Part shown: piece after piece, positions 1 through 64,000 of the stretch
How the letters are laid out: each line of letters opens with the position of its first letter
How positions within the stretch are numbered: position 1 is the first letter of the stretch
Source: Candidatus Cloacimonadales bacterium
GTDB taxonomy: Bacteria; Cloacimonadota; Cloacimonadia; Cloacimonadales; JAIOQZ01
DNA length: 64,000 nt
Assembly: GCA_963665815.1 (NCBI GenBank)
Contig: OY762463.1
Coordinates: 126,737-190,736, forward strand
Reading direction: 5' to 3'
The notes under the pieces: model-generated
The model's database searches: none
Seen by the model: the letters and a program-made list of their open reading frames with translations, nothing else
What the model was told of the DNA's origin: nothing
Program-made: the position numbers and the translations under genes

Positions 1-464
1 CCGATTTTTGAATGATATTCCAGATCAGTCATAAGAGCATCGCTCTGTGTGGTTGGGTCAGCATCATATTGTCTGAATACATCGTGTTTCATATCTTTGT
101 AGGTTGCTCCCATTCCACCTTGTGAGTACATGCCAAAACCGAATGTGAACTTATCACTCAGCTTTTGCCCATAAGCAACATTTGGCAGCATGAAAACAGC
201 ACTTTCAGCTTCCTTGTCATTCATGTCATTCTTAAATGTTACTGCAGGGAAGAGAAGTCCTGTTCCAAGCTTAAGCTGTTTTCCCTCAATTCTGCTGATT
301 CCTGCCGGGTTAGTATTTATAGAGTTCACATCACCTGTAAGACCAAGGCTTATACCGCCCATTGCGGAAGAGCGTGGTCCGTATCCAATCATATTCATAC
401 CATTTGTAGAGTATAAAGAAATTGTGAGTATGATTAACATACTGAGTATTGTAAGTTTTTTCAT
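1..464 (-). CDS. OmpP1/FadL-family outer-membrane transporter (5' part; runs off the window start)
   Basis: Not in the ORF track. My translation from the ATG at 464 gives MKKLTILSMLIILTISLYSTNGMNMIGYGPRSSAMGG...NPAG..., i.e. a signal peptide plus the FadL-type 'G.RS.AMGG...NPAG' motif. The frame is open to the window edge. Confidence 0.8.
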   Translation of the reverse strand, partial: MKKLTILSMLIILTISLYSTNGMNMIGYGPRSSAMGGISLGLTGDVNSINTNPAGISRIEGKQLKLGTGLLFPAVTFKNDMNDKEAESAVFMLPNVAYGQKLSDKFTFGFGMYSQGGMGATYKDMKHDVFRQYDADPTTQSDALMTDLEYHSKI

Positions 465-678
465 ATTTACCTTTCCTATGTTTTATTTTACATAAAGTAT
501 AGTAAAATAATGAGAAAAAGCAAGTAAGTAATTAGTTGCTATGTAAGAAACAGTATGAAGATAACTTTACAATGAAAATCTGTTCAAGAAATGGAGATAT
601 GAACATTTGGATAGTAATAAGATATCTTTGATGTATATTTCTAATGAGGAAATTAATCTGATTGAAAGATTTGTATTA

Positions 679-1419
679 TTAAACAAGTATCTTCTCACAT
701 ATTTCTTGAAGTATTTCTTTCTTATCAACATAGTTCATCTTCTGGTCAATACAGACGAGATTTAACAGAAGTGTATGAAGATCAGGACTTACTTCTGCAA
801 TGTCAGTTTGAAAGCGCTTAAGCGGGGGCATAAACAGTTTTCTGTGAGATGCATAGAAAGCCTTGGCAATATGCTCAAGTATATCCTGAAGTGAAAATGC
901 AAAATGATAGCTATTCTTGAATCCCCAGTCTTCTATGAATTCACTCCTGAGATAATTCAGGGAATCCTTGACAGTCTCCTGTGCTAACTCAGGAGGGTAA
1001 GAACCAACATTTTCTTTGAGATTGAAGAAAATTCTCTCAGGATCGTGAACAGGATCTGTTTCCACAAGCTTATGCTGAATAAATGATTGCCATTTCAATA
1101 GCGTTTCTTTGGAGCTGAACAGATTACTTGCAGTCTTCTTATACCAATCTTCATTATAGATACAGAAGCAAACTTCCTTGTCTTCGTACTTGAAATGAGG
1201 TACTTCATGGAAGTATTTTTCAAACTCAAACATTGCTTTCAATTTCGATTCAACTTGCTGAATTGCATTATCAGAATCAACAATAATTACGAAATCAATA
1301 TCGGAAGTATCGGTCTGTCTGTTGACAGCATAACTTCCATTTAGGGCAATAGCTTTTATGCAGCTATTTTCAATTGATAAATCTAATAATATTTTTTTTA
1401 ATGTTTTTACAATATTCAT
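679..1419 (-). CDS. Nucleotidyltransferase-domain protein
   Basis: GSYA...SDIDF Pol-beta-type nucleotidyltransferase motif at the N-terminus, followed by a helical C-terminal part. Confidence 0.75.
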   Translation of the reverse strand: MNIVKTLKKILLDLSIENSCIKAIALNGSYAVNRQTDTSDIDFVIIVDSDNAIQQVESKLKAMFEFEKYFHEVPHFKYEDKEVCFCIYNEDWYKKTASNLFSSKETLLKWQSFIQHKLVETDPVHDPERIFFNLKENVGSYPPELAQETVKDSLNYLRSEFIEDWGFKNSYHFAFSLQDILEHIAKAFYASHRKLFMPPLKRFQTDIAEVSPDLHTLLLNLVCIDQKMNYVDKKEILQEICEKILV

Positions 1420-1548
1420 GAGACTATCTCATTTTATAATTGTGATTCTGTCAACAATCATATCTTTTCATGTATACTGCATAATAACACATTCCCGGAA
1501 GAATATTTCTTGCTAAATAATATTGCTTCAGATTTGATGCTTTTCACT

Positions 1549-2640
1549 ATGATTAAAGTATTATTCGATGTAAAACAGCTTTATTACTGGGCTATGATGA
1601 AGCCAATTTATGACAGACTCTCTCAAGATGATAAATATCAACTCGCAGTTAGAGTGGGGGAGAACCACACAAGATTTCTCGGTATTTTCCTTGTCTCAGA
1701 TAAGAAGAAGATTGAAGAACAGCTCAGGAAAGATGGATATATCATTTCCAATAACACTGATGGCTATTATTTTGTATTTTGCGGAGATACCCTGAAGAAT
1801 CCTGAAGAATATGGAAAGGCGATTCTCTGTCATGTGGATCATTCCATAAGCATTAAAAGTCAAAGGTATAGAAGTCTTGCCAGACAGAGCAATGTACGCT
1901 ATCTGCGTTTTGTTGAAGGACAGTACCGAGTAGATATGTTTAAGAAAATGGGACTGAGTGATAACATCGAACTGCATGTTGTAGGCACTCCCAAGCTGGA
2001 TGCCTATTTCATGGGTAATTACTCCAGTAAAGATTTTCTACTCAATCTTGGTCTTGATCCGGCCAAAAAAACAATATTATACGGTCCTTCATATAAACCG
2101 ACATCGATTTTCGATCTTGGTAAGCAGATTACTTCAAAAAGCCTCACAGATAAATATAATGTCATCATTAAGCTGCACCCATACAGCTGGGCAGGAAAAT
2201 ATGCATCCCATAAGCAACACAAGTATATTCAGAAATGCGTTAAAGCGAATCCAAATGTTGTTCTTGTTCCCAAATCTGATCACAATATCGTACCTTATCT
2301 GTTTGCGGCAGATACACTAATCAGTGATGCATCCGGTGTTATCAATGAGTTTCTTGTACTGGAAAAATGCGGTGTCATTTTTGATAAAGGATTCAGCGAT
2401 ATTTCTCATTCCGATGGCGAACCGGTACTTGTAGAGAATCTTCAAGATTGGCTTGCAGATATTTTTGTATACATCAATAAACCTGAGCAACTCGAATCAG
2501 CAATAGAGACGGCAATTAATCCCGACAGTGCAAGAAAGAAAAAGCTGCTGGATAAAAAGAACTATCTCTGCAATCTGACTGATGGAAAGGCAACAGATAG
2601 AATCAAAGTTATATTAGAAGAAAAGGTTAAGAATAGATGA
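1549..2640 (+). CDS. CDP-glycerol glycerophosphotransferase-family (TagF/EpsJ-like) protein
   Basis: Motifs G.PKLD, ILYGPS, IKLHP, ADTLISDAS, DGKATDRI. The ATG at 1549 is preferred over the TTG at 1510. Confidence 0.8.
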   Translation: MIKVLFDVKQLYYWAMMKPIYDRLSQDDKYQLAVRVGENHTRFLGIFLVSDKKKIEEQLRKDGYIISNNTDGYYFVFCGDTLKNPEEYGKAILCHVDHSISIKSQRYRSLARQSNVRYLRFVEGQYRVDMFKKMGLSDNIELHVVGTPKLDAYFMGNYSSKDFLLNLGLDPAKKTILYGPSYKPTSIFDLGKQITSKSLTDKYNVIIKLHPYSWAGKYASHKQHKYIQKCVKANPNVVLVPKSDHNIVPYLFAADTLISDASGVINEFLVLEKCGVIFDKGFSDISHSDGEPVLVENLQDWLADIFVYINKPEQLESAIETAINPDSARKKKLLDKKNYLCNLTDGKATDRIKVILEEKVKNR

Positions 2641-3140
2641 TAAAACTCATACCTTACTCAACCCTGAAACTCAGAACTCGATATTCCGAGAATGATGTCC
2701 TCTATAAACTTGGGCAGATTCTTGAGCCAAAGAACTATTTCAGATATTTCTGGACGTTGAAGTTTATGGAAATTGAGATGAAATACGAAGGCTCGATGCA
2801 GAACAATAGATTCAAAATGAACAGGATTACTCCCAATAACAAGTCTTTTGTTACTGTTTTTGAAGGTATGGTGAACCAGAGAAAATCTCAGACTGATGTC
2901 TCTATAACAGTAAGACCCAGTATCGCAACGCTTGTACATTTAATAATCGGGACGTTACTCTTTTCGCTGTTTTCTATAGGATATCTAATGGGGATGATAA
3001 ATGTACCCGTTGAACCTGAGTTTCTGGTGTGGGTAATTCCCTTTATGTTGTATTCAATTTACATGATGTATTATAATTATGAATTCTATAAATCAAGGAA
3101 CTTTCTTTCTCAGTACTTGAATGCTGTAGTACATGAGTAA
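2637..3140 (+). CDS. Hypothetical membrane protein (two C-terminal hydrophobic segments)
   Basis: 167-aa ORF whose start overlaps the upstream stop (ATGA). Confidence 0.7.
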   Translation: MIKLIPYSTLKLRTRYSENDVLYKLGQILEPKNYFRYFWTLKFMEIEMKYEGSMQNNRFKMNRITPNNKSFVTVFEGMVNQRKSQTDVSITVRPSIATLVHLIIGTLLFSLFSIGYLMGMINVPVEPEFLVWVIPFMLYSIYMMYYNYEFYKSRNFLSQYLNAVVHE

Positions 3141-3163
3141 AAAAAGGCTGCCAGAGACAGCCC
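3140..3163. terminator. Intrinsic terminator between convergent genes
   Basis: GGCTG...CAGCC hairpin with an A-run on its left, which is a U-tract on the minus strand. Confidence 0.55.
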
Positions 3164-3178
3164 ATAAATTCTGATTGT

Positions 3179-3436
3179 TTATTCCGATAAATCAACTACC
3201 ATTATGTCATCATTATCATCTTCAATAATGAAATATCCGTCACCGGCCAAATCTTCAAGAATTACTGCGGTAGTCCAGTCAACATCTGTTCTGCTAACAA
3301 CTTTGTAATCAACTCCATCATGAAGTACGTTGCGGATTTCAGTTTCATACTTAGGACACTCATTAATCAGTTCATTCATAGTTATTGCTGAAAGAAATAC
3401 AGGTAACAGTAATAATAGTAAAAATATTTTTTTCAT
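3179..3436 (-). CDS. Small secreted acidic hypothetical protein
   Basis: Signal peptide MKKIFLLLLLLPVFLSA and an AAGGAG RBS. Confidence 0.7.
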   Translation of the reverse strand: MKKIFLLLLLLPVFLSAITMNELINECPKYETEIRNVLHDGVDYKVVSRTDVDWTTAVILEDLAGDGYFIIEDDNDDIMVVDLSE

Positions 3437-3453
3437 ACTTTCTCCTTGTTAAT

Positions 3454-3927
3454 TTATATAAGAGTTCTTAACTCTTTGAGAATTCTCTCGGCATGCCCTT
3501 TCGCTCTCACATTATGCCAATGTTTAATGACGTTTCCATCAGGATCAATCAGTATTGTGGATCGTATTACACCTTCATACTCTTTACCGTAGTTTTTCTT
3601 TAAGCCCCAGGCTTTGTAAGCCTTCATTACAACAATATCCGGATCGGAGAGCAAATCTATTCCCAACTCCTGCTTTGCAATAAAGTTCTTGTGGGATTTT
3701 ATGCTGTCTTTACTCACTCCGGCAAGTTTTACATCCAGTTTTTCAAACTCATCTTTCAGACATGTAAAGTCTTTGGATTCCAGAGTACACCCCGGAGTGT
3801 TATCTTTTGGGTAAAAATAGAGCAGCAGATAGCTGCCTTCGTAGTCTTTCAGAGAAACGTCTATATTGTCCTGATTCTTTAATGTGAAATCAGGGGCTTT
3901 TTCGCCTTTTTGGAATAATTCAGCCAT
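3454..3927 (-). CDS. bcp: Peroxiredoxin BCP
   Basis: YFYPKDNTPGCT peroxidatic motif, GVSKD and RST motifs. Confidence 0.93.
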   Translation of the reverse strand: MAELFQKGEKAPDFTLKNQDNIDVSLKDYEGSYLLLYFYPKDNTPGCTLESKDFTCLKDEFEKLDVKLAGVSKDSIKSHKNFIAKQELGIDLLSDPDIVVMKAYKAWGLKKNYGKEYEGVIRSTILIDPDGNVIKHWHNVRAKGHAERILKELRTLI

Positions 3928-4088
3928 AATAAACTCCTTTTTGAATCTACTGAGGTATTATAGGTTTGAAGTCAAGAATTTAATATTACATATCTGCAAT
4001 AAGCAGTATCTGTTGAAAAATCATTGACAAATATTCAGCAACAGAAAGATTAAAAAATATCATAGGTAAGTTATGGAGGAACATTGCA

Positions 4089-4325
4089 ATGATGAGTACA
4101 AAAGATAAAGATCCGTTTACAGTAATAAATTTTACACGCTCAAGTGCGTTTGCCGCAATTGCCGGATTACTACTTTCTCTATGTGGCTTCGTCTGGATTA
4201 TTGAATTCTGTGATCCGCATACCAGTATATTTAAATGCCCGGGCTTAGCATTTATAGCTGCAGGCTTTTTGATTATATGGTTAGTTGACAAATCAGTCAG
4301 GAAAGACGTTAACAAGAAGAATTAG
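4089..4325 (+). CDS. Small two-TM hypothetical protein
   Basis: GGAGG RBS upstream, TTGACA upstream at about 4024, two hydrophobic segments. Confidence 0.55.
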   Translation: MMSTKDKDPFTVINFTRSSAFAAIAGLLLSLCGFVWIIEFCDPHTSIFKCPGLAFIAAGFLIIWLVDKSVRKDVNKKN

Positions 4326-4334
4326 TGATATATA

Positions 4335-4841
4335 CTATTGTAATCTACTTCTCATTTTCTTTATAGCATCGGCAGAACCTTCGATATTAAATTCGAAATG
4401 TACAATACCTTCGCAGTCCCAATTCAATTCAATTAATACTTTTTTACTGGACTCGATGTTTTTTATTGCACTGACAGGATCTTTGAAGAATAAAAAATTC
4501 GATCCCTCTGGTTGAAAAAGAAGTACGTTTTCAGTTTTCTTATCCCAGGTGATTTTAGCAGTGAACAACTTGAAATTATCCACAACTTCCGGATTCTGCA
4601 ATACTGGCTCTTCCGTAAAAGCAAAACAAATGTATTCTTCGCTACCTGTGTTGCTGACCTGAATCAGAGACTTTATTCCAACATAAGGGAATTCCATAGG
4701 TTTTACAGGATTAACAATATCAGATTGAATATAAGATGTGCTGCTACCTGTTTCTTCATCCTTTTCGAATCTCACCTGCCATTCTGCAATCAGCGATGAA
4801 AGAAACAGATGTAATAAAATAATATAGAATAGTTTTTTCAT
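4335..4841 (-). CDS. Secreted hypothetical protein
   Basis: N-terminal signal peptide, AAGGT RBS, 168 aa. Confidence 0.7.
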   Translation of the reverse strand: MKKLFYIILLHLFLSSLIAEWQVRFEKDEETGSSTSYIQSDIVNPVKPMEFPYVGIKSLIQVSNTGSEEYICFAFTEEPVLQNPEVVDNFKLFTAKITWDKKTENVLLFQPEGSNFLFFKDPVSAIKNIESSKKVLIELNWDCEGIVHFEFNIEGSADAIKKMRSRLQ

Positions 4842-4871
4842 TAGTACTACCTTTAAGTGCTTATATGAGTG

Positions 4872-5255
4872 TCAGGAGTTTTCTATCAGCCATTCAACAG
4901 CATCTCCACGATTCTTAAACATCTTTATCTTCCAACCTTGATTGAAGCAAGTATTATAGTAGTCGTTTACAATCTGTTTAACACTGGGGATATCTGAGTC
5001 GATCAGAGCAATGATTTTCTTTCTGCTGATATTTTTTTTCTTATAATAGTTCTGAGGAATAAAATGCACATCAGTGATACTTGCAATAGAGTCAGTTACT
5101 TCAAGTGTATTGATAAGTGACTTCAAAGCATTGTTTTTAACTTGAGTTTCAACACTTTCTGCAACAGCTTTTCGAATATCCTCTCCCGTAACCTGACCGT
5201 AATAAAAGACTTCAACGATACTATTTTCTTCAATATAAATAATCTTATATGGCAT
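4872..5255 (-). CDS. STAS/SpoIIAA-like small protein (paralog 1)
   Basis: The ATG at 5255 (MPYKIIY) aligns with the start of the neighbouring paralog. The C-terminal F.NRGDAVEWL is typical of SpoIIAA-like proteins. Confidence 0.65.
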   Translation of the reverse strand: MPYKIIYIEENSIVEVFYYGQVTGEDIRKAVAESVETQVKNNALKSLINTLEVTDSIASITDVHFIPQNYYKKKNISRKKIIALIDSDIPSVKQIVNDYYNTCFNQGWKIKMFKNRGDAVEWLIENS

Positions 5256-5373
5256 TATTTTCCTCTGAAACTGTTTTGCACTGTTTATGAAAGGGGAAAA
5301 GCAAGTTGTCAATTAAAAATTGAATGATACTCATAAAAAAGATCAATATATGCAGATGATGTGTGATTATATG

Positions 5374-5763
5374 TTACTTACTTTCAAATTGTAATAACCA
5401 TTCCAGAGCATCTTGACGAGTTTTAAATTTTTTAATTCGCCACCCTCTGTTATAGCAGGAATTAAAGTAATCATTTATTAGCAACTTTATAGTTGGAATA
5501 TTAGATTCCAATATGGCAATAACTTTTTTTCTTGTATCTGCACTTTGCTTGTAAAACTTTTCAGGTATAAGGTGAACATCAATAATGTTTGCTGTTGTTT
5601 CAGTCATTTCTAATGTATTTACAAGTGTTAACTTAGTGTTTTTTTTATTCTGGGTTTCAAGACTTTTTCTTGTCGCGTTGTATATATCATCACTGGTAAC
5701 ATGACCAAAATATAACAGTTCAACAATATTCAAATCTTCCAGATAGCTTATTCTAAATGGCAT
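5374..5763 (-). CDS. STAS/SpoIIAA-like small protein (paralog 2)
   Basis: Collinear with the previous protein; C-terminal F.TRQDALEWL. Confidence 0.65.
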   Translation of the reverse strand: MPFRISYLEDLNIVELLYFGHVTSDDIYNATRKSLETQNKKNTKLTLVNTLEMTETTANIIDVHLIPEKFYKQSADTRKKVIAILESNIPTIKLLINDYFNSCYNRGWRIKKFKTRQDALEWLLQFESK

Positions 5764-5810
5764 ATTATCTCTCTAATTTTGTTTCCTTAATAGTATAAAA
5801 GCAAGTTAAC

Positions 5811-6644
5811 TCAATTGCAAGATAAAATTTTTTCAGTGTTCTCAACTGCATAGTCAATAAAATCCATTGTTTCCAGAAGATCACTTTGCTCTGCACGCTG
5901 TCTTATCTTCTTACAGAATCTGACACCTTTTCGTTCTTCCCATGCATCTGAGATTAGTTTGTGCCAGGTTGAATCGAGTTGCTGTAATCCCCATTTCATT
6001 CCGGACAGTTTTGATTTAACAACACCTGTAGAGATTGTCTCGAGAAACCTACAGGCACACAGAACTGAGTATGATTGCCCAAAACGAGTATTACAGAAAT
6101 CAAGGGGACCGTTTAACTCATCTTTGAAAAATTTTTGCAGCATTTGAAGAGTTAACTTTGTCTCTTCAATTATATTTTCTGGTGGGACAGGAGAGAGAAA
6201 TGAATCCGGCTTTTCTCCACACAATATAACTGCTTTTTCTCTTAGTATCCAGCGTACATGCCATTTGTTGTCATGATCGGATTGCTGAAGAGTAATGTCT
6301 CCGTTTTCCAGATACCAGACAGGTTCATCAATTCTGGAGTAATCCGAAATCAATTCTTTACTGATGTAAGAACCCTCAAGATGTTCTGCAGGATAGTATC
6401 CAATTTTATGAATTTCGGAATGCATTAAGTTTAGTTCTTCAACATCTGCTTCATTAATATCTCTTTGAGTTATCACAAGAAAATCAATATCACTGTCCAG
6501 ATCAAAATCTCCTGTAGCGAGAGATCCTATCATATATATTCCTGTAATATTATCGAATAGTATGCTTTTAAGTCCTCCAACAAAAATAGACAAAACTTCT
6601 GGTAATTCAGGATAAATCTCAACTCCAATATTAATTTGGTTCAT
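5811..6644 (-). CDS. Aminoglycoside adenylyltransferase-like nucleotidyltransferase (AadA/DUF4111 type)
   Basis: GIYMIGSLATGDF...SDIDF, plus C-terminal L.ACR...TG.V.SK..G..W and LI..A motifs. Substrate unproven. Confidence 0.75.
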   Translation of the reverse strand: MNQINIGVEIYPELPEVLSIFVGGLKSILFDNITGIYMIGSLATGDFDLDSDIDFLVITQRDINEADVEELNLMHSEIHKIGYYPAEHLEGSYISKELISDYSRIDEPVWYLENGDITLQQSDHDNKWHVRWILREKAVILCGEKPDSFLSPVPPENIIEETKLTLQMLQKFFKDELNGPLDFCNTRFGQSYSVLCACRFLETISTGVVKSKLSGMKWGLQQLDSTWHKLISDAWEERKGVRFCKKIRQRAEQSDLLETMDFIDYAVENTEKILSCN

Positions 6645-6817
6645 AATAAACCTCCGAATGATTTAATACAATCAATAAGACAAAACCACTTGAGTATGTC
6701 AACAATTTGCGTTGTAAGTGATGTATTCTATATAAAAGACATTTTGTGTTGATACAAAATTCAATTATATTATCTGTAAATGTAATTTTCTGTACTTACA
6801 GACTCTCAGGAGCATAA

Positions 6818-7975
6818 ATGAGAAATTATATCTTTTCTCTCTTTAAACTTACATATATACTCTTTATTTGTATAGTAATATTTTTTCCAATAAATCTATC
6901 TGCGAACTTCAAGCCGGATACACTTGTCGTAACAAATTCAGTTTCCTGGGCTCCATTTTCTTACATTAATCATCAAGGAGACCCCGATGGATTACTAATA
7001 GAATTCTGGAGAATGTTCGGAATATATAATAATGTTGAGATAAAATATGATTTAACATCTTGGAATGAAAGTCTTAAGAGAATCAAAAAAGGTAAAGCTG
7101 ACTGCCATGGAGGGCTGTTTCGTAATTCTGAGCGGGAAGAATACATGCTGTTCTCAAATCCTCTCAATATGTCTTTGGAAACCAGACTGTTTACAAAGAA
7201 GGATGTATCTTTTGAAGATCTTGTTACCTCAAATAGTGTTGCTGTAGGAATAGTAAAAGGAGATTTCATCGAATCATATCTTCGAGATCATTATCCCAAT
7301 CTTCAGCTGCACACATTCCAGACAAGCAGAGATGTAATTCTTGCTGCGGTTTACGGGAAAATCAGTACTTTTGCTTTGGATTTCCCAACTGTATCATATA
7401 ATATGGTAAAATTTCCACAACTGAATGATTTCCATAGTGCCAGTACATTAAACAGAGATTACATGAGAATTGGAGTTCAGAAAGGAAATACAAAACTCTT
7501 GAGATTTATTAATGAAGGTATTGATAGAATTCCGGAAGAAAGACTGAGGCAGATTGTTGGCAAAAGGATTCAATATGAGGAAAAAACACCTGATTGGCTG
7601 TTATCATTTATCATTTTGATTGTTTCACTTAGTGTAGTGATTATAATTGTTGTATACATTTCTTTGCTTAAAAAAAATGAAAAGACTCTGAGATATCTGG
7701 TAAAAGCTAAAACGAGTGAATTAGAAGAAAAAAACAGTGAACTTACAAAAGCTCTGGATGAAGTGAAGAAGCTCAGTGGAATTCTGCCGATTTGCTCGAG
7801 TTGCAAGAAAATCAAAGATAGTAAAGGTTACTGGAATCAGGTTGAAACATATATTACGACACATTCCGATGCTCAATTCAGTCATGGATTATGCGAATCC
7901 TGTGCTGAAAAAATATACGGAAAAGAAGACTGGTACAAAGAGATGAAAGATGAGGAAAAGAAAACTGATGATTGA
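6818..7975 (+). CDS. Periplasmic amino-acid-binding (family 3) sensor with one TM helix and a C-terminal Cys/His domain
   Basis: WAPFSY...G...E.W binding domain, TM helix, coiled coil, then LPICSSCKKI.D...FSHGLCESC. Confidence 0.8.
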   Translation: MRNYIFSLFKLTYILFICIVIFFPINLSANFKPDTLVVTNSVSWAPFSYINHQGDPDGLLIEFWRMFGIYNNVEIKYDLTSWNESLKRIKKGKADCHGGLFRNSEREEYMLFSNPLNMSLETRLFTKKDVSFEDLVTSNSVAVGIVKGDFIESYLRDHYPNLQLHTFQTSRDVILAAVYGKISTFALDFPTVSYNMVKFPQLNDFHSASTLNRDYMRIGVQKGNTKLLRFINEGIDRIPEERLRQIVGKRIQYEEKTPDWLLSFIILIVSLSVVIIIVVYISLLKKNEKTLRYLVKAKTSELEEKNSELTKALDEVKKLSGILPICSSCKKIKDSKGYWNQVETYITTHSDAQFSHGLCESCAEKIYGKEDWYKEMKDEEKKTDD

Positions 7976-8002
7976 AAAAGCCATGGGAATTCCACGGCTT
8001 TT
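7976..8002. terminator. Bidirectional intrinsic terminator
   Basis: AAAAAGCCATGG-GAATT-CCACGGCTTTT between convergent genes. Confidence 0.7.
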
Positions 8003-8028
8003 AATATATTGAAATTTTCTAATTTTTT

Positions 8029-8808
8029 TTATCTTGCTTTACAAATTCCTCTATGTGAGTTTTTCACAAAATCAACGAATACCTGGGCTTCAGGAGTAAC
8101 ATCATTCATCAGCAACACTTCTTCTAATGCCTGTGTAACATTCATTCCTGAATTATAAAACAATTTGTAGATTTTTCTGATATTGGCGATAGCTTCTTCA
8201 GAAAAGCCTTTTCTTTGAAGACCTACGCTGTTTATTCCTGCAACTTTATAAGGCATTCCTTCACCTCGAGTATATGGAGGTACATCTTTTTTCACACCGG
8301 AAGCTCCACCGACAAAAGTATTTCTGCCAATCTGTACGAATTGATGAATAGCTGTCATTCCGCCAATGCTAGCGTAGTCATTTATAACAACATGTCCGGC
8401 AATCTGCACAGCATTTGCAATTATAATATTGTTACCTATTTGACAATTATGAGCAACATGTACATACGCCATAATAAGATTATTGCTGCCGATATTTACG
8501 TCTTCATCCATTGTTGCAGATTTGTTCAGAGTAGCAAATTCTCGTATACTGTTGTTATTACCAATTCTAAGTTTTGTTGGTTCTCCGTTGTATTTCAGGT
8601 CCTGAGGAACGGTTCCAAGAACAGCGGAATGAAAAACTTTATTATCAGATCCAAGTATAGTATCTCCATCAACTACAACATTTGATTGAAGATATGTTCT
8701 GTCACCAATCTGTACATCTTCTCCGATAATACAGTATGGTCCAATCTCGACATCATTTCCAAGTTTCGCACCGGGTGCTACAATTGCAGAAGGATGAATT
8801 TTTACCAT
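8029..8808 (-). CDS. lpxA: Acyl-ACP:UDP-N-acetylglucosamine O-acyltransferase
   Basis: Hexapeptide repeats, PQDLKY, HVAHNC, IHQF. Confidence 0.96.
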   Translation of the reverse strand: MVKIHPSAIVAPGAKLGNDVEIGPYCIIGEDVQIGDRTYLQSNVVVDGDTILGSDNKVFHSAVLGTVPQDLKYNGEPTKLRIGNNNSIREFATLNKSATMDEDVNIGSNNLIMAYVHVAHNCQIGNNIIIANAVQIAGHVVINDYASIGGMTAIHQFVQIGRNTFVGGASGVKKDVPPYTRGEGMPYKVAGINSVGLQRKGFSEEAIANIRKIYKLFYNSGMNVTQALEEVLLMNDVTPEAQVFVDFVKNSHRGICKAR

Positions 8809-8817
8809 GTCAGTCTC

Positions 8818-10209
8818 CTATTTCTCCATTACTTTAGCCATGAAATCAGCTTCACAGACTTTGACTGAACCAACATAGGCATCGCCATGCATTTTACATA
8901 AGCTTCGCTTCATGGAGATAACTTTCAGTTCGAATCTTAGTGTATCTCCCGGTAACACCGGTTTTCTGAATTTAACATTGTCAATTGAGGCAAAGTATGC
9001 AACATAATTCTGCGGATCAGGATAAGAGTTCAACAGCATAATACCGCCTGTTTGTGCCATAGCTTCTACAGTAAGAACTCCTGGCATAACAGGATGATCC
9101 GGGAAGTGTCCCTGGAAGAATGGTTCATTAATCGTAACATTCTTAATACCTGTAATACTTTCACCATTTTTGAAATCAACAATTTTATCTACAAGAAGGA
9201 ATGGATATCTGTGAGGAAGTATTTTAAGAATAGCATTGATGTCGAACACAACATCTTTAGTCTGTTTCTCTGTAAAAATCTTTTGCAGTTCCTGTTTCTT
9301 GTGTAATTGACGAAGTTTTTTCACCAGAGCAACGTTTGTTTTATGACCTGATCTCGCTGCAAGGATATGACCTTTAATCGGAACACCGAGTAAAGCAATA
9401 TCGCCTACAAGATCAAGAACTTTATGACGTACAAACTCGTTGTAATATCTAAGCTCTGTGTTGTTAAGAAGTCCGTTCTCGTTTATTTCGATTTCGTCTT
9501 TATAGTTAAACAATTCTCTAAGGTGATCTATCTCCTCCTTAGAAATGTCCGGTTCGGATATTACAATAGCATTTTCAAGAGAACCACCCTTGATAAGCCC
9601 TGCTTCTTTAAGCTGAACAATTTCATTCAGGAAACAGAAAGTTCTGGAGGCAGCAAATTCTTTCTCAAAATAGCTCATATTTGGAAGCCATGTATATTGT
9701 GTTCCAAGATATTTATGTTTATAATCTACGAGGAAAGTTATTTTTAATTCATTAGCAGGAACAATTACAATATCAACACCATCTTTTTCAGCAGAGAAAT
9801 TTATTGGTTCATCAAACTCAAAGTATTCTCTTACACTGTTTTGGGTAACAATGTTTACTTTCTTCAGAAGATTCATGTAGGGGAGAGCTGAACCGTCGGC
9901 AACAGGAACTTCCGGACCATCAACTTCAACTCGGATGTTATCGATATCCAGTCCTTTGATTGCAGCCATGATATGCTCAATAGTTGCTATTGTAGCTTTT
10001 TTAATACCTATTGTGGTTCCTCGAGATATATCAATAACATGATCGATATCGGCGGGGATTTCAGGACATTCAGGAAGGTCTGATCTGACAAAAATAATGC
10101 CATCGTCAGGTCCTGCCGGTTTAAAAGTTACAGTTGAAATCTGTCCATAATGAAGTCCTACACCGGTATAAGTTACCATTCCTCCAATAGTTTTTTTAAA
10201 TTCTTTCAT
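8818..10209 (-). CDS. lpxC-fabZ: Bifunctional LpxC deacetylase / FabZ dehydratase
   Basis: LpxC motifs GVGLH, TIEH, RHKVLD, GH; FabZ motifs LPHRYPFLLVD and F.GHFP..PVMPGVL.VEAMAQ. Confidence 0.96.
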   Translation of the reverse strand: MKEFKKTIGGMVTYTGVGLHYGQISTVTFKPAGPDDGIIFVRSDLPECPEIPADIDHVIDISRGTTIGIKKATIATIEHIMAAIKGLDIDNIRVEVDGPEVPVADGSALPYMNLLKKVNIVTQNSVREYFEFDEPINFSAEKDGVDIVIVPANELKITFLVDYKHKYLGTQYTWLPNMSYFEKEFAASRTFCFLNEIVQLKEAGLIKGGSLENAIVISEPDISKEEIDHLRELFNYKDEIEINENGLLNNTELRYYNEFVRHKVLDLVGDIALLGVPIKGHILAARSGHKTNVALVKKLRQLHKKQELQKIFTEKQTKDVVFDINAILKILPHRYPFLLVDKIVDFKNGESITGIKNVTINEPFFQGHFPDHPVMPGVLTVEAMAQTGGIMLLNSYPDPQNYVAYFASIDNVKFRKPVLPGDTLRFELKVISMKRSLCKMHGDAYVGSVKVCEADFMAKVMEK

Positions 10210-10213
10210 AATC

Positions 10214-11233
10214 TTAACTCTTTATTTTTTTCATTTTTTTAACAAGTTCGGGAAGTCTTTTCATTGCAACAATAACTCTTTTCTGCTGCATTGCATCAAT
10301 AGCAGGTGTTCCGAAATATTTCATGTTACTTTCCAGATTTCCGGCTATACCGGATTGAGCTCCTACCATAACATTATCACCGACTTTTAAGTGACCGCCG
10401 GCTCCAACCTGTCCGGCAAGATAAACATTATTACCTATGCCTGTTGAACCGGCAAGTCCAACCTGAGCACAGACAATTGTGTCTTCACCAATTGTACAAT
10501 TATGCCCAATCTGGACAAGGTTATCTATTTTTGTACCACGAGATATTCTGGTTGTTCCAAGTGTAGCTCTGTCAATACAGGAATTTGCTCCGATTTCAAC
10601 ATCATCCTCCAGAACAACATTACCAACCTGTGGAATCTTCTCCTGTTTCTTATCCCATTCAAGATAACCAAAACCATCTGCACCAATAACAGTACCGGAA
10701 TGAAGTATCACTCTGTCTCCGACTGCACAATCATGATAGATATTGACATTCGGATAGAAATGACAGTTACTGCCGATTTTTGTATTTTCACCAATAGAGC
10801 TGTTAGCATCGATTCTGGTATTGTCCCCGATTTCTGCTCCTCTGGCAACAACAACATTAGCTCCCAGACTTACATTACTACCAAGTTTAACATCTTTAGC
10901 AACAATTGCTGAAGGGTGTATTACTGCCTCAATAACTGATTCATCAAGCTTGAGCCATTCTCTTACGAGAAACATAAACATGAAGTAGGGTTTAGGTGTG
11001 TAGATAACATTTCTGTCTTCGAACTTGAAGTTCGGAGTTGAAATCAGAAGACCGGCATTGGATTGCTCAGCCTGCTCAAGAAACTTTGGGTTTTCTATAA
11101 AACAAATTGAGCTTGAATTGGCCTCTGCAAGTTCAGCGACATTATCAAATTCGCAATCGTTGAGAATTCTAAAATCGCCCTGAATTTTTGTCTTAAGTAT
11201 ATCTGTATTTATTTTAAGCTTGAATTTTTTCAT
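10214..11233 (-). CDS. lpxD: UDP-3-O-acylglucosamine N-acyltransferase
   Basis: IGADGFGY, KIPQVG.V, IDRA, KIDNLVQIGHN. Confidence 0.96.
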   Translation of the reverse strand: MKKFKLKINTDILKTKIQGDFRILNDCEFDNVAELAEANSSSICFIENPKFLEQAEQSNAGLLISTPNFKFEDRNVIYTPKPYFMFMFLVREWLKLDESVIEAVIHPSAIVAKDVKLGSNVSLGANVVVARGAEIGDNTRIDANSSIGENTKIGSNCHFYPNVNIYHDCAVGDRVILHSGTVIGADGFGYLEWDKKQEKIPQVGNVVLEDDVEIGANSCIDRATLGTTRISRGTKIDNLVQIGHNCTIGEDTIVCAQVGLAGSTGIGNNVYLAGQVGAGGHLKVGDNVMVGAQSGIAGNLESNMKYFGTPAIDAMQQKRVIVAMKRLPELVKKMKKIKS

Positions 11234-11241
11234 TTACTTCC

Positions 11242-11904
11242 TCATTTACCTGCTTTAGGTGGCTCAGGAGCTTTAAACTCTTCCTTATCGAAAGGATCGT
11301 GAGTTTCATTTTTCTTATCATCCTGCTTCTTGTCATCTTCTTTTGGTCTATCAAATGGATCGCTGCTTTCATCTGATTCATTGGTGATAATCTGTCCTTC
11401 ACTGTCCAGTTCATCAATAACAAGTTGTGTAATATCTATTCCGGGTACAGCATATACAACAGTTCCACCGGAAGCATCCAGTACTATCGAATAATTATTC
11501 TGGTCAGCAACTCTTTTGATTGCTTCCTGAAGTTTAACAAGAATCGGTTCAAGGAGCTCATTGTTTCTCTGAGCTGCCAGACCATTTTCACCAAAAATGC
11601 TTTCGATAAAGTCATTAAGCTCTTTTTCTTTTTCTTCGATAAGCTTTTCGGCTTCTTCTCTACCTGAATCAGTAAGAATTACTTTTTTAGCTTCGTAATC
11701 ATTTTTCAATTGAGTAATGGCTGCTTTTTTCTCGTTGATCTGCTTATCCCAATTCTGCTGATAATTACTGAATTCCGTTTTAGCATCAACGATGTCTTTT
11801 GCTTTATTCATTATTTCCTGAGTATCTATATAGGCAGCTTTAAATTCTACTGCACTGCATAATATTACAATTAAAAGCATAGCTGCAATTATTATTTTTT
11901 TCAT
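11242..11904 (-). CDS. skp: Skp/OmpH periplasmic chaperone with an acidic C-terminal extension
   Basis: Signal peptide, coiled coil, YSIVLD...VVYA...DIT..VI motif. GGAGG RBS before the ATG at 11904. Lies upstream of lpxD. Confidence 0.85.
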   Translation of the reverse strand: MKKIIIAAMLLIVILCSAVEFKAAYIDTQEIMNKAKDIVDAKTEFSNYQQNWDKQINEKKAAITQLKNDYEAKKVILTDSGREEAEKLIEEKEKELNDFIESIFGENGLAAQRNNELLEPILVKLQEAIKRVADQNNYSIVLDASGGTVVYAVPGIDITQLVIDELDSEGQIITNESDESSDPFDRPKEDDKKQDDKKNETHDPFDKEEFKAPEPPKAGK

Positions 11905-11977
11905 TGTATCCTCCAATAAAAATCTGACTATCAAAAATTATTATCTGAAAATTTGAGTCAACAAAAACGTACTTCAA

Positions 11978-14509
11978 TTACAATTTATCAATAATTTTCT
12001 TTTTTAACTCCTTAACTCCCTCAAACTCAGAATCAAGTTCAATAATCTTGTCAAGAATCTGCATTGCTTCTCCATATGACCCTTTTTCATATAAGACTCC
12101 ACCCAAAACAAAATTCATGTCAATATTTTCCGGTTGAAGTTTTATGAACTTTTTCAAAGGTTCCTCTATAATTTCATAATTACCTGTACGGTATGCAATA
12201 GGTAACAAAGACTGCAATGCTTTTGTAAATTGTGGATTTATCTCAAGAGCACCAAGATAATATCTGACAGCATCATCTGTCAATCCATTGCTTTCTGAGA
12301 TTATTCCTTTGCCCAGAATAGCATTAACATTTTCTCTGTTTAAATCCAATGCCCGGTTCAAATGACTCTCAGCACTTGATATGTCAGAAAACATAAGATA
12401 GTAAGTTGCATAAGTAACATGTATTTCATCATTATCAGGATCACTATCCAAGGCTTTTTTTAGAAGATGTTCAGCTTCGAAAGCTCTTTCCAGTTTTATG
12501 AGAAGCAGAGCTTTCTGATTCAATATTTCTGCTTTGAGAGCTGAGTTGTGCACATCGTCAATTGCTATTCTATTGATTTTATTGTATGCTTCCTGTATCA
12601 TATTCTGTTTCTGAAGAGCTATACATGATTTAAGTAGTACATCAGGATCATCCGGAATCATTTCCTGGTAAACATCTACCATTTCATAATCACCATTGAG
12701 ATAATAAAGATCGATCAGTTCTTTGATTAAATCCGTATTACCCGGATCCTCAGCAATTCTTGACTTAACAAACTCAATTTTGTCGTCCATATCTGCATCA
12801 TCAGGAATTGAAGGAACTGCTATTTCTCCGGAGGAAGCAGTGCTCCTATTGTCTGGAGATAATGTATTATCCGGATTACTCTGATTTTCAACCTTATAAA
12901 TAAATGTATCAAAAGCACAGATGAGTCTTCTTCCCATTCTCGCACATTGAAGAATAAGCTCCAGCCAGTTTGTGTGAAAGTTTGATTGTGTTAGTTCGGC
13001 TTGCATGAGTATATCTTTTCTTACTGCGAACACGGGAGATTTTGCATATTCAAGCTCACAGGACTGTCCGGTCATTGAGTATGTTAACTGCAAAGCTTTT
13101 GTTGATGGATGCATTTGCTGTTTAAAGTCAATGTAATTCCTGTAGTATAAGTTATCTCCCGGAATCTGTTCATTTTTGAGAGGGAGAATAATACCGACAT
13201 TTTCGGAAACAGCAAAATGATTTTCCATAAATATCGGCATCACTGGGGACATATGGAAGTCTGAGTCACAAAACAGTACAATCTCAGCACGTGAATCTTC
13301 CGCTGCTTTCTGAGCCTGTTGTAAAATGTTTTCCCGATCAGGTCCGTTATAGCTGAAGAATAAGTCACTTTTATTGCTGTATTTATTGATAAATTCAGTC
13401 TTTTCGTTATCATTTGAAGTATTTACAGCAAGAAGAATCTTCCTTTCTGAATCTGTATCAAGCAGTTTAAGCGCTTCTTCAATAACCAGTTTTGAGGAAT
13501 TTCCGTTTCTTTCTGACACAAAAGATTGAGCTGATTCAGCAGATTTATCTGAATTCAATGGAGTCATCAGAGACTTATAAAGAAGATCTTTCAGTTTGTT
13601 GACATCCGAAAACCTGTAGCCAATATCACGGAATCTGTATTCCAGATCATCAGGATGATAGTTGATGTAGTTTTCGATTGTAGGGCTATCAAAAAGAAGA
13701 ACAGGTTTTTTGCAGGCTGCAAACTCAAATATAACTGAAGAAACATCTGAAATAAGAATGTCTCCGGCAATAAAGCACTCAGCAATATCCTGAGCTTCTG
13801 AATAGAAAACGTTGCTGTGCATACTTGCCAGACTGCTGTATTTTCTTCGCCATTCTTCAGGGGCAGCACCGTGCAGTTTTATGATAATATTAAAATAATC
13901 CGGAACCAACTCAGGGATTCTATCTTCAATATGAGGCACTATACTGAATTCAGGATTAAATGTCGGGGCAAACAGTACAGTTTTCTTTTCAGGATCAAGT
14001 TTCATTTTTTTAAGAATCTCTTTCTGTTTATGAAGATTCATGAAAACATGATCAAGTTTGGGCATTCCTGTTACTACAATTTTCGTTCTTACCAGTTTTT
14101 CCAGTGTAGATTTATGGATTTCACCAGGAACACAAAGAAGATCCGCACAGTTTTCCCTGAGGGAAATTAAGCGATCCGTGAAGAACCAGCCTTTGGAGAT
14201 TGTGCCATGACCGATGTTGACTATTTTGCCAAGTCCTTCTGTATACTGGTAACTGAAGTCAGCCATGAAAGTAATATCCGGACTGTAAGCATATGGATCA
14301 GTGATTACTCTGTAGGGTACTTCAATATTGGCTTTCAGAAAATCTTCTCTTATCCCATATCCGGGATTACCATATGAAGATGGAATGAAAGATTGGCAAA
14401 ATATACCTGTTTCTCCAAGTTTATTTTCATGGATATGTTTCATCAGATTGTGAAGCAGGGGAAGATGTAATTCGCGCTCTAAAAAAAATAGGAATTTTAC
14501 TTCGGGCAT
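11978..14509 (-). CDS. CDP-glycerol glycerophosphotransferase-family domain + GT2-like domain + TPR repeats
   Basis: GHG..SK, TGMPKLD, VLFAPT, IKLH, DILISDVSS; central FCDSD (DxD) region; C-terminal TPR repeats. Confidence 0.78.
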   Translation of the reverse strand: MPEVKFLFFLERELHLPLLHNLMKHIHENKLGETGIFCQSFIPSSYGNPGYGIREDFLKANIEVPYRVITDPYAYSPDITFMADFSYQYTEGLGKIVNIGHGTISKGWFFTDRLISLRENCADLLCVPGEIHKSTLEKLVRTKIVVTGMPKLDHVFMNLHKQKEILKKMKLDPEKKTVLFAPTFNPEFSIVPHIEDRIPELVPDYFNIIIKLHGAAPEEWRRKYSSLASMHSNVFYSEAQDIAECFIAGDILISDVSSVIFEFAACKKPVLLFDSPTIENYINYHPDDLEYRFRDIGYRFSDVNKLKDLLYKSLMTPLNSDKSAESAQSFVSERNGNSSKLVIEEALKLLDTDSERKILLAVNTSNDNEKTEFINKYSNKSDLFFSYNGPDRENILQQAQKAAEDSRAEIVLFCDSDFHMSPVMPIFMENHFAVSENVGIILPLKNEQIPGDNLYYRNYIDFKQQMHPSTKALQLTYSMTGQSCELEYAKSPVFAVRKDILMQAELTQSNFHTNWLELILQCARMGRRLICAFDTFIYKVENQSNPDNTLSPDNRSTASSGEIAVPSIPDDADMDDKIEFVKSRIAEDPGNTDLIKELIDLYYLNGDYEMVDVYQEMIPDDPDVLLKSCIALQKQNMIQEAYNKINRIAIDDVHNSALKAEILNQKALLLIKLERAFEAEHLLKKALDSDPDNDEIHVTYATYYLMFSDISSAESHLNRALDLNRENVNAILGKGIISESNGLTDDAVRYYLGALEINPQFTKALQSLLPIAYRTGNYEIIEEPLKKFIKLQPENIDMNFVLGGVLYEKGSYGEAMQILDKIIELDSEFEGVKELKKKIIDKL

Positions 14510-14540
14510 AATGTCTCCGGAATTATAAAAGAGTGATAGA

Positions 14541-14569
14541 AAATAAAGAGACCTGAATTAACAGGTCTC
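14541..14569 (-). terminator. Probable intrinsic terminator after the DUF2723 gene
   Basis: GAGACCTG-AATTAA-CAGGTCTC perfect 8-bp stem followed by a U-rich tail on the minus strand. Confidence 0.6.
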
Positions 14570-14578
14570 AAAGCTTAT

Positions 14579-17560
14579 TTATTCAGTAATGCTGAAATTT
14601 TCAATCAGCATGTCTACTTGTTCTTTATTATGATATGGCTTAACTGTTTCCAGCGCTTTTATTGCTATATCTTTGTTCTTAGTATTATTATAATACCTGA
14701 TAATCATTCTCAGCATTTTTTTATATTGAGGATCTACTTCTACAACTTTTTCAAGAAGATTACTTGCCTCGTCCTTATACTTTTGTTTATCTGTAGTATT
14801 TTCCAGATTGGCAATATAAAGTTTCATCTGAATATTAAGGTCATAATAGTCACCGGTTCCGGGATTAAGAGAAAGACCTTTTGCAAGAATTTCTTCAGCT
14901 TTTTCGAATTCTCCTGTTCTTTTGTAGTGATCTATTGCAAGTTTATAGAGTTGGATGATATTATCAAGAATTGATGATTTGTTCTGGATGAATTTAAATC
15001 CTTCTTCCATATAGTGTACGGCTTTTTCATAATCATTTATTGTAAGATAATACTGTGATAATCTGGTAATGTATGAAGCTCCGTAGTTATTAACAAGTCG
15101 AGTAATATTATCATCTTTATAAACAGAATCATCGAATATGCTTTTGTATGTATATACTTCTGTAACATTCTTCTCAAGTCGTTCAATATTGAAATCTGCA
15201 TTAAGGATTGAAGATGTTCTACCGTATTGGTACAGCATGGAAGAAAATTCTGCATCAGGATCCGGTATCTGTTTTCCATCAACTTCATATACATAATTGT
15301 ATATAGCAGGGCGCAGAGCAATTTCTTTTCTCCAGATACCGTCTTTACCCTTTTCCATTGGAATTGGTTTCCAGTTATTCATATCTCCAAATATAGCAAC
15401 ATTTTTTGCCTTAGGAGCATCCAGTTTAAATTCATATTTGTTTACAGCAACCAGTCTGTCTACCATTCCTTCATTTCTCAGGTATTTGTTGATACCAAGT
15501 TTGCGAATAAAGTCATCCGGAATGGTTACAGCGAAATATATGGGACGTTTTCCAAAATTATCTTTGATAATCTGAATTACTGCCAGATCTCTGGTATAAA
15601 GTACTTCTTTTTCATTAAGATGTACTGCGATGTTTTGTCCCGGACGCTGACCTTCTATATTAATATAGCCGGAGCGTCTGTTCATTCTCGGAAACAATAC
15701 GTTTCCGGGGGTTTCCGGTTCAATCTGCTTATCAGGAATTGTGAATTCAACAGCTTCTTTATCTCGAATCTGTTTTATATACCAGCCTGTATTGAGCAGA
15801 CTTAGGTTGGCAATGGAAACATCTTTTCTTATACCCTTACACTGCTCGTTCTTATATGCAATTGCATCGGCTATTTTAGCTTTCATGTTTTCATCAGGAT
15901 AAACATCTTCTGCTGGATAAATATGTTCTTCAGCTTCCGGATCATGTACAGCTTGAGCATACCATAATGGGAAAGTATCATTGTCTCCATTTGTGAAGAT
16001 AATTGCATTTTCTTCAAGAGAGTTCAGGAAGTTTTGTCCATAACCAATTGCAACAAACTCTTTGGATCTGTCATGGATATGGTAGTGAGATGCAAGATGA
16101 AGTACAGGTAATGCGGCAAAAAGTATCAGAGCTACATAACTTAAAGGTCTGATATTGTTCCAGAGTAATTTGATAATACCAACGCATCCGATAGCCATCC
16201 AGATGGTCCAGAGGTAATAGGCGTTTGTAAAGAAATACTCTCTGTCTCTTACTTCTTCTGTAGAAAGGTTACTCACAAGAATCATAGCAAATGAACTCAT
16301 AAAATAGAATGCCATGAAATACGCAAAAGAGTGTCGGTTCTTTCTTATCTGGTATACAATTCCAGTAAAACCTAATGGTAATACAATAAGGATATTAAAG
16401 AAGTTCTTTACTAATCTCACCGGCAGGTTTACCCATTCAGCTATAGTATCTGCATTAAAAAACTGCCATTGGAAATAACGCCAGAAATGATAATCTAACT
16501 GATAAAATAATGTAGCTCTTCTTTCAAGGAAAGAAACATTGCCATATTGACGTCTTAATATATAGTTAGTGAATAATTCCCAGTTATGTGGGTGACCTTC
16601 ATTCATGAATGGTCTGAGAGCTGATCTTATCCAGAGATATATGTGTGGAGAAAATCCGATTCCAATAAATATTAATGCCAGAATCCAGGTTCTTTTGCTT
16701 ATATCTTTTCTTAAATGGAATACAATCATTGCAATAGCAAGAAATGCGAACATCCATTTTCCAAGGCTTGGGAATTGTACTTTTTCAGCAATACCATTGA
16801 ATATTGCATAAACAACCATTAATAATACAATGTAAACAACGGTGCGTACCCAGAATGATGAAGTCCTGAAACTTTTACTGATTTGCGGGTAAAATACTAT
16901 GAATAGTAAAGCAGGTGCAAGTTGAAGTGATGTCTGGTGAATACTGAATCCGAGAAAAAATACATAGATAATCAGCATCAGGATATTCTGATGAGACATG
17001 TTTCTGTGTTTCTCAACCCAGAGAAGAGTGAGCCAGATTACCAGATTAAGGATAAGTGCAAGCCCTGCATAAACCTCAGCTTCCACTGCGTTGTTCCAGA
17101 ATGTGTAGGAAAATGCAGTATAAACTGAAGCTGCAATTCCTGCAAAAACAATCAGCCATGGTTTTTTCTCAAACATAGAAATCAATTGAACTGTAATGAG
17201 ATAAATCAGCATTACCGCAAGAGCGGACATCAACGCTGAAATAAAAGCTACAACCTGAGCATGGGGAAGACCAAAATCAAATATCGTGAAGAAGCGCCCC
17301 AATATGATGTAGAATGGGTTGCCGGGAGGGTGTGGAACACCGAGAATACTACTTGAAGTAATGTATTCTCCACAATCCCAGAAAGATAATGATCTTGCCT
17401 GAGTCAGGAAGTAAATTAAAAGTGAGAATGCAAACACAGCCGTCGCAGTAATCCTGTTTACTAAGTTCGGGACTATTCGTTGCGGTCTGGTTACATCATG
17501 ACTTGAAAGTGAAGACTTTATAATATCTGTATGTCCTGTTTCTTTCATTAATTTCTCCAT
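14579..17560 (-). CDS. DUF2723 (TMEM260-like, GT-C-type) membrane protein with an inserted CBM48-like domain and C-terminal TPRs
   Basis: SFWDCGEY, GVPHPPG.P, EAEVY, RRQY, R.R.YF, IIFTNGDNDTFPLWY.Q, NLSLLNT.WY motifs. Confidence 0.88.
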   Translation of the reverse strand: MEKLMKETGHTDIIKSSLSSHDVTRPQRIVPNLVNRITATAVFAFSLLIYFLTQARSLSFWDCGEYITSSSILGVPHPPGNPFYIILGRFFTIFDFGLPHAQVVAFISALMSALAVMLIYLITVQLISMFEKKPWLIVFAGIAASVYTAFSYTFWNNAVEAEVYAGLALILNLVIWLTLLWVEKHRNMSHQNILMLIIYVFFLGFSIHQTSLQLAPALLFIVFYPQISKSFRTSSFWVRTVVYIVLLMVVYAIFNGIAEKVQFPSLGKWMFAFLAIAMIVFHLRKDISKRTWILALIFIGIGFSPHIYLWIRSALRPFMNEGHPHNWELFTNYILRRQYGNVSFLERRATLFYQLDYHFWRYFQWQFFNADTIAEWVNLPVRLVKNFFNILIVLPLGFTGIVYQIRKNRHSFAYFMAFYFMSSFAMILVSNLSTEEVRDREYFFTNAYYLWTIWMAIGCVGIIKLLWNNIRPLSYVALILFAALPVLHLASHYHIHDRSKEFVAIGYGQNFLNSLEENAIIFTNGDNDTFPLWYAQAVHDPEAEEHIYPAEDVYPDENMKAKIADAIAYKNEQCKGIRKDVSIANLSLLNTGWYIKQIRDKEAVEFTIPDKQIEPETPGNVLFPRMNRRSGYINIEGQRPGQNIAVHLNEKEVLYTRDLAVIQIIKDNFGKRPIYFAVTIPDDFIRKLGINKYLRNEGMVDRLVAVNKYEFKLDAPKAKNVAIFGDMNNWKPIPMEKGKDGIWRKEIALRPAIYNYVYEVDGKQIPDPDAEFSSMLYQYGRTSSILNADFNIERLEKNVTEVYTYKSIFDDSVYKDDNITRLVNNYGASYITRLSQYYLTINDYEKAVHYMEEGFKFIQNKSSILDNIIQLYKLAIDHYKRTGEFEKAEEILAKGLSLNPGTGDYYDLNIQMKLYIANLENTTDKQKYKDEASNLLEKVVEVDPQYKKMLRMIIRYYNNTKNKDIAIKALETVKPYHNKEQVDMLIENFSITE

Positions 17561-17671
17561 AAAATATAATTATTTTTAAAATTCATTTATAATATCATTG
17601 AGTCAAGCAAATAAATTAGAGATAATACTATTACAGCAAAATCTACCGCTCTAAGTATGCTGACCCACTAA

Positions 17672-18499
17672 TCAGATTTTGTTTTCGAACAGGGCTGATA
17701 GATAACCCACAACCTCTCGGTTATCTCCGGTAACTTTCCCTGAATGAGTATAGGAAACAATAACTGGTGGGTTTGTTTCCAGTTTGTCTGCTATATGCAT
17801 TATTGTCATTACAGTTCCAAAACCACATGCCTCAGTATCTCGATATGCAAGTTTATTCTGCATGCTGTCAATATCCATATTCTTTAGAAGATCAATGAAT
17901 AAACTGTCTTTAATCTCCGCTGTAGCAGCATTATGGAAATGAGATAAATCCGTGCTGGCAACAAACAGAGTGTTCTCCATATCATTGATTGCTTCTGACA
18001 GAATTTTTCCGAGCAGTCTACTGTTGTGTTTCTGTTGATTGCTTATAACAATCGGAACAAGAAGAAAATCACCCAAAAAGTATTTCAGTAGAGGCAGTTG
18101 TACTTCGAGAGAATGTTCAGCCTCAAATGCCTGAGGAATGAATTCGCAATGCTCAGATTCCAGAAGTTTCGTTATCACAGTTTTATCAGTTTTGATGTTG
18201 CCATTGGGAGTTTCAAACTTATCGAAGTTTCCTATGGAAAAATCAAAACCACCTAATCTGTGACTCGGGGCTATTACAACAACACGCTTATAATCGAACT
18301 GTCTCAATTGTCTGATGCAGTCAACAGCACATTGTCCGGAATAAACATAACCAGCATGTGGTAAAATTACACATGCCGGTTTGTTAATCTTTATGTTCTT
18401 ATCAGATTCTTCATCCATAATTTTTATTGTTTTCAATAATGCTTCTGCATTACCCGGATAGAAAGAACCTGCAAACTTAGTTTTCTTTGTTTTGCTCAT
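17672..18499 (-). CDS. amrB: AmmeMemoRadiSam system protein B (MEMO1 family)
   Basis: AGSFYP, PHAGYVYSG, PSH, EHSLEVQLP, STDLSHF, ACG, VVGY. Confidence 0.92.
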   Translation of the reverse strand: MSKTKKTKFAGSFYPGNAEALLKTIKIMDEESDKNIKINKPACVILPHAGYVYSGQCAVDCIRQLRQFDYKRVVVIAPSHRLGGFDFSIGNFDKFETPNGNIKTDKTVITKLLESEHCEFIPQAFEAEHSLEVQLPLLKYFLGDFLLVPIVISNQQKHNSRLLGKILSEAINDMENTLFVASTDLSHFHNAATAEIKDSLFIDLLKNMDIDSMQNKLAYRDTEACGFGTVMTIMHIADKLETNPPVIVSYTHSGKVTGDNREVVGYLSALFENKI

Positions 18500-18533
18500 C
18501 TCACTCCCTTAACGAATGAAAACTGTATTCATG

Positions 18534-20135
18534 TCATTTTTTTTTATTCTTTTTTGCTGCTTTTATGAAACTTGCAAAAATAGGGTGCGGTGTATTAGGT
18601 CTGGATTTGAATTCAGGATGAAACTGAACACCAATATAGAATGGGTGGTCCTTAATCTCTACAATCTCTACAAGCAAATCGTCAGGAGATTTACCTGTAA
18701 TCATCATACCGTTTTCAGTAAGTACATCTCTGTATCTGTTATTAAACTCATATCTATGTCTGTGTCTTTCTGAAATAGTTTTGTTGTCGTATATGCTTCT
18801 CGCTAATGATCCTTCCATAAGAGAACATTCATATGATCCAAGTCTCATATTTCCACCGTATTGATCGATATAGCTATGGTCTTCCATTAAATCTATAATA
18901 GGGTTTTCACAATGTTCATCGAATTCTGTACTGTATACATCAGGTACATTACAAACATGTTTAGCATACTCAACAACGGCAATCTGCATACCAAGGCATA
19001 TTCCAAAGAAAGGTATTTTGTTCTCTCTGGCATATTTAGCAATGCTGATTTTACCGTTAATTCCTCTGACTCCGAATCCACCGGGAACAAGGATACCATC
19101 AACCCCGTCGAGTTCCTTTTCTATTACATCTGCAGTGTCTGTTCGCTCTGAATCAATCCACCTTATGTTCAGTTTGACTTTATTTTCAGCTGAAGCGTGT
19201 ATCAATGCCTGTTCAACGCTTTTGTATGCATCCTGATGAATAACGTATTTTCCACAGACAGCGATTGTGACTTCTTCGGTGCTTGTTCTGAGGTTTGTCA
19301 GATATGTCTCCCAGTCGGAGAAATCACTTTGTTTATAATTAAGATCAAGCAGATCGCAAAGTACTTTATCCAGACCGGCTTCTTTATATACAAGTGGTAC
19401 GGAATAAACAGAATCTACATCAATTGCATTTATAACATGATCTTTCTTAACATTTGTAAATAGAGCAATTTTTGATTTGATATCATCATCAAACTTCTTT
19501 TCTGATCGGCAGAGAAGAATGTCCGGTTGAATACCAATTCCTCTAAGCGTATGAACACTGTGCTGGGTTGGTTTTGTTTTCAATTCTCCTGCAGCCTTGA
19601 CAAGTGGTACATAAGTAAGGAATACATATATACCGTTTTTTTCGCCAAGTTCCAGTTTAAATTGTCTAATTGCTTCCAGAAAAGGTAAACTTTCTATATC
19701 ACCGATTGTTCCACCTACTTCCACAAGAACGATATCATTTTCTTTTTCGATTTTTCTGATATTGTAAATAATTTCATTGGTGATGTGTGGAACTACCTGA
19801 ACTGTTTTTCCAAGATAATCACCGCGACGTTCTTTTCTGATAACGCTATCATAAATTTGACCGGATGTCGTGTTAGAGTGTTTCCCCATGTTTTTGTCGA
19901 TGAATCTCTCGTAGTGTCCAAGATCAAGGTCTGCCTCAGCTCCATCATCTGTTACAAAAACTTCTCCGTGCTGGAAAGGACTCATTGTTCCCGGATCTAC
20001 ATTAAGATATGGATCAAGTTTAATCATTCCGATTGAATAACCCATTTTTTTAAGAAGCAGCCCTATTGAAGAAGAGGCTATTCCTTTACCAAGTGAAGAT
20101 ACAACTCCGCCCATAACAAAAATATACTTTGTCAT
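18534..20135 (-). CDS. pyrG: CTP synthase
   Basis: GGVVSSLGKG, DPYLNVDPGTMSP.QHGE, GICLGMQ, QFHPEF. Confidence 0.98.
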   Translation of the reverse strand: MTKYIFVMGGVVSSLGKGIASSSIGLLLKKMGYSIGMIKLDPYLNVDPGTMSPFQHGEVFVTDDGAEADLDLGHYERFIDKNMGKHSNTTSGQIYDSVIRKERRGDYLGKTVQVVPHITNEIIYNIRKIEKENDIVLVEVGGTIGDIESLPFLEAIRQFKLELGEKNGIYVFLTYVPLVKAAGELKTKPTQHSVHTLRGIGIQPDILLCRSEKKFDDDIKSKIALFTNVKKDHVINAIDVDSVYSVPLVYKEAGLDKVLCDLLDLNYKQSDFSDWETYLTNLRTSTEEVTIAVCGKYVIHQDAYKSVEQALIHASAENKVKLNIRWIDSERTDTADVIEKELDGVDGILVPGGFGVRGINGKISIAKYARENKIPFFGICLGMQIAVVEYAKHVCNVPDVYSTEFDEHCENPIIDLMEDHSYIDQYGGNMRLGSYECSLMEGSLARSIYDNKTISERHRHRYEFNNRYRDVLTENGMMITGKSPDDLLVEIVEIKDHPFYIGVQFHPEFKSRPNTPHPIFASFIKAAKKNKKK

Positions 20136-20147
20136 TATTTCTCCTGT

Positions 20148-21233
20148 TTATCTTTCATTTAATATATCTGATATGTATGTAGAATTTTCGACAGATTCCA
20201 TTTCTGCACAGCAATTGCTGATTGTAATAGTCTCAGAATTCATGTCTTCAAATTCGATGGATATGTTGCGGTAAGCGCATTTGTCAAACTGCTCGTATCC
20301 GATAGGTTTAATTTTACTGTTAATTCCGATGTTTAATATTGGGGATGAATCAAGCTTGAGATTATGCAGAGCATTTTGAAGATGAACATTACCTTTTGCT
20401 TCATCTCCGAATCTTACCAGACTTACGCTGCCATTCTTCAACATTAGTTCAACATTTGAATATACTCTGTTTCTGAAATAGACTTTATCTGCTGAGAATG
20501 TCCCGTTCAGAGTTGTTGTTATAATTCTCTGCGATATTTTTCCTGCCGGAAGGTAAATGGATTCATTGCTGAATAATCCGTTCTTCAGACTGTCAGGTGT
20601 TTCCAGTTGAAAATAAAGATATTCTTTTCCTGAAACCAGTTTGATGTTTCTTTGATCAATCAGCCAGGTAACAATATTTTCATGGATATTCTCAAGCCTG
20701 TTGTAATCACAATTAAGACTTTCAAAATAAGTGTAACGCAGATCCTGTAAATCTACATTGTAATATTCTGCAAGAGCAGCTGTCGGGAAACCAAGATAAA
20801 CCGTTTTCTTATGTTTCTTCTCTATAATCTCTCTTACTTCCTCAGTAGATTTTTTCATCTTATTGAATTTAACATCAGGGATACTTTCATATAGCTGAGG
20901 ATTACTTCTCCAGCCCAGATCAATAATACAGTCTACTTTCTCAATCAGACTTGTATAATAAGTGAAAGGAGTGTCATATACTTCCTCACTTACTTCACTG
21001 AAGAATCTTTCTTTCAGGCGTTCTGTGGAAATCTCAAGCAGAGGAAATGCTTTTTTCTTTCTGATTGCCATAGCGAGTTCTTCTATGAATGGTATTTGCT
21101 CCAGAGTTTCAGAACTGTCGGTAGCAGAACCATTTCGAATTTCTCCGTTAATAGAAATAACTTGTCCTGCTCGTACTCGAACAATTTGATTAATAATTTT
21201 AAATGCGGTTACAGTATAATCTTTAATCATCAA
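20148..21233 (-). CDS. Degenerate aminopeptidase (M29/leucyl-aminopeptidase-like) homolog
   Basis: Overall layout and the PT...A....D, LP.G, IG.N and FD.K-like remnants resemble M29, but the metal ligands are not recognisable. Confidence 0.55.
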   Translation of the reverse strand: MMIKDYTVTAFKIINQIVRVRAGQVISINGEIRNGSATDSSETLEQIPFIEELAMAIRKKKAFPLLEISTERLKERFFSEVSEEVYDTPFTYYTSLIEKVDCIIDLGWRSNPQLYESIPDVKFNKMKKSTEEVREIIEKKHKKTVYLGFPTAALAEYYNVDLQDLRYTYFESLNCDYNRLENIHENIVTWLIDQRNIKLVSGKEYLYFQLETPDSLKNGLFSNESIYLPAGKISQRIITTTLNGTFSADKVYFRNRVYSNVELMLKNGSVSLVRFGDEAKGNVHLQNALHNLKLDSSPILNIGINSKIKPIGYEQFDKCAYRNISIEFEDMNSETITISNCCAEMESVENSTYISDILNER

Positions 21234-21243
21234 TAAAACTCCG

Positions 21244-22071
21244 TTATATGTTTCTTGAATCCAGATACCAGGTTTCTCCCAGTTTAACTTTATTCAATGT
21301 ATTGATATCGCTTCCTAATATTCTTTCGGCAATCATCTTGAATTTTGCTTCATTATCGCTGACAAAGAAAGAATCCTTACCTTTAGTTTCTGTTTCCGGA
21401 AAGGGGAGAATGTCTTTAAGACGAGAAGCCACAGCCTCTGCACTGTCTACAAGCGAAACATCATTGCTCATGTATTTCTGTATTGTTTTCTTTAAAATTG
21501 GATAGTGAGTACAGCCAAGTACAAGTGTATCGATTTCATTATGTATCATATCGGAAAGATATTCTTTAACAATCAGCTCCGTAATTTCATGGTTTTCCCA
21601 GCCTTCTTCCACCAGAGGGACAAAGAGTGGACATGATCTGGAAAAAATTGATGCTGCGGGTTGCAGTTCTTTTATTGCTTCCTCGTATGCTTTACTGTTA
21701 ATTGTTCCTTCCGTTCCCGTAACACCTATTCTGCTGTTTCTTGTTTTCTGAACTGCTGTAAATGCTCCGGGGTTTATCACATCAACTATTGAAACCGGAA
21801 ACATCTTTTTAAGGGTGGGAATAGCGGCTGCAGATGCAGTATTACAGGCGACCACAATTATTTTTGCATTAAACTGCATTAGGAATCTGGTGTTTTGAAC
21901 AGAGTAATCTATTATTGTGGATTTTGATTTCGGACCATATGGAACTCTAGCTGTATCACCAAAATAAACGATGTCTTCATAGGGAAAGTTCTTTCTTATT
22001 TCCTTATAAACAGTCAATCCGCCAATACCGGAATCGAATATTCCGATAGGCTGTTTCTTTTGATTGCTCAT
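21244..22071 (-). CDS. murI: Glutamate racemase
   Basis: FDSGIGGLTV, DTARVPYG, ACNTA, LGCTHYP. Confidence 0.97.
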   Translation of the reverse strand: MSNQKKQPIGIFDSGIGGLTVYKEIRKNFPYEDIVYFGDTARVPYGPKSKSTIIDYSVQNTRFLMQFNAKIIVVACNTASAAAIPTLKKMFPVSIVDVINPGAFTAVQKTRNSRIGVTGTEGTINSKAYEEAIKELQPAASIFSRSCPLFVPLVEEGWENHEITELIVKEYLSDMIHNEIDTLVLGCTHYPILKKTIQKYMSNDVSLVDSAEAVASRLKDILPFPETETKGKDSFFVSDNEAKFKMIAERILGSDINTLNKVKLGETWYLDSRNI

Positions 22072-22074
22072 GAA

Positions 22075-23142
22075 CTAAAACTCCAGAATATCATTGAGGG
22101 TCTGTCTTGTGAATTTCCGGCATATTGCTTTCATTAACTCCACGAGGTTCTTATAGTCACTCATATCAATCATTCCGTGATGACTGTGAGCATACCTGAC
22201 GGGAACTCCAAGCACTATTGAAGGAATTCCATTGTGTGTCAAATGAATTTTACCTGCGTCTGTTCCACCTTTTCTTCTCACTGTTGGCTGAACAGGAATT
22301 CCAAATTCAGCTGCTGTATCCATTACGAATTTGCTGAGTCCCGGATGAGCAAGCATAGTAGGGTCGTATAGTCGAAGATGAACACCCTTTCCTAATGCTG
22401 TCTGAGGGGCTGTGCTTCCTAATGTGTCATCTGCAGGAGGTCCTTCAACAACAAAGACAACATCCGGTTTAATCATATTAGTATAAACCTGAGCTCCTCT
22501 CGTGCCTACTTCTTCCTGCACTGTTGCACCACAGTATACATTTGAATGCAGCTCTATAGAATCAAGAGCTTGACCAAGTTCAATGGCAGATGCAACTCCG
22601 ATTCTATTGTCAAAAGCTTTGGAAATAACTCTGTCTGTCTGCTTAATATGCTTAAAGTTCGATACAGGAGTAACAGGATTTCCCAGATTAACTCCGAATT
22701 TATCTATAACTTCTTCTTTTGATTTTGCTCCAATATCAATTGTGAGATTCTCAATTTTCATCTGACTATATTGGTTACTCAGAAAATGAACCGGAATTGA
22801 TGAAAAAATTCCGAATACGGATTCTTTGTTGTTATTACGGATCTCCACAGGAGAAGATAATAATGTAAGAGGACTCCATCCACCAATATTCTGTACTTTG
22901 ATAAGTCCATTACCAGTAATTTCAGCAACAATGAAACCTACTTCGTCCATGTGAGCTACAAAGGCTATATCAGGTGCTTCTGTATCTTTGGAGTTATACT
23001 TAAATGCAACAGATCCCATTCTGTCAGAGATTGGATTCGTATTATTTCCGAGATGCTGACACATTATTTTTTTAATATTTTTCTCGTATCCGGAGATGCC
23101 GGGAGTAGTGGTGAGTTGTTCGATTAATTTGATTGAATCCAT
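22075..23142 (-). CDS. M42 family metallo-aminopeptidase
   Basis: AHMDEVG, KAFDNR, VQEEVG.RGA, GGTDAG, RY.HS. Confidence 0.93.
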   Translation of the reverse strand: MDSIKLIEQLTTTPGISGYEKNIKKIMCQHLGNNTNPISDRMGSVAFKYNSKDTEAPDIAFVAHMDEVGFIVAEITGNGLIKVQNIGGWSPLTLLSSPVEIRNNNKESVFGIFSSIPVHFLSNQYSQMKIENLTIDIGAKSKEEVIDKFGVNLGNPVTPVSNFKHIKQTDRVISKAFDNRIGVASAIELGQALDSIELHSNVYCGATVQEEVGTRGAQVYTNMIKPDVVFVVEGPPADDTLGSTAPQTALGKGVHLRLYDPTMLAHPGLSKFVMDTAAEFGIPVQPTVRRKGGTDAGKIHLTHNGIPSIVLGVPVRYAHSHHGMIDMSDYKNLVELMKAICRKFTRQTLNDILEF

Positions 23143-23301
23143 ATTTTTTTTCCTTTATGGTTTTTGCAAATTTCAGAGCTGGTCACATGATGTCAAGTTA
23201 TAAAAACAGCAATTAGTATTCCCTGATTTCCTAAATATTTACATAGCAGAATAAAAAAAAGTTGAGAGTTTTTAGCTTCGACTCTAATAGAGAAAGCAGG
23301 A

Positions 23302-24087
23302 TCAGGGTATCTCAGGGAGTTTTATATAAGTGTCATTATCTGATGTTTTCTGGATGAACAGCATAACTCCTCGGTAGCATCCATCTTTAGTAAATCTTGT
23401 ATATATGTGGTTGATATTGAGTTTATGCAGAGTTCTGAAGACCATGTTAAGGGGATAGTTATACATTTCCATGTATGGAGTGTCTATCTTTCTCCCATTC
23501 ATGATATTTGCAAACTCAATTGCAAACGGAATTTTAGATTTTGTCCACTCAATGAATTTTCTAAGTATTGTAATGTCGCTTTCATACACGAAATGGATCA
23601 TTGCAACTCCATTTACAGAAAGTTTGTTAATCAACCTCCAGAATATTGATAATCCCTGTTCAACAGGAATATGCTGAAAAACATATATTGAATGTATGAA
23701 ATCAAATTTTCCATGAAGCTGGGAGAGTTTTTCATCACTCAGGAATAAACTGATGTTTTTCTTCTGTTTTTTCTCTATATGCTTATCGGTAATGTCCAGG
23801 AGACTTGGGGATACATCGAGACCTACTGCTTGATCAACTAAATCTGATAAAGGTAAAAGTACTCTTCCTGCTCCACATCCGAAATCCAGAGCTCTTTTGG
23901 GTGAGAAATTGCTATCCAATCTATTTCTTATTATTTGAAAAACGTTTCTGATATAATCGTTACCTTCTTGAAAAAAAAGATTAAGTGATTCCGTATCCCT
24001 GATATTTTTGAATTTATCATTTGTTGTAACCCAGAAGTACGGATCCTCTCTGGCAAACTTTTCCCAATAAATCTCAGTTTTATTCAT
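23302..24087 (-). CDS. Class I SAM-dependent methyltransferase
   Basis: ALDFGCGAGR, GLDVS, FDFIHS..VFQHIP. Confidence 0.88.
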   Translation of the reverse strand: MNKTEIYWEKFAREDPYFWVTTNDKFKNIRDTESLNLFFQEGNDYIRNVFQIIRNRLDSNFSPKRALDFGCGAGRVLLPLSDLVDQAVGLDVSPSLLDITDKHIEKKQKKNISLFLSDEKLSQLHGKFDFIHSIYVFQHIPVEQGLSIFWRLINKLSVNGVAMIHFVYESDITILRKFIEWTKSKIPFAIEFANIMNGRKIDTPYMEMYNYPLNMVFRTLHKLNINHIYTRFTKDGCYRGVMLFIQKTSDNDTYIKLPEIP

Positions 24088-24180
24088 AATTAATCCTTTA
24101 TAAAAATCTATAAAAAAGTCTATTCTCTTACAAGATTTTTTATAATTAATTCTGCGTGCTCAGTTACCATATATAATTTA

Positions 24181-24792
24181 TTAATTTTCTGGCTCAGATT
24201 TAACTCCGTTAATAAAAATACCATCATCATTTAGAACGATTCCTGAAAATTCAGGGATTTTGCCATAACAAATACTGTTTACATATAATGTGTCATTTTC
24301 AATGACTATCGTCTTATCACCTGTAATAAAATCATGTCTTTCCAGGTTATTCTCATTTGTCATTGTGTACATACTAATTGCACTTATTGTGTGAACTGCC
24401 ACAAAATGGCTTCCCATTTTCTGGATTGCAAAATCCTCTGACTGATCCAGAAACATCTGCATTGCTTCTGAAACAGGAGCTCCACTTTTGGGTTTGTTAT
24501 TTACAAATACGGTACCATCAGTGATGGATATTTTGTCAGTATCATTTAGTTTTCCGTAAGAGAGTTTGTTAAATACCATTTCGTTCTGCCATACATAAAG
24601 AGTATTTTCGTCGAAGCATAATATATGCAAATCCTGACCTGATATTTCTTTTGTAGATTTTGAGACATTCTTCGGGAAAGGATCAATTGCTATCTTAATA
24701 TCTCCGAGAGGGAAGACTAAATCCTCAGATGCAAAAACGAGGTTAACTGATACCACAATAATTATTATCCAGAAAATATTGAATTTAGACAT
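24181..24792 (-). CDS. Secreted hypothetical protein with an internal duplication
   Basis: AAGGAG RBS before the ATG at 24792 (MSKFNIF...); signal peptide. Confidence 0.65.
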   Translation of the reverse strand: MSKFNIFWIIIIVVSVNLVFASEDLVFPLGDIKIAIDPFPKNVSKSTKEISGQDLHILCFDENTLYVWQNEMVFNKLSYGKLNDTDKISITDGTVFVNNKPKSGAPVSEAMQMFLDQSEDFAIQKMGSHFVAVHTISAISMYTMTNENNLERHDFITGDKTIVIENDTLYVNSICYGKIPEFSGIVLNDDGIFINGVKSEPEN

Positions 24793-25135
24793 AAATTTCT
24801 CCTTAAACAAAAAGATGAAGAAAACAGTTCTCAACTGTCAAGAATATTATATATTATCAATATATTCAGAAATATAGGATGTTAATTATGTTGAGAGATC
24901 TGCAAAATGATAAATCTAGCAATCTACGTATAATGAGACAAAATAAAAACTATAGATGAGATTAATGACACACCTGGTAGGGCAGTCATGCTTTGTATTT
25001 ATAAGTATTGAGTCAACTGCCACAATAATGCAAAGGTCTCATGTTGCAAAAAAAAGAATCAGAAAAAGTTATATGAGATTAACTTTGGATTTTGGTTGAC
25101 AACAAACTCTCAGAATTATTCTTTAAGGAAATATT

Positions 25136-28100
25136 ATGAAAATAGAGGATCTAATGAAACTAAGAACATTTTTAATTATCGTATCTCTAATGTTATCAAC
25201 ACTTTTTGCGTATGAACCACATTTTATGGAAGATCCGGCAATTTCTCCTGATGGAGAACTCATCAGCTTTATTTATGATGATGATATCTGGACAGTTCCA
25301 TTCGATGGGGGAGAAGCAAGAAGATTAACTTCAACTCACTCCAGGGAGTATTCTCCGATTTTCTCACCTGATGGTAAATGGATTGCTTACGGAAGCAATA
25401 AATCAGGTCAGAACAATATTTATATTATACCTGTAAACGGTGGAAAAGCAGAAATGATTTGCGATCAGAACCTTATGGTTGTAGACTGGTATCCGGATGG
25501 TAAATCAATTCTTACAGTTGGAAGTGTTACAATTAAACGTTCAGGGCTATTCAAATGGAAACTGAACAAAAATCCTCAGGAAATGAAAACTCAGCGTCCT
25601 GAACTTGTTTCTGAAATGGGAGATTTCTTCTCAGTATTGTCTCCTGATCTTAAAAAAATTGTATTTCCGAGAAGAGGTGATGCTTACCGTGAGAAATATA
25701 AAGGATCAAAGAACGGTGAGTTATGGGAATTTGATACAGAAACAGGAAAATACACTCAACTCACTTTTACAGAGACTACAGAACGTTATCCTGTTTTCTC
25801 TCACACAAAAAACTCAATTTATTATGGTGGATCAGACGGTGAAAATTTCCAGCTTTGCAGAGTTGATAATGATAATTACCAAAAACCTGTATACCTGACT
25901 AAGTTCAAACAGTGGGCTGTAAGAGATTTGAGTATTGCCAGAGAGAATGACAGAATAGTTTTCGAAAAATTCGACGAACTATGGGTGTACAATCCGGATA
26001 ATAACAAATCAGAAAAGGTAAACATAGAAATTAAAGAAGATACTTATGATGAAAGTCTTGTAGTAAACGAGGCATACAATACTTTTGACAAATATGATGT
26101 TTCTCCTGACGGAAAATTTATTGTATTCTCATATAAATTTGATCTTTTTGCCATTCCTGCAAAAGGTGGAGATGTAAGACAGCTTACTTTTGATCAACCG
26201 GGAATTGAAAACATTGCTATTTTGAATGATAACAAGACGATCTTTTTCTCTAAGCATGTTAAAGGTCATCCTGAACTGTATAAAACAAGTATAGATACTC
26301 CTGGTAAAGATGATGCAATTTCATGGGGTAAAGGAAGATATATAGACGGAATTTTCCTGGATCAGAAGAACAATGTAGTTATCAGACATTCCAAGGGAGA
26401 AAAAAGATACATGACTTCCATCTTTGACAGTACAGGAACCAGGAAGAAATTTGATATTCCTGGAGATGTCAACTGGGGTGGTTTTGATCTCTCAGACGAT
26501 GAAAGGTTCATGGTGTTCTCAAGAGTTCATAAGGAAAACTACTCTTATGATATGGTGATATTAGATCTTGAGAATGATAAAGAACATCTAATCATGACAA
26601 AGAACAAATATGTTGGTGGTTATGAGTTCAGTCCCGACATGACTTGTCTGTTCTATACTTATGAGGGTGATATTCACAGGTTGGATTTCGAACCTAAATC
26701 AGATTTTTATCTGGAAAAAGATAACTGGGATGCAATTCTGAAAGATAAAGAATCGGATAAAGAGGATAAACCCAAAGAAGAAAAAGCTGATAAAGTAAAT
26801 CTTGCTGAAATTCTTAAGTCTACAGACAGGTTTGATGTAAAAGAAACAAGAATTGTAAAACAAGTTGGCAGAAACTTCATTTTCCATATGATTGATGATA
26901 CAACTTTTTACTATAAAAACTCAAATGGTCCGAAGGAAACATTAAGAAAAGCTAACTTCAAAGGTGAGAATGACGAAGTAGTCAAAGAATTCAATGGAAA
27001 AGTTGAAAACATTTATACTCCTGATGGAAATACTGTATATTTCAAAAAGGGAACAAAGCTCTATACAATGAGTCTGAGATCCAAACATCCAGAGATGCTT
27101 AAAAATTACATCAAATATGAATATGATAAGAAAAAGCTGAATCGTAAAGTATTTGAACAGGTATGGGCTGAATTCGGTCTTGGATTTTATGACAAAGACA
27201 TGCATGGATTCAACTGGAGTAAAGCTTACAAAACATTCAGTAAGGAAATGGAAAAAGCTGAAAGTGTAAGCGACCTGGAAAAAGTTGTTCGAGAAATGAT
27301 TGGAGATGTGAATGCTTCACATACAGGTTTCTACCCAAGAAAAGAAAAGAACTACAGATATATTAGAAACACATACCTTGGATTGGAATATGATTACTCG
27401 GATTATCCTCGTAAAGGTATCAAGATTGCCAAAGTATATATGACTGGCGTCCTCAGCAACAATTACGGTATTCGTAAAGGTGATATTCTTTTATCTGTGA
27501 ATGGTGAAGAAATAACTACTGAGCAACCATTGAACAAAATGTTGTTTGATAAGCAGGATAAGAAAATTGAACTTATTTTCTTAAGGGGAAAAGAAAGGAT
27601 AGAAGCTGCAATCAAAGGTCTTTCCTGGACACAACAGAGAAATATGCAGTATGACAGTTGGGTTCTTGAAAGAGAGGAAATGGTTGATGAACTTTCCAAG
27701 GGTAAACTCGGATATCTTCACATAAAGGAGATGAATGGTGAAGCTTATGAAAAGTTCATTAAAGATTTATATTCAGAAAATTATTTCAAAGATGGTCTTA
27801 TCATTGATGTAAGAGGAAACGGCGGTGGTAATATCCATGAAAGACTGATCGAAGTACTTACAAAGAAATCTTATGCTATGTCTACAACAATTAAACGAAA
27901 CGAGTATTACAAGACTCCAAGAGATGCCTATGAAAAACCGCTTGTACTACTTATAGATCAGGATTCTTTCTCAGATGCTGAAATATTCCCACAAATATTC
28001 AAATATCTTGAGCTGGGAGTGATTGTTGGTATGCCAACATCCGGCTCAGTAATCGGAACTGTTCCTTTTAAACTTTTTGACGGATCCAGTATGAGAATGC

Positions 28101-28252
28101 CAAGATCAGGCTGGTTTACAAAAGACGGAAAGAACATGGAAGGAAATGGTGCACAACCTCATATTAAAATAGATATGACACCTGAAAACATAATTAATGA
28201 TAATGATGTGCAGTTGAAGAAAGCTGTATCGGAATTGTTGAAAAAAGTATAA
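25136..28252 (+). CDS. Tricorn-like S41 protease (beta-propellers, PDZ, S41 domain)
   Basis: PD40-like SPDG repeats, ASH, GYLHI, IDVRGNGGG, SFSDAE, GMPTSG, EGNG..P. Confidence 0.92.
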   Translation: MKIEDLMKLRTFLIIVSLMLSTLFAYEPHFMEDPAISPDGELISFIYDDDIWTVPFDGGEARRLTSTHSREYSPIFSPDGKWIAYGSNKSGQNNIYIIPVNGGKAEMICDQNLMVVDWYPDGKSILTVGSVTIKRSGLFKWKLNKNPQEMKTQRPELVSEMGDFFSVLSPDLKKIVFPRRGDAYREKYKGSKNGELWEFDTETGKYTQLTFTETTERYPVFSHTKNSIYYGGSDGENFQLCRVDNDNYQKPVYLTKFKQWAVRDLSIARENDRIVFEKFDELWVYNPDNNKSEKVNIEIKEDTYDESLVVNEAYNTFDKYDVSPDGKFIVFSYKFDLFAIPAKGGDVRQLTFDQPGIENIAILNDNKTIFFSKHVKGHPELYKTSIDTPGKDDAISWGKGRYIDGIFLDQKNNVVIRHSKGEKRYMTSIFDSTGTRKKFDIPGDVNWGGFDLSDDERFMVFSRVHKENYSYDMVILDLENDKEHLIMTKNKYVGGYEFSPDMTCLFYTYEGDIHRLDFEPKSDFYLEKDNWDAILKDKESDKEDKPKEEKADKVNLAEILKSTDRFDVKETRIVKQVGRNFIFHMIDDTTFYYKNSNGPKETLRKANFKGENDEVVKEFNGKVENIYTPDGNTVYFKKGTKLYTMSLRSKHPEMLKNYIKYEYDKKKLNRKVFEQVWAEFGLGFYDKDMHGFNWSKAYKTFSKEMEKAESVSDLEKVVREMIGDVNASHTGFYPRKEKNYRYIRNTYLGLEYDYSDYPRKGIKIAKVYMTGVLSNNYGIRKGDILLSVNGEEITTEQPLNKMLFDKQDKKIELIFLRGKERIEAAIKGLSWTQQRNMQYDSWVLEREEMVDELSKGKLGYLHIKEMNGEAYEKFIKDLYSENYFKDGLIIDVRGNGGGNIHERLIEVLTKKSYAMSTTIKRNEYYKTPRDAYEKPLVLLIDQDSFSDAEIFPQIFKYLELGVIVGMPTSGSVIGTVPFKLFDGSSMRMPRSGWFTKDGKNMEGNGAQPHIKIDMTPENIINDNDVQLKKAVSELLKKV

Positions 28253-28260
28253 AACCTGAC

Positions 28261-28287
28261 GGGCTGGCTGAAATGCCGGCCCTTTTT
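28261..28287 (+). terminator. Intrinsic terminator after the S41 protease
   Basis: GGGCTGGC-TGAAAT-GCCGGCCC-TTTTT. Confidence 0.8.
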
Positions 28288-28294
28288 GCATGTT

Positions 28295-29551
28295 ATGAAG
28301 GAAATCGAACTATATAAAATCTGGGTGGATCAAAAATTTGATGATTCTCTGATTACAACAGACGGAAAAGAAGTTAAGGTTATATTCCCGGGAACAAGGA
28401 ATAAACTTGAGGGACCGGATTTCAATAACGCTTTTATTCAGATAGACGGTATATCTTATAAAGGTGATATTGAAATTCATGTTCATACATCAGACTGGTA
28501 TAAACATAATCACAATTTTGACAATAACTACAATAATGTGGTTCTTCATGTTGTTTACAAACATGATTATAAGTACAAGCGTGTGGTGAATGAGAAGAAA
28601 AAAGGAATCTTTACACTTGAGCTCAAAGACAAAATCCAGCCTATCCGCGGAAGAAGGAAGGAGAACTACTGTATTGTTTCAGGAATAAGAGATAGAAGCA
28701 GACTTGAAGAGTTTTTGATTGTCAAAGGACTTGAAAAATTCTATAGCAAATCTGATAAATATCGTGAATTGATGCATTCAACAAGTAAAAACCAGATGTT
28801 ATATATGGCAATGCTGGATAGCTTTGGTTATTCCAGAAACAGAGAACCAATGAAAAAATTGTCTCAGGTTGTGTCATATTCTTACCTGAATTTCCTTTTT
28901 TCTAACTATTCAAGTGAGGCTGTTACGGGGTTTCTTCTGTATGTCTGCGATTTGTTCGGACATATTCCGATTTCAGTTTCAATGAACAAAGTAATAAAAT
29001 ATCGAAATGCTTATCAAAAAGAATTTCGCAGCTGTCTAACAGTTAAAAAGCTAAATATTGACTGGAATATGTTCAGAGTACGTCCTGTAAATCATCCGGT
29101 ACTGAGAATTGTGCAGATAGTAAACCTTTTCAGTACAAATGAAGACTTCTATTCTCAGATTTCAGATGTTTTCAAAAGTTGTTCTGAAAAAACGAGTGGG
29201 GCAATGTTATACAGGAAAATGTTCTGTAATGCTGATGATACTTATGCAATTAGCAGATCTATGTTTGATAAGGCTATGATTAACGTGTTACTGCCTTTGC
29301 TGTATGCAGATTATTCAATGAGAGAAGACGATCCCGAGTCAGAAAATATGAAAGACAAATGTATTGCTCTTTTTTTGAGATACAATCAACTGGAAAAAAA
29401 TCATGTTGAGACAAAAGCTCTTAACAATCTCACAAAAGGACGAAAACCGGAATTTAAAATGAAAGCAGTTCATCAGCAGGGATTGAACTATCTATATAAA
29501 AACTACTGTAAAAACAGACTATGCGAGTTATGTTTCTCAGATTATAAGTAA
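28295..29551 (+). CDS. DUF2851 family protein
   Basis: PG..N...GPDF.NA, GDIEIH...SDW..H.H..D..YNNVVLHVV, RP.NHP..R, QQGL, C....C..C. The ATG at 28295 is preferred over the TTG at 28286. Confidence 0.85.
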   Translation: MKEIELYKIWVDQKFDDSLITTDGKEVKVIFPGTRNKLEGPDFNNAFIQIDGISYKGDIEIHVHTSDWYKHNHNFDNNYNNVVLHVVYKHDYKYKRVVNEKKKGIFTLELKDKIQPIRGRRKENYCIVSGIRDRSRLEEFLIVKGLEKFYSKSDKYRELMHSTSKNQMLYMAMLDSFGYSRNREPMKKLSQVVSYSYLNFLFSNYSSEAVTGFLLYVCDLFGHIPISVSMNKVIKYRNAYQKEFRSCLTVKKLNIDWNMFRVRPVNHPVLRIVQIVNLFSTNEDFYSQISDVFKSCSEKTSGAMLYRKMFCNADDTYAISRSMFDKAMINVLLPLLYADYSMREDDPESENMKDKCIALFLRYNQLEKNHVETKALNNLTKGRKPEFKMKAVHQQGLNYLYKNYCKNRLCELCFSDYK

Positions 29552-29698
29552 TTGGCACGCAATTTTCTAATTAAAGATGTAGATATGATGTTATAAGGAA
29601 TTTATTTCCATATATTTTTATTGAGAATGCTGGATAATGTCGGTTTCAAGGGAATGAAACTTCAGAACACATGGATGTGAATGGGAACTCAATAGTTT

Positions 29699-29758
29699 AA
29701 ATCCATACAATCCATTGAAGCTTCCATAACGAAGCACAGTGTTTGTATGGATTTTTTT
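29699..29758 (+). terminator. Long interrupted hairpin + U-tract in the leader of the GT2-asnB operon
   Basis: AAATCCATACAA/TTGTATGGATTT outer stem, CATTG/CAGTG and GCTTC/GAAGC inner stems, followed by a T-run. Confidence 0.6.
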
Positions 29759-29775
29759 GATTAAAGGAACGTATT

Positions 29776-31431
29776 ATGAATGATGGATTTAAAGGCTCAG
29801 AAAGTTCTCACTTTCAGAAAGGCCTTCAGTACTTCAGAAAGAATGCTCTTGATAAAGCTGTAGAGCATTGGGAGAAGGCTACTGAGCAGGAAACAGTTAA
29901 TGCGGAAATATTTTCCGTGCTTGGTGGAGCATATAAGCTGTTGAATGAGTTTGATAAGAGTAGTCTTGCTTTGAAAAGAGCTCTTGATCTTGAACCTGAT
30001 AATTTTAAATACATATATAATTATGGTCTTATTCTCTTTGAACAGAAACGTTATAGAGAAGCTCTGGAAAAACTGAACTATGCTCTGCAACTTCATCCCG
30101 ATAATTTTGAGCTGATAAATGACATTGCCGTAATGTATTTCAATTTGAAAAATTATCCCAAGGCAGAAGAATATTTGATTAGAGCAACTGAGCTGAATCC
30201 TGATTATTACTTTGCACTGGTTAATCTTGGTTACGTTTATCTTTATACTGAAAGAATGGATGAGGCTGTGAAAGTAATGAAACGGTTGGATATGGCTAAT
30301 CTTCACAATATCGAAGTTGCTGATTTCCGACAGCAGCTTAAAACAATGCAGAATAATGACGATATGTCTGAAATTGATCCACATCTCGAGATGTCTGAGA
30401 AGACTTATGAGATTGAGCCTATCCATCTGATAAAAGACTTTGAGTTTGAATCTGTTGGTGACAGAATTGATCTTTCAATAGTTGTACCGATAATGAATGA
30501 AGAGGGTAATATCCAGATTCTGTACGATAAGATACAGGATGTGATGAAATCTTTAAAACAGTCATTCGAAATAATCTTTATTGATGACGGATCAAGAGAT
30601 AAATCTTTATCTATAATGAAAGAGATAGCTTCGAAAGATTCAAATGTCAGGGTAATTCAGTTCAGACGGAACTACGGACAGACTGCAGCAATTAGTGCCG
30701 GATTCAAATATGCCCACGGTGCAGTGATTATTACAATGGACGGAGATCTTCAAAACGATCCTGCTGATATTCCCAGGCTTCTGGAAAAAATGTCTGAAGG
30801 ATATGATCTGGTCAGTGGTTGGCGTAAAGATCGAAAAGATAAGGCATTAACAAGAAAAGTACCGTCTAAGGTTGCTAATGCCCTGATAAATAAACTGATT
30901 GCCGGTACAGGTATTCAGCTTCATGATTTCGGATGTACTCTGAAGGCTTACAAACGGGGAATTGTTAAGAACATAAATCTTTATGGGGAAATGCACAGAT
31001 TTATCCCTGTGTTTGCTGCCTGGATTGGTGTAAAAGTTACAGAAATCCCGGTTAAACACCATCCCCGAATTCATGGTTACGCCAAGTATAATCTCTCAAG
31101 AGTAACGAGAGTGATTTTTGACCTGCTGGTTGTCAGATTCTTCTCTGATTATATGACAAGACCGATTCAGTTTTTCGGTAAGATAGCCAAAAAAATACTC
31201 TTTACAGGAACAGGAATACTGATTGCTTCCGGTATTGTTAAAGCATTTCTGCCATTTCCATTTACCTGGGATACTTTACTGATTCTGTTCGGGATACTCT
31301 GTGTTTCCAGTTTTCAGATTGTGATTATGGGACTTCTCGGAGAAATGATAATAAGACACTATTTTGAAGGACAAAAGAAAGATTACTACATTGTTGAGAA
31401 TATACACAGCAAAGATACAGGAATAAATTAA
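29776..31431 (+). CDS. TPR + GT2 (ArnC/DPM1-like polyprenol-phosphate glycosyltransferase) fusion
   Basis: N-terminal TPRs; SIVVP..NE, DDGSRD, RNYGQTAA, MDGDLQNDP, HDFGCTLKAY, GEMHRFIP; two C-terminal TM helices. Confidence 0.9.
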   Translation: MNDGFKGSESSHFQKGLQYFRKNALDKAVEHWEKATEQETVNAEIFSVLGGAYKLLNEFDKSSLALKRALDLEPDNFKYIYNYGLILFEQKRYREALEKLNYALQLHPDNFELINDIAVMYFNLKNYPKAEEYLIRATELNPDYYFALVNLGYVYLYTERMDEAVKVMKRLDMANLHNIEVADFRQQLKTMQNNDDMSEIDPHLEMSEKTYEIEPIHLIKDFEFESVGDRIDLSIVVPIMNEEGNIQILYDKIQDVMKSLKQSFEIIFIDDGSRDKSLSIMKEIASKDSNVRVIQFRRNYGQTAAISAGFKYAHGAVIITMDGDLQNDPADIPRLLEKMSEGYDLVSGWRKDRKDKALTRKVPSKVANALINKLIAGTGIQLHDFGCTLKAYKRGIVKNINLYGEMHRFIPVFAAWIGVKVTEIPVKHHPRIHGYAKYNLSRVTRVIFDLLVVRFFSDYMTRPIQFFGKIAKKILFTGTGILIASGIVKAFLPFPFTWDTLLILFGILCVSSFQIVIMGLLGEMIIRHYFEGQKKDYYIVENIHSKDTGIN

Positions 31432-33335
31432 TGTGTGGGATAACCGGATATTTATCCAGGGATAAATTTGATATACAACTGCTGAAGAACATGACTGATA
31501 CTCTCTTTCATAGAGGACCGGACAGCAGCGGATATGAGATGTTAAAAGATGGTTCTGAGAAATGGTGTGTCGGTTTTGGTCACAGAAGATTGAGTATTCT
31601 GGACTTATCAGATAAAGGGCATCAACCGATGACAACATCTGACGGCAGGTTATGGATTACATTCAACGGAGAAATTTATAATTTTGCAGAGATAAAAAGT
31701 GATCTGCTGAATAGAGGGTATGTGTTTGATTCCATGACAGATACTGAAGTGATTCTGTATGGATACAGGGAATATGGTGATGAAATCTTTTCCAGAATGA
31801 ACGGAATGTTTGCACTGGCTATCTGGGATACAGTAAATTCAGAGCTGACAATTGCACGAGACCGTTTTGGACAAAAGCCGTTATTTTATTATCATGACGA
31901 GAGGAATTTTGCTTTCAGTTCTGAGCTGAAAGCTATACAATCATTAGATCATCTGGATTTTTCTATAGATATTAACAGTATTGCCCAGTATTTCCTTTTC
32001 GAGTATCTTCCTGCTCCAATGACTGTGTATAAGTCGATTCATAAGCTCGAGCAGGGACATGTTCTGAAATGGAGAGACAATAAAATCAATATTGATCGGT
32101 TCTGGGATGTATCTTTCGATAAGCATGACTCAGCAGGGATTTCTGAACTTGAAGCTGAAGAAAAGGTAATTGAGCTTCTGAAGGAATCTGTGAAAAAGCG
32201 TATGCTGTCGGATGTACCACTTGGTGTATTTCTCAGCGGAGGCATAGACTCCAGTGCTCTTGTAAGTTTAATGAGCGAAATAGTTCCATCCAGAAACATT
32301 AAGACATTCTCAATTGGATTCAAGGAAGCTTCATTTGATGAAACAACTTATGCAGATCAGGTCGCCAGACTTTATAGGACAGATCATCATCACAAGATAC
32401 TGTCAGCTGATAAAATGCTGAGTATTCTGCCGGATCTGCTGAATAAACTTGATGAGCCATTTGCAGACTCTTCCATTATTCCGACATATCTGCTTTCTGA
32501 ATTCACGAGAGAACATGTAACAGTTGCTTTGGGTGGAGATGGGGGAGATGAGCTGTTTGCAGGTTATGACCCGTTTCTTGCTCATAGATTTGCAGAGATG
32601 TATCAATTAATGCCTGAAGCAATGCATAAGTTTTTGTATAACTTTATAATTAAAAAACTGCCAGTATCCAGTAAAAATCTGAGTTTTGATTTTAAATTGA
32701 AACAGTTCAGTAAGGGACTTTATTCCGACTCGGTAATAAGAAACCAGAAATGGCTGGGAGCATTTACCGATTCAGAGTTAAAGGGCTTGTTTACATCCGG
32801 GGCTGAAGAGAGCATAGACTTTACTCAACCTTACAGTCAGGTTCTGCAACATAAAGCACAGTTGGGAGATAAGTCTTTCTGGAACAATTTGCTTTATCAA
32901 TACCAGAAGCTGTATCTTGCAGATGATATTCTTGTTAAAATTGACAGAGCTTCCATGATGCACTCGCTTGAAGCCAGATCTCCATTTCTGGATCATGAAT
33001 TAGCTGAATTCGTGAATTCACTGCCATTCAATTTCAAGATGAGAAGACTTACCCGTAAATACGTACTAAAAAAATCACTTGAATCCAGATTACCGGAAAA
33101 CATCCTCTACAGAAAGAAAAAAGGATTCGGAATTCCTCTTACTGCCTGGATAAAAGATAAGCTGAATGATGAAATATCTTCAACAATTCTGGATGACAGC
33201 TTGTACAAAAGCGGTATTTTCAACAGAAAGCACGTGAAACAGCTTTTTGATGATCATATTAAGGGGAAAGTTGATAACCGCAAGAAATTATGGGCTTTCT
33301 ATGTGTTTGCTAAGGTTATGGGGGGAAGATTGTAA
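31431..33335 (+). CDS. asnB: Asparagine synthase (glutamine-hydrolysing) family amidotransferase
   Basis: MCGI, HRGPD, RRLSILD, FNGEIYN, LSGGIDSS, GDGGDELFAGY, R.PFLD, KKGF. Translationally coupled to the GT2 gene. Confidence 0.92.
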   Translation: MCGITGYLSRDKFDIQLLKNMTDTLFHRGPDSSGYEMLKDGSEKWCVGFGHRRLSILDLSDKGHQPMTTSDGRLWITFNGEIYNFAEIKSDLLNRGYVFDSMTDTEVILYGYREYGDEIFSRMNGMFALAIWDTVNSELTIARDRFGQKPLFYYHDERNFAFSSELKAIQSLDHLDFSIDINSIAQYFLFEYLPAPMTVYKSIHKLEQGHVLKWRDNKINIDRFWDVSFDKHDSAGISELEAEEKVIELLKESVKKRMLSDVPLGVFLSGGIDSSALVSLMSEIVPSRNIKTFSIGFKEASFDETTYADQVARLYRTDHHHKILSADKMLSILPDLLNKLDEPFADSSIIPTYLLSEFTREHVTVALGGDGGDELFAGYDPFLAHRFAEMYQLMPEAMHKFLYNFIIKKLPVSSKNLSFDFKLKQFSKGLYSDSVIRNQKWLGAFTDSELKGLFTSGAEESIDFTQPYSQVLQHKAQLGDKSFWNNLLYQYQKLYLADDILVKIDRASMMHSLEARSPFLDHELAEFVNSLPFNFKMRRLTRKYVLKKSLESRLPENILYRKKKGFGIPLTAWIKDKLNDEISSTILDDSLYKSGIFNRKHVKQLFDDHIKGKVDNRKKLWAFYVFAKVMGGRL

Positions 33336-33463
33336 TGAGTCGATTTCTGGTTAAAGATAGATGATTTATCGTCAGTCTTGAAAGTTCAAATAAACAAAGA
33401 AATACAATGATATCCTCAAAAGCTATGAACTAAGTGCCGTAGAGATGAAATGACTATTACAAA

Positions 33464-34411
33464 CTAATAAACTCTTTTAACGATTTCTTCCACATCTTTT
33501 GCATTACCGAATACAAAGAAATGAAGTCCGGGCATACCATAATCAAGCAGTTTTCTGCATAAATCAGACATAAAGTCTACACCGCATTCGAAAGCTTTCT
33601 GTTTATCATGTATCGAGAGCATCCTTTTTTTGAAATCTTCCGGGATAGATACATTAAATGTTTCTTCGTAGCGTCTGACCTGCTTGGATTTAGTGATGGG
33701 ACGTAGTCCGGGAAAAATAGGTACCGTGATCCCAGCCTGTCTGCATTTTTGCTCCCATTCAACGAATTTATCAAAATCGTAGAACATCTGGGTTACAATA
33801 TATGAAGCTCCGGCATCGACCTTCTTTTTTAGCCAGTTTATGTCTGTTTCCAGAGATGCAGCTTCTTTATGCTTTTCCGGATATCCGGCAACACCTATAC
33901 AGAATGCAGGGGATACTTTGGGTGATAGCTGATGGATATAGTGATGATCGTTCATTTCTGTAATGTGTTCCACAAGTCCAATCGCATGTGGGAACGCAGA
34001 CTTTTCATTGATGAATTTTTTATCACCTTTGGGTTTGTCACCTCTCAGAGCCAGAACGTTATCAATTCCCAGAAAGCACAGATCAAACAGCGCATCTTCC
34101 GTTTCAAACTTATCGAACCCACCGCAGAGGATATGAGGAACAACCTCAATGTTATATTTATATCTGATAGCTCCGCAGACACCAACTATACTCGCGTGTT
34201 TCTGATATGTGATTGTCTTGAGTTTATTGTCAATCATCTGTTCGGAGATAGTTTCTCTATGGTAAGTAACATTTACAAATGCTGGATTATATGGCACGAG
34301 TCTATCAATTACCTTGAATATTTGACTAATAGATTTTGTTTTCAAAGGAGGTGTTACTTCTATGGAGAAAAGAGGTTCGGATGAACTTTTCAGATACTCT
34401 GTAACTTGCAT
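33464..34411 (-). CDS. metF: Methylenetetrahydrofolate reductase
   Basis: SIEVTPP, VTY, LALRGD, VAGYPEKH, KKVDAGA.Y.VTQMF. Confidence 0.94.
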   Translation of the reverse strand: MQVTEYLKSSSEPLFSIEVTPPLKTKSISQIFKVIDRLVPYNPAFVNVTYHRETISEQMIDNKLKTITYQKHASIVGVCGAIRYKYNIEVVPHILCGGFDKFETEDALFDLCFLGIDNVLALRGDKPKGDKKFINEKSAFPHAIGLVEHITEMNDHHYIHQLSPKVSPAFCIGVAGYPEKHKEAASLETDINWLKKKVDAGASYIVTQMFYDFDKFVEWEQKCRQAGITVPIFPGLRPITKSKQVRRYEETFNVSIPEDFKKRMLSIHDKQKAFECGVDFMSDLCRKLLDYGMPGLHFFVFGNAKDVEEIVKRVY

Positions 34412-34642
34412 AACATACTCCTGGAATACTTTAGTCTATTATCGTCAGAATTCAATGATATATAAATAATAATCTTATTGATTCCGGAGCAAAGAATTTT
34501 AGTTGTAATATTGATCCGAATACATGGTTTTCAGAAAAGAGTGGATACCAAACTATTAAAAAAGAAATATTGACCTCATTTGTGTAAAATAGTTATCATT
34601 TTAATGATATGCACGATAATTACAGAGATTGAGGAAAAGTAT

Positions 34643-37600
34643 ATGGATTTCAGAGAATTTATCAGTAATAATATCTGTTTGTTTGATGGTGCTATGGGAA
34701 CATCAATACAAGGTCTGGGGCTTGATGATAGTGATTTTGGAGATTTTTCGGGTTGCAACGAATGGCTTGTAATGTCAATACCCGGGAAAATCATTGAAAT
34801 ACATGAATCCTATCTGAAGGCAGGTGCAAATGTTGTTGAAACCAATACTTTTGGGGCTAATGAGATAACTCTATCAGAGTTTGGACTTGCAGATCTGACA
34901 TACGAGATTAATAAACGTGCCGCTGAAATTGCTGTTCATGCTGTTGACAAATATAGGATGAAAAGACCGGTTTTCGTTTCAGGATCAATCGGACCGGGCA
35001 GTAAGCTTCCATCGCTTCTACAAGTAGATTTTACGACATTGAAAAATGCATATATTCCTCAGATTCGTGGTTTAATCGACGGTGGTGTGGACATACTCCA
35101 AATTGAAACATGTCAGGATTTACTTCAGATTAAAGCCGCATACAACGCTGCACAGATTATCTTCGAAGAAACAGGAACAAAAATTCCAATCTTTGTACAG
35201 GTGACTATGCAGGAGAACGGCAGAATGTTACTTGGTTCAGATTTATCTGCAGTTGTCAGAACTCTAAGTAATCTCGATATCGATGTGATAGGGCTTAACT
35301 GTGGAACCGGACCGGTGCAGATGAGAGATTATGTGAGGATTTTATCTGATATAAGTGATAAGCCAGTATCAGTATTGCCCAATGCCGGATTACCTGTTCT
35401 ACGTAATGACAGACTGGAATATGATATTACTCCTGAACTTTTTGCAGAATATGTTTCAGGATATGTCAGAGATTTCGGCATAAATATTGTAGGTGGGTGT
35501 TGTGGAACTACTCAGGAGCATATTAGTCTTTTGCATAATAAGTTAAAAGGCTTGAAACATTACGTGAGACTTGTAAAAAAAAGCGGATATGTTTCATCAA
35601 TGTTCTCAGGACAGGAAACGAAAGTTGAACCTGCTCCTTTCATAATAGGGGAGAAGTGCAATACAAACGGATCAAAACGATTCAGAAGACTGCTCAAAGA
35701 AGAAAAATGGGATGAGATTGTCAGTATGGCACTTGAGCAGCAGAATGAGGGTGCTCATGCTATAGATTTGTGTACTGCTCTGACAGATAGAAACGAGAAA
35801 GACGATATGGTGCAAATTGTCAAAATGCTGAACACGGATATACAGCTTCCATTAATGATAGATTCAACAAGCTATGAAGTTATTGAAAATGCTCTTCAAT
35901 GTTATGGGGGAAAACCGATTATAAACTCTGCGACATTTGAAAATGGAGACAAGCCTGTTAAGGAATATATCAGGTTATGCCGATTGTACAGTGCTTCTTT
36001 GATATGCCTGGCAATTGATGAAAAAGGGATGGCTGATAATGCTCAAGATAAAATAAAAATCTTCGAACGATTCCATAGATTAACTCAGATAGAGGGTTTA
36101 ATGGAAAGTGATATGTTCTTTGACTGTCTTACATTCACCCTCGGAACAGGAGATAAGTCTTACAGTAATTCAGCAAATGAGTCTTTGAAGGCAATTAAAC
36201 ACATTCATGATAACTATCCTGAAGTTAATCTCATAATGGGTATCAGTAATGTTTCTTATGGACTGAAGAAGAACTCCAGAAAGGTTCTCAATTCGGTGTT
36301 CCTGCATGAGTGCATTGCCCATGGTCTGAATGCTGCAATTGTTGACGCCGGTAAGATAATACCGGTCTATGAGCTGGATAAGACTGATCTTGATGTATGC
36401 CGAGATTTGATCTACAATAGAAAAGCTGATGCATTGGAGCAGTTTATATCCAGGTTCTCTGATTTCTCTTTCAGGAGTGAAATAGTTAGTGAGAAATTAT
36501 CGGTATCTGACAAAGTAAAAGATTGTATAATAAAAGGAAAGACGTCAGAAATTAAAGTATTTCTTAATGAATTATTGAATGATATGAAACCTGCTGTAAT
36601 CGTGAATGAAGTACTATTAAGTAGCATGTCTGAGGTTGGTGAGTTATTTGGAAGAGGGGAGCTGCAATTGCCATTCGTACTTAAATCAGCTGAAGTTATG
36701 AAAAAAGCTGTCAGCTATCTTGAGAACTTTTTTGAGTCCGATGCCGTGAAAAAGAAATCTACAATACTGCTTGCAACTGTACAGGGAGATGTTCACGATA
36801 TTGGGAAAAATTTGGTGGAGATCATTCTCTCCAACAACGGTTATAATGTGATTGATCTGGGTGTAAAGCAGACATCTCAGCAGATTGCTGATGCAGTAAG
36901 GAACTATAGCCCTGATTTTATCGGATTGAGTGCATTGCTGATTAAATCTACGTATGAGATAAAAAACGCTCTTATTTATCTAAGGGACAATGGAATATCT
37001 GTGCCTGTGCTGTGTGGCGGTGCAGCCCTTAATGACAGTTTCGTGAGAAAGGAGTTACAGCTTGTTTATAAAGGTACAGTAGTATATTGCAAAGATGCTC
37101 TGGCAGGTTTAAACTATCTTGATAACTATAAGCAGGAAGACAAGATTAAATCGGAAACTGTTAAGTCTGATAAGGTGATAGAGTCTGCAAAATGTAATTG
37201 CCCAGCAACAAGAAAGTGGAATGACAATATCATACCTGATCCGCCTTATTTAGGGTGTTCCATGCCGGAGGTTGTCAATCTGGATGATCTGAAAATCTGG
37301 CTGAACAAAAGATTCCTATATTACACACAATGGGGTCTGAAGGCTTCAGCTTTGGCAGTAGATGCTGAAATGAGACATTTTGCGGAAAGTAAAATCGAAG
37401 AGCTGTTCCGGATAGGCAAAGAGATTGTAAAACCTGCTTATATAAAGGCTTATTTTGAATGTGCTGCTGAGGGTGAACAACTTTTGATTTATACAAAAGA
37501 TCCAGGACTTAGCTCTGATGTTGCTATTGATACGCCTTTTAGTGGGGGAAAGAGCTGTCGAAGTGTTGGTAGCTATTTCAGGAAAACAACGGACCGGAGA

Positions 37601-38005
37601 CGTGATTTGTGCGCTTTTCAGGTTGTGACTCTCGGAAAGAAAGCTGTTGAGTATGCTGCAGAGCTTAAAATGCAGGATAAATATCAGGACTACCTGCTCT
37701 GGCATGGGTTCTGTGCAGCCCTGACAGAAGCTCTGGCAGCAGCTTGTCATTATGAGATTAGAAAAGAGCTGAAGATTGAGAAAGGTTTTACTCCTGATCC
37801 TGACAGGGATTTTAAGAACAGGTATCAGGGAGCAAGATACAGCTTTGGTTATAATTGCTGTCCGGATATGAATAATCAGAGAGATGTATTAAAGTTATTA
37901 AAAGCCGAGAGAATAGGATTGAGTATGAATAAGGCGGATCAGATAATACCGGAATACTCCACCTGTGCGTTAATCAGCCATAATCCACAGTCGATGTATT
38001 GGTAG
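34643..38005 (+). CDS. metH: Cobalamin-dependent methionine synthase
   Basis: DGAMGT, ETNTFGA, GLNC, PNAGLP, GGCCGT, IGEKCN.NGS, GDVHDIGKNLV, RYSFGY..CP. GAGG RBS before the ATG at 34643. Confidence 0.95.
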   Translation: MDFREFISNNICLFDGAMGTSIQGLGLDDSDFGDFSGCNEWLVMSIPGKIIEIHESYLKAGANVVETNTFGANEITLSEFGLADLTYEINKRAAEIAVHAVDKYRMKRPVFVSGSIGPGSKLPSLLQVDFTTLKNAYIPQIRGLIDGGVDILQIETCQDLLQIKAAYNAAQIIFEETGTKIPIFVQVTMQENGRMLLGSDLSAVVRTLSNLDIDVIGLNCGTGPVQMRDYVRILSDISDKPVSVLPNAGLPVLRNDRLEYDITPELFAEYVSGYVRDFGINIVGGCCGTTQEHISLLHNKLKGLKHYVRLVKKSGYVSSMFSGQETKVEPAPFIIGEKCNTNGSKRFRRLLKEEKWDEIVSMALEQQNEGAHAIDLCTALTDRNEKDDMVQIVKMLNTDIQLPLMIDSTSYEVIENALQCYGGKPIINSATFENGDKPVKEYIRLCRLYSASLICLAIDEKGMADNAQDKIKIFERFHRLTQIEGLMESDMFFDCLTFTLGTGDKSYSNSANESLKAIKHIHDNYPEVNLIMGISNVSYGLKKNSRKVLNSVFLHECIAHGLNAAIVDAGKIIPVYELDKTDLDVCRDLIYNRKADALEQFISRFSDFSFRSEIVSEKLSVSDKVKDCIIKGKTSEIKVFLNELLNDMKPAVIVNEVLLSSMSEVGELFGRGELQLPFVLKSAEVMKKAVSYLENFFESDAVKKKSTILLATVQGDVHDIGKNLVEIILSNNGYNVIDLGVKQTSQQIADAVRNYSPDFIGLSALLIKSTYEIKNALIYLRDNGISVPVLCGGAALNDSFVRKELQLVYKGTVVYCKDALAGLNYLDNYKQEDKIKSETVKSDKVIESAKCNCPATRKWNDNIIPDPPYLGCSMPEVVNLDDLKIWLNKRFLYYTQWGLKASALAVDAEMRHFAESKIEELFRIGKEIVKPAYIKAYFECAAEGEQLLIYTKDPGLSSDVAIDTPFSGGKSCRSVGSYFRKTTDRRRDLCAFQVVTLGKKAVEYAAELKMQDKYQDYLLWHGFCAALTEALAAACHYEIRKELKIEKGFTPDPDRDFKNRYQGARYSFGYNCCPDMNNQRDVLKLLKAERIGLSMNKADQIIPEYSTCALISHNPQSMYW

Positions 38006-38077
38006 AAATGAAAACAGTTGAATAAAAGGCTATTCTAAGGTCGGTAAGAATTCCACAGTCAATGTATTGGTAGAAAT
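37984..38077 (+). repeat. 26-bp direct repeat of the metH 3' end (37984-38009 and 38052-38077)
   Basis: TCCACAGTC(G/A)ATGTATTGGTAGAAAT, 25/26 identical, separated by 42 bp. Confidence 0.9.
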
Positions 38078-38245
38078 AATCATCTAACTCGTGAAAGCTT
38101 GTACAGCTCAACCAACCGCGTAGAGACAACCGGATGGTTGGCTCATGAATGTCTGAACTTTGATTTGTGTGATATTACTGATTTGATGGATTGCAACATC
38201 AAAGAGATGTTGAAAAGTAACGCATTGACAGGAGCCCAAAAAAAA

Positions 38246-41200
38246 TTATCCAATATTAGAGAGTCTGATGAAAGTATTATACGATTTCCAATACGTTTCG
38301 ACATCAATATCTAGCTCATTATCATACATTAGTTTTAGCATATTACCTAAGAAAAAATCAGTTCTATGAAAATAATTGCTATTTAGACTCTTGCTTGATA
38401 TTGCATTATATATAATTGTTTTGATTTTTCTTCTGATCAATTCTTTTGGAAAAACTGAATACAAATCTATATATGCAAGTGTGAAACCATGTCCATCATG
38501 ATAGCATGCAACTTCTTCAGGGAGTAAATGATTTCTTTCTATGTATTCAGTATCATCATCATGTAATATCTTTATTTTTTGATGTTCATTTTGTAACTGG
38601 ATTTCTTCTTTGGCGTCTTTGATCTTGAAAAGGTCTTTGTACTCTAATGGAATTTCCAATTTTCCAAAGTCATTACTATTTATATTTATTCTGAATTTCC
38701 ATTCTTTTAAAATTCCCAGAAAGTAAGTTTTTTTTTCTGATTTAAGTACGTTTACAATATTCTTATAATCAAATTTATGAGAATATATTCTGTGTTCCAA
38801 CTCTTCAAAAATAATGCGGTCAAACAAGTCGTTGGAGATACAGTTTATAAGCTTGATAGGTAGATTAAACCAAAGAACAATTCCCTCATCATTTGTGTAA
38901 TTTTCCTGAATTATTTCTACTATTTTGCTTGAATGGTTTTCCATATACTCATTTAAAAGGTGCTTGTAGTCCTTTTCTGAAACATCTTGCACTTTCTTAA
39001 TAAAGCGTATTGAGTCTTCTTCCTTAATAAGTGATTTCAACTCGAATACTGTTAATGCATTAGGTATACTCTGAAGAGAATAATCTCTTCTGTTATGATA
39101 TTTTAACCAAATTGGATAAATAGCTTCAATATCAAAGATTCGTTTCTCGTTATTAGCCATTCTAAGGAAATTCTTCACTTCATTAATAAGTTCGAAATTG
39201 TTCATTTCTATTCTATTTTTAAGGAACTCATCCATACTGTTACTGCTATATATGTTGTCAGATTTAATTATATTACGAACCTGAAGCTCTTTGATGGCAA
39301 GATTAAGATATCTATGTAACAGATAACGAGATCTTTGCCAAGAAGGGCAATTTCTTAGAAGTAATTCTAATGCATTTTGCTTCTTGTTTTTTCGAAATAG
39401 CTCTATGCTCTTAAATAAGAAAGAGTAATCACGATGATTATCCTTATAGATGTAAGAATTGACTAATATATATACAATTTCATTTTCATCAGAAATTCTA
39501 TTTGTATCATGAAGGTTTCTTCGAAGTGCATCTTCAGGAATTTTTATCTCATGCCATTTGAAAAAAGAATCTTCTTTGATCTTCATTGCCTGAATTTCCT
39601 TAGGAAAATCAGAAGAATCGAACGGATTATCAGAATATTGCCTTGATAACAACGAGATATCATGTTCTTCGATATAAAATAACATTGCGAATAAACAGCC
39701 ATTGCTTACAATGTCATCATAACTATAGTTATTGCATAATAGATTTTTTGTGAGGAGGTACATGAAATCATGGTGGTCATAAATATGACTTCTTCCTATA
39801 ATAGAACAAATTATGGCAAGATTGTAATATTCAATTAACTCGAATTCTTCTGGATGAAAATCACTTAAACTAAGACGCAAATTGAAATAAAAGTCTGAGA
39901 TGTTTTCAAAGTCAATTGTATTTACAGTCAGCTTTTCGAATTCTCCAATATTTGAATATTTCTTTATGATTTCATAATTTTGTTCTTTTGTTAAGTTTAG
40001 CAATATGTATCTTGATAAGAAACGCCTTTCACGATTCATAATAGAACTATATACATGTGACCGGATCTGATTTTGAAGCTCAATATCTACTCCAAATTTA
40101 ATCCTAAGGAAAGTAGTAAAACTATCATGTAGTAATGATACTCTATTAAGTTGTTTTTCAAACAAGTATGGATGTTCTCTTATAAATTCAAAGATAATTA
40201 CCGAGGTCATTCGACCAAGAAAAACTTCTATTTCAGATTCCATAAAAAAAGTATGTGCACATAAGAATAGAGAAAGTGCTTTCATTCCCTTTTCTTTGGT
40301 GATTAACTTGTCGTAATAACTATTTACATCTGAAAGTTGATCTAGTTCAGGTAGTTTTTTATGCAACTTGAAATGCTCAGATATGAACTTTACAAGTATC
40401 GCATAACCCTTAGTGATTCTGTAAACTTCATTACAGATATTAATGTCCTTTATTCCATATAATTCATCTAATACTTGCCTTGTCTGATCAAAGTTCCAGT
40501 TTGGTAGAATCACTTTCTTGCATTCAAATGATCTTATGATTGGTCTGGAAAGTACGATTGTCCTACAGTATTTAGCAGCCTTAAGAATAAAATTATAATA
40601 TAAATCAAAATCCTTGTGATTGTAATTTTCTATATGATCTAGCCCATCTAATATTAATGTGTATTTTCTTTTATTAAGTTCTTCCAAAATCTCATTCTCA
40701 CTTCTGAGTATGTAATTGTGAAACACTTTTTTGGATAAATCAGAAATGAAGTTTCTGTACTTCAATCTGTTTTCATAATCATTATCTTGATTCGATATCC
40801 AAAAGCGATATAATATGGTATCTGATCCATCTTTTGTTAATATACTCACATAATGGCTTTTACCTATTCCCGGTTTTCCTTCAACATGTAAAAGGTTTTC
40901 AAATTCCATTTTCTCATAAATTACGTTAACAGTCTTATCAGTTAATTCAGTCATGTAAGTTTTTACTGTTGGGAGATCACTTAAATTAATATTTAATTTA
41001 CGAGTGTTTAGACATTTTTGAAAAAAAGATTGAAGCTGATACATTCTTTCAAAATCATTATTATATAGCGTTGCTATTTCTTCTATTAATGTATTTTCTG
41101 AATGGGAAATTACAAAATAATCATCAATTTTACGAGTTGGAATGCCTAATATATAGTATGTAGACTCAAAATCAATTTCATTCACAAAAACTACATTATT

Positions 41201-41461
41201 TTTATTTGAAAGTTTATGTTTTTTTTTACAAATGAAAAGGTTATCGTCCTTTTGCTGAAGATCATCAAGTGTAATATTCTGAATCTTTTTTATTTGAAAA
41301 TTGAACTCATCATCTTTCGTGTTCAAAACAATATCATCAAAATTGTGTTTTTCATCAGCTTCAATCCTGATACTTTCTATATCTCTTTCTACATCCATTT
41401 TTACTAATAAATAGAATGTTACTAACTGTTGATACGTGTACCCAATAAATGCATTTCTCAT
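38246..41461 (-). CDS. PD-(D/E)xK (Cap4/DUF4297-like) nuclease + P-loop NTPase + long helical C-terminus; candidate anti-phage protein
   Basis: N-terminal A..GY.YQ...E....DD....FQIK; Walker A GKPGIGKS; Walker B LILDGLD; visibly AT-richer than its neighbours. Confidence 0.75.
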   Translation of the reverse strand: MRNAFIGYTYQQLVTFYLLVKMDVERDIESIRIEADEKHNFDDIVLNTKDDEFNFQIKKIQNITLDDLQQKDDNLFICKKKHKLSNKNNVVFVNEIDFESTYYILGIPTRKIDDYFVISHSENTLIEEIATLYNNDFERMYQLQSFFQKCLNTRKLNINLSDLPTVKTYMTELTDKTVNVIYEKMEFENLLHVEGKPGIGKSHYVSILTKDGSDTILYRFWISNQDNDYENRLKYRNFISDLSKKVFHNYILRSENEILEELNKRKYTLILDGLDHIENYNHKDFDLYYNFILKAAKYCRTIVLSRPIIRSFECKKVILPNWNFDQTRQVLDELYGIKDINICNEVYRITKGYAILVKFISEHFKLHKKLPELDQLSDVNSYYDKLITKEKGMKALSLFLCAHTFFMESEIEVFLGRMTSVIIFEFIREHPYLFEKQLNRVSLLHDSFTTFLRIKFGVDIELQNQIRSHVYSSIMNRERRFLSRYILLNLTKEQNYEIIKKYSNIGEFEKLTVNTIDFENISDFYFNLRLSLSDFHPEEFELIEYYNLAIICSIIGRSHIYDHHDFMYLLTKNLLCNNYSYDDIVSNGCLFAMLFYIEEHDISLLSRQYSDNPFDSSDFPKEIQAMKIKEDSFFKWHEIKIPEDALRRNLHDTNRISDENEIVYILVNSYIYKDNHRDYSFLFKSIELFRKNKKQNALELLLRNCPSWQRSRYLLHRYLNLAIKELQVRNIIKSDNIYSSNSMDEFLKNRIEMNNFELINEVKNFLRMANNEKRIFDIEAIYPIWLKYHNRRDYSLQSIPNALTVFELKSLIKEEDSIRFIKKVQDVSEKDYKHLLNEYMENHSSKIVEIIQENYTNDEGIVLWFNLPIKLINCISNDLFDRIIFEELEHRIYSHKFDYKNIVNVLKSEKKTYFLGILKEWKFRININSNDFGKLEIPLEYKDLFKIKDAKEEIQLQNEHQKIKILHDDDTEYIERNHLLPEEVACYHDGHGFTLAYIDLYSVFPKELIRRKIKTIIYNAISSKSLNSNYFHRTDFFLGNMLKLMYDNELDIDVETYWKSYNTFIRLSNIG

Positions 41462-41487
41462 AAAATTAACTCATTGTTTTTTACTGC

Positions 41488-41516
41488 AATATGAATCTGA
41501 GCCCAATTTCTGTCAA
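41488..41516 (-). promoter_or_regulatory. Sigma70-like promoter of the nuclease-NTPase gene
   Basis: Minus strand TTGACA-17 nt-CATATT, about 26 nt before the ATG. Confidence 0.55.
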
Positions 41517-41541
41517 GTCATAAACTTTCAATCGAATACAT

Positions 41542-41567
41542 AAAAAAACTGCCGCGTTAACGGCAGT
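41542..41567 (-). terminator. Intrinsic terminator after the APH-RIO gene
   Basis: ACTGCCG-TTAACG-CGGCAGT followed by a T-run on the minus strand. Confidence 0.8.
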
Positions 41568-41605
41568 CTCTAATAGAAATAAGCTCAAAAAACACTCTGT
41601 ACATT

Positions 41606-43291
41606 CTACTCCATAACAGGACCGAAATACATTTCCCAGGTCTCTTTTGAGAGCTGTTCATGGTCTATCTCAAGCCCTGAGCGTGCGAAGTAGTCCGAGA
41701 TGTTCTTCATGTCCCGTTTATGCATCATCCAGGCATGCGGATTTACATCCGGATCAACACACTGAGGGAAGTCAATTATATACGGTTCTCCGTCTTTATA
41801 CATAATGTTGAAGGGGGAGAGGTCGGCATGTACTATATTGTTGTTCAACATGATATGAATGTTGTCCATCAGCTTTTTAAAGCACAGTTCAGCTTCTTCG
41901 TAATCGAGATGAACATCTTTAAGCAGGGGGGCAGCCTTGGATCCGTAACCTATAAAACCCATAATAACTGCGTCATGTGTGCAGGCAATAGGTTCCGGGA
42001 CGTTTGCCCCTATATCATACAGCTTGGATAACGTGTCAAACTCATTGCTCACCCAGGTAGTTCTGGTTGAGATTTTACCAAAGCCGGATTTCTTTTCTTC
42101 TGCTCTTAACAGTCTTGTGTCCCAAACACGACCAATGTGATATATCTTTTCCTTCTTGAAGCTCCGAAATTCCCTCTGAAAGTAAATTTTTGCTGCCAGA
42201 TATTTGTGATTCATGCTCGAATGAGCATCACAGCAGAGAACAACCGCTTCTTTACCGCGTTTCACAACTCTGGTGACATCTGTAATCAGCTTCTCGTTCA
42301 CAAAAATCTCGCAGGACTCTCCATATCGGCTCAAGTCAGTTTTCATCTTATTTTCGTTATGGATAAGAGACTCAAATATGTTTTCCAGATGCTTATTATA
42401 GCGTTTGTCAATCCTTGCATTAAGACCGTTGTATACCTGCCCGACTTCTCCCATAAAGCTGAGACAGTGGCATGCAGTGTAGAAGTCCAGCACAAGTTTT
42501 TCTTCTTCGTCGAGTCCGTACAGATCAGCAATCAGATCTGTGTATTCCGTGTCCTGATGGTCTGCCAATAACGCCATGCGTGTCAGTGCCAGATTGAAGA
42601 GCTTATCTCCAAAGCAGATGTTGTCTACGTCTACAATACCGGCAAGCTTACCGTCTTTGATGAGGACGTTCTTTGTTGTAAGATCATCCAGAAACGGTAT
42701 AGGTCTAATCCTCGAGAAATATGTGTCAAACTTGCCCAGTTGAGAGAGCAGTATGTCAGCATGTTTACTGTCGAACATACGGTTTCTGTTAATGTTTTTT
42801 CTGGCAGAGGATATTGACTTGAGTATCACCATTTTCCAGTCTGAGAGCTCCTGTATATCAGGATCTTCATAACAGCAGGCAAAACCAAAACCATCGGCTG
42901 GTCGCAGGTAACTGACAGTATCCTGCATATCTTGTACAGACTTTGCAATATCCGATTTCCGGTCATGGGTGAGATCTGTATATACCTTTCCAAGGTCAAC
43001 CCCGTCAATGTACTCAATAATCATATAAGGTGTTTCATGCCCTGTGTCCTTGTGGAATAGCTCCGGCAAAGGTAGCCCCAGAGGTTTAAGCTGTTCATAC
43101 CAGTAGCATCCACCTTGTATAAAGTTACGTTTTTCAGGTGTAGTTATACGTAGTACAACGGATTTATCTTTCATGGTAACTTTGTACACATAATTACAAA
43201 GTCCTGTTTCAAAACGTTTTATAGATTTTATATCATTATCATAATGTTTACCGATGATTTTTTCTATGTAAGTATCATCAAATCTTACCAT
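41606..43291 (-). CDS. Fusion of an APH-family phosphotransferase (aa ~1-310) and a RIO1-family kinase (aa ~316-561)
   Basis: APH part: G..N.VY.V, VLRI, YMIIEYIDG, DDLTTKN, GIVDVD...GD. RIO part: K.GKEA.V, AAKIY, NEF..L, VP.P, VHADLSPFNI, IIDFPQ, RD..N...YF. Confidence 0.85.
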   Translation of the reverse strand: MVRFDDTYIEKIIGKHYDNDIKSIKRFETGLCNYVYKVTMKDKSVVLRITTPEKRNFIQGGCYWYEQLKPLGLPLPELFHKDTGHETPYMIIEYIDGVDLGKVYTDLTHDRKSDIAKSVQDMQDTVSYLRPADGFGFACCYEDPDIQELSDWKMVILKSISSARKNINRNRMFDSKHADILLSQLGKFDTYFSRIRPIPFLDDLTTKNVLIKDGKLAGIVDVDNICFGDKLFNLALTRMALLADHQDTEYTDLIADLYGLDEEEKLVLDFYTACHCLSFMGEVGQVYNGLNARIDKRYNKHLENIFESLIHNENKMKTDLSRYGESCEIFVNEKLITDVTRVVKRGKEAVVLCCDAHSSMNHKYLAAKIYFQREFRSFKKEKIYHIGRVWDTRLLRAEEKKSGFGKISTRTTWVSNEFDTLSKLYDIGANVPEPIACTHDAVIMGFIGYGSKAAPLLKDVHLDYEEAELCFKKLMDNIHIMLNNNIVHADLSPFNIMYKDGEPYIIDFPQCVDPDVNPHAWMMHKRDMKNISDYFARSGLEIDHEQLSKETWEMYFGPVME

Positions 43292-43293
43292 AG

Positions 43294-43354
43294 TATTCTC
43301 CTGTTTTATAAACGGGAGATATACTCAGATTTTTTTTAGCTTCTGAGCTCCCGT
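43294..43354 (-). promoter_or_regulatory. Alternative hairpins controlling the RBS of the APH-RIO gene
   Basis: In the mRNA, ACGGGAG-CUCAGA pairs with UCUGAG...CUCCCGU. Alternatively CUCC-C-GUUU pairs with AAAC-A-GGAG, which contains the RBS. Confidence 0.65.
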
Positions 43355-43452
43355 CTACTATGTAGTTCACAATTCCATAAATTATTATTCATATATATTA
43401 GTGTGTGACAATCCTTCATTCCTTCTGTGTTATTTACTGATACACGGACCAT
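43336..43452 (-). CDS. Putative leader peptide uORF3 (38 aa, MVRVSVNNTEGMKDCHTLIYMNNNLWNCELHSRRELRS)
   Basis: AAGGAG RBS 6 nt before the ATG; the stop codon lies inside the downstream switch hairpin. Confidence 0.55.
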   Translation of the reverse strand: MVRVSVNNTEGMKDCHTLIYMNNNLWNCELHSRRELRS

Positions 43453-43479
43453 AGTTTACTCCTTTTGTGTTTTGTTTAT

Positions 43480-43566
43480 AAAAAAAAGCCCACGAAACCG
43501 GATAGTCCCGTGGGCATTCAAAGTGCTTATTATATATTATGGGATTAGCCGGTACAGACCAATCCC
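43480..43566 (-). promoter_or_regulatory. Transcription attenuator (1:2 hairpin, 2:3 antiterminator, 3:4 terminator)
   Basis: 1:2 is GGGAUUGG...CUAAUCCC (43566-43541). 3:4 is GCCCACGGGA...UUUCGUGGGC-U8 (43515-43480). Segment 2 ACCGGCUAAUCCC is complementary to segment 3 GGGACUAUCCGGU at 11 of 13 positions. Confidence 0.75.
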
Positions 43567-43615
43567 GTATTTGAAATGTCTATTGTAAAAGAGTTCTTTG
43601 TATGATATATATTTT

Positions 43616-43636
43616 TTATGTTATCTTATATTTCAT
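43616..43636 (-). CDS. Possible leader peptide uORF2 (MKYKIT)
   Basis: ATG AAA TAT AAG ATA ACA TAA with only a weak GGT SD; about 50 nt upstream of the attenuator. Confidence 0.3.
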   Translation of the reverse strand: MKYKIT

Positions 43637-43711
43637 TTTACCAAATTATCAATATGAATTTGGAATATTTACAAAGTTCTTTAATTGGATTCAAACGTTA
43701 AGAGATTGATC

Positions 43712-43750
43712 TTAGATTATTTGGATTCCTTTTTCTAATTTAAATTGCAT
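43712..43750 (-). CDS. Putative leader peptide uORF1 (MQFKLEKGIQII)
   Basis: Strong AAGGAGG RBS 5 nt before the ATG. TTGACA lies at 43810-43805 upstream; the -10 box is weak. Confidence 0.5.
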   Translation of the reverse strand: MQFKLEKGIQII

Positions 43751-43820
43751 CTTTGCCTCCTTAACGTTTTTTTATTAAATCAATATTGAGTAGTATTCTA
43801 AATCTGTCAAATAAATTATG

Positions 43821-45305
43821 TTATTCTTCGAAAGACACCATAAACGTATCATCTGCATACTCAGTGAGTTTCACATTTCTGTTTTCTCGATATTTGTGGA
43901 GAATCTCATCTATTCTATCAAGTGAAGTTGAGATTCTGTCGAAGTGTTTTTTATTTCTGCTGTTCAAGTTGCCTATCTGAAGTTCTATCATCTCCATATT
44001 GCCCTTAATCACAGTCAAAGGCTGGTTAAGCTCATGATTCGCTGTTACAGCCATAGCATAAACCGTGTTCTTTCGAGCAAGAATCCTGATCTCTTCCTGA
44101 GCCTTTTCCAGTTCTTCATTTCTTTTTTTTAATTCATCATTTTTTTGTTCAAGAATCTTGTGTTCACGCTCTTTCTGCTCCATTTCAAATTTTGTTCGCA
44201 GTTCCGCGGATTTCTCTGAAAGATTTTCATTAAAGATTTCTTCCTGCAGATCGAGTAACTCCTGATACGTTTTTACTTCACCTTCATAATCTTTTCTGGC
44301 ATGTAAAATCTCGGTTTTATTCCTCAATACCAGCTTCAGTTCTGCAAGATTCCCCTGATCTCGAGTAAGTTTTTCAGATTCTGTTATCTCTTTGCATGCC
44401 ATATCTAACTTGTCCTGACGATAGTAATTCATGGCAATATTGAGTTTCAACTTTGGCAGTATGGTTGTCATCTTATATTCATTGCACAATTTAAGTGCTT
44501 TATCAAATTCTGTTTGAGCTTTATCATGAAGTTTGAGTTCCCTGTAAGAAGCTCCAATGTTCATAGTGGAAAGTGCAATCCACTCATGGTTTATATTCTG
44601 TTCTATAAGATAATCTCTGGCATGAGAGAAAAAATCAATTGCTTTATCGTATTTATGATTTGAGAAGTAATGTGTACCAAGGTTGGCGAGGAATGCACTC
44701 TCAAGTCGCTTATTGTTCTGCTCAGAAGAGATTTTCAAACCCTTAAGTCCTATTTCCTCAAAAGATTTCTGATCGTTAATTGCATAAAAATATGATTGCA
44801 TGTTAATATAGATATCAGGAAGTATAGCCTGCTTATCAAGTCTTAAAGCAAGTTCTTCAGCCAGCAGATAGTTCTTGTATGCTTCTTCCAGATTATTAAT
44901 GTAAACATTGCACAGTCCAATATTGATATGGACATTTATCAGGTGTTTACAGTCTGGATCACCTTGAGATAGAATGTATTCTTTCAATTTAAGAAGGCTT
45001 TCTAATGCTTCCTGATGCCTGCCCGAGTTAATTGTCAGAGCAGCTATTCTGTTTCTGGTTATAATAATCTTTTCAAAAACATCTGTTAACTCCCAGTATT
45101 GAAGAAGCTTCTTCTCCAGAATAAAGGCTTTTTCTCTTTCTGTTGTTCTCCAAATTCTGGCAGCCAGCTCACCGATTGCCATAGGGAGATCCTGATTTTT
45201 TTCAAACATACTGAAGAGTTTATCCAAATCTATCGAGTTAAAGATTTCAATGGGACTCCGGGATTCAGAATTAATTTCTTTAATTAAAGATTCAATATAT
45301 TCCAT
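43821..45305 (-). CDS. TPR-repeat protein with a C-terminal HisKA dimerization/phosphoacceptor domain and no ATPase domain
   Basis: TPR repeats, coiled coil ELRTKFE.EQKE.E, ANHELNQPLTVI.G; the protein ends about 70 aa after the His. GGTGG RBS before the ATG at 45305. Confidence 0.8.
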   Translation of the reverse strand: MEYIESLIKEINSESRSPIEIFNSIDLDKLFSMFEKNQDLPMAIGELAARIWRTTEREKAFILEKKLLQYWELTDVFEKIIITRNRIAALTINSGRHQEALESLLKLKEYILSQGDPDCKHLINVHINIGLCNVYINNLEEAYKNYLLAEELALRLDKQAILPDIYINMQSYFYAINDQKSFEEIGLKGLKISSEQNNKRLESAFLANLGTHYFSNHKYDKAIDFFSHARDYLIEQNINHEWIALSTMNIGASYRELKLHDKAQTEFDKALKLCNEYKMTTILPKLKLNIAMNYYRQDKLDMACKEITESEKLTRDQGNLAELKLVLRNKTEILHARKDYEGEVKTYQELLDLQEEIFNENLSEKSAELRTKFEMEQKEREHKILEQKNDELKKRNEELEKAQEEIRILARKNTVYAMAVTANHELNQPLTVIKGNMEMIELQIGNLNSRNKKHFDRISTSLDRIDEILHKYRENRNVKLTEYADDTFMVSFEE

Positions 45306-45467
45306 AATAACCACCAACTGTATTATTGTTTATAATATATGTGTAATTCAAAAATTAGACTATAAATAAATTTTTAATGTAAGAGTTGTAAATGAATATT
45401 TCTTCAAAAAGATGTAAGGATGTTAAAAAGAAGCAGTCGAAAATACATGATTACAAGAAATTAGCAC

Positions 45468-45500
45468 AAAAAAAAGGACCGGATTAAAACCAGTCCTTTT
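45468..45500 (-). terminator. Intrinsic terminator after the C25 peptidase
   Basis: AAAAGGAC(C/T)GG stem flanked by A/T runs. Confidence 0.7.
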
Positions 45501-45519
45501 AAGAGATTTATTATCGCTG

Positions 45520-48500
45520 CTATTTGAGCAACAGCATTTTACTTGTTTGTACCGTGCTTGCAGTTCTAAGTCTGAAGAAGTAAACACCTGTACCAACAGA
45601 TTTTTCACTGTTATCTTTACCAGACCATACGATTGTATGACTTCCTTCGGAATATACCTTGTTATCAAGTGTCTTAACAAGCTGACCCTTGATGTTGTAT
45701 ACTTGAAGAAGTGCAGGTTGACTGCTGTCTTTCTGATTAATGCTGAAAGCTATTGTTGTTTCAGGATTAAATGGATTTGGATAGTTTCCAGTAACAGCAG
45801 TTTCGTAATTATTTACATCTGAATTATCATTATCAACAATATAGCTTACTGAACCGTTTCTTGAATATGATCCTTTGAAAGTATGCCATTTATTGATATG
45901 ACCTCTATGAGTTTTTATATCCCATCCGAGTAGCTTTCCAGGTGCTCCGATGAATATATCAGGATTTCTGTCCATGTCAAGGTTATCTACAGTGAGAAGT
46001 CCGTTTGACTGATAAACTCCTGCTACAGGGTAACCATCGTGTGATGTTCCGTCTCCGTTGTAAACAAAGAGACTTGAGTAATCGTCCACAAGAATGATAT
46101 CATTCAAATCGTCTGCATTTATATCAGCTATAACGGGACTTGTAGAAATGTCATGCGGAAGAGTTACAGGCCATGAACCTGTAAGGTTCTGAAGGCTGCT
46201 GTCTACTGCGAATATTTCTTTAGAATCAAGAGATAAAATAATATCGTTATTGCTATCTCCGTTTACATCAGCTATTGCAAATGAACCAATAATCTGACTG
46301 TTAAATTCCCTTGAATGAATGATTTGACCGTTTTGAACAACAAATACTTTACCTGCATTATTTCCAACAACAATCTTATCGGAATCAAAGACTACAGGAT
46401 CTACTGAAAGGAATCCTTCAAGGTCAACATAGCTTACTGTTCCATCACTTTCGATGATAGCCAGTTTTTCACTTGCTGTTGCAGCAACTATTTCGTTAGC
46501 ACCGTCATTATCGATATCAGCAACAGTAACAGATACTCTGACTGAAGCTGTCAGATTGACAGGGAAGTTTGCAACAGAATTTCCATCTTTATCATACACC
46601 ATTATCTGGTTATTTTCATTAGGACTACCTGCAATGATTGTCTCTAAACCGGAATCGGTAGTGAAATCTGCGAATACCGGAGTCGTGAAAACAAAACCAA
46701 GATTGTCCTTCTGGAATTTCATGCTTCCGTCGTTGTTAATCACTTTAAGATTACCATCAAGGAAGTGTGTTACAGCAATTTCTTTGTTTCCGTCACCATC
46801 AATGTCTGCAACAGCTATTGAGGCTTTAGAATTTCCACTTGATGATCCTGCAACAGGGAATCCTGCTAAAGCTGAACCATCAGCGTTGAATGCATAAACT
46901 TTGCTGTATTCGTCACAAAAAATAACTTCTTTAACATTATCGTTGTTAATATCTGTAATTACTGGTGCACCGATAACATCGGCATCATCGATATTAATTG
47001 GGAAACCTGCATACTCAAAACCTGTCTGGATTGGTACATGGTGGTACTCAACATAATTTCTTCCGGTTGAAGCATCAGTGCCTGCTTCTACTTTTACGAT
47101 AATATCGAAAACACCTGTTGCACAATCAGAATTAAGCCTGAATAGTACAGATGCACTGGCATTGGCTGATTCAATTGAAGAATCTATGGCAAGATCACCA
47201 ATGTTGGCTGTTCCAAGACCGGTAACATTATCGTCATCCATAACAGTGATATTAATACCTGTGGCAGAACCACCAACAGGCATATTGTATTCGTTAAGGA
47301 TTGTGTTGTTTGAGAGAGTAAATCTGAGAGCTGCTCTTTCTCCAGGGTTGATTTTGCCATCACCATCTCCCGGTGATTCAACAGCTCCGGTTGTTCCGTC
47401 TTCAAACACAAGGTTTGGAACATCACCATAACCTCTTTTGTATTCAAGAGAAGGATCTCCGAAAAGAACTAATTCATAATAAACCCATCTGAATACTCCA
47501 TTGTCAATATCATTGATATGTGGAAGTTTTGAGTTTGTGAGTACTGAACCAATATTGTAATTACCTTCTTCCATTATATCATGGAAGAAAGTCTTATCAA
47601 ACTTATATGAAGTTGCATCAGTAACATACTGACGACTATAGAAACCGTATCTTGTATTTCCAACGTAAGCAGCAAGCCCACCCGGAGCAACCATGAGGTT
47701 TTCTCCGATACATTCGTCTGCTCCACTGACAGAATCATCAAATGCAAGTGAATAACATCCAATAGAATATACGATTGGGAATTTTGTATTAGAAAGCTCA
47801 AATGCTTCTGTTCTTGTGAGCCCCATTGCAATTGGATAATCACAGTGACCAACGTGGTTTATAACAGAACCATGATTTCTGTTGAATTCATCTTCAACTC
47901 CCTGCTGACTGAAAGTATTGTATCTTTCATACAGTGTTTTCATGTCATATTCAAACTGGAACTGATAAAATTCCTGAGCAATGGCATTCTTATAACTTGA
48001 TCCGTATGAATAGTTCTGTCCGTCATTATCAAGTTTTTCACCGATGAAAAGTGCTGTATCATGATAATGTGAAAATGTATTTTCGTATTCTTTTGATTTA
48101 GCAATCATGTTTAGGAAATCCTGAGTAATATCACCAGGCATTCTACCGATATGAACTTCAGGAGTTAAGTCAGTACCATCATTGAATTCACCATAAAAAC
48201 CGTCACCATCGTCGTTCCATGTTCCATCAAGTGCTCCAAAATAGAGATCACATGGGATATAGCCTCTTTCGTTGCCGTTATTTGCTACAGCAAGTCTGAA
48301 TGGGATTATTTCATCATCGCCTGCAAGTATTACATACTCAAGGAAATCAGTTGAACTGTTTGCCCATGATGTATAAGCGTGGTCAATGAATTGTCTCATT
48401 TGATCAGCATGATCAAGACCTGTATAGTCTGAATATATTACTGCAATATCAAATACACCGGTTGAAACACCATTTGATTCTTTATATGATGCAAAATCCT

Positions 48501-49218
48501 GGAAAGTTGCAATATGAGCCTGGTCTGTGATAATAATCATTTTCTTAGGGTCATTAGGGTCAATCTGGCTGTCTCTTTCAAGATTTACAGTTGCGTGATC
48601 AGGATATGAGTTAACCGCATCAGGATTTAGGATCAGATTCTTGAATTTATCATGAATTCTTGAATTATTGATGATTCTTTTACTTTGTTCATTTGCAATT
48701 GATGCGTCGTATTCTGTATTGATAAACACTTCAACTTTATTGAAATACATGATTTCTTCAGTTTCAGGATTATATTTGTATGGATAGATATTGATGAATG
48801 CAAGATCAAATCCATTCATTCTTTGAACTGTAACAAGCTTGTGATCGTATTCAGGGAAGAATACTGAGCTGTTATAGATTTCCTCGTTTCTAGGTGTTCT
48901 GACAAACTCCTGAGTTCTTCCTTTTTGAATAGGAATCTGTTGTTGAACCTGATCAAGATCAAAATGTCCGTCAAGCACAACAGGATCATCCATATTAACT
49001 TCAATTGAAGTTATTTTCTCTCCAAACGGTAACAAAACATTAGATGTTTTGTAAGGAAGTCTTGGAGCTCCCGGATCAGCAATGAATCTTACGTCAGAAT
49101 CAACGCTGATAACCTTGTTTTTGCATGTTGGTGCATCAACAAAATGTGTGAAATTAAGTGTTTCAGCTACAAGGCTAAATGCAGCGAAACACAAAAGTAT
49201 TACTAAAAATCTCTTCAT
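45520..49218 (-). CDS. C25 (gingipain-family) cysteine peptidase with propeptide, FG-GAP-like repeats and a FlgD/T9SS-like C-terminal domain
   Basis: PGAPRLP propeptide, YVIL.GD, D..F..LDG, IGR.P, NHVGH, SIGC, LFGDP; repeated ADIDGDG.KEI; YPNPFNPET...KMLLLK. Confidence 0.88.
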   Translation of the reverse strand: MKRFLVILLCFAAFSLVAETLNFTHFVDAPTCKNKVISVDSDVRFIADPGAPRLPYKTSNVLLPFGEKITSIEVNMDDPVVLDGHFDLDQVQQQIPIQKGRTQEFVRTPRNEEIYNSSVFFPEYDHKLVTVQRMNGFDLAFINIYPYKYNPETEEIMYFNKVEVFINTEYDASIANEQSKRIINNSRIHDKFKNLILNPDAVNSYPDHATVNLERDSQIDPNDPKKMIIITDQAHIATFQDFASYKESNGVSTGVFDIAVIYSDYTGLDHADQMRQFIDHAYTSWANSSTDFLEYVILAGDDEIIPFRLAVANNGNERGYIPCDLYFGALDGTWNDDGDGFYGEFNDGTDLTPEVHIGRMPGDITQDFLNMIAKSKEYENTFSHYHDTALFIGEKLDNDGQNYSYGSSYKNAIAQEFYQFQFEYDMKTLYERYNTFSQQGVEDEFNRNHGSVINHVGHCDYPIAMGLTRTEAFELSNTKFPIVYSIGCYSLAFDDSVSGADECIGENLMVAPGGLAAYVGNTRYGFYSRQYVTDATSYKFDKTFFHDIMEEGNYNIGSVLTNSKLPHINDIDNGVFRWVYYELVLFGDPSLEYKRGYGDVPNLVFEDGTTGAVESPGDGDGKINPGERAALRFTLSNNTILNEYNMPVGGSATGINITVMDDDNVTGLGTANIGDLAIDSSIESANASASVLFRLNSDCATGVFDIIVKVEAGTDASTGRNYVEYHHVPIQTGFEYAGFPINIDDADVIGAPVITDINNDNVKEVIFCDEYSKVYAFNADGSALAGFPVAGSSSGNSKASIAVADIDGDGNKEIAVTHFLDGNLKVINNDGSMKFQKDNLGFVFTTPVFADFTTDSGLETIIAGSPNENNQIMVYDKDGNSVANFPVNLTASVRVSVTVADIDNDGANEIVAATASEKLAIIESDGTVSYVDLEGFLSVDPVVFDSDKIVVGNNAGKVFVVQNGQIIHSREFNSQIIGSFAIADVNGDSNNDIILSLDSKEIFAVDSSLQNLTGSWPVTLPHDISTSPVIADINADDLNDIILVDDYSSLFVYNGDGTSHDGYPVAGVYQSNGLLTVDNLDMDRNPDIFIGAPGKLLGWDIKTHRGHINKWHTFKGSYSRNGSVSYIVDNDNSDVNNYETAVTGNYPNPFNPETTIAFSINQKDSSQPALLQVYNIKGQLVKTLDNKVYSEGSHTIVWSGKDNSEKSVGTGVYFFRLRTASTVQTSKMLLLK

Positions 49219-49236
49219 AGTTACTCCTGTTATTAT

Positions 49237-50037
49237 TTATATTAAATCCGTATAAAATTCAGTTCTTCTATCCTCTAAAATATTATTACGAGGCGTAATG
49301 TATTTATTACAAGCAATTTCCGGTTCAATTTCTACAATATGCAATGTTTTTTTGTTCGTATCAGCTGAAGATAATTTTTTCCCAAGACTGTCAAGAATCT
49401 GTGATCCGCCAGTAAATGTCAGATCTTTTCCACTTTGTGATTCTGTACCAAAACGGTTACATGTTATGGAATAAACTCTGTTCTCAAGTGATCTTGCGAA
49501 CATTGCCTGTTGACACCACGGTAATACAAGATTGGCGGGATGACAGACAATCTGAGCTCCTTTGATTGCTAAACTGCGCATTGCTTCGGGAAACATCCAG
49601 TCAAAGCAGATCATCATACCTATTTTAATTCCGTTTTTTGCTGTGAAAACGTTAAAACCAGTATCACCAGGTTTAAACCAGTTCTTTTCATTCAGAAAAA
49701 GATGTGTTTTTCTGTAAATGTGTGATGTTGAATCTGGATTAACAAGCATTGCAGAGTTATATATGCCTGAATCGACTTTTTCTGCAAAACCGAACACTAT
49801 GCTGCAATTGAGCTTTTGAGAGAGTTCTTTGAAGAAAACTGCTGATAATCCATTCTCTGGATCTTCTGCAGCAATTTCAACTTCAGCCTGATTCTGAAAG
49901 TCATATCCAGAAAGACATAACTCAGGCAGAACAATAAGGTCAGCTTCAGCGTCATTCAAATCTTTTTCTATGTTATGCATATTTTTTTCAATATCAAGAT
50001 AAAGTGGATTAAATTGATAATACCCTACTCTATACAT
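49237..50037 (-). CDS. Carbon-nitrogen hydrolase (nitrilase superfamily)
   Basis: E-K-C triad in LPEL, YRKTHL and ICFDW.FPE. The ATG at 50037 overlaps the end of gmhA. Confidence 0.9.
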   Translation of the reverse strand: MYRVGYYQFNPLYLDIEKNMHNIEKDLNDAEADLIVLPELCLSGYDFQNQAEVEIAAEDPENGLSAVFFKELSQKLNCSIVFGFAEKVDSGIYNSAMLVNPDSTSHIYRKTHLFLNEKNWFKPGDTGFNVFTAKNGIKIGMMICFDWMFPEAMRSLAIKGAQIVCHPANLVLPWCQQAMFARSLENRVYSITCNRFGTESQSGKDLTFTGGSQILDSLGKKLSSADTNKKTLHIVEIEPEIACNKYITPRNNILEDRRTEFYTDLI

Positions 50038-50638
50038 CTGTTTTCTCCATGTAGTTTTCAGGGAATAGAATACGTTCAGCTCCCTCAATAACGTTGTGGA
50101 GAATCAGCATATGTATTTCCTGAATACGTGCTGTATTATTGTGTTGGATATGGAATTCAATGTCGAATTTTGATTTTAGTTTTCCCCCGGATTTTCCAAT
50201 AAGTCCAATAGTCTTAATATTTTTTTTGTTTGCTTCTTCAAGAGCATTTACAATATTGGCTGAGTTACCGCTTGTTGAAATGAGTATTGCCACATCTCCT
50301 GGTTGACCAAAAGCTTCAATACCACGTCTGAAGACTTCTTCAAATCCGAAATCATTACCTACGCAGGTAAGATATGCACCATCTGTCAGACTGATAACAG
50401 GAAGAGCCTTTCTGTCTTTCTGATATCTTCCTGTAAACTCTTCGGCAAAATGAATCGCATCTGCAGCCGATCCACCGTTACCGGCAATAATAATTTTTTT
50501 ATCATTGTCAAAGGTTTCAGCAATCAGGTGTGATGCTGCACAGATCAAATCAATATTTGAATTGTCTGAAACAAAACTATTCAAAAGATTAGATGCTTCA
50601 TTAAGATTCTTTTTTATGTTGCTTTCTAAGCTATTCAT
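50030..50638 (-). CDS. gmhA: Sedoheptulose-7-phosphate isomerase
   Basis: GNGGSAADA.H.AEE, ND.G...F.R, STSGNS.N, RIQE.H. Confidence 0.95.
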   Translation of the reverse strand: MNSLESNIKKNLNEASNLLNSFVSDNSNIDLICAASHLIAETFDNDKKIIIAGNGGSAADAIHFAEEFTGRYQKDRKALPVISLTDGAYLTCVGNDFGFEEVFRRGIEAFGQPGDVAILISTSGNSANIVNALEEANKKNIKTIGLIGKSGGKLKSKFDIEFHIQHNNTARIQEIHMLILHNVIEGAERILFPENYMEKTDV

Positions 50639-50731
50639 ATATGATTTTCCTCATTTACTAAAAAAAACACATTAGACAAGATAGTCAAAATATATTTTTT
50701 AAATCTTAAATAAAGAACAGGAAATGTATCC

Positions 50732-53700
50732 TTAAAATTCTGCCCTCAGCTCAATCTGAAATTTCATTACATTTTTCTCCTGTGGATACTTTACTGTACT
50801 GAAATCAAAATTTACTACTGTATATTTGTTAATTTTATAAGTTGATGAAATTGAAGATTTCGTTGTTAATCCGTCCCTTTTGCTTTCAAGAGTTCCCAGA
50901 AAATCAGAACCGGTTTTTACATTCTTCTGAACTTCAACCTGGGCAAAAATTCTTGATTTAGAATTCATGAAGAAAGATGCTCTTTCCCTCACTTTATATA
51001 TATTCATTTCATAACTGTCTTCATCAATTCCGGAACGAGTGTTTTCCGCTATAAATTCTCCTTCTGATTGCAGAGTGAATTTACGGGTGAACTTCGTTCG
51101 AACTTCCAGATTAATTGAATTGTAGTCGCTCCTTGAGTTGTATTGACTTGTATTCTCTGTCTCATGGGAAAATTTCACTTCAATATTGTTTTTTCTGATA
51201 TTATAAAATTGTAATCCGGCTTCAAAGAGTCTTGTCTCATCATGCTCAAGAACAATGTACCGCAAGTCAAAACTTTCAGTAAAGTCAGTCTTTAGGTTAA
51301 CAGCGATTTTCCTCGGAACAATGTTAAACCATAATGAATTTTTGAAATTCCGTCTTCCGTATGTTGTATATTCTTCATCGAATGTCACATCTGGGTGGAA
51401 TGTGTATATTTTCCATTTGTCTGTACCTTTGTTATTCTCAATCAACTGGACTGAAGAGTCAAACTGAAATTTATCCCATATGTTTTTTCCCTGATCAAAT
51501 CGTCCCGGGAAAAGAGATACATTTGATTGAGCTGAAACTTCTATACTTAACTCGGATTCACCGGTTTTCTTGAATTCATAGTCCCAGCTTCCTCCTAAAC
51601 TGTCATTCCCCTCTTTGTCGTAATATCCATTATCAGGACCAACATAAACAAGCTCCTTAACTCTTGGATAAAACTCCAGATTTTCAAGATTGTACTGGTA
51701 GGTCCAATGTACAGCTTCTTTATAAAACTTGTGTCTTCCTGAAAATTCAGCTGAATTGAAATCATTATCATCCTGCGTTCCGAAATACTTTATTTTTCTA
51801 TGAGTGAATTTGCTTGAGAACTGATGATTCCCTTTATTGATGTAATTTTTGACAGTGTAAGTTAATCCGTCCTGAACGTGTTCCCATTTTTTATTATAAT
51901 TGTACTTCTGCTCGTTAGACAATTCTGTTTCAAATGCTAACGATTTGATGTTTATACTCTCAATTCGATAAGTATTCTCTTTAATTCTGAATCCTGTCTC
52001 TGAATTACCTGATTCCCTGCTTGTTCTCTGATCGTACAAACTTGATAGCTTTATCTTTTTGTACTTATATGCTCCTGATCCATAAATCTGATCATAATCT
52101 GTTTTTCTGTTTAAAGTATTGTCATCCTCAATCTGCTGTTCAAACTTTACCTGTGTTTCAGGGAAATATTTTTTTTGCTTTGTGTCATTTGAAACAACAT
52201 ACCTGTTGAATTTATAGACCGATCCCGATCTTCTGATATCACTTTCAAAGCCAGGAGTAGTAAAATCATAGAAATTTGTATTGATAGATGTGAAATACTG
52301 ATGAATATTCAGACTGTCATTACCGGTTGCTCCTGATTTATAGACTGATTCTGCGGATTCGTTCTCAGAGAATGTTTCCAGCTTTTTACCCATGAATCTG
52401 TGTCGCAGTACAAGATCGGGAGAAATTTTATCAAAATCAGGTTTGTAGCGTAGTTTGGAAACCGCAGCGAAAGCACTGTTGTCAGAGTCATTTTTCCCGG
52501 AAAAGAGGTTTTTGTCATAATATGTGTTAAGAAGCTCTGTTGAGAGTTCCAGACCATCTGACTGATACTTCAGTAATATATCTATGTTTCGCTTTTCCTC
52601 CGGAGCAGGAAGAATTTTTCCGGGAGTATAGGTCCCATTTCCTTTACCGACAAACTGATAATATCCTGAACCATAATAATTGTAATCACCGTCAGTTGTC
52701 TGAATAAATTCGATATTGAAATTTCCTGTAGAGTCATTTCCAACATACCGATAGTGATTTTCTAATGCATCAATTAAAATATATTTCCCATTTCCCGGTT
52801 CTGTTTCTGTTATGCCACTTCCTATTACTTCATTGTCACCGGCTTCATTCAGTATCTGCTTGTCTTCATCTGAGAATGTCAGTTCTATCGGGTAATCCTT
52901 GTTGTCTTTTCGAGATATTAAAGCTGTTGAGATAGATAACTTATCAGTAAAATGATATTCTGACGATGTGAGATACATGTTTTTTCTGTAATTCTCATCA
53001 CTGTATTGGAAATCGATTTGAATAAAAGAAGTCCCTGTTATTATCTGTTCAGAAGTAAACGTTATACTTCCTCCCTCATAATCAATATAATAATCATCTC
53101 CACGAAAAACCTTGTTACCATTGAGATAAACTGTTTCGGTCCCGGCAACAATCTGTATGTCTCTTGAGTCAACCTGTACAAAGTAAGGTCCCTGTTTCCC
53201 TTCCTGACCATCAAAATTCACTGATGCTTCTCGAGCTTTGGTCACTGCAATAGCAGCTGAAATATCATTTTTTAAACCATATTTGAATCGCAAACCTTCG
53301 AATTCCGGTCTGAAATTCATATATTCGGATTCATAAAACTCAAAATCAAGATCTCCAAAAGCAAGTTCATATTGCTTACCAAAAATTTTAATATATACTT
53401 GGTCCAGAGTACTGAGTTCTTTCGTATCACCTTCGGGTGTTATCGGAGACTCATTATCTGAGAGCTGTGCTTCGACCATCATATTGTCCGAAAGTTCTCC
53501 ATTCATTTTAACATATAATGACTGATTAACACGTAAATTCTGATTACTTCCGAGAGAAAAGGAAATTGATTTGGATCCGTTAATCCTTAGCTTTTTGTTA
53601 TCCTTGAAGTTAAAGATTTTCTGAGGTCTGAACTCCACATTCTGAGAATCTGAAACAACCTGTTCTTTGAAGTAAAAATAATGCTCATAGTAATTTTCAG

Positions 53701-53998
53701 GGAGTTTGACATATTCTGCAATCACAACCTGTATTGAATCCGGTTTACAATGGAATGAACCTGAATCCGGGAATATCTCAAGATCTGGGATTAAGACAAT
53801 GGTTGAATCCTTGCGGGATTTGAATATCAGACTTCCTGAGACTATTTTATCATGTTTAAGTTTGTACTTTTGAGTATTGGGATAAAGAGTAAAAGTTTCT
53901 CTGAAATGTACAGGAGATACGAAATTTCTGGCTAACAAGATATTTGATGCTATCAGGAGAGCAAAAGCCAGAAAGAACATTTTTTTTTTATTCAACAA
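50732..53998 (-). CDS. Large outer-membrane beta-barrel-type hypothetical protein
   Basis: Signal peptide, beta-strand-rich composition, C-terminal Phe (...IELRAEF), E.VYLNG....RG.DY.IDY..G.I.F motif. Confidence 0.7.
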   Translation of the reverse strand: MLNKKKMFFLAFALLIASNILLARNFVSPVHFRETFTLYPNTQKYKLKHDKIVSGSLIFKSRKDSTIVLIPDLEIFPDSGSFHCKPDSIQVVIAEYVKLPENYYEHYFYFKEQVVSDSQNVEFRPQKIFNFKDNKKLRINGSKSISFSLGSNQNLRVNQSLYVKMNGELSDNMMVEAQLSDNESPITPEGDTKELSTLDQVYIKIFGKQYELAFGDLDFEFYESEYMNFRPEFEGLRFKYGLKNDISAAIAVTKAREASVNFDGQEGKQGPYFVQVDSRDIQIVAGTETVYLNGNKVFRGDDYYIDYEGGSITFTSEQIITGTSFIQIDFQYSDENYRKNMYLTSSEYHFTDKLSISTALISRKDNKDYPIELTFSDEDKQILNEAGDNEVIGSGITETEPGNGKYILIDALENHYRYVGNDSTGNFNIEFIQTTDGDYNYYGSGYYQFVGKGNGTYTPGKILPAPEEKRNIDILLKYQSDGLELSTELLNTYYDKNLFSGKNDSDNSAFAAVSKLRYKPDFDKISPDLVLRHRFMGKKLETFSENESAESVYKSGATGNDSLNIHQYFTSINTNFYDFTTPGFESDIRRSGSVYKFNRYVVSNDTKQKKYFPETQVKFEQQIEDDNTLNRKTDYDQIYGSGAYKYKKIKLSSLYDQRTSRESGNSETGFRIKENTYRIESINIKSLAFETELSNEQKYNYNKKWEHVQDGLTYTVKNYINKGNHQFSSKFTHRKIKYFGTQDDNDFNSAEFSGRHKFYKEAVHWTYQYNLENLEFYPRVKELVYVGPDNGYYDKEGNDSLGGSWDYEFKKTGESELSIEVSAQSNVSLFPGRFDQGKNIWDKFQFDSSVQLIENNKGTDKWKIYTFHPDVTFDEEYTTYGRRNFKNSLWFNIVPRKIAVNLKTDFTESFDLRYIVLEHDETRLFEAGLQFYNIRKNNIEVKFSHETENTSQYNSRSDYNSINLEVRTKFTRKFTLQSEGEFIAENTRSGIDEDSYEMNIYKVRERASFFMNSKSRIFAQVEVQKNVKTGSDFLGTLESKRDGLTTKSSISSTYKINKYTVVNFDFSTVKYPQEKNVMKFQIELRAEF

Positions 53999-54410
53999 TG
54001 ATTTCCCGGTTATCTGAATCAGAGTTAAATCTGATATGTATAGTATTATAGGGGAGTATAAATTCAGCTAAATCAGGCCATTCTACAATGCATAAACCCG
54101 TTTCAAAAATCTCGTCAAGACCAAGTTCAAGCACTTCTTCAGGATCATTAAGTCTGTAAAGATCCAGATGGTGAACAACGAATTCTTTCCAGTTTTCATC
54201 CACACCATTATAATGATTCATAATTACAAAACTAGGACTGTTAACAATATCGTGTACTCCAAGTTTACACAATAATTTTTGAACAAAAAAAGTTTTACCA
54301 GCACCAAGGTTTCCATGCAGGGCAATAGCAGAATTTCTATTAATTTTTCCAATTACTTCATTAATAAAAATATTGTACTCTGATTCAGTATTTACTTGAT
54401 ATTTTTTCAT
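53988..54410 (-). CDS. tsaE: tRNA t6A biosynthesis ATPase
   Basis: GNLGAGKT, V.SPSF, HLDLYRL, VEWP. Confidence 0.95.
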   Translation of the reverse strand: MKKYQVNTESEYNIFINEVIGKINRNSAIALHGNLGAGKTFFVQKLLCKLGVHDIVNSPSFVIMNHYNGVDENWKEFVVHHLDLYRLNDPEEVLELGLDEIFETGLCIVEWPDLAEFILPYNTIHIRFNSDSDNREIIVE

Positions 54411-54476
54411 TTAAACTCCATGATAAAAAAAACAAAATATATTTTTTCTGTCAATTTCAAGTTTTTTTATTGCCAA

Positions 54477-54492
54477 TGGAACGATGTTTGCA
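54477..54492 (+). promoter_or_regulatory. Sigma54 (-24/-12) promoter candidate
   Basis: TGGAACGATGTTTGCA has exact GG-N10-GC spacing and one mismatch to TGGCACG-N4-TTGCA; it ends 34 nt before the ATG. Confidence 0.6.
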
Positions 54493-54526
54493 TAAGATTA
54501 ACATATATTTTCATTAGGGGGAAAAA

Positions 54527-56620
54527 ATGAAAAAATACTTCTATTTACTAATGTTGTGTCTATTTACACATTTACTAACAGCAAATGCAATTCTATTTCA
54601 TGAATCAAATCTGTTTCAGTTGATTGATTCTGATATTGATGTTGTAATTGATAATCAGGTTGCTATTGTAACCTCAACACAAAAATTCATTAACAATTCG
54701 AATTTAGGTCAGTATGCCAGAATGGGGTTTCCTATTCCTGAGGATGCCAGTGCAACTCAGTTAAGTTGGAAAATAAACAATGATTGGCAGCATGCTCAGT
54801 TTTCAGCAACGCCTCAGGATTCAATTATACCGGGTCCGGGCACGAATCATCCTTATGAGTATCAGATAAGAGCTTATCTTGGAGAAACACCATTGTACTT
54901 TTCTATTCCGGATGGTATTCCTGAGAATGATACGATTTGTGTTCAATTTACTTATGTGCAGCTATTGGAGTATGACCTGGGAACTGTGGATTTTCATTTT
55001 CCATCAGACTACACTGCTATTAATAATATCACCGGTCAATTTAATGTGGATCACGTTCATTTCAGGTGCGAAATTAACTCTGTTAGACAGATTGATCTTG
55101 CGTACTTAGCTGATCTTGTTCCTGATGTATCTTCAAATGACGGGCACCAGGCGATTATTGAATATGATGAAACATCGACTGCCATGGACTATGATTTTGA
55201 TGTGAATTACAGTCTGAATCTTGATCAGCTCGGTTTAAGTTCTATCAGTTCAATGTTCGATGAGGTTCCGGACAATCATGGAGATGGTTTTTTTCTCTTC
55301 CTCGCAGAACCTGAATCTGATACGCAGGCAATCATAAGGAAAAACCTTACACTTATAGTTGATAAATCGGGCTCTATGTCCGGGAACAAAATTGTTTATG
55401 CCAGACAGGCTGCAAGATACATTGCAGAAAACCTTAATGAACAGGATTACTTCAATATTATCACATTCTCGGATGTTGTCAGCAGTTTTCAACCTCAACA
55501 TGTTCAAGCTACACAGTCGAACATTTCAAGTGCTGTAAACTATATTACATCTGTTAATGCAAATGGAGGAACAAACATTTCTGCTGCTTTCAGTGCAGCT
55601 GTTCCACAATTTTCAAGTCTGGGAGACTCAACAGCAAATCTGATAGTTTTTCTTACTGACGGTATGGCAACTGTTGGCATAACAAACAATGTTTCTCTGA
55701 AAAATCATGTCAACGGCTTATTCAATCAACTGACATCAAGCGTAAGACTCTTTGCATTTGGAGTTGGAGCATCTGTAAACACTGATGTTTTGACTGCAAT
55801 ATCAAATGATAACAACGGGAGCTATTTTAACATTAATTCTTCTGAGATAGAGGAAACTCTTTCTGAGTTTTACAATAGAATCAGAAATCCTGTTATAATT
55901 AATCCTGTAATGACTTTTTCCGATTCAACAAATATTTCCGAAACTTATCCTAGGAATCTTATGAATCTGTATGTCGGGCAACAGCTTGTTGTTGTTGGTC
56001 GCTATGCAAATCCGTTAATGGAAAGTGTTAACTTTGCAGGTACCGCCGGTGGATCTGAGGTTTCTTACAATTATGATTTGAATTTTGCCGATTCAACAAT
56101 AACTCAATTCCAGTTTTTAACAAAGATATGGGCTAAGAGAAAAATTGAATATCTGATGACTCAATACTACTTATATAATGAAAATTCCCAGGAAGCAATG
56201 GAAATTGAAGATATGGTTGTTCAAATCAGTATAAGTTACGGAGTTCTTTCTCCTTTCACCAGCTTTTCTGATCCTGGAGATGATCCGGGAGATATTGGTA
56301 CTGATGATAATGATATTGTTCCTTATGTAGATCAGAAAGATTTTATCTTAAACGGGAACTATCCTAATCCATTTAATCCTGAAACAAATATCAGTTTCTC
56401 AGTGAACGCCGACTATAAAGGTCTTGTAAAAATTAAAATTTATAACCTTAAAGGTCAGTTAGTAAAGTTGCTTGCAGTTAAAGTTAATGGTATGGGAGAT
56501 TACTCAGTAGTCTGGAAAGGAACTGATCAGAAAGATAATAAAGTGGCATCAGGTATGTATATGTATATAGTGGACTTTGGCAAAGTGCAACTTCATTCAA
56601 AGATGCTGCTTCTGAAATAA
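54527..56620 (+). CDS. Secreted VIT + vWA domain protein with a FlgD/T9SS-like C-terminal domain
   Basis: Signal peptide, VIT-like N-terminus, MIDAS motif DKSGSM, GGTN, FLTDG, WA..KI, YPNPFNPET...KMLLLK. Confidence 0.88.
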   Translation: MKKYFYLLMLCLFTHLLTANAILFHESNLFQLIDSDIDVVIDNQVAIVTSTQKFINNSNLGQYARMGFPIPEDASATQLSWKINNDWQHAQFSATPQDSIIPGPGTNHPYEYQIRAYLGETPLYFSIPDGIPENDTICVQFTYVQLLEYDLGTVDFHFPSDYTAINNITGQFNVDHVHFRCEINSVRQIDLAYLADLVPDVSSNDGHQAIIEYDETSTAMDYDFDVNYSLNLDQLGLSSISSMFDEVPDNHGDGFFLFLAEPESDTQAIIRKNLTLIVDKSGSMSGNKIVYARQAARYIAENLNEQDYFNIITFSDVVSSFQPQHVQATQSNISSAVNYITSVNANGGTNISAAFSAAVPQFSSLGDSTANLIVFLTDGMATVGITNNVSLKNHVNGLFNQLTSSVRLFAFGVGASVNTDVLTAISNDNNGSYFNINSSEIEETLSEFYNRIRNPVIINPVMTFSDSTNISETYPRNLMNLYVGQQLVVVGRYANPLMESVNFAGTAGGSEVSYNYDLNFADSTITQFQFLTKIWAKRKIEYLMTQYYLYNENSQEAMEIEDMVVQISISYGVLSPFTSFSDPGDDPGDIGTDDNDIVPYVDQKDFILNGNYPNPFNPETNISFSVNADYKGLVKIKIYNLKGQLVKLLAVKVNGMGDYSVVWKGTDQKDNKVASGMYMYIVDFGKVQLHSKMLLLK

Positions 56621-56722
56621 AAAAATATCTACTCTTGTCAGTTGATAAAGATGACAAGTAAATAACAAAAGTTTTCAATAATTTGTTAATCTACTCTGGT
56701 AATAGTTATCTGAGGATAACAT

Positions 56723-56751
56723 AAGGGCTGTTGAATCTTCAACAGCCCGTT
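56723..56751. terminator. Hairpin / probable terminator between convergent genes
   Basis: GGGCTGTTGAA-TC-TTCAACAGCCC perfect inverted repeat. Confidence 0.65.
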
Positions 56752-56905
56752 CTTTGAATGAGAGTTGATTCTATTTTAGAATCCATTTGATTTTGAACAT
56801 TAAAATGACTATATATTGTGCATTCTCTTTTTATTTCTAAAATCTCATCGATATTTTTATACAAAAGCTGCATAATTTTGCTTTTATGCAAAGTTCTCAA
56901 CTATT

Positions 56906-58387
56906 CTATTCTGCTGTAACTGCTTCCATCCACCAGTTGATAGTATTGATGAGGTCTTTGTTATATCCTTTTTCTTCATATACAATATTACCTTTTGTAT
57001 CAATTAAACAGATATAAGGAATTCCGGTAAATCCATAGGATTCTGAAAGTTCGTCAACACCATAGAGAAGCTCCATGGAATATTGCTTTATCTTCATGAA
57101 TTCATCAACTGTATCTGGATTCTTTTCCCAGACATTCACTGAGAATACTCTGACATTATGTTTATTGTGTTTTTTATTCCACTCATCCAGTAAAGGCATT
57201 GTTTTCTGGCAAGGTCCACACCAGGTTGCCCAGAAATCAAGTATTACATATTGTCCTTTTAAATCTGACAGTTTTACCATTTCACCATTGATATTCTTGA
57301 GTTGGAATTCGGGTGCAGGTTTATTAAGTCTGGCAGCTTGAACAGCTTTTTTACGATCCTCTTCTTTAGCCTGCCATTGGTCATCTATCGCTTTGATAAT
57401 ATTGTTCCACTCAGCATGATCCTTAAGTAAATCAAAATCAGGATTGTCTTTTACATAATGAGAATCATCGAATCCATTCTGGGCAGCAAGAAACAGGTTT
57501 TCGACAGCTTTCTGAGCTTTATTAAGCTTAACATAACTTCTGGCAAGGTAATAGTATGTCTCAGGAGTCATCGGAGTGTCTTTGTCCTTTTTTACAAAAC
57601 CTATGTATTCCTTATATAGCTGATTATCATAGAAAAAGGCATGAAGATAATATACATAGAAATAATTCCGATTCTCTTCACTTAGTCTTTTATTTTCAAT
57701 TCTGCTGTCAGCTTCTTTTTTCAAGTATTTTTTGGCTTCATCGTAATTGCCTTTAAGTACTTCAAATTCACCAAGAGTCATGTTAGTGATCCAGCCATTT
57801 GTATCTTTATCAAGTGATTCCAGGTATTTTTCAGCTTTAGAAGTCTTATTGAGATATATGAGATATCTGAAATTAAATTCATGTGCGAACTGATCATCAG
57901 TACCTATTTTTTCAAACTTTCTTAAATACTTTTTATCTTTCTTAATGCTTTTCTTAAGCTCATCAATTGTATTCTGCTCGGTCTGTCTGTAGAAGAGAGA
58001 AGACATATATGTTGAAGCCATAAGTTTGTAACCGTCGATCCAGCTTTCATCCATTTTGATTAGTTTTCTACTGATCTTCAGTTTTTTCTCAGTGTCTTCT
58101 TCATATTTTGCATTTAAGTAGATGTATCTCTTACTTTCAGGGTTTTCCTGCAATTTTTCAGCAAGAAACTTTCTGCAATCATCCTCTTTCATCTGCATCC
58201 AATATCTTGTAACTCCACTCACAATGTTCATATCATCAGCATTTTCGATAAAATCAGAACAGATATCTTTTAATTTTGTTTTACTGCGGTATGTCCTTAG
58301 AGCTTCATTAAATCCATTAATAGTATATTCTGTACTTACCAGATTCATACAAACCGCAAGCAGAATCAACAACACAAATTTTCTCAT
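56906..58387 (-). CDS. Secreted TPR-like + TlpA/redoxin protein
   Basis: C-terminal APEF.L, LDFWATWCGPC, GIP; helical N-terminal part; signal peptide. Confidence 0.88.
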   Translation of the reverse strand: MRKFVLLILLAVCMNLVSTEYTINGFNEALRTYRSKTKLKDICSDFIENADDMNIVSGVTRYWMQMKEDDCRKFLAEKLQENPESKRYIYLNAKYEEDTEKKLKISRKLIKMDESWIDGYKLMASTYMSSLFYRQTEQNTIDELKKSIKKDKKYLRKFEKIGTDDQFAHEFNFRYLIYLNKTSKAEKYLESLDKDTNGWITNMTLGEFEVLKGNYDEAKKYLKKEADSRIENKRLSEENRNYFYVYYLHAFFYDNQLYKEYIGFVKKDKDTPMTPETYYYLARSYVKLNKAQKAVENLFLAAQNGFDDSHYVKDNPDFDLLKDHAEWNNIIKAIDDQWQAKEEDRKKAVQAARLNKPAPEFQLKNINGEMVKLSDLKGQYVILDFWATWCGPCQKTMPLLDEWNKKHNKHNVRVFSVNVWEKNPDTVDEFMKIKQYSMELLYGVDELSESYGFTGIPYICLIDTKGNIVYEEKGYNKDLINTINWWMEAVTAE

Positions 58388-58389
58388 AT

Positions 58390-59571
58390 TTACACCTTTG
58401 CTAAAGCGTTATTCAAATCATTAATTATGTCTTCGATGTCTTCTATACCTACAGAAAGTCTTACAAGTTCATCGGTAATACCGGCTTTCAACTTGTTTTC
58501 TGCTGAAACTTTTGAGTGAGTCATAGAGGCAGGATGTTGAATAAGGGTTTCTACTCCTCCCAGAGATACAGCTAATCCTGCAAGGTTTACATTATTCATA
58601 AGTGTTTTACCTGCTTCAAGTCCTCCTTTTACTCCAAAGCTTATCATTGCCCCAAAACCATTCATTTGTTTTTTGGCAAGTTCATGCTGTGGGTGGGACT
58701 TGAGCCCCGGATATGTGACCCAGGAAATTTTTTCATGGGATTCAAGGAACTCTGCAACTTTCATAGAGTTTTCCTGAGCTCTGTCTATTCTTATTGCAAG
58801 AGTTTTGACTCCACGAAGAACCATGTATGCTTGATGAGGATCGATATTCGGTCCCATATTTTTCATAACTGGTGCAAGTCTGTTAAAATGCTCTTTATTA
58901 CCGGCAATAATCATACCACCTACGATATCAGCGTGTCCATTAATGAACTTTGTCATTGAATGAAGTACAACATCTGCACCAAGTTTGAGCGGTTTCTGTA
59001 TATAAGGACTACTGAATGTGTTATCAACAACAAAAGTAAGGTTATTTTCCTTCGCAATTTCTGCACATGCAGCAATATCGGTGATAGCTATTGTAGGATT
59101 TGCCGGAGTTTCAACATATAGAAGCTTTGTGTTTTCTTTGATTGCTGCTTTAATCTCTTCAACATCTGATGTGTTTACAAAAGATGATTCAACTCCGAAT
59201 TTCTTAAAGATTGTTTCAAGTACTCCACGAGCAGGGCCATATACTGCATCGCTGCTGATAATATGTGCACCGGCTTCGAGGTATGTCATATAAACTGTTG
59301 TTACAGCCCCCATACCGGATGCTGTTGCGATACCGCCATATCCTTCTTCAAGATCTGTTATACAGTCTTCCAGAGCTTTTGTTGTAGGATTCCCCAATCT
59401 TGTGTAAATGTATCCGTCTGACTCTCCAGCAAAGCATGCTGCTCCATGGTCTGCACTGTCAAAGGCGAAAGTTGATGTCTGATAAATCGGTACTGAGACA
59501 CTGTTGAACTGATCTTTAAAAGCTCCTGAATGAATCAGTTTTGTGTCAAAATTCATTTTTTCATGTTTCAT
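58390..59571 (-). CDS. megL: Methionine gamma-lyase (Cys/Met metabolism PLP enzyme)
   Basis: PIYQTSTF, YIYTRLGNPT, SGMGA, ETPANP, DNTF, HSMTKFINGH.D, AVSLGG.ETLIQHPASMTH. Family is certain; exact specificity is inferred. Confidence 0.8.
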   Translation of the reverse strand: MKHEKMNFDTKLIHSGAFKDQFNSVSVPIYQTSTFAFDSADHGAACFAGESDGYIYTRLGNPTTKALEDCITDLEEGYGGIATASGMGAVTTVYMTYLEAGAHIISSDAVYGPARGVLETIFKKFGVESSFVNTSDVEEIKAAIKENTKLLYVETPANPTIAITDIAACAEIAKENNLTFVVDNTFSSPYIQKPLKLGADVVLHSMTKFINGHADIVGGMIIAGNKEHFNRLAPVMKNMGPNIDPHQAYMVLRGVKTLAIRIDRAQENSMKVAEFLESHEKISWVTYPGLKSHPQHELAKKQMNGFGAMISFGVKGGLEAGKTLMNNVNLAGLAVSLGGVETLIQHPASMTHSKVSAENKLKAGITDELVRLSVGIEDIEDIINDLNNALAKV

Positions 59572-61621
59572 TTTTTATCCTCTCTATTTCTTTTTTTATA
59601 GTTAAATTTATAGGTTTTTTCTTTAATTCTTCAAGGAAGTCAGGATTTACTTTATCTCTTATTGCCTTATAAACAGATTGCTGCTCTGAATTAAGAACAT
59701 TGAATTTTCTACTAAGGAATTCCTCATACATTGCTAAAGCTAAATTTAAGATTCCGCATTCATTAAAAAAATTCCCTGCTGTTATCAATACTTCGTTCTG
59801 TAGTGAATCCGGATCAGTAGTAGATATTAGGTTTACCATAGTGTTAAATGCTGAATCGGGCTGTTCTGTATGATAATATGAAGTAAACATGTTGAATTTC
59901 ATTCTTTGTGACAACGAAATTGAATCGGAAAAGCTGTTTAAATAAACTAATACTCCATAATAGTCATGAATCCTGATCATGTTTTCAGTGATGTTACTCA
60001 ACATAAGGCTGTCCATTTTGCAGAGACTGTCTGCCAGACAGAGATTATAAACTCTGTTCGCAATATCAAACAGATTGTAGTTTTCATAATGCTTTGCCAG
60101 AGTACAAAACAATTCTTTTTTGTGCTGAAGCATGTCCGGATCGTTAAGAATAAGTTCCAGATTATCAGCACCGTTCTCAAGAGATACTTTGCTTGTAATT
60201 TCCGGTAATATATTAATTATTTTTTTCTTAAGGGAATCATTGTCAGTGGAAACAGCCAGCTCTGATAAGGTAGTTAAAGCTTCATCATAATGATGAAGAC
60301 CTTTCAGGGCAATGTATTTGAATACTAAAGTTGAATCTGTACATGTTGAATATTTCTCAGAAAAATTATCTGTGAGTTCAGTAATCTTTTCATAATCCCC
60401 AATTTTAAGCCTGTAATGAATTCTATCTTTTAAAGTCTTGTAATCCATCTGCATTTCGTTATCAAGATAAAGTCTCTCCACAAAAATTAGACCATTAATG
60501 AATATATCATTATCAGGATTCAAATCAGATATTGCAGTTCTAAGTTTTTTTACAGATAGTTCGTTATTCATCTGCACTTGGTTAATATCAAGATTAAGTC
60601 TTTTTATCATAATTGATTTAGAAGAATTGGGCAGTGTCATATTAAGACTGTCTGATAGTTCAAGCGGTGCAACAACAGAATTCTTCATTCTCGAAGCAGC
60701 AGCATTTACAATCCTATTTCTCAGATTATCAATGAATTCTGTTGATTCCAGGTCTTTAATGTTATCATAAGCCAGTGCAGGTTCACCTTCATAATAATAG
60801 AAATATGCCAACAAGAGTTTTCTGATGTCTTCACGATCAATATTTTCTATACAGTCTAAAACTGAGTCATTAAATGAAACAGCCTTAAAACTCAATAATA
60901 TTGTGCTTAATGGAGTTGCTAAACTTTCTGTCTCAGATGTAATATAATCTGGAGAATACAGTATGTTACATGTTTGCAGCTCGGAAATCAATTGAGAAAC
61001 ATGAGATATCCTTAATTCCCGATGAGAACGAAATTCTTTTGACAGACTGTTCAGCAGCATTGATGATTTCAGATAATCCTCATTTTGACAGAAGCAATAA
61101 GCAAGACATACTTTAAATGTTCCACTAAGTCTTACTTCTACAGGAATATATTGAAGCAGATTATTAAGAGTGAATCTCTTTCCATATTTATTGGCAGTAA
61201 CAAGCATTAATGCCCACTGCCTTTCAGTTAAATCACTGTAAACAAGCTTTTTTATTATGTAGTGAGATTGAACATTAGAGTTGAAATACTTAAACGAGAC
61301 TTCATTATAATCAGATATCAGTTCATCCCAATGAGACAAAACATAATCAGGTTCGAGAGTATCGAAATAATCCAGATATATATCATACTGCCTTGTAAAA
61401 AGCGAGTAATCATGTATAATGTTAATTTTCAGCAGTAAATCAATATCGGTTAAATTTGAATCCGGCATTTCACTTATTTTGAAGAAAGCCGAGAAAATTT
61501 GTCCATGAGCATAGTGATATCTTATTTTCTCAATTCGGTCTGAAAAATTAGCATTCAAAAGAAAAAACTGTGCCAGTAGAGCAATCAGGATAACTTTCTT
61601 TAAATGTTTTTGCCAGATCAT
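59561..61621 (-). CDS. Secreted helical hypothetical protein
   Basis: 686-aa ORF with a signal peptide, overlapping the start of megL. Confidence 0.7.
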   Translation of the reverse strand: MIWQKHLKKVILIALLAQFFLLNANFSDRIEKIRYHYAHGQIFSAFFKISEMPDSNLTDIDLLLKINIIHDYSLFTRQYDIYLDYFDTLEPDYVLSHWDELISDYNEVSFKYFNSNVQSHYIIKKLVYSDLTERQWALMLVTANKYGKRFTLNNLLQYIPVEVRLSGTFKVCLAYCFCQNEDYLKSSMLLNSLSKEFRSHRELRISHVSQLISELQTCNILYSPDYITSETESLATPLSTILLSFKAVSFNDSVLDCIENIDREDIRKLLLAYFYYYEGEPALAYDNIKDLESTEFIDNLRNRIVNAAASRMKNSVVAPLELSDSLNMTLPNSSKSIMIKRLNLDINQVQMNNELSVKKLRTAISDLNPDNDIFINGLIFVERLYLDNEMQMDYKTLKDRIHYRLKIGDYEKITELTDNFSEKYSTCTDSTLVFKYIALKGLHHYDEALTTLSELAVSTDNDSLKKKIINILPEITSKVSLENGADNLELILNDPDMLQHKKELFCTLAKHYENYNLFDIANRVYNLCLADSLCKMDSLMLSNITENMIRIHDYYGVLVYLNSFSDSISLSQRMKFNMFTSYYHTEQPDSAFNTMVNLISTTDPDSLQNEVLITAGNFFNECGILNLALAMYEEFLSRKFNVLNSEQQSVYKAIRDKVNPDFLEELKKKPINLTIKKEIERIKNET

Positions 61622-61625
61622 ATTT

Positions 61626-62393
61626 CTATGCTAATGCTGCACCAAGAGCACCGGTTATAATAGGATTTTCATATCGCGTTATTTCTTTATCGAATACCTT
61701 TGACAAGCAATAAGTTAAATCCGAATTGAAAGCAACACCTCCGGTGAAAACAACTGGGTTTTCAACCCGTAGGGCAGAGGATAAACCATAGATTCTGCTT
61801 GCAATAGACATGTGAACACCACGAGCAATATCATTTGCAGAAACACCTTTTGATCTGTAACCAATAATTTCTGACTCTGAAAAAACAACGCAGGTCTGGT
61901 TAATTTTAACAGGATTTTCTGACTTTGATGCGAGTTCTGATAGCTCTGTCAATTGACAATCAAGAAAGTTTGCAGCCATTTCCAGAAATTTACCTGTTCC
62001 GGCAGCACATTTATCGTTCATGACAAAATTACTGACTTTGCCATCAGGAGTTATTTCAATAACTTTGGAATCCTGACCTCCGATATCAATAACTGTTCTC
62101 GCTCCAGGGAATAAGTGTAATATACCCTTAGCATGACAGATAATCTCAGACAGGAATTTATCAGCAAACTTAATCTGTTTCCTACCATATCCTGTTGCTT
62201 TCACAGTTTCAATATTTTCTGTCTGTAGCTTTAACTTCGACAGCACATTATTATACAGCTTTCTGGCTGTTTCATCCAGATTGAAGCCTGTTAAGCATGT
62301 CTCAGAGTAAGTTAACTTGTTTTCCTGCAGGTCAAAAACAGCAATCTTTGTTGTTCTTGATCCCGAATCAATTCCAATGTTATATTTTTTCAT
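61626..62393 (-). CDS. 2-hydroxyacyl-CoA dehydratase activase (HgdC/BadF/BcrA ASKHA ATPase)
   Basis: GIDSGS.TTK, ATGYGR, EI.CHA.G, DIGGQDSK, MNDKCAAGTG.FLE, CVVF.ESE, GGVA.N, GALGAA. Confidence 0.92.
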   Translation of the reverse strand: MKKYNIGIDSGSRTTKIAVFDLQENKLTYSETCLTGFNLDETARKLYNNVLSKLKLQTENIETVKATGYGRKQIKFADKFLSEIICHAKGILHLFPGARTVIDIGGQDSKVIEITPDGKVSNFVMNDKCAAGTGKFLEMAANFLDCQLTELSELASKSENPVKINQTCVVFSESEIIGYRSKGVSANDIARGVHMSIASRIYGLSSALRVENPVVFTGGVAFNSDLTYCLSKVFDKEITRYENPIITGALGAALA

Positions 62394-62395
62394 AA

Positions 62396-64000
62396 CTATG
62401 AGTATATATGTGTTTTGAGATTACCCGGATTAAGATATTCATTGGCAAGCATCTTGATAAAATCAAGTTCAATTTCTTCCAGACGTTTTTCGCGATCAAG
62501 GTAGTACTGATAGCCATATCCAAGAGTATTCAGCATTGAAATTACCTGAGCTTGATGCAGATTACTTTCATCTTCCATTAGTCTGTTACCTCGAATTGCA
62601 TTTTTAGCAATCTGAAGATCTTCTTCGACAATCAATCCGTTTCCTGCTGCACCAAGAAGTTTGTATATGGCATCAAGGCTTTCTTTTTCTTTTCTATTAT
62701 CCACTGCAGCATACAAATGGAAAAATCCCATATCAGTTAAGGCGGTATGGTCAAAGGAAACAGAATATGCTACTCCCATTTTTTCTCTGAGCTGCTGGAA
62801 GAGTTTTGAATTGATATCTCCACCAAGAATATATGAAAGACAATAGAATCCGGTGTTTTCCTTCCGCATTCCTGCATCAACACTGAAACCGCCTGTATTA
62901 ATAATACTCTGGTTCATTCCTGATCTATTTTTTATCAAATCTTTTGCAGATGTATTGATCTTAGTTCTAATCTTTTCGAGAGATCCAATAGATGTTGAAG
63001 TAAAATCTCTGAAGTTTTTCTCCAATAAGTATCTAGTCTCATCAAAATCAAAATCACCTACAATGGTAAACTGCATTTCAGAAGGAATATAGTACTTTTT
63101 GTACCAGTTAAAAATCTGTTGTCTCGATATTTTGTTGAGATCTGTTAAAGTACCTTTTCTATTGTTAAGATTACTTTCTTTGCCGAAAAACATTTGTCGC
63201 CAGAGCCTCAGTGCATTGCTTGTCGGACGTTCCCTGGATCTGCTTAATGCACTAATTGTTGAGTTTCTGATGTTATTAATATGCTCAGCCGGGAACGTTG
63301 GACTTATAAGTATTTCAGAAATGATATTGAGAGCATTTTCTAATTGCTCTGTGAAACATTTTGCATTTAAACTGGTCGACTCAAATGAACTGGAAGAGCC
63401 CATTACAATACCGTTTGATGTACAGAAATCAAGAATCTGATTATATTGACGATTCTTATTTCCATAAAGCAGACTTGTGGATGTCAGATGATTTATTCCT
63501 TTCTGACCTTTTTCTTCCAGAAGAGATGATACCGGCAGACTGAGAGACAACCCTAAAGTTGGTTTTCCTTTCACTCGTCTGAAGAAAACATTCATACCGT
63601 TTGATAATCTGAATTCATCATGGTCTTTATTGCCTGTGAGAATTGCTTTTACGTTTTGGACTCCGTTTCTGACAAAGAACTGCTGTTTTTTAGGACCCAT
63701 ATGAAAAACTTGAATACTGTTGTCGAGATAGACTTGATTGACATACTTAAGAATATCTTCTTTCTTAACAGAAGATATTTTTTCAGGATAATCCATGTAG
63801 TTCTTATAATTATCTACCAATTCTTCAGAACCCATACTCATTCCGACATTCTCTATATATTCACTTGAATACCTGTGTGAATGAAGTATTTCTCTCTTCT
63901 GCTGTTCAAGTTCGTTCTTGGTTAATCCATATTTTTTCAGATTGTCTATTTCATCGAGAACAATCTCTATAATTCTTGGTATGAACTCAGATTTCTTTGG
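62396..64000 (-). CDS. M16 (pitrilysin-family) peptidase, C-terminal part; start lies beyond the window
   Basis: Frame is open from 64000 (PKKSEFIP...). Motifs LSNGM, ILGG..NSKLF..LREKMG.AYSV. The HxxEH motif is not in the visible half. Confidence 0.85.
   Translation of the reverse strand, partial: PKKSEFIPRIIEIVLDEIDNLKKYGLTKNELEQQKREILHSHRYSSEYIENVGMSMGSEELVDNYKNYMDYPEKISSVKKEDILKYVNQVYLDNSIQVFHMGPKKQQFFVRNGVQNVKAILTGNKDHDEFRLSNGMNVFFRRVKGKPTLGLSLSLPVSSLLEEKGQKGINHLTSTSLLYGNKNRQYNQILDFCTSNGIVMGSSSSFESTSLNAKCFTEQLENALNIISEILISPTFPAEHINNIRNSTISALSRSRERPTSNALRLWRQMFFGKESNLNNRKGTLTDLNKISRQQIFNWYKKYYIPSEMQFTIVGDFDFDETRYLLEKNFRDFTSTSIGSLEKIRTKINTSAKDLIKNRSGMNQSIINTGGFSVDAGMRKENTGFYCLSYILGGDINSKLFQQLREKMGVAYSVSFDHTALTDMGFFHLYAAVDNRKEKESLDAIYKLLGAAGNGLIVEEDLQIAKNAIRGNRLMEDESNLHQAQVISMLNTLGYGYQYYLDREKRLEEIELDFIKMLANEYLNPGNLKTHIYS

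Follow-up and report, generated by a model that had tools for sequence, protein, structure and literature searches.

Leader attenuation of the kind treated here is already well known. The rli80 leader of hflXr (lmo0762) in Listeria monocytogenes contains a uORF with an RLR motif that overlaps an anti-antiterminator, and it is induced by ribosome stalling (PMC6310831, in its account of rli80). Compared with rli80 as described there, the leader of the RIO gene studied here has the short uORF, the anti-antiterminator, the antiterminator and the intrinsic terminator in common, but possesses one helix more, involving a segment 1 at the stop codon, lacks a conserved uORF peptide and precedes a kinase fusion. 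The attenuators of the ARE-ABCF genes vmlR, cplR and vgaL have uORFs of 3-4 codons with a conserved peptide, and premature termination is relieved there when ribosomes stop shortly after they have initiated; a translational tier is often added (bioRxiv 10.1101/2022.12.05.519065, in the part on these leaders). The RIO leader can be likened to them; however, its uORF has 11-14 codons, and length and an internal SD-like motif are conserved instead of the peptide. In Bacillus subtilis bmrB-bmrCD, alternative stem-loops precede an ABC exporter of two genes, which inhibitors of protein synthesis induce, and the abstract of PMC4191407 mentions no kinase in this operon. Two of the fused genes (L006 and L007) likewise lie in ABC operons, whereas uORF and RNA differ from those of bmr. 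In the enterobacterial his attenuator as many as six segments, A to F, pair in alternation along a chain. Arrival of the ribosome at its leader stop codon leads to termination and an earlier stall to antitermination, as summarized in PMC10065794. The RIO leader resembles it in its predicted stop-arrival logic and in the chain of alternately pairing segments, but has neither a cognate codon run nor a biosynthetic operon. An Rfam search of the leader gave no family at threshold, the best match being His_leader with 24.8 versus 49 bits (E 0.35); the two leaders would work alike, and the RIO leader is not a member of that family. Searches of the open-access literature, outside supplements such as Term-seq gene lists that might name RIO genes, found no paper on a bacterial RIO leader, an APH-RIO fusion or attenuators of Cloacimonadota.

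The APH-RIO gene is located on the minus strand of the window, i.e. the whole stretch of 64,000 nucleotides that was analyzed. The first-pass annotation had proposed that an APH-family phosphotransferase and a RIO kinase are joined in one reading frame with its own terminator, and had named a stop before Met316 as the observation that would divide it into two genes. A single uninterrupted ORF of 561 amino acids was found (41606-43291). Pfam assigned residues 24-259 to APH (PF01636, 62.1 bits, cut-off 23.2) and residues 360-545 to RIO1 (PF01163, 136.4 bits, cut-off 22), and the motifs DDLTTKN and DVD in the first half and HADLSPFN and DFPQ in the second were all present. Profile match, alignment and structure comparison delimit an APH/ChoK-fold phosphotransferase domain of the LDDxTTKN subfamily (residues 1-311, 42359-43291) and a bacterial RIO kinase/ATPase domain (residues 320-561 plus stop codon, 41606-42334). 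Between them lies a low-confidence linker (residues 312-319, 42335-42358, Met316 at 42346) with a predicted pLDDT below 50. An intrinsic terminator was predicted at the gene end (41544-41571, minus strand). A search for homologues revealed both halves in 17 of 120 proteins among the matches listed (P0001-P0017, 48-91% identity), and in 12 of 34 genome loci the halves share one frame. Position 316 is a methionine in just 7 of the 18 aligned fusions. The proteins of relatives span the junction without a stop, and both a split into two genes and initiation at Met316 were rejected. The joining is a true fusion, and the active sites of both halves are invariant across the 18 aligned fusions.

The RIO half exhibits the Pfam score, the catalytic set and the fold of the RIO family. 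Invariant in 18/18 aligned sequences are the GKEA P-loop, K347, K368, E417, H488-x-D490-L-S-x-x-N495 and D507-F-P-Q, whose roles (P-loop Lys, beta3 Lys, alphaC Glu, HxDLSxxN and the Asp of DFxQ) were assigned by analogy. Structure comparison yielded a Z-score of 26.1 with RIOK3 (rmsd 2.1, 223 aligned residues) and 25.1 with A. fulgidus Rio1. Fold and all catalytic motifs are thus shared with Rio1, RIOK3 and the bacterial RioB/PA4780 family as portrayed in PMC5815136, where the in vivo role of RioB is called poorly characterized. The fusion differs from the RioB/PA4780 family by the extra N-terminal APH-like domain and by a score under the cut-off of the PA4780 RIO1-like equivalog NF041645 (168.3 versus 350 bits; 156.7 for the RIO-only protein of L013). 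By analogy to Rio1 and Rio2, the RIO half probably acts on the ribosome as a ribosome-binding ATPase.

For the APH half the profile score is likewise accompanied by an APH fold. Its best structural matches were APH(2'')-IIIa (Z 22.1, rmsd 3.3, 282 aligned residues, 14% identity) and APH(4)-Ia (Z 21.9). D203, K207, N208, D221 and D223 are invariant in 18/18 aligned fusions. The canonical HxDxxxxN loop is absent, Leu or Phe replacing the His while D203, N208 and D221 are retained; this replacement is, judged from the alignment, a subfamily trait and not decay. With APH(2''), APH(4)-Ia and other ELK small-molecule kinases, as treated in the relevant part of PMC4702295, the half shares the fold (Z about 22), the catalytic Asp, the Asn and the metal-binding Asp, but it differs in its 14-15% identity, in having Leu where HxD has His, and in the invariant loop Lys. 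The DFG+1 signature given in the same source, Asp for APH2 and Arg for APH3, was not found; the residue is N224 here and N, S, T, Q or E in the fusions. The NCBIfam cut-off for APH(3') was not reached either (NF033068, 32.6 versus 205). The half is a member of a widespread, unnamed LDDxTTKN subfamily, and 60 of 98 neighbourhoods of stand-alone relatives were scanned, in which no consistent partner was found. It is probably an accessory small-molecule kinase and a candidate for phosphorylation of some small molecule.

A different role for the protein behind the same attenuator is conceivable. The fusion could be a stress-signalling or growth-slowing protein kinase. In that case the RIO half would not act on the ribosome, and the APH-like half would have hydroxyls of amino acids or proteins as its substrates. 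Catalytic-loop Lys/Arg is tied to amino-acid hydroxyl phosphorylation in section 10 of PMC4702295, and K207 of the APH loop is invariant; however, K207 lies at D+4 and may not take the place of the ePK lysine in space. PA4780 is given simply as a Ser/Thr kinase (PMC11197903), and PMC5815136 lists the function of RioB as unknown. The RIO half nevertheless retains the GKEA P-loop lysine, and in the Rio2 passages of PMC5815136 the P-loop lysine, to which K347 presumably corresponds, is linked to rRNA contact. Moreover, the best folds for the RIO half are those of ribosome-bound RIO1 and RIOK3. We consider a pure protein kinase unlikely and prefer a ribosome-acting RIO half.

The distribution of the two halves was determined in two surveys. 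Among 232 genomes of the phylum Cloacimonadota the fusion occurred in 14 and a RIO gene without the APH half in 5. In the 203 genomes of the order, the APH half was detected in 14, identical to the 14 fusion genomes. The fusion is confined to one order. Because five related genomes keep the RIO half alone, RIO appears to be the core of the system and the APH-like half an accessory. Possibly the joining itself is operon compaction only: two co-induced independent enzymes whose intervening stop was lost once in the order and which can split again, a reading compatible with our explanation of the leader and only a little less probable than its opposite. The linker is disordered and the pTM of the predicted fusion structure is 0.56. 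RIO-only forms fall within the same RIO clade as the fusions (support 100/100, with unnamed bacterial RIO proteins as outgroups), the stand-alone P0018 falls inside the fused APH clade, and among the best 150 representatives a single one covers both halves. Linkage of stand-alone APH genes to RIO is weak: a RIO gene was present within the fetched DNA at 1 of 21 loci (L027, 3 kb away), and a RIO match in 2 of the 21 genomes. Compaction alone fits less well with a fusion that five families retain with constant linker length, although identity is down to about 48%, and with an APH subfamily of which the search of 203 genomes in the order revealed fused members only.

The leader was analyzed on the same, minus strand. 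A promoter search located a sigma-70-type promoter (TTGACA-17-AATATT, 43782-43810), a weak call taken alone as 16 promoter-like sites were found versus 9.6 in shuffles; TTGAC recurs 57-91 nt before the uORF1 ATG in 16/16 leaders. Segment 0 (43756-43769) comprises the strong SD of uORF1 and bases 5' of it; in the absence of a bound ribosome it is predicted to pair with 43693-43704, the duplex having -12.6 kcal/mol and a z of -2.5. Such a 0:1-type helix is strong (z <= -2) in just 9 of 18 leaders. uORF1 (43712-43750), recognized by its SD and conserved length, consists of 12 codons plus TAA, and leader comparison revealed an internal SD-like AGGA (43727-43730) 9 nt before its last sense codon. 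Segment 1 (43702-43711) directly follows the stop codon, and column scan and covariation indicate segment 2 as its partner on the ON path. According to covariation, segments 2 (43557-43566) and 3 (43541-43550) form the anti-antiterminator hairpin 2:3 (43541-43566). Terminator prediction and covariation place the intrinsic terminator 4:5 at 43488-43515, with the U tract extending the element to 43480-43515. The antiterminator 3:4, supported by covariation and energies, would arise by alternative pairing of 43498-43509 with 43541-43552.

Promoter, strong SD, uORF of 11-14 codons, chained hairpins and terminal terminator were found at 18/18 RIO loci examined, so that an SD-bearing uORF stands upstream of an intrinsic terminator in every one. 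All 16 loci whose spacer lies directly upstream have the design, and so do L006 and L007 at the heads of their operons; the leaders of these two lay outside the training set of the covariance model (E 0.002 and 0.49). The leaders of G143 were excluded (contig ends), and L053 is a duplicate of L013. Conservation of the leader exceeds that of the fusion, and the five RIO-only genomes also keep it. The first-pass annotation's view of a self-contained unit does not hold: the fusions of L006 and L007 are internal to ABC/GNAT operons, at L006 an NF000355 ABC-F lies directly downstream, a GNAT gene directly follows the fusion in L008-L011, and five genomes have RIO and leader without APH. The length of uORF1 is conserved and its peptide is not; RLR occurs in 0/18 RIO uORFs, and there is no other conserved motif or codon run. 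In view of this lack of conservation, sensing is probably generic and not specific for a drug-sequence combination, responding to initiation-stage or early-elongation inhibitors or to any slowdown. An SD-like motif precedes the uORF1 stop in 18/18 leaders versus 20% of 2277 pre-stop windows in long ORFs, a comparison in which the pattern was picked after viewing the data and the loci are related. The motif sits in different reading frames in different families.

The leader had also been described as multi-tier, with three uORFs and two mutually exclusive structure switches. Two uORFs with an SD were identified. The second, uORF2 (43336-43452, minus strand; SD and ORF scan), has 38 codons and its own SD, shows no Pfam match, is not conserved as a peptide beyond the genus and is missing from RIO-only leaders. 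Other short frames, such as a 21-codon TTG frame over the terminator, have neither a GGAGG/AGGAG SD nor a counterpart in the aligned leaders and are attributed to chance; a third uORF was dropped. In the folding model of the second tier (43298-43354, minus strand), 43310-43318 pairs either with 43348-43354, leaving the main SD free, or with the main SD itself (43298-43306). For the window, a probability of 0.75 that the main SD is unpaired was calculated without a ribosome and of 0.20 with a ribosome on uORF2 codons 30-38. Such masking is predicted solely for the window and its congener L001. Nine further fused loci have their leader directly upstream, and there uORF2 crosses the main start out of frame. 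Only the first tier is conserved, and its transcriptional switch covaries.

Alignment of the leaders, which the first-pass annotation had made decisive for its model, revealed conservation with compensatory changes. Leader folding was better than 100/100 shuffles (z -3.6). Over 15 aligned leaders (L051, with repeated hairpins, was kept out of alignments A4/A5) an unbiased column scan picked out 2:3, the terminator and 1:2. Helix 1:2 is 94% paired with two-sided change in 4/10 pairs, 2:3 is 100% paired (5/10) and the terminator helix 4:5 is 98.5% paired (5/9); since the leaders are related, these counts are overstated. The antiterminator 3:4 core is the weakest of the mutually exclusive helices (86% paired, two-sided change in 2/5), and its register differs by clade. 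Paired cells amount to 99.3% in the OFF and 91.5% in the ON structure versus 25-65% when slid, while the number of pairs with two-sided change in the ON structure (6) was not above shuffles (275/500). Taken together, uORF and covarying helix chain likely constitute a ribosome-coupled transcription attenuator.

Of the 17 leaders that could be parsed, 15 have a 1:2 duplex with z <= -2.6. With the transcript ending after segment 2 and segment 1 free, 1:2 forms in 20/22 leaders; in L051 it was not recovered. A count of 15/22 leaders that switch arises partly by construction, as a blocked segment 1 must abolish 1:2, and is no independent support. For the window, the calculated energies of the ON path versus 2:3 were -42.7/-43.2 with the ribosome on codon 1 (gap 0.5 kcal/mol) and -46.5/-51.8 without a ribosome; a ribosome placed on codon 6 made the ON path 4.8 kcal/mol less favourable. 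In these models the ON state of the window is within reach only marginally. Equilibrium folding up to the terminator loop predicted a ribosome switch in 7 leaders (L002, L005, L008, L009, L013, L052, L162) and none in 7 (window, L001, L003, L007, L010, L011, L058); of the remaining 7, four were unparsed, two were mis-parsed and the ABC-F leader was ON in all states. An earlier whole-leader equilibrium scan with automatically picked terminators was noisy, choosing the 2:3 hairpin in L013, L051 and L052, and is superseded by these runs. The full terminator dominates at equilibrium (P >= 0.93 in 16/16 leaders). Because the complete terminator always wins there, the attenuator model needs co-transcriptional kinetics. 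The leader might instead be a fixed damper, its terminator keeping expression low and its alternative pairings being by-products of short repeats, and the window does fold OFF at equilibrium in all ribosome states. By-products would hardly place segment 1 against the uORF stop, 60-150 nt from segment 2, nor make it covary across clades and in held-out leaders, and we judge this explanation very unlikely.

Under the attenuator model, an unhindered ribosome would translate the 12 codons to the uORF1 stop, where it is perhaps held by the internal SD-like motif, and would cover segment 1. Then 2:3 would pair, segment 4 would remain free and the terminator would form (OFF). If the ribosome stalls on the start codon or close to it, it would cover segment 0 and leave segment 1 free, so that first 1:2 and then 3:4 would form and no terminator would arise (ON). 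Without any ribosome, 0:1 is expected to form in the window and to keep its leader OFF, and most relatives, which have no strong 0:1 helix, would be ON.

The same leader design was detected before hflX in G000 (one of two hflX copies), G119 and G121, and before an ABC exporter in G172. The uORFs of the hflX leaders L162, L178 and L195 and of the ABC leader L163 contain RLR, a macrolide-sensing signature according to the rli80 part of PMC6310831. A related leader with 2:3, 3:4, terminator and a weak 1:2 precedes an ABC-F of G000 that scores above the NF000355 cut-off. A scan of G000 yielded 9 genes with uORF plus terminator, of which three with a TTGAC promoter were the APH-RIO gene, the ABC-F and the ABC exporter; covariance model R1 found the APH-RIO locus alone below E 0.01. 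Of its new matches across the order 14 were inspected, and 12 of these (L164-L175) proved to be ordinary terminators that lack the uORF design. When the hflX leader was searched for at the DNA level, L195 was the one genuine new match, and six others were due to chance; L200 lay outside the inspected set. A general RIO leader outside the phylum was not borne out: among 59 loci with enough upstream DNA (of 80 metagenome loci) five had an upstream terminator and one a uORF before it, and a short SD-uORF occurred in 6/59 versus 49/853 control windows, a search that SD-masking switches without terminator or strong SD would escape. Within the order, the translation-stress setting suggested at first pass is supported by the occurrence of the same leader before hflX, ARE-like ABC-F and ABC exporter genes.

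Whether antibiotics are the actual signal can be questioned. What switches the helices might be translation that slows for physiological reasons (starvation, Mg2+, cold, low energy), or else the binding of a protein, perhaps of RIO in an autoregulatory loop; the resistance-like neighbours would then be incidental. GGA motifs are sites of the protein CsrA. Repeated GGA-like motifs in the leaders could be candidate protein sites, the RIO uORF peptides have neither RLR nor any other conserved motif, and 1:2 is predicted without a ribosome in 19/22 leaders, weakly in the window, so that failed initiation would suffice. Against this, AGGT and AGGC are frequent forms of the internal motif and fit anti-SD pairing, its distance from the stop remains like that of an SD, and the same design stands before hflX with RLR uORFs and before ARE-like ABC-F. 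We regard a switch of either kind as improbable.

We therefore favour, as the fairly probable reading, a fused APH-like/RIO gene behind a ribosome-coupled transcription attenuator that is read through when the ribosome stalls early on the uORF. The gene would belong to the translation-stress response of the order; its RIO half would have the ribosome as target, and its APH-like half would be an accessory small-molecule kinase. A more far-reaching version appears rather doubtful to us: the bacterial RIO protein would be a ribosome rescue or drug-tolerance ATPase co-induced with HflX and ARE-ABCF, the leader a peptide-independent stop-arrival attenuator with an internal-SD clamp, and the LDDxTTKN kinase a new antibiotic-inactivating class delivered to the ribosome by RIO.

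The leader represents a new RNA family without an Rfam entry, and the internal SD before the uORF stop is a candidate design element. For the large unnamed APH-like subfamily the leader provides a regulatory hint; this subfamily could hold a small-molecule or antibiotic kinase. Since hflX and a ribosome-protection-like ABC-F have this leader too, one RIO lineage can be placed in the response to translation stress. This is a clue that bacterial RIO kinases, which have been little studied, may be of help to cells under such stress.

The fusion protein is encoded by an uninterrupted ORF of 561 amino acids at 41606-43291 on the minus strand. Pfam placed an APH domain (residues 24-259) and a RIO1 domain (residues 360-545) on it, both above cut-off, in agreement with the first-pass annotation. 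The top NCBIfam model was the PA4780 RIO1-like family, but its score of 168 was below the cut-off of 350. A sequence scan located the gene's own terminator, as had been claimed, at 41571-41544 (minus strand). No Rfam family reached threshold in the region. The upstream gene (43821-45317, minus strand) carries TPR and HisKA domains, with no HATPase domain detected by Pfam, and is likewise kept upstream of the fusion in L001, the locus from the window's genus. Downstream follows a 1071-amino-acid gene (38246-41461, minus strand; GC about 0.30) with a weak NTPase-like match. In L001 this slot, read by eye, seems to hold cas9, cas1 and cas2; it is probably a variable defence slot.

Homologs sharing both domains, for which the first-pass annotation had called, were found: among the 120 matches listed out of 131, 17 proteins cover the APH and the RIO half alike, with identities of 48-91%. 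Two further proteins annotated with both Pfam numbers were rejected, as they contain RIO only. The full-length fusion occurred at 12 of 34 genome loci, every one titled Cloacimonadota. In a survey of the phylum 19 of 232 genomes matched, 14 with a fused and five with a RIO-only gene, the latter all from the window's own family. The 14 include G143, with pieces at contig ends, and G108, with a gene broken near residue 469. This break (L011:5971-7670) lies within the RIO domain and represents a frameshift or an assembly error. Of 203 genomes of the order, the APH half was detected only in the 14 that carry the fusion. Since only one of the best 150 matches from 1.84 billion representatives searched covered both halves, the fusion looks restricted, as judged from sequence, to the Cloacimonadota lineage of the window. 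Both active sites were unchanged in all 18 aligned fusions, and Met316 was conserved in only seven. The RIO domains of the phylum formed a single clade (support 100/100), with the solo forms placed without resolution within the fork; the fused APH halves formed a clade in a quick tree (support 99) with one solo APH inside.

A structure model of the fusion (pLDDT 84, pTM 0.56) showed a disordered linker at residues 312-319. Its RIO half resembled RIOK3 and Rio1 (Z 25-26) and its APH half APH(2'')-IIIa and APH(4)-Ia (Z about 22, identity 14-15%). By analogy with Rio1 and Rio2 (PMC5815136), a role of the RIO half at the ribosome is probable; the same paper calls the role of RioB poorly characterised. 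The APH-like half is a member of a widespread, unnamed subfamily whose loop is of the LDDxTTKN type; the catalytic Asp, Asn and the metal Asp are retained, His is substituted and one Lys is invariant. It scored below the NCBIfam APH(3') cut-off and lacks both of the DFG+1 signatures described in PMC4702295. Around stand-alone relatives the neighbouring genes vary, with GNATs, one AAC(3) and GrpB among them, and no partner was constant across the 60 of 98 scanned. The APH-like half may be an antibiotic kinase.

A promoter-like site (43810-43782) and the intrinsic terminator of the leader (43515-43488) were both found on the minus strand by sequence scan. Two of three uORFs previously claimed stand, uORF1 before the terminator (43712-43750) and uORF2 behind it (43336-43452, both minus strand), while the third found no support. 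TTGAC, GGAGG-ATG and a uORF of 11-14 codons occurred at 16/16 loci with a directly upstream spacer. This design is common to fused and RIO-only loci, and for two operon-internal fusions it was found at the head of the operon. The uORF1 peptide is not conserved among leaders. An SD-like motif lies 6-22 nt upstream of the uORF1 stop in 18/18 leaders, in differing reading frames, compared with 20% of 2277 gene ends (pattern set post hoc). uORF2 downstream of the terminator is confined to fused loci. In two of them, the window and L001, its end lies 44-45 nt upstream of the main start, within a switch predicted to mask the SD, and in nine others it runs out of frame across that start. Directly after the leader terminator L007:875-1018 (+) and L058:15783-15929 (-) hold clearly similar basic ORFs of 47-48 amino acids without a Pfam match, which could encode a small ribosome- or RNA-binding protein.

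An unbiased column scan of 15 aligned leaders recovered hairpin 2:3 (43557-43566 with 43541-43550), the terminator and a long-range helix between the uORF stop and segment 2. L051 was excluded; L051:1300-1480 is a RIO-only variant with three to four tandem repeated hairpins. Helix 2:3 was 100% paired with two-sided changes at 5/10 pairs, the terminator 98.5% (5/9), helix 1:2 (segment 1, 43702-43711) 94% (4/10) and the core of the antiterminator 3:4 (segment 4, 43498-43509) 86% (2/5), compared with 25-65% in a control with slid positions. The two-sided pair count of the read-through (ON) structure was not above shuffles (275/500), and the sequences are related. Of the two structure switches proposed earlier, the transcriptional helices covary, while the SD-masking switch is predicted in the window and L001 only. 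In L013, L049, L050 and L052 a U tract follows the 2:3 hairpin itself, forming tandem terminators.

A ribosome at the uORF1 stop would cover segment 1, leading to 2:3, the terminator and the OFF state. Early arrest on uORF1 would permit 1:2 and then 3:4, giving read-through. Without a ribosome, segment 0 (43756-43769) would capture segment 1 in the window leader, whose centroid fold showed 0:1, 2:3 and the terminator; the his attenuator has the same topology. In the window the ON path fell 0.5 kcal/mol short of 2:3 when a ribosome occupied codon 1; the gap was 4.8 kcal/mol for a ribosome on codon 6 and 5.3 without one. These energies point to initiation-stage arrest. Against this scheme, equilibrium folds flipped with ribosome state in seven leaders and did not in seven others, including the window, and the finished terminator always dominated at equilibrium. 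Therefore, kinetics must carry the switch.

Beyond the clade 59 of 80 metagenome RIO loci were used. Five had an upstream terminator, one of them with a uORF, and a short SD-uORF occurred at 6/59 compared with 49/853 control windows; a general RIO leader was not seen in these 59 loci. The high-GC loci L066, L067 and L074 contain SD-uORFs of 16-17 codons 106-139 nt ahead of the RIO match, possibly leaders of another type.

A covariance model built from two leader hairpins matched 29 of 151 genomes of the order. Among 14 new matches inspected, 12 were plain terminators; the complete arrangement was seen at the remaining two, upstream of HflX (TIGR03156, above cut-off) in one case and of an ABC exporter in the other. 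In G000, the genome of the window, 243 intergenic SD-uORFs yielded nine genes with a terminator, three of them with a TTGAC promoter: the fusion, a ribosomal-protection-like ABC-F (above cut-off) and an ABC exporter. Ahead of the ABC-F (L177:175-560; G000:C1 3291470-3293468, +; NF000355, 470 bits) lie a 7-codon uORF, a 2:3 hairpin, a terminator whose antiterminator pairs perfectly over 10 bp, and another uORF. The exporter leader (L145; G000:C1 3672462-3672700, -) is bmrB-like, with a 32-codon uORF and terminator; homologous exporters head the operons of L006, L007 and L163. At L178:917-1160 (G000:C1 about 3894420-3894660, +) hflX stands behind a 1:2/2:3/3:4/terminator leader with a 9-codon RLR uORF, as also at L195 and L162. 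The second hflX copy of G000 (L179) had no such leader within the stretch read. The L178 type is a candidate hflXr-like gene of Cloacimonadales. Operon partners of the fusion include ABC exporters, GNATs, methyltransferases and one NF000355 ABC-F. This regulon context mirrors Listeria hflXr, the ARE-ABCF leaders and bmrCD as presented in PMC6310831, 10.1101/2022.12.05.519065 and PMC4191407, respectively.

Searches of the open-access literature, supplements aside, turned up no description of the fusion or its leader. The attenuation principle itself is already known; the novelty lies in what the attenuator controls, in the additional helix at the stop codon with its internal SD-like motif, and in the APH-RIO fusion itself. 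It seems rather unlikely that, jointly, bacterial RIO is a ribosome-rescue or drug-tolerance ATPase, the attenuator is of a peptide-independent internal-SD type and the fused kinase is a RIO-delivered antibiotic-inactivating class. We consider it reasonably probable that the APH-like/RIO fusion stands behind a ribosome-coupled transcription attenuator and serves a likely translation-stress response, with RIO probably acting on the ribosome.
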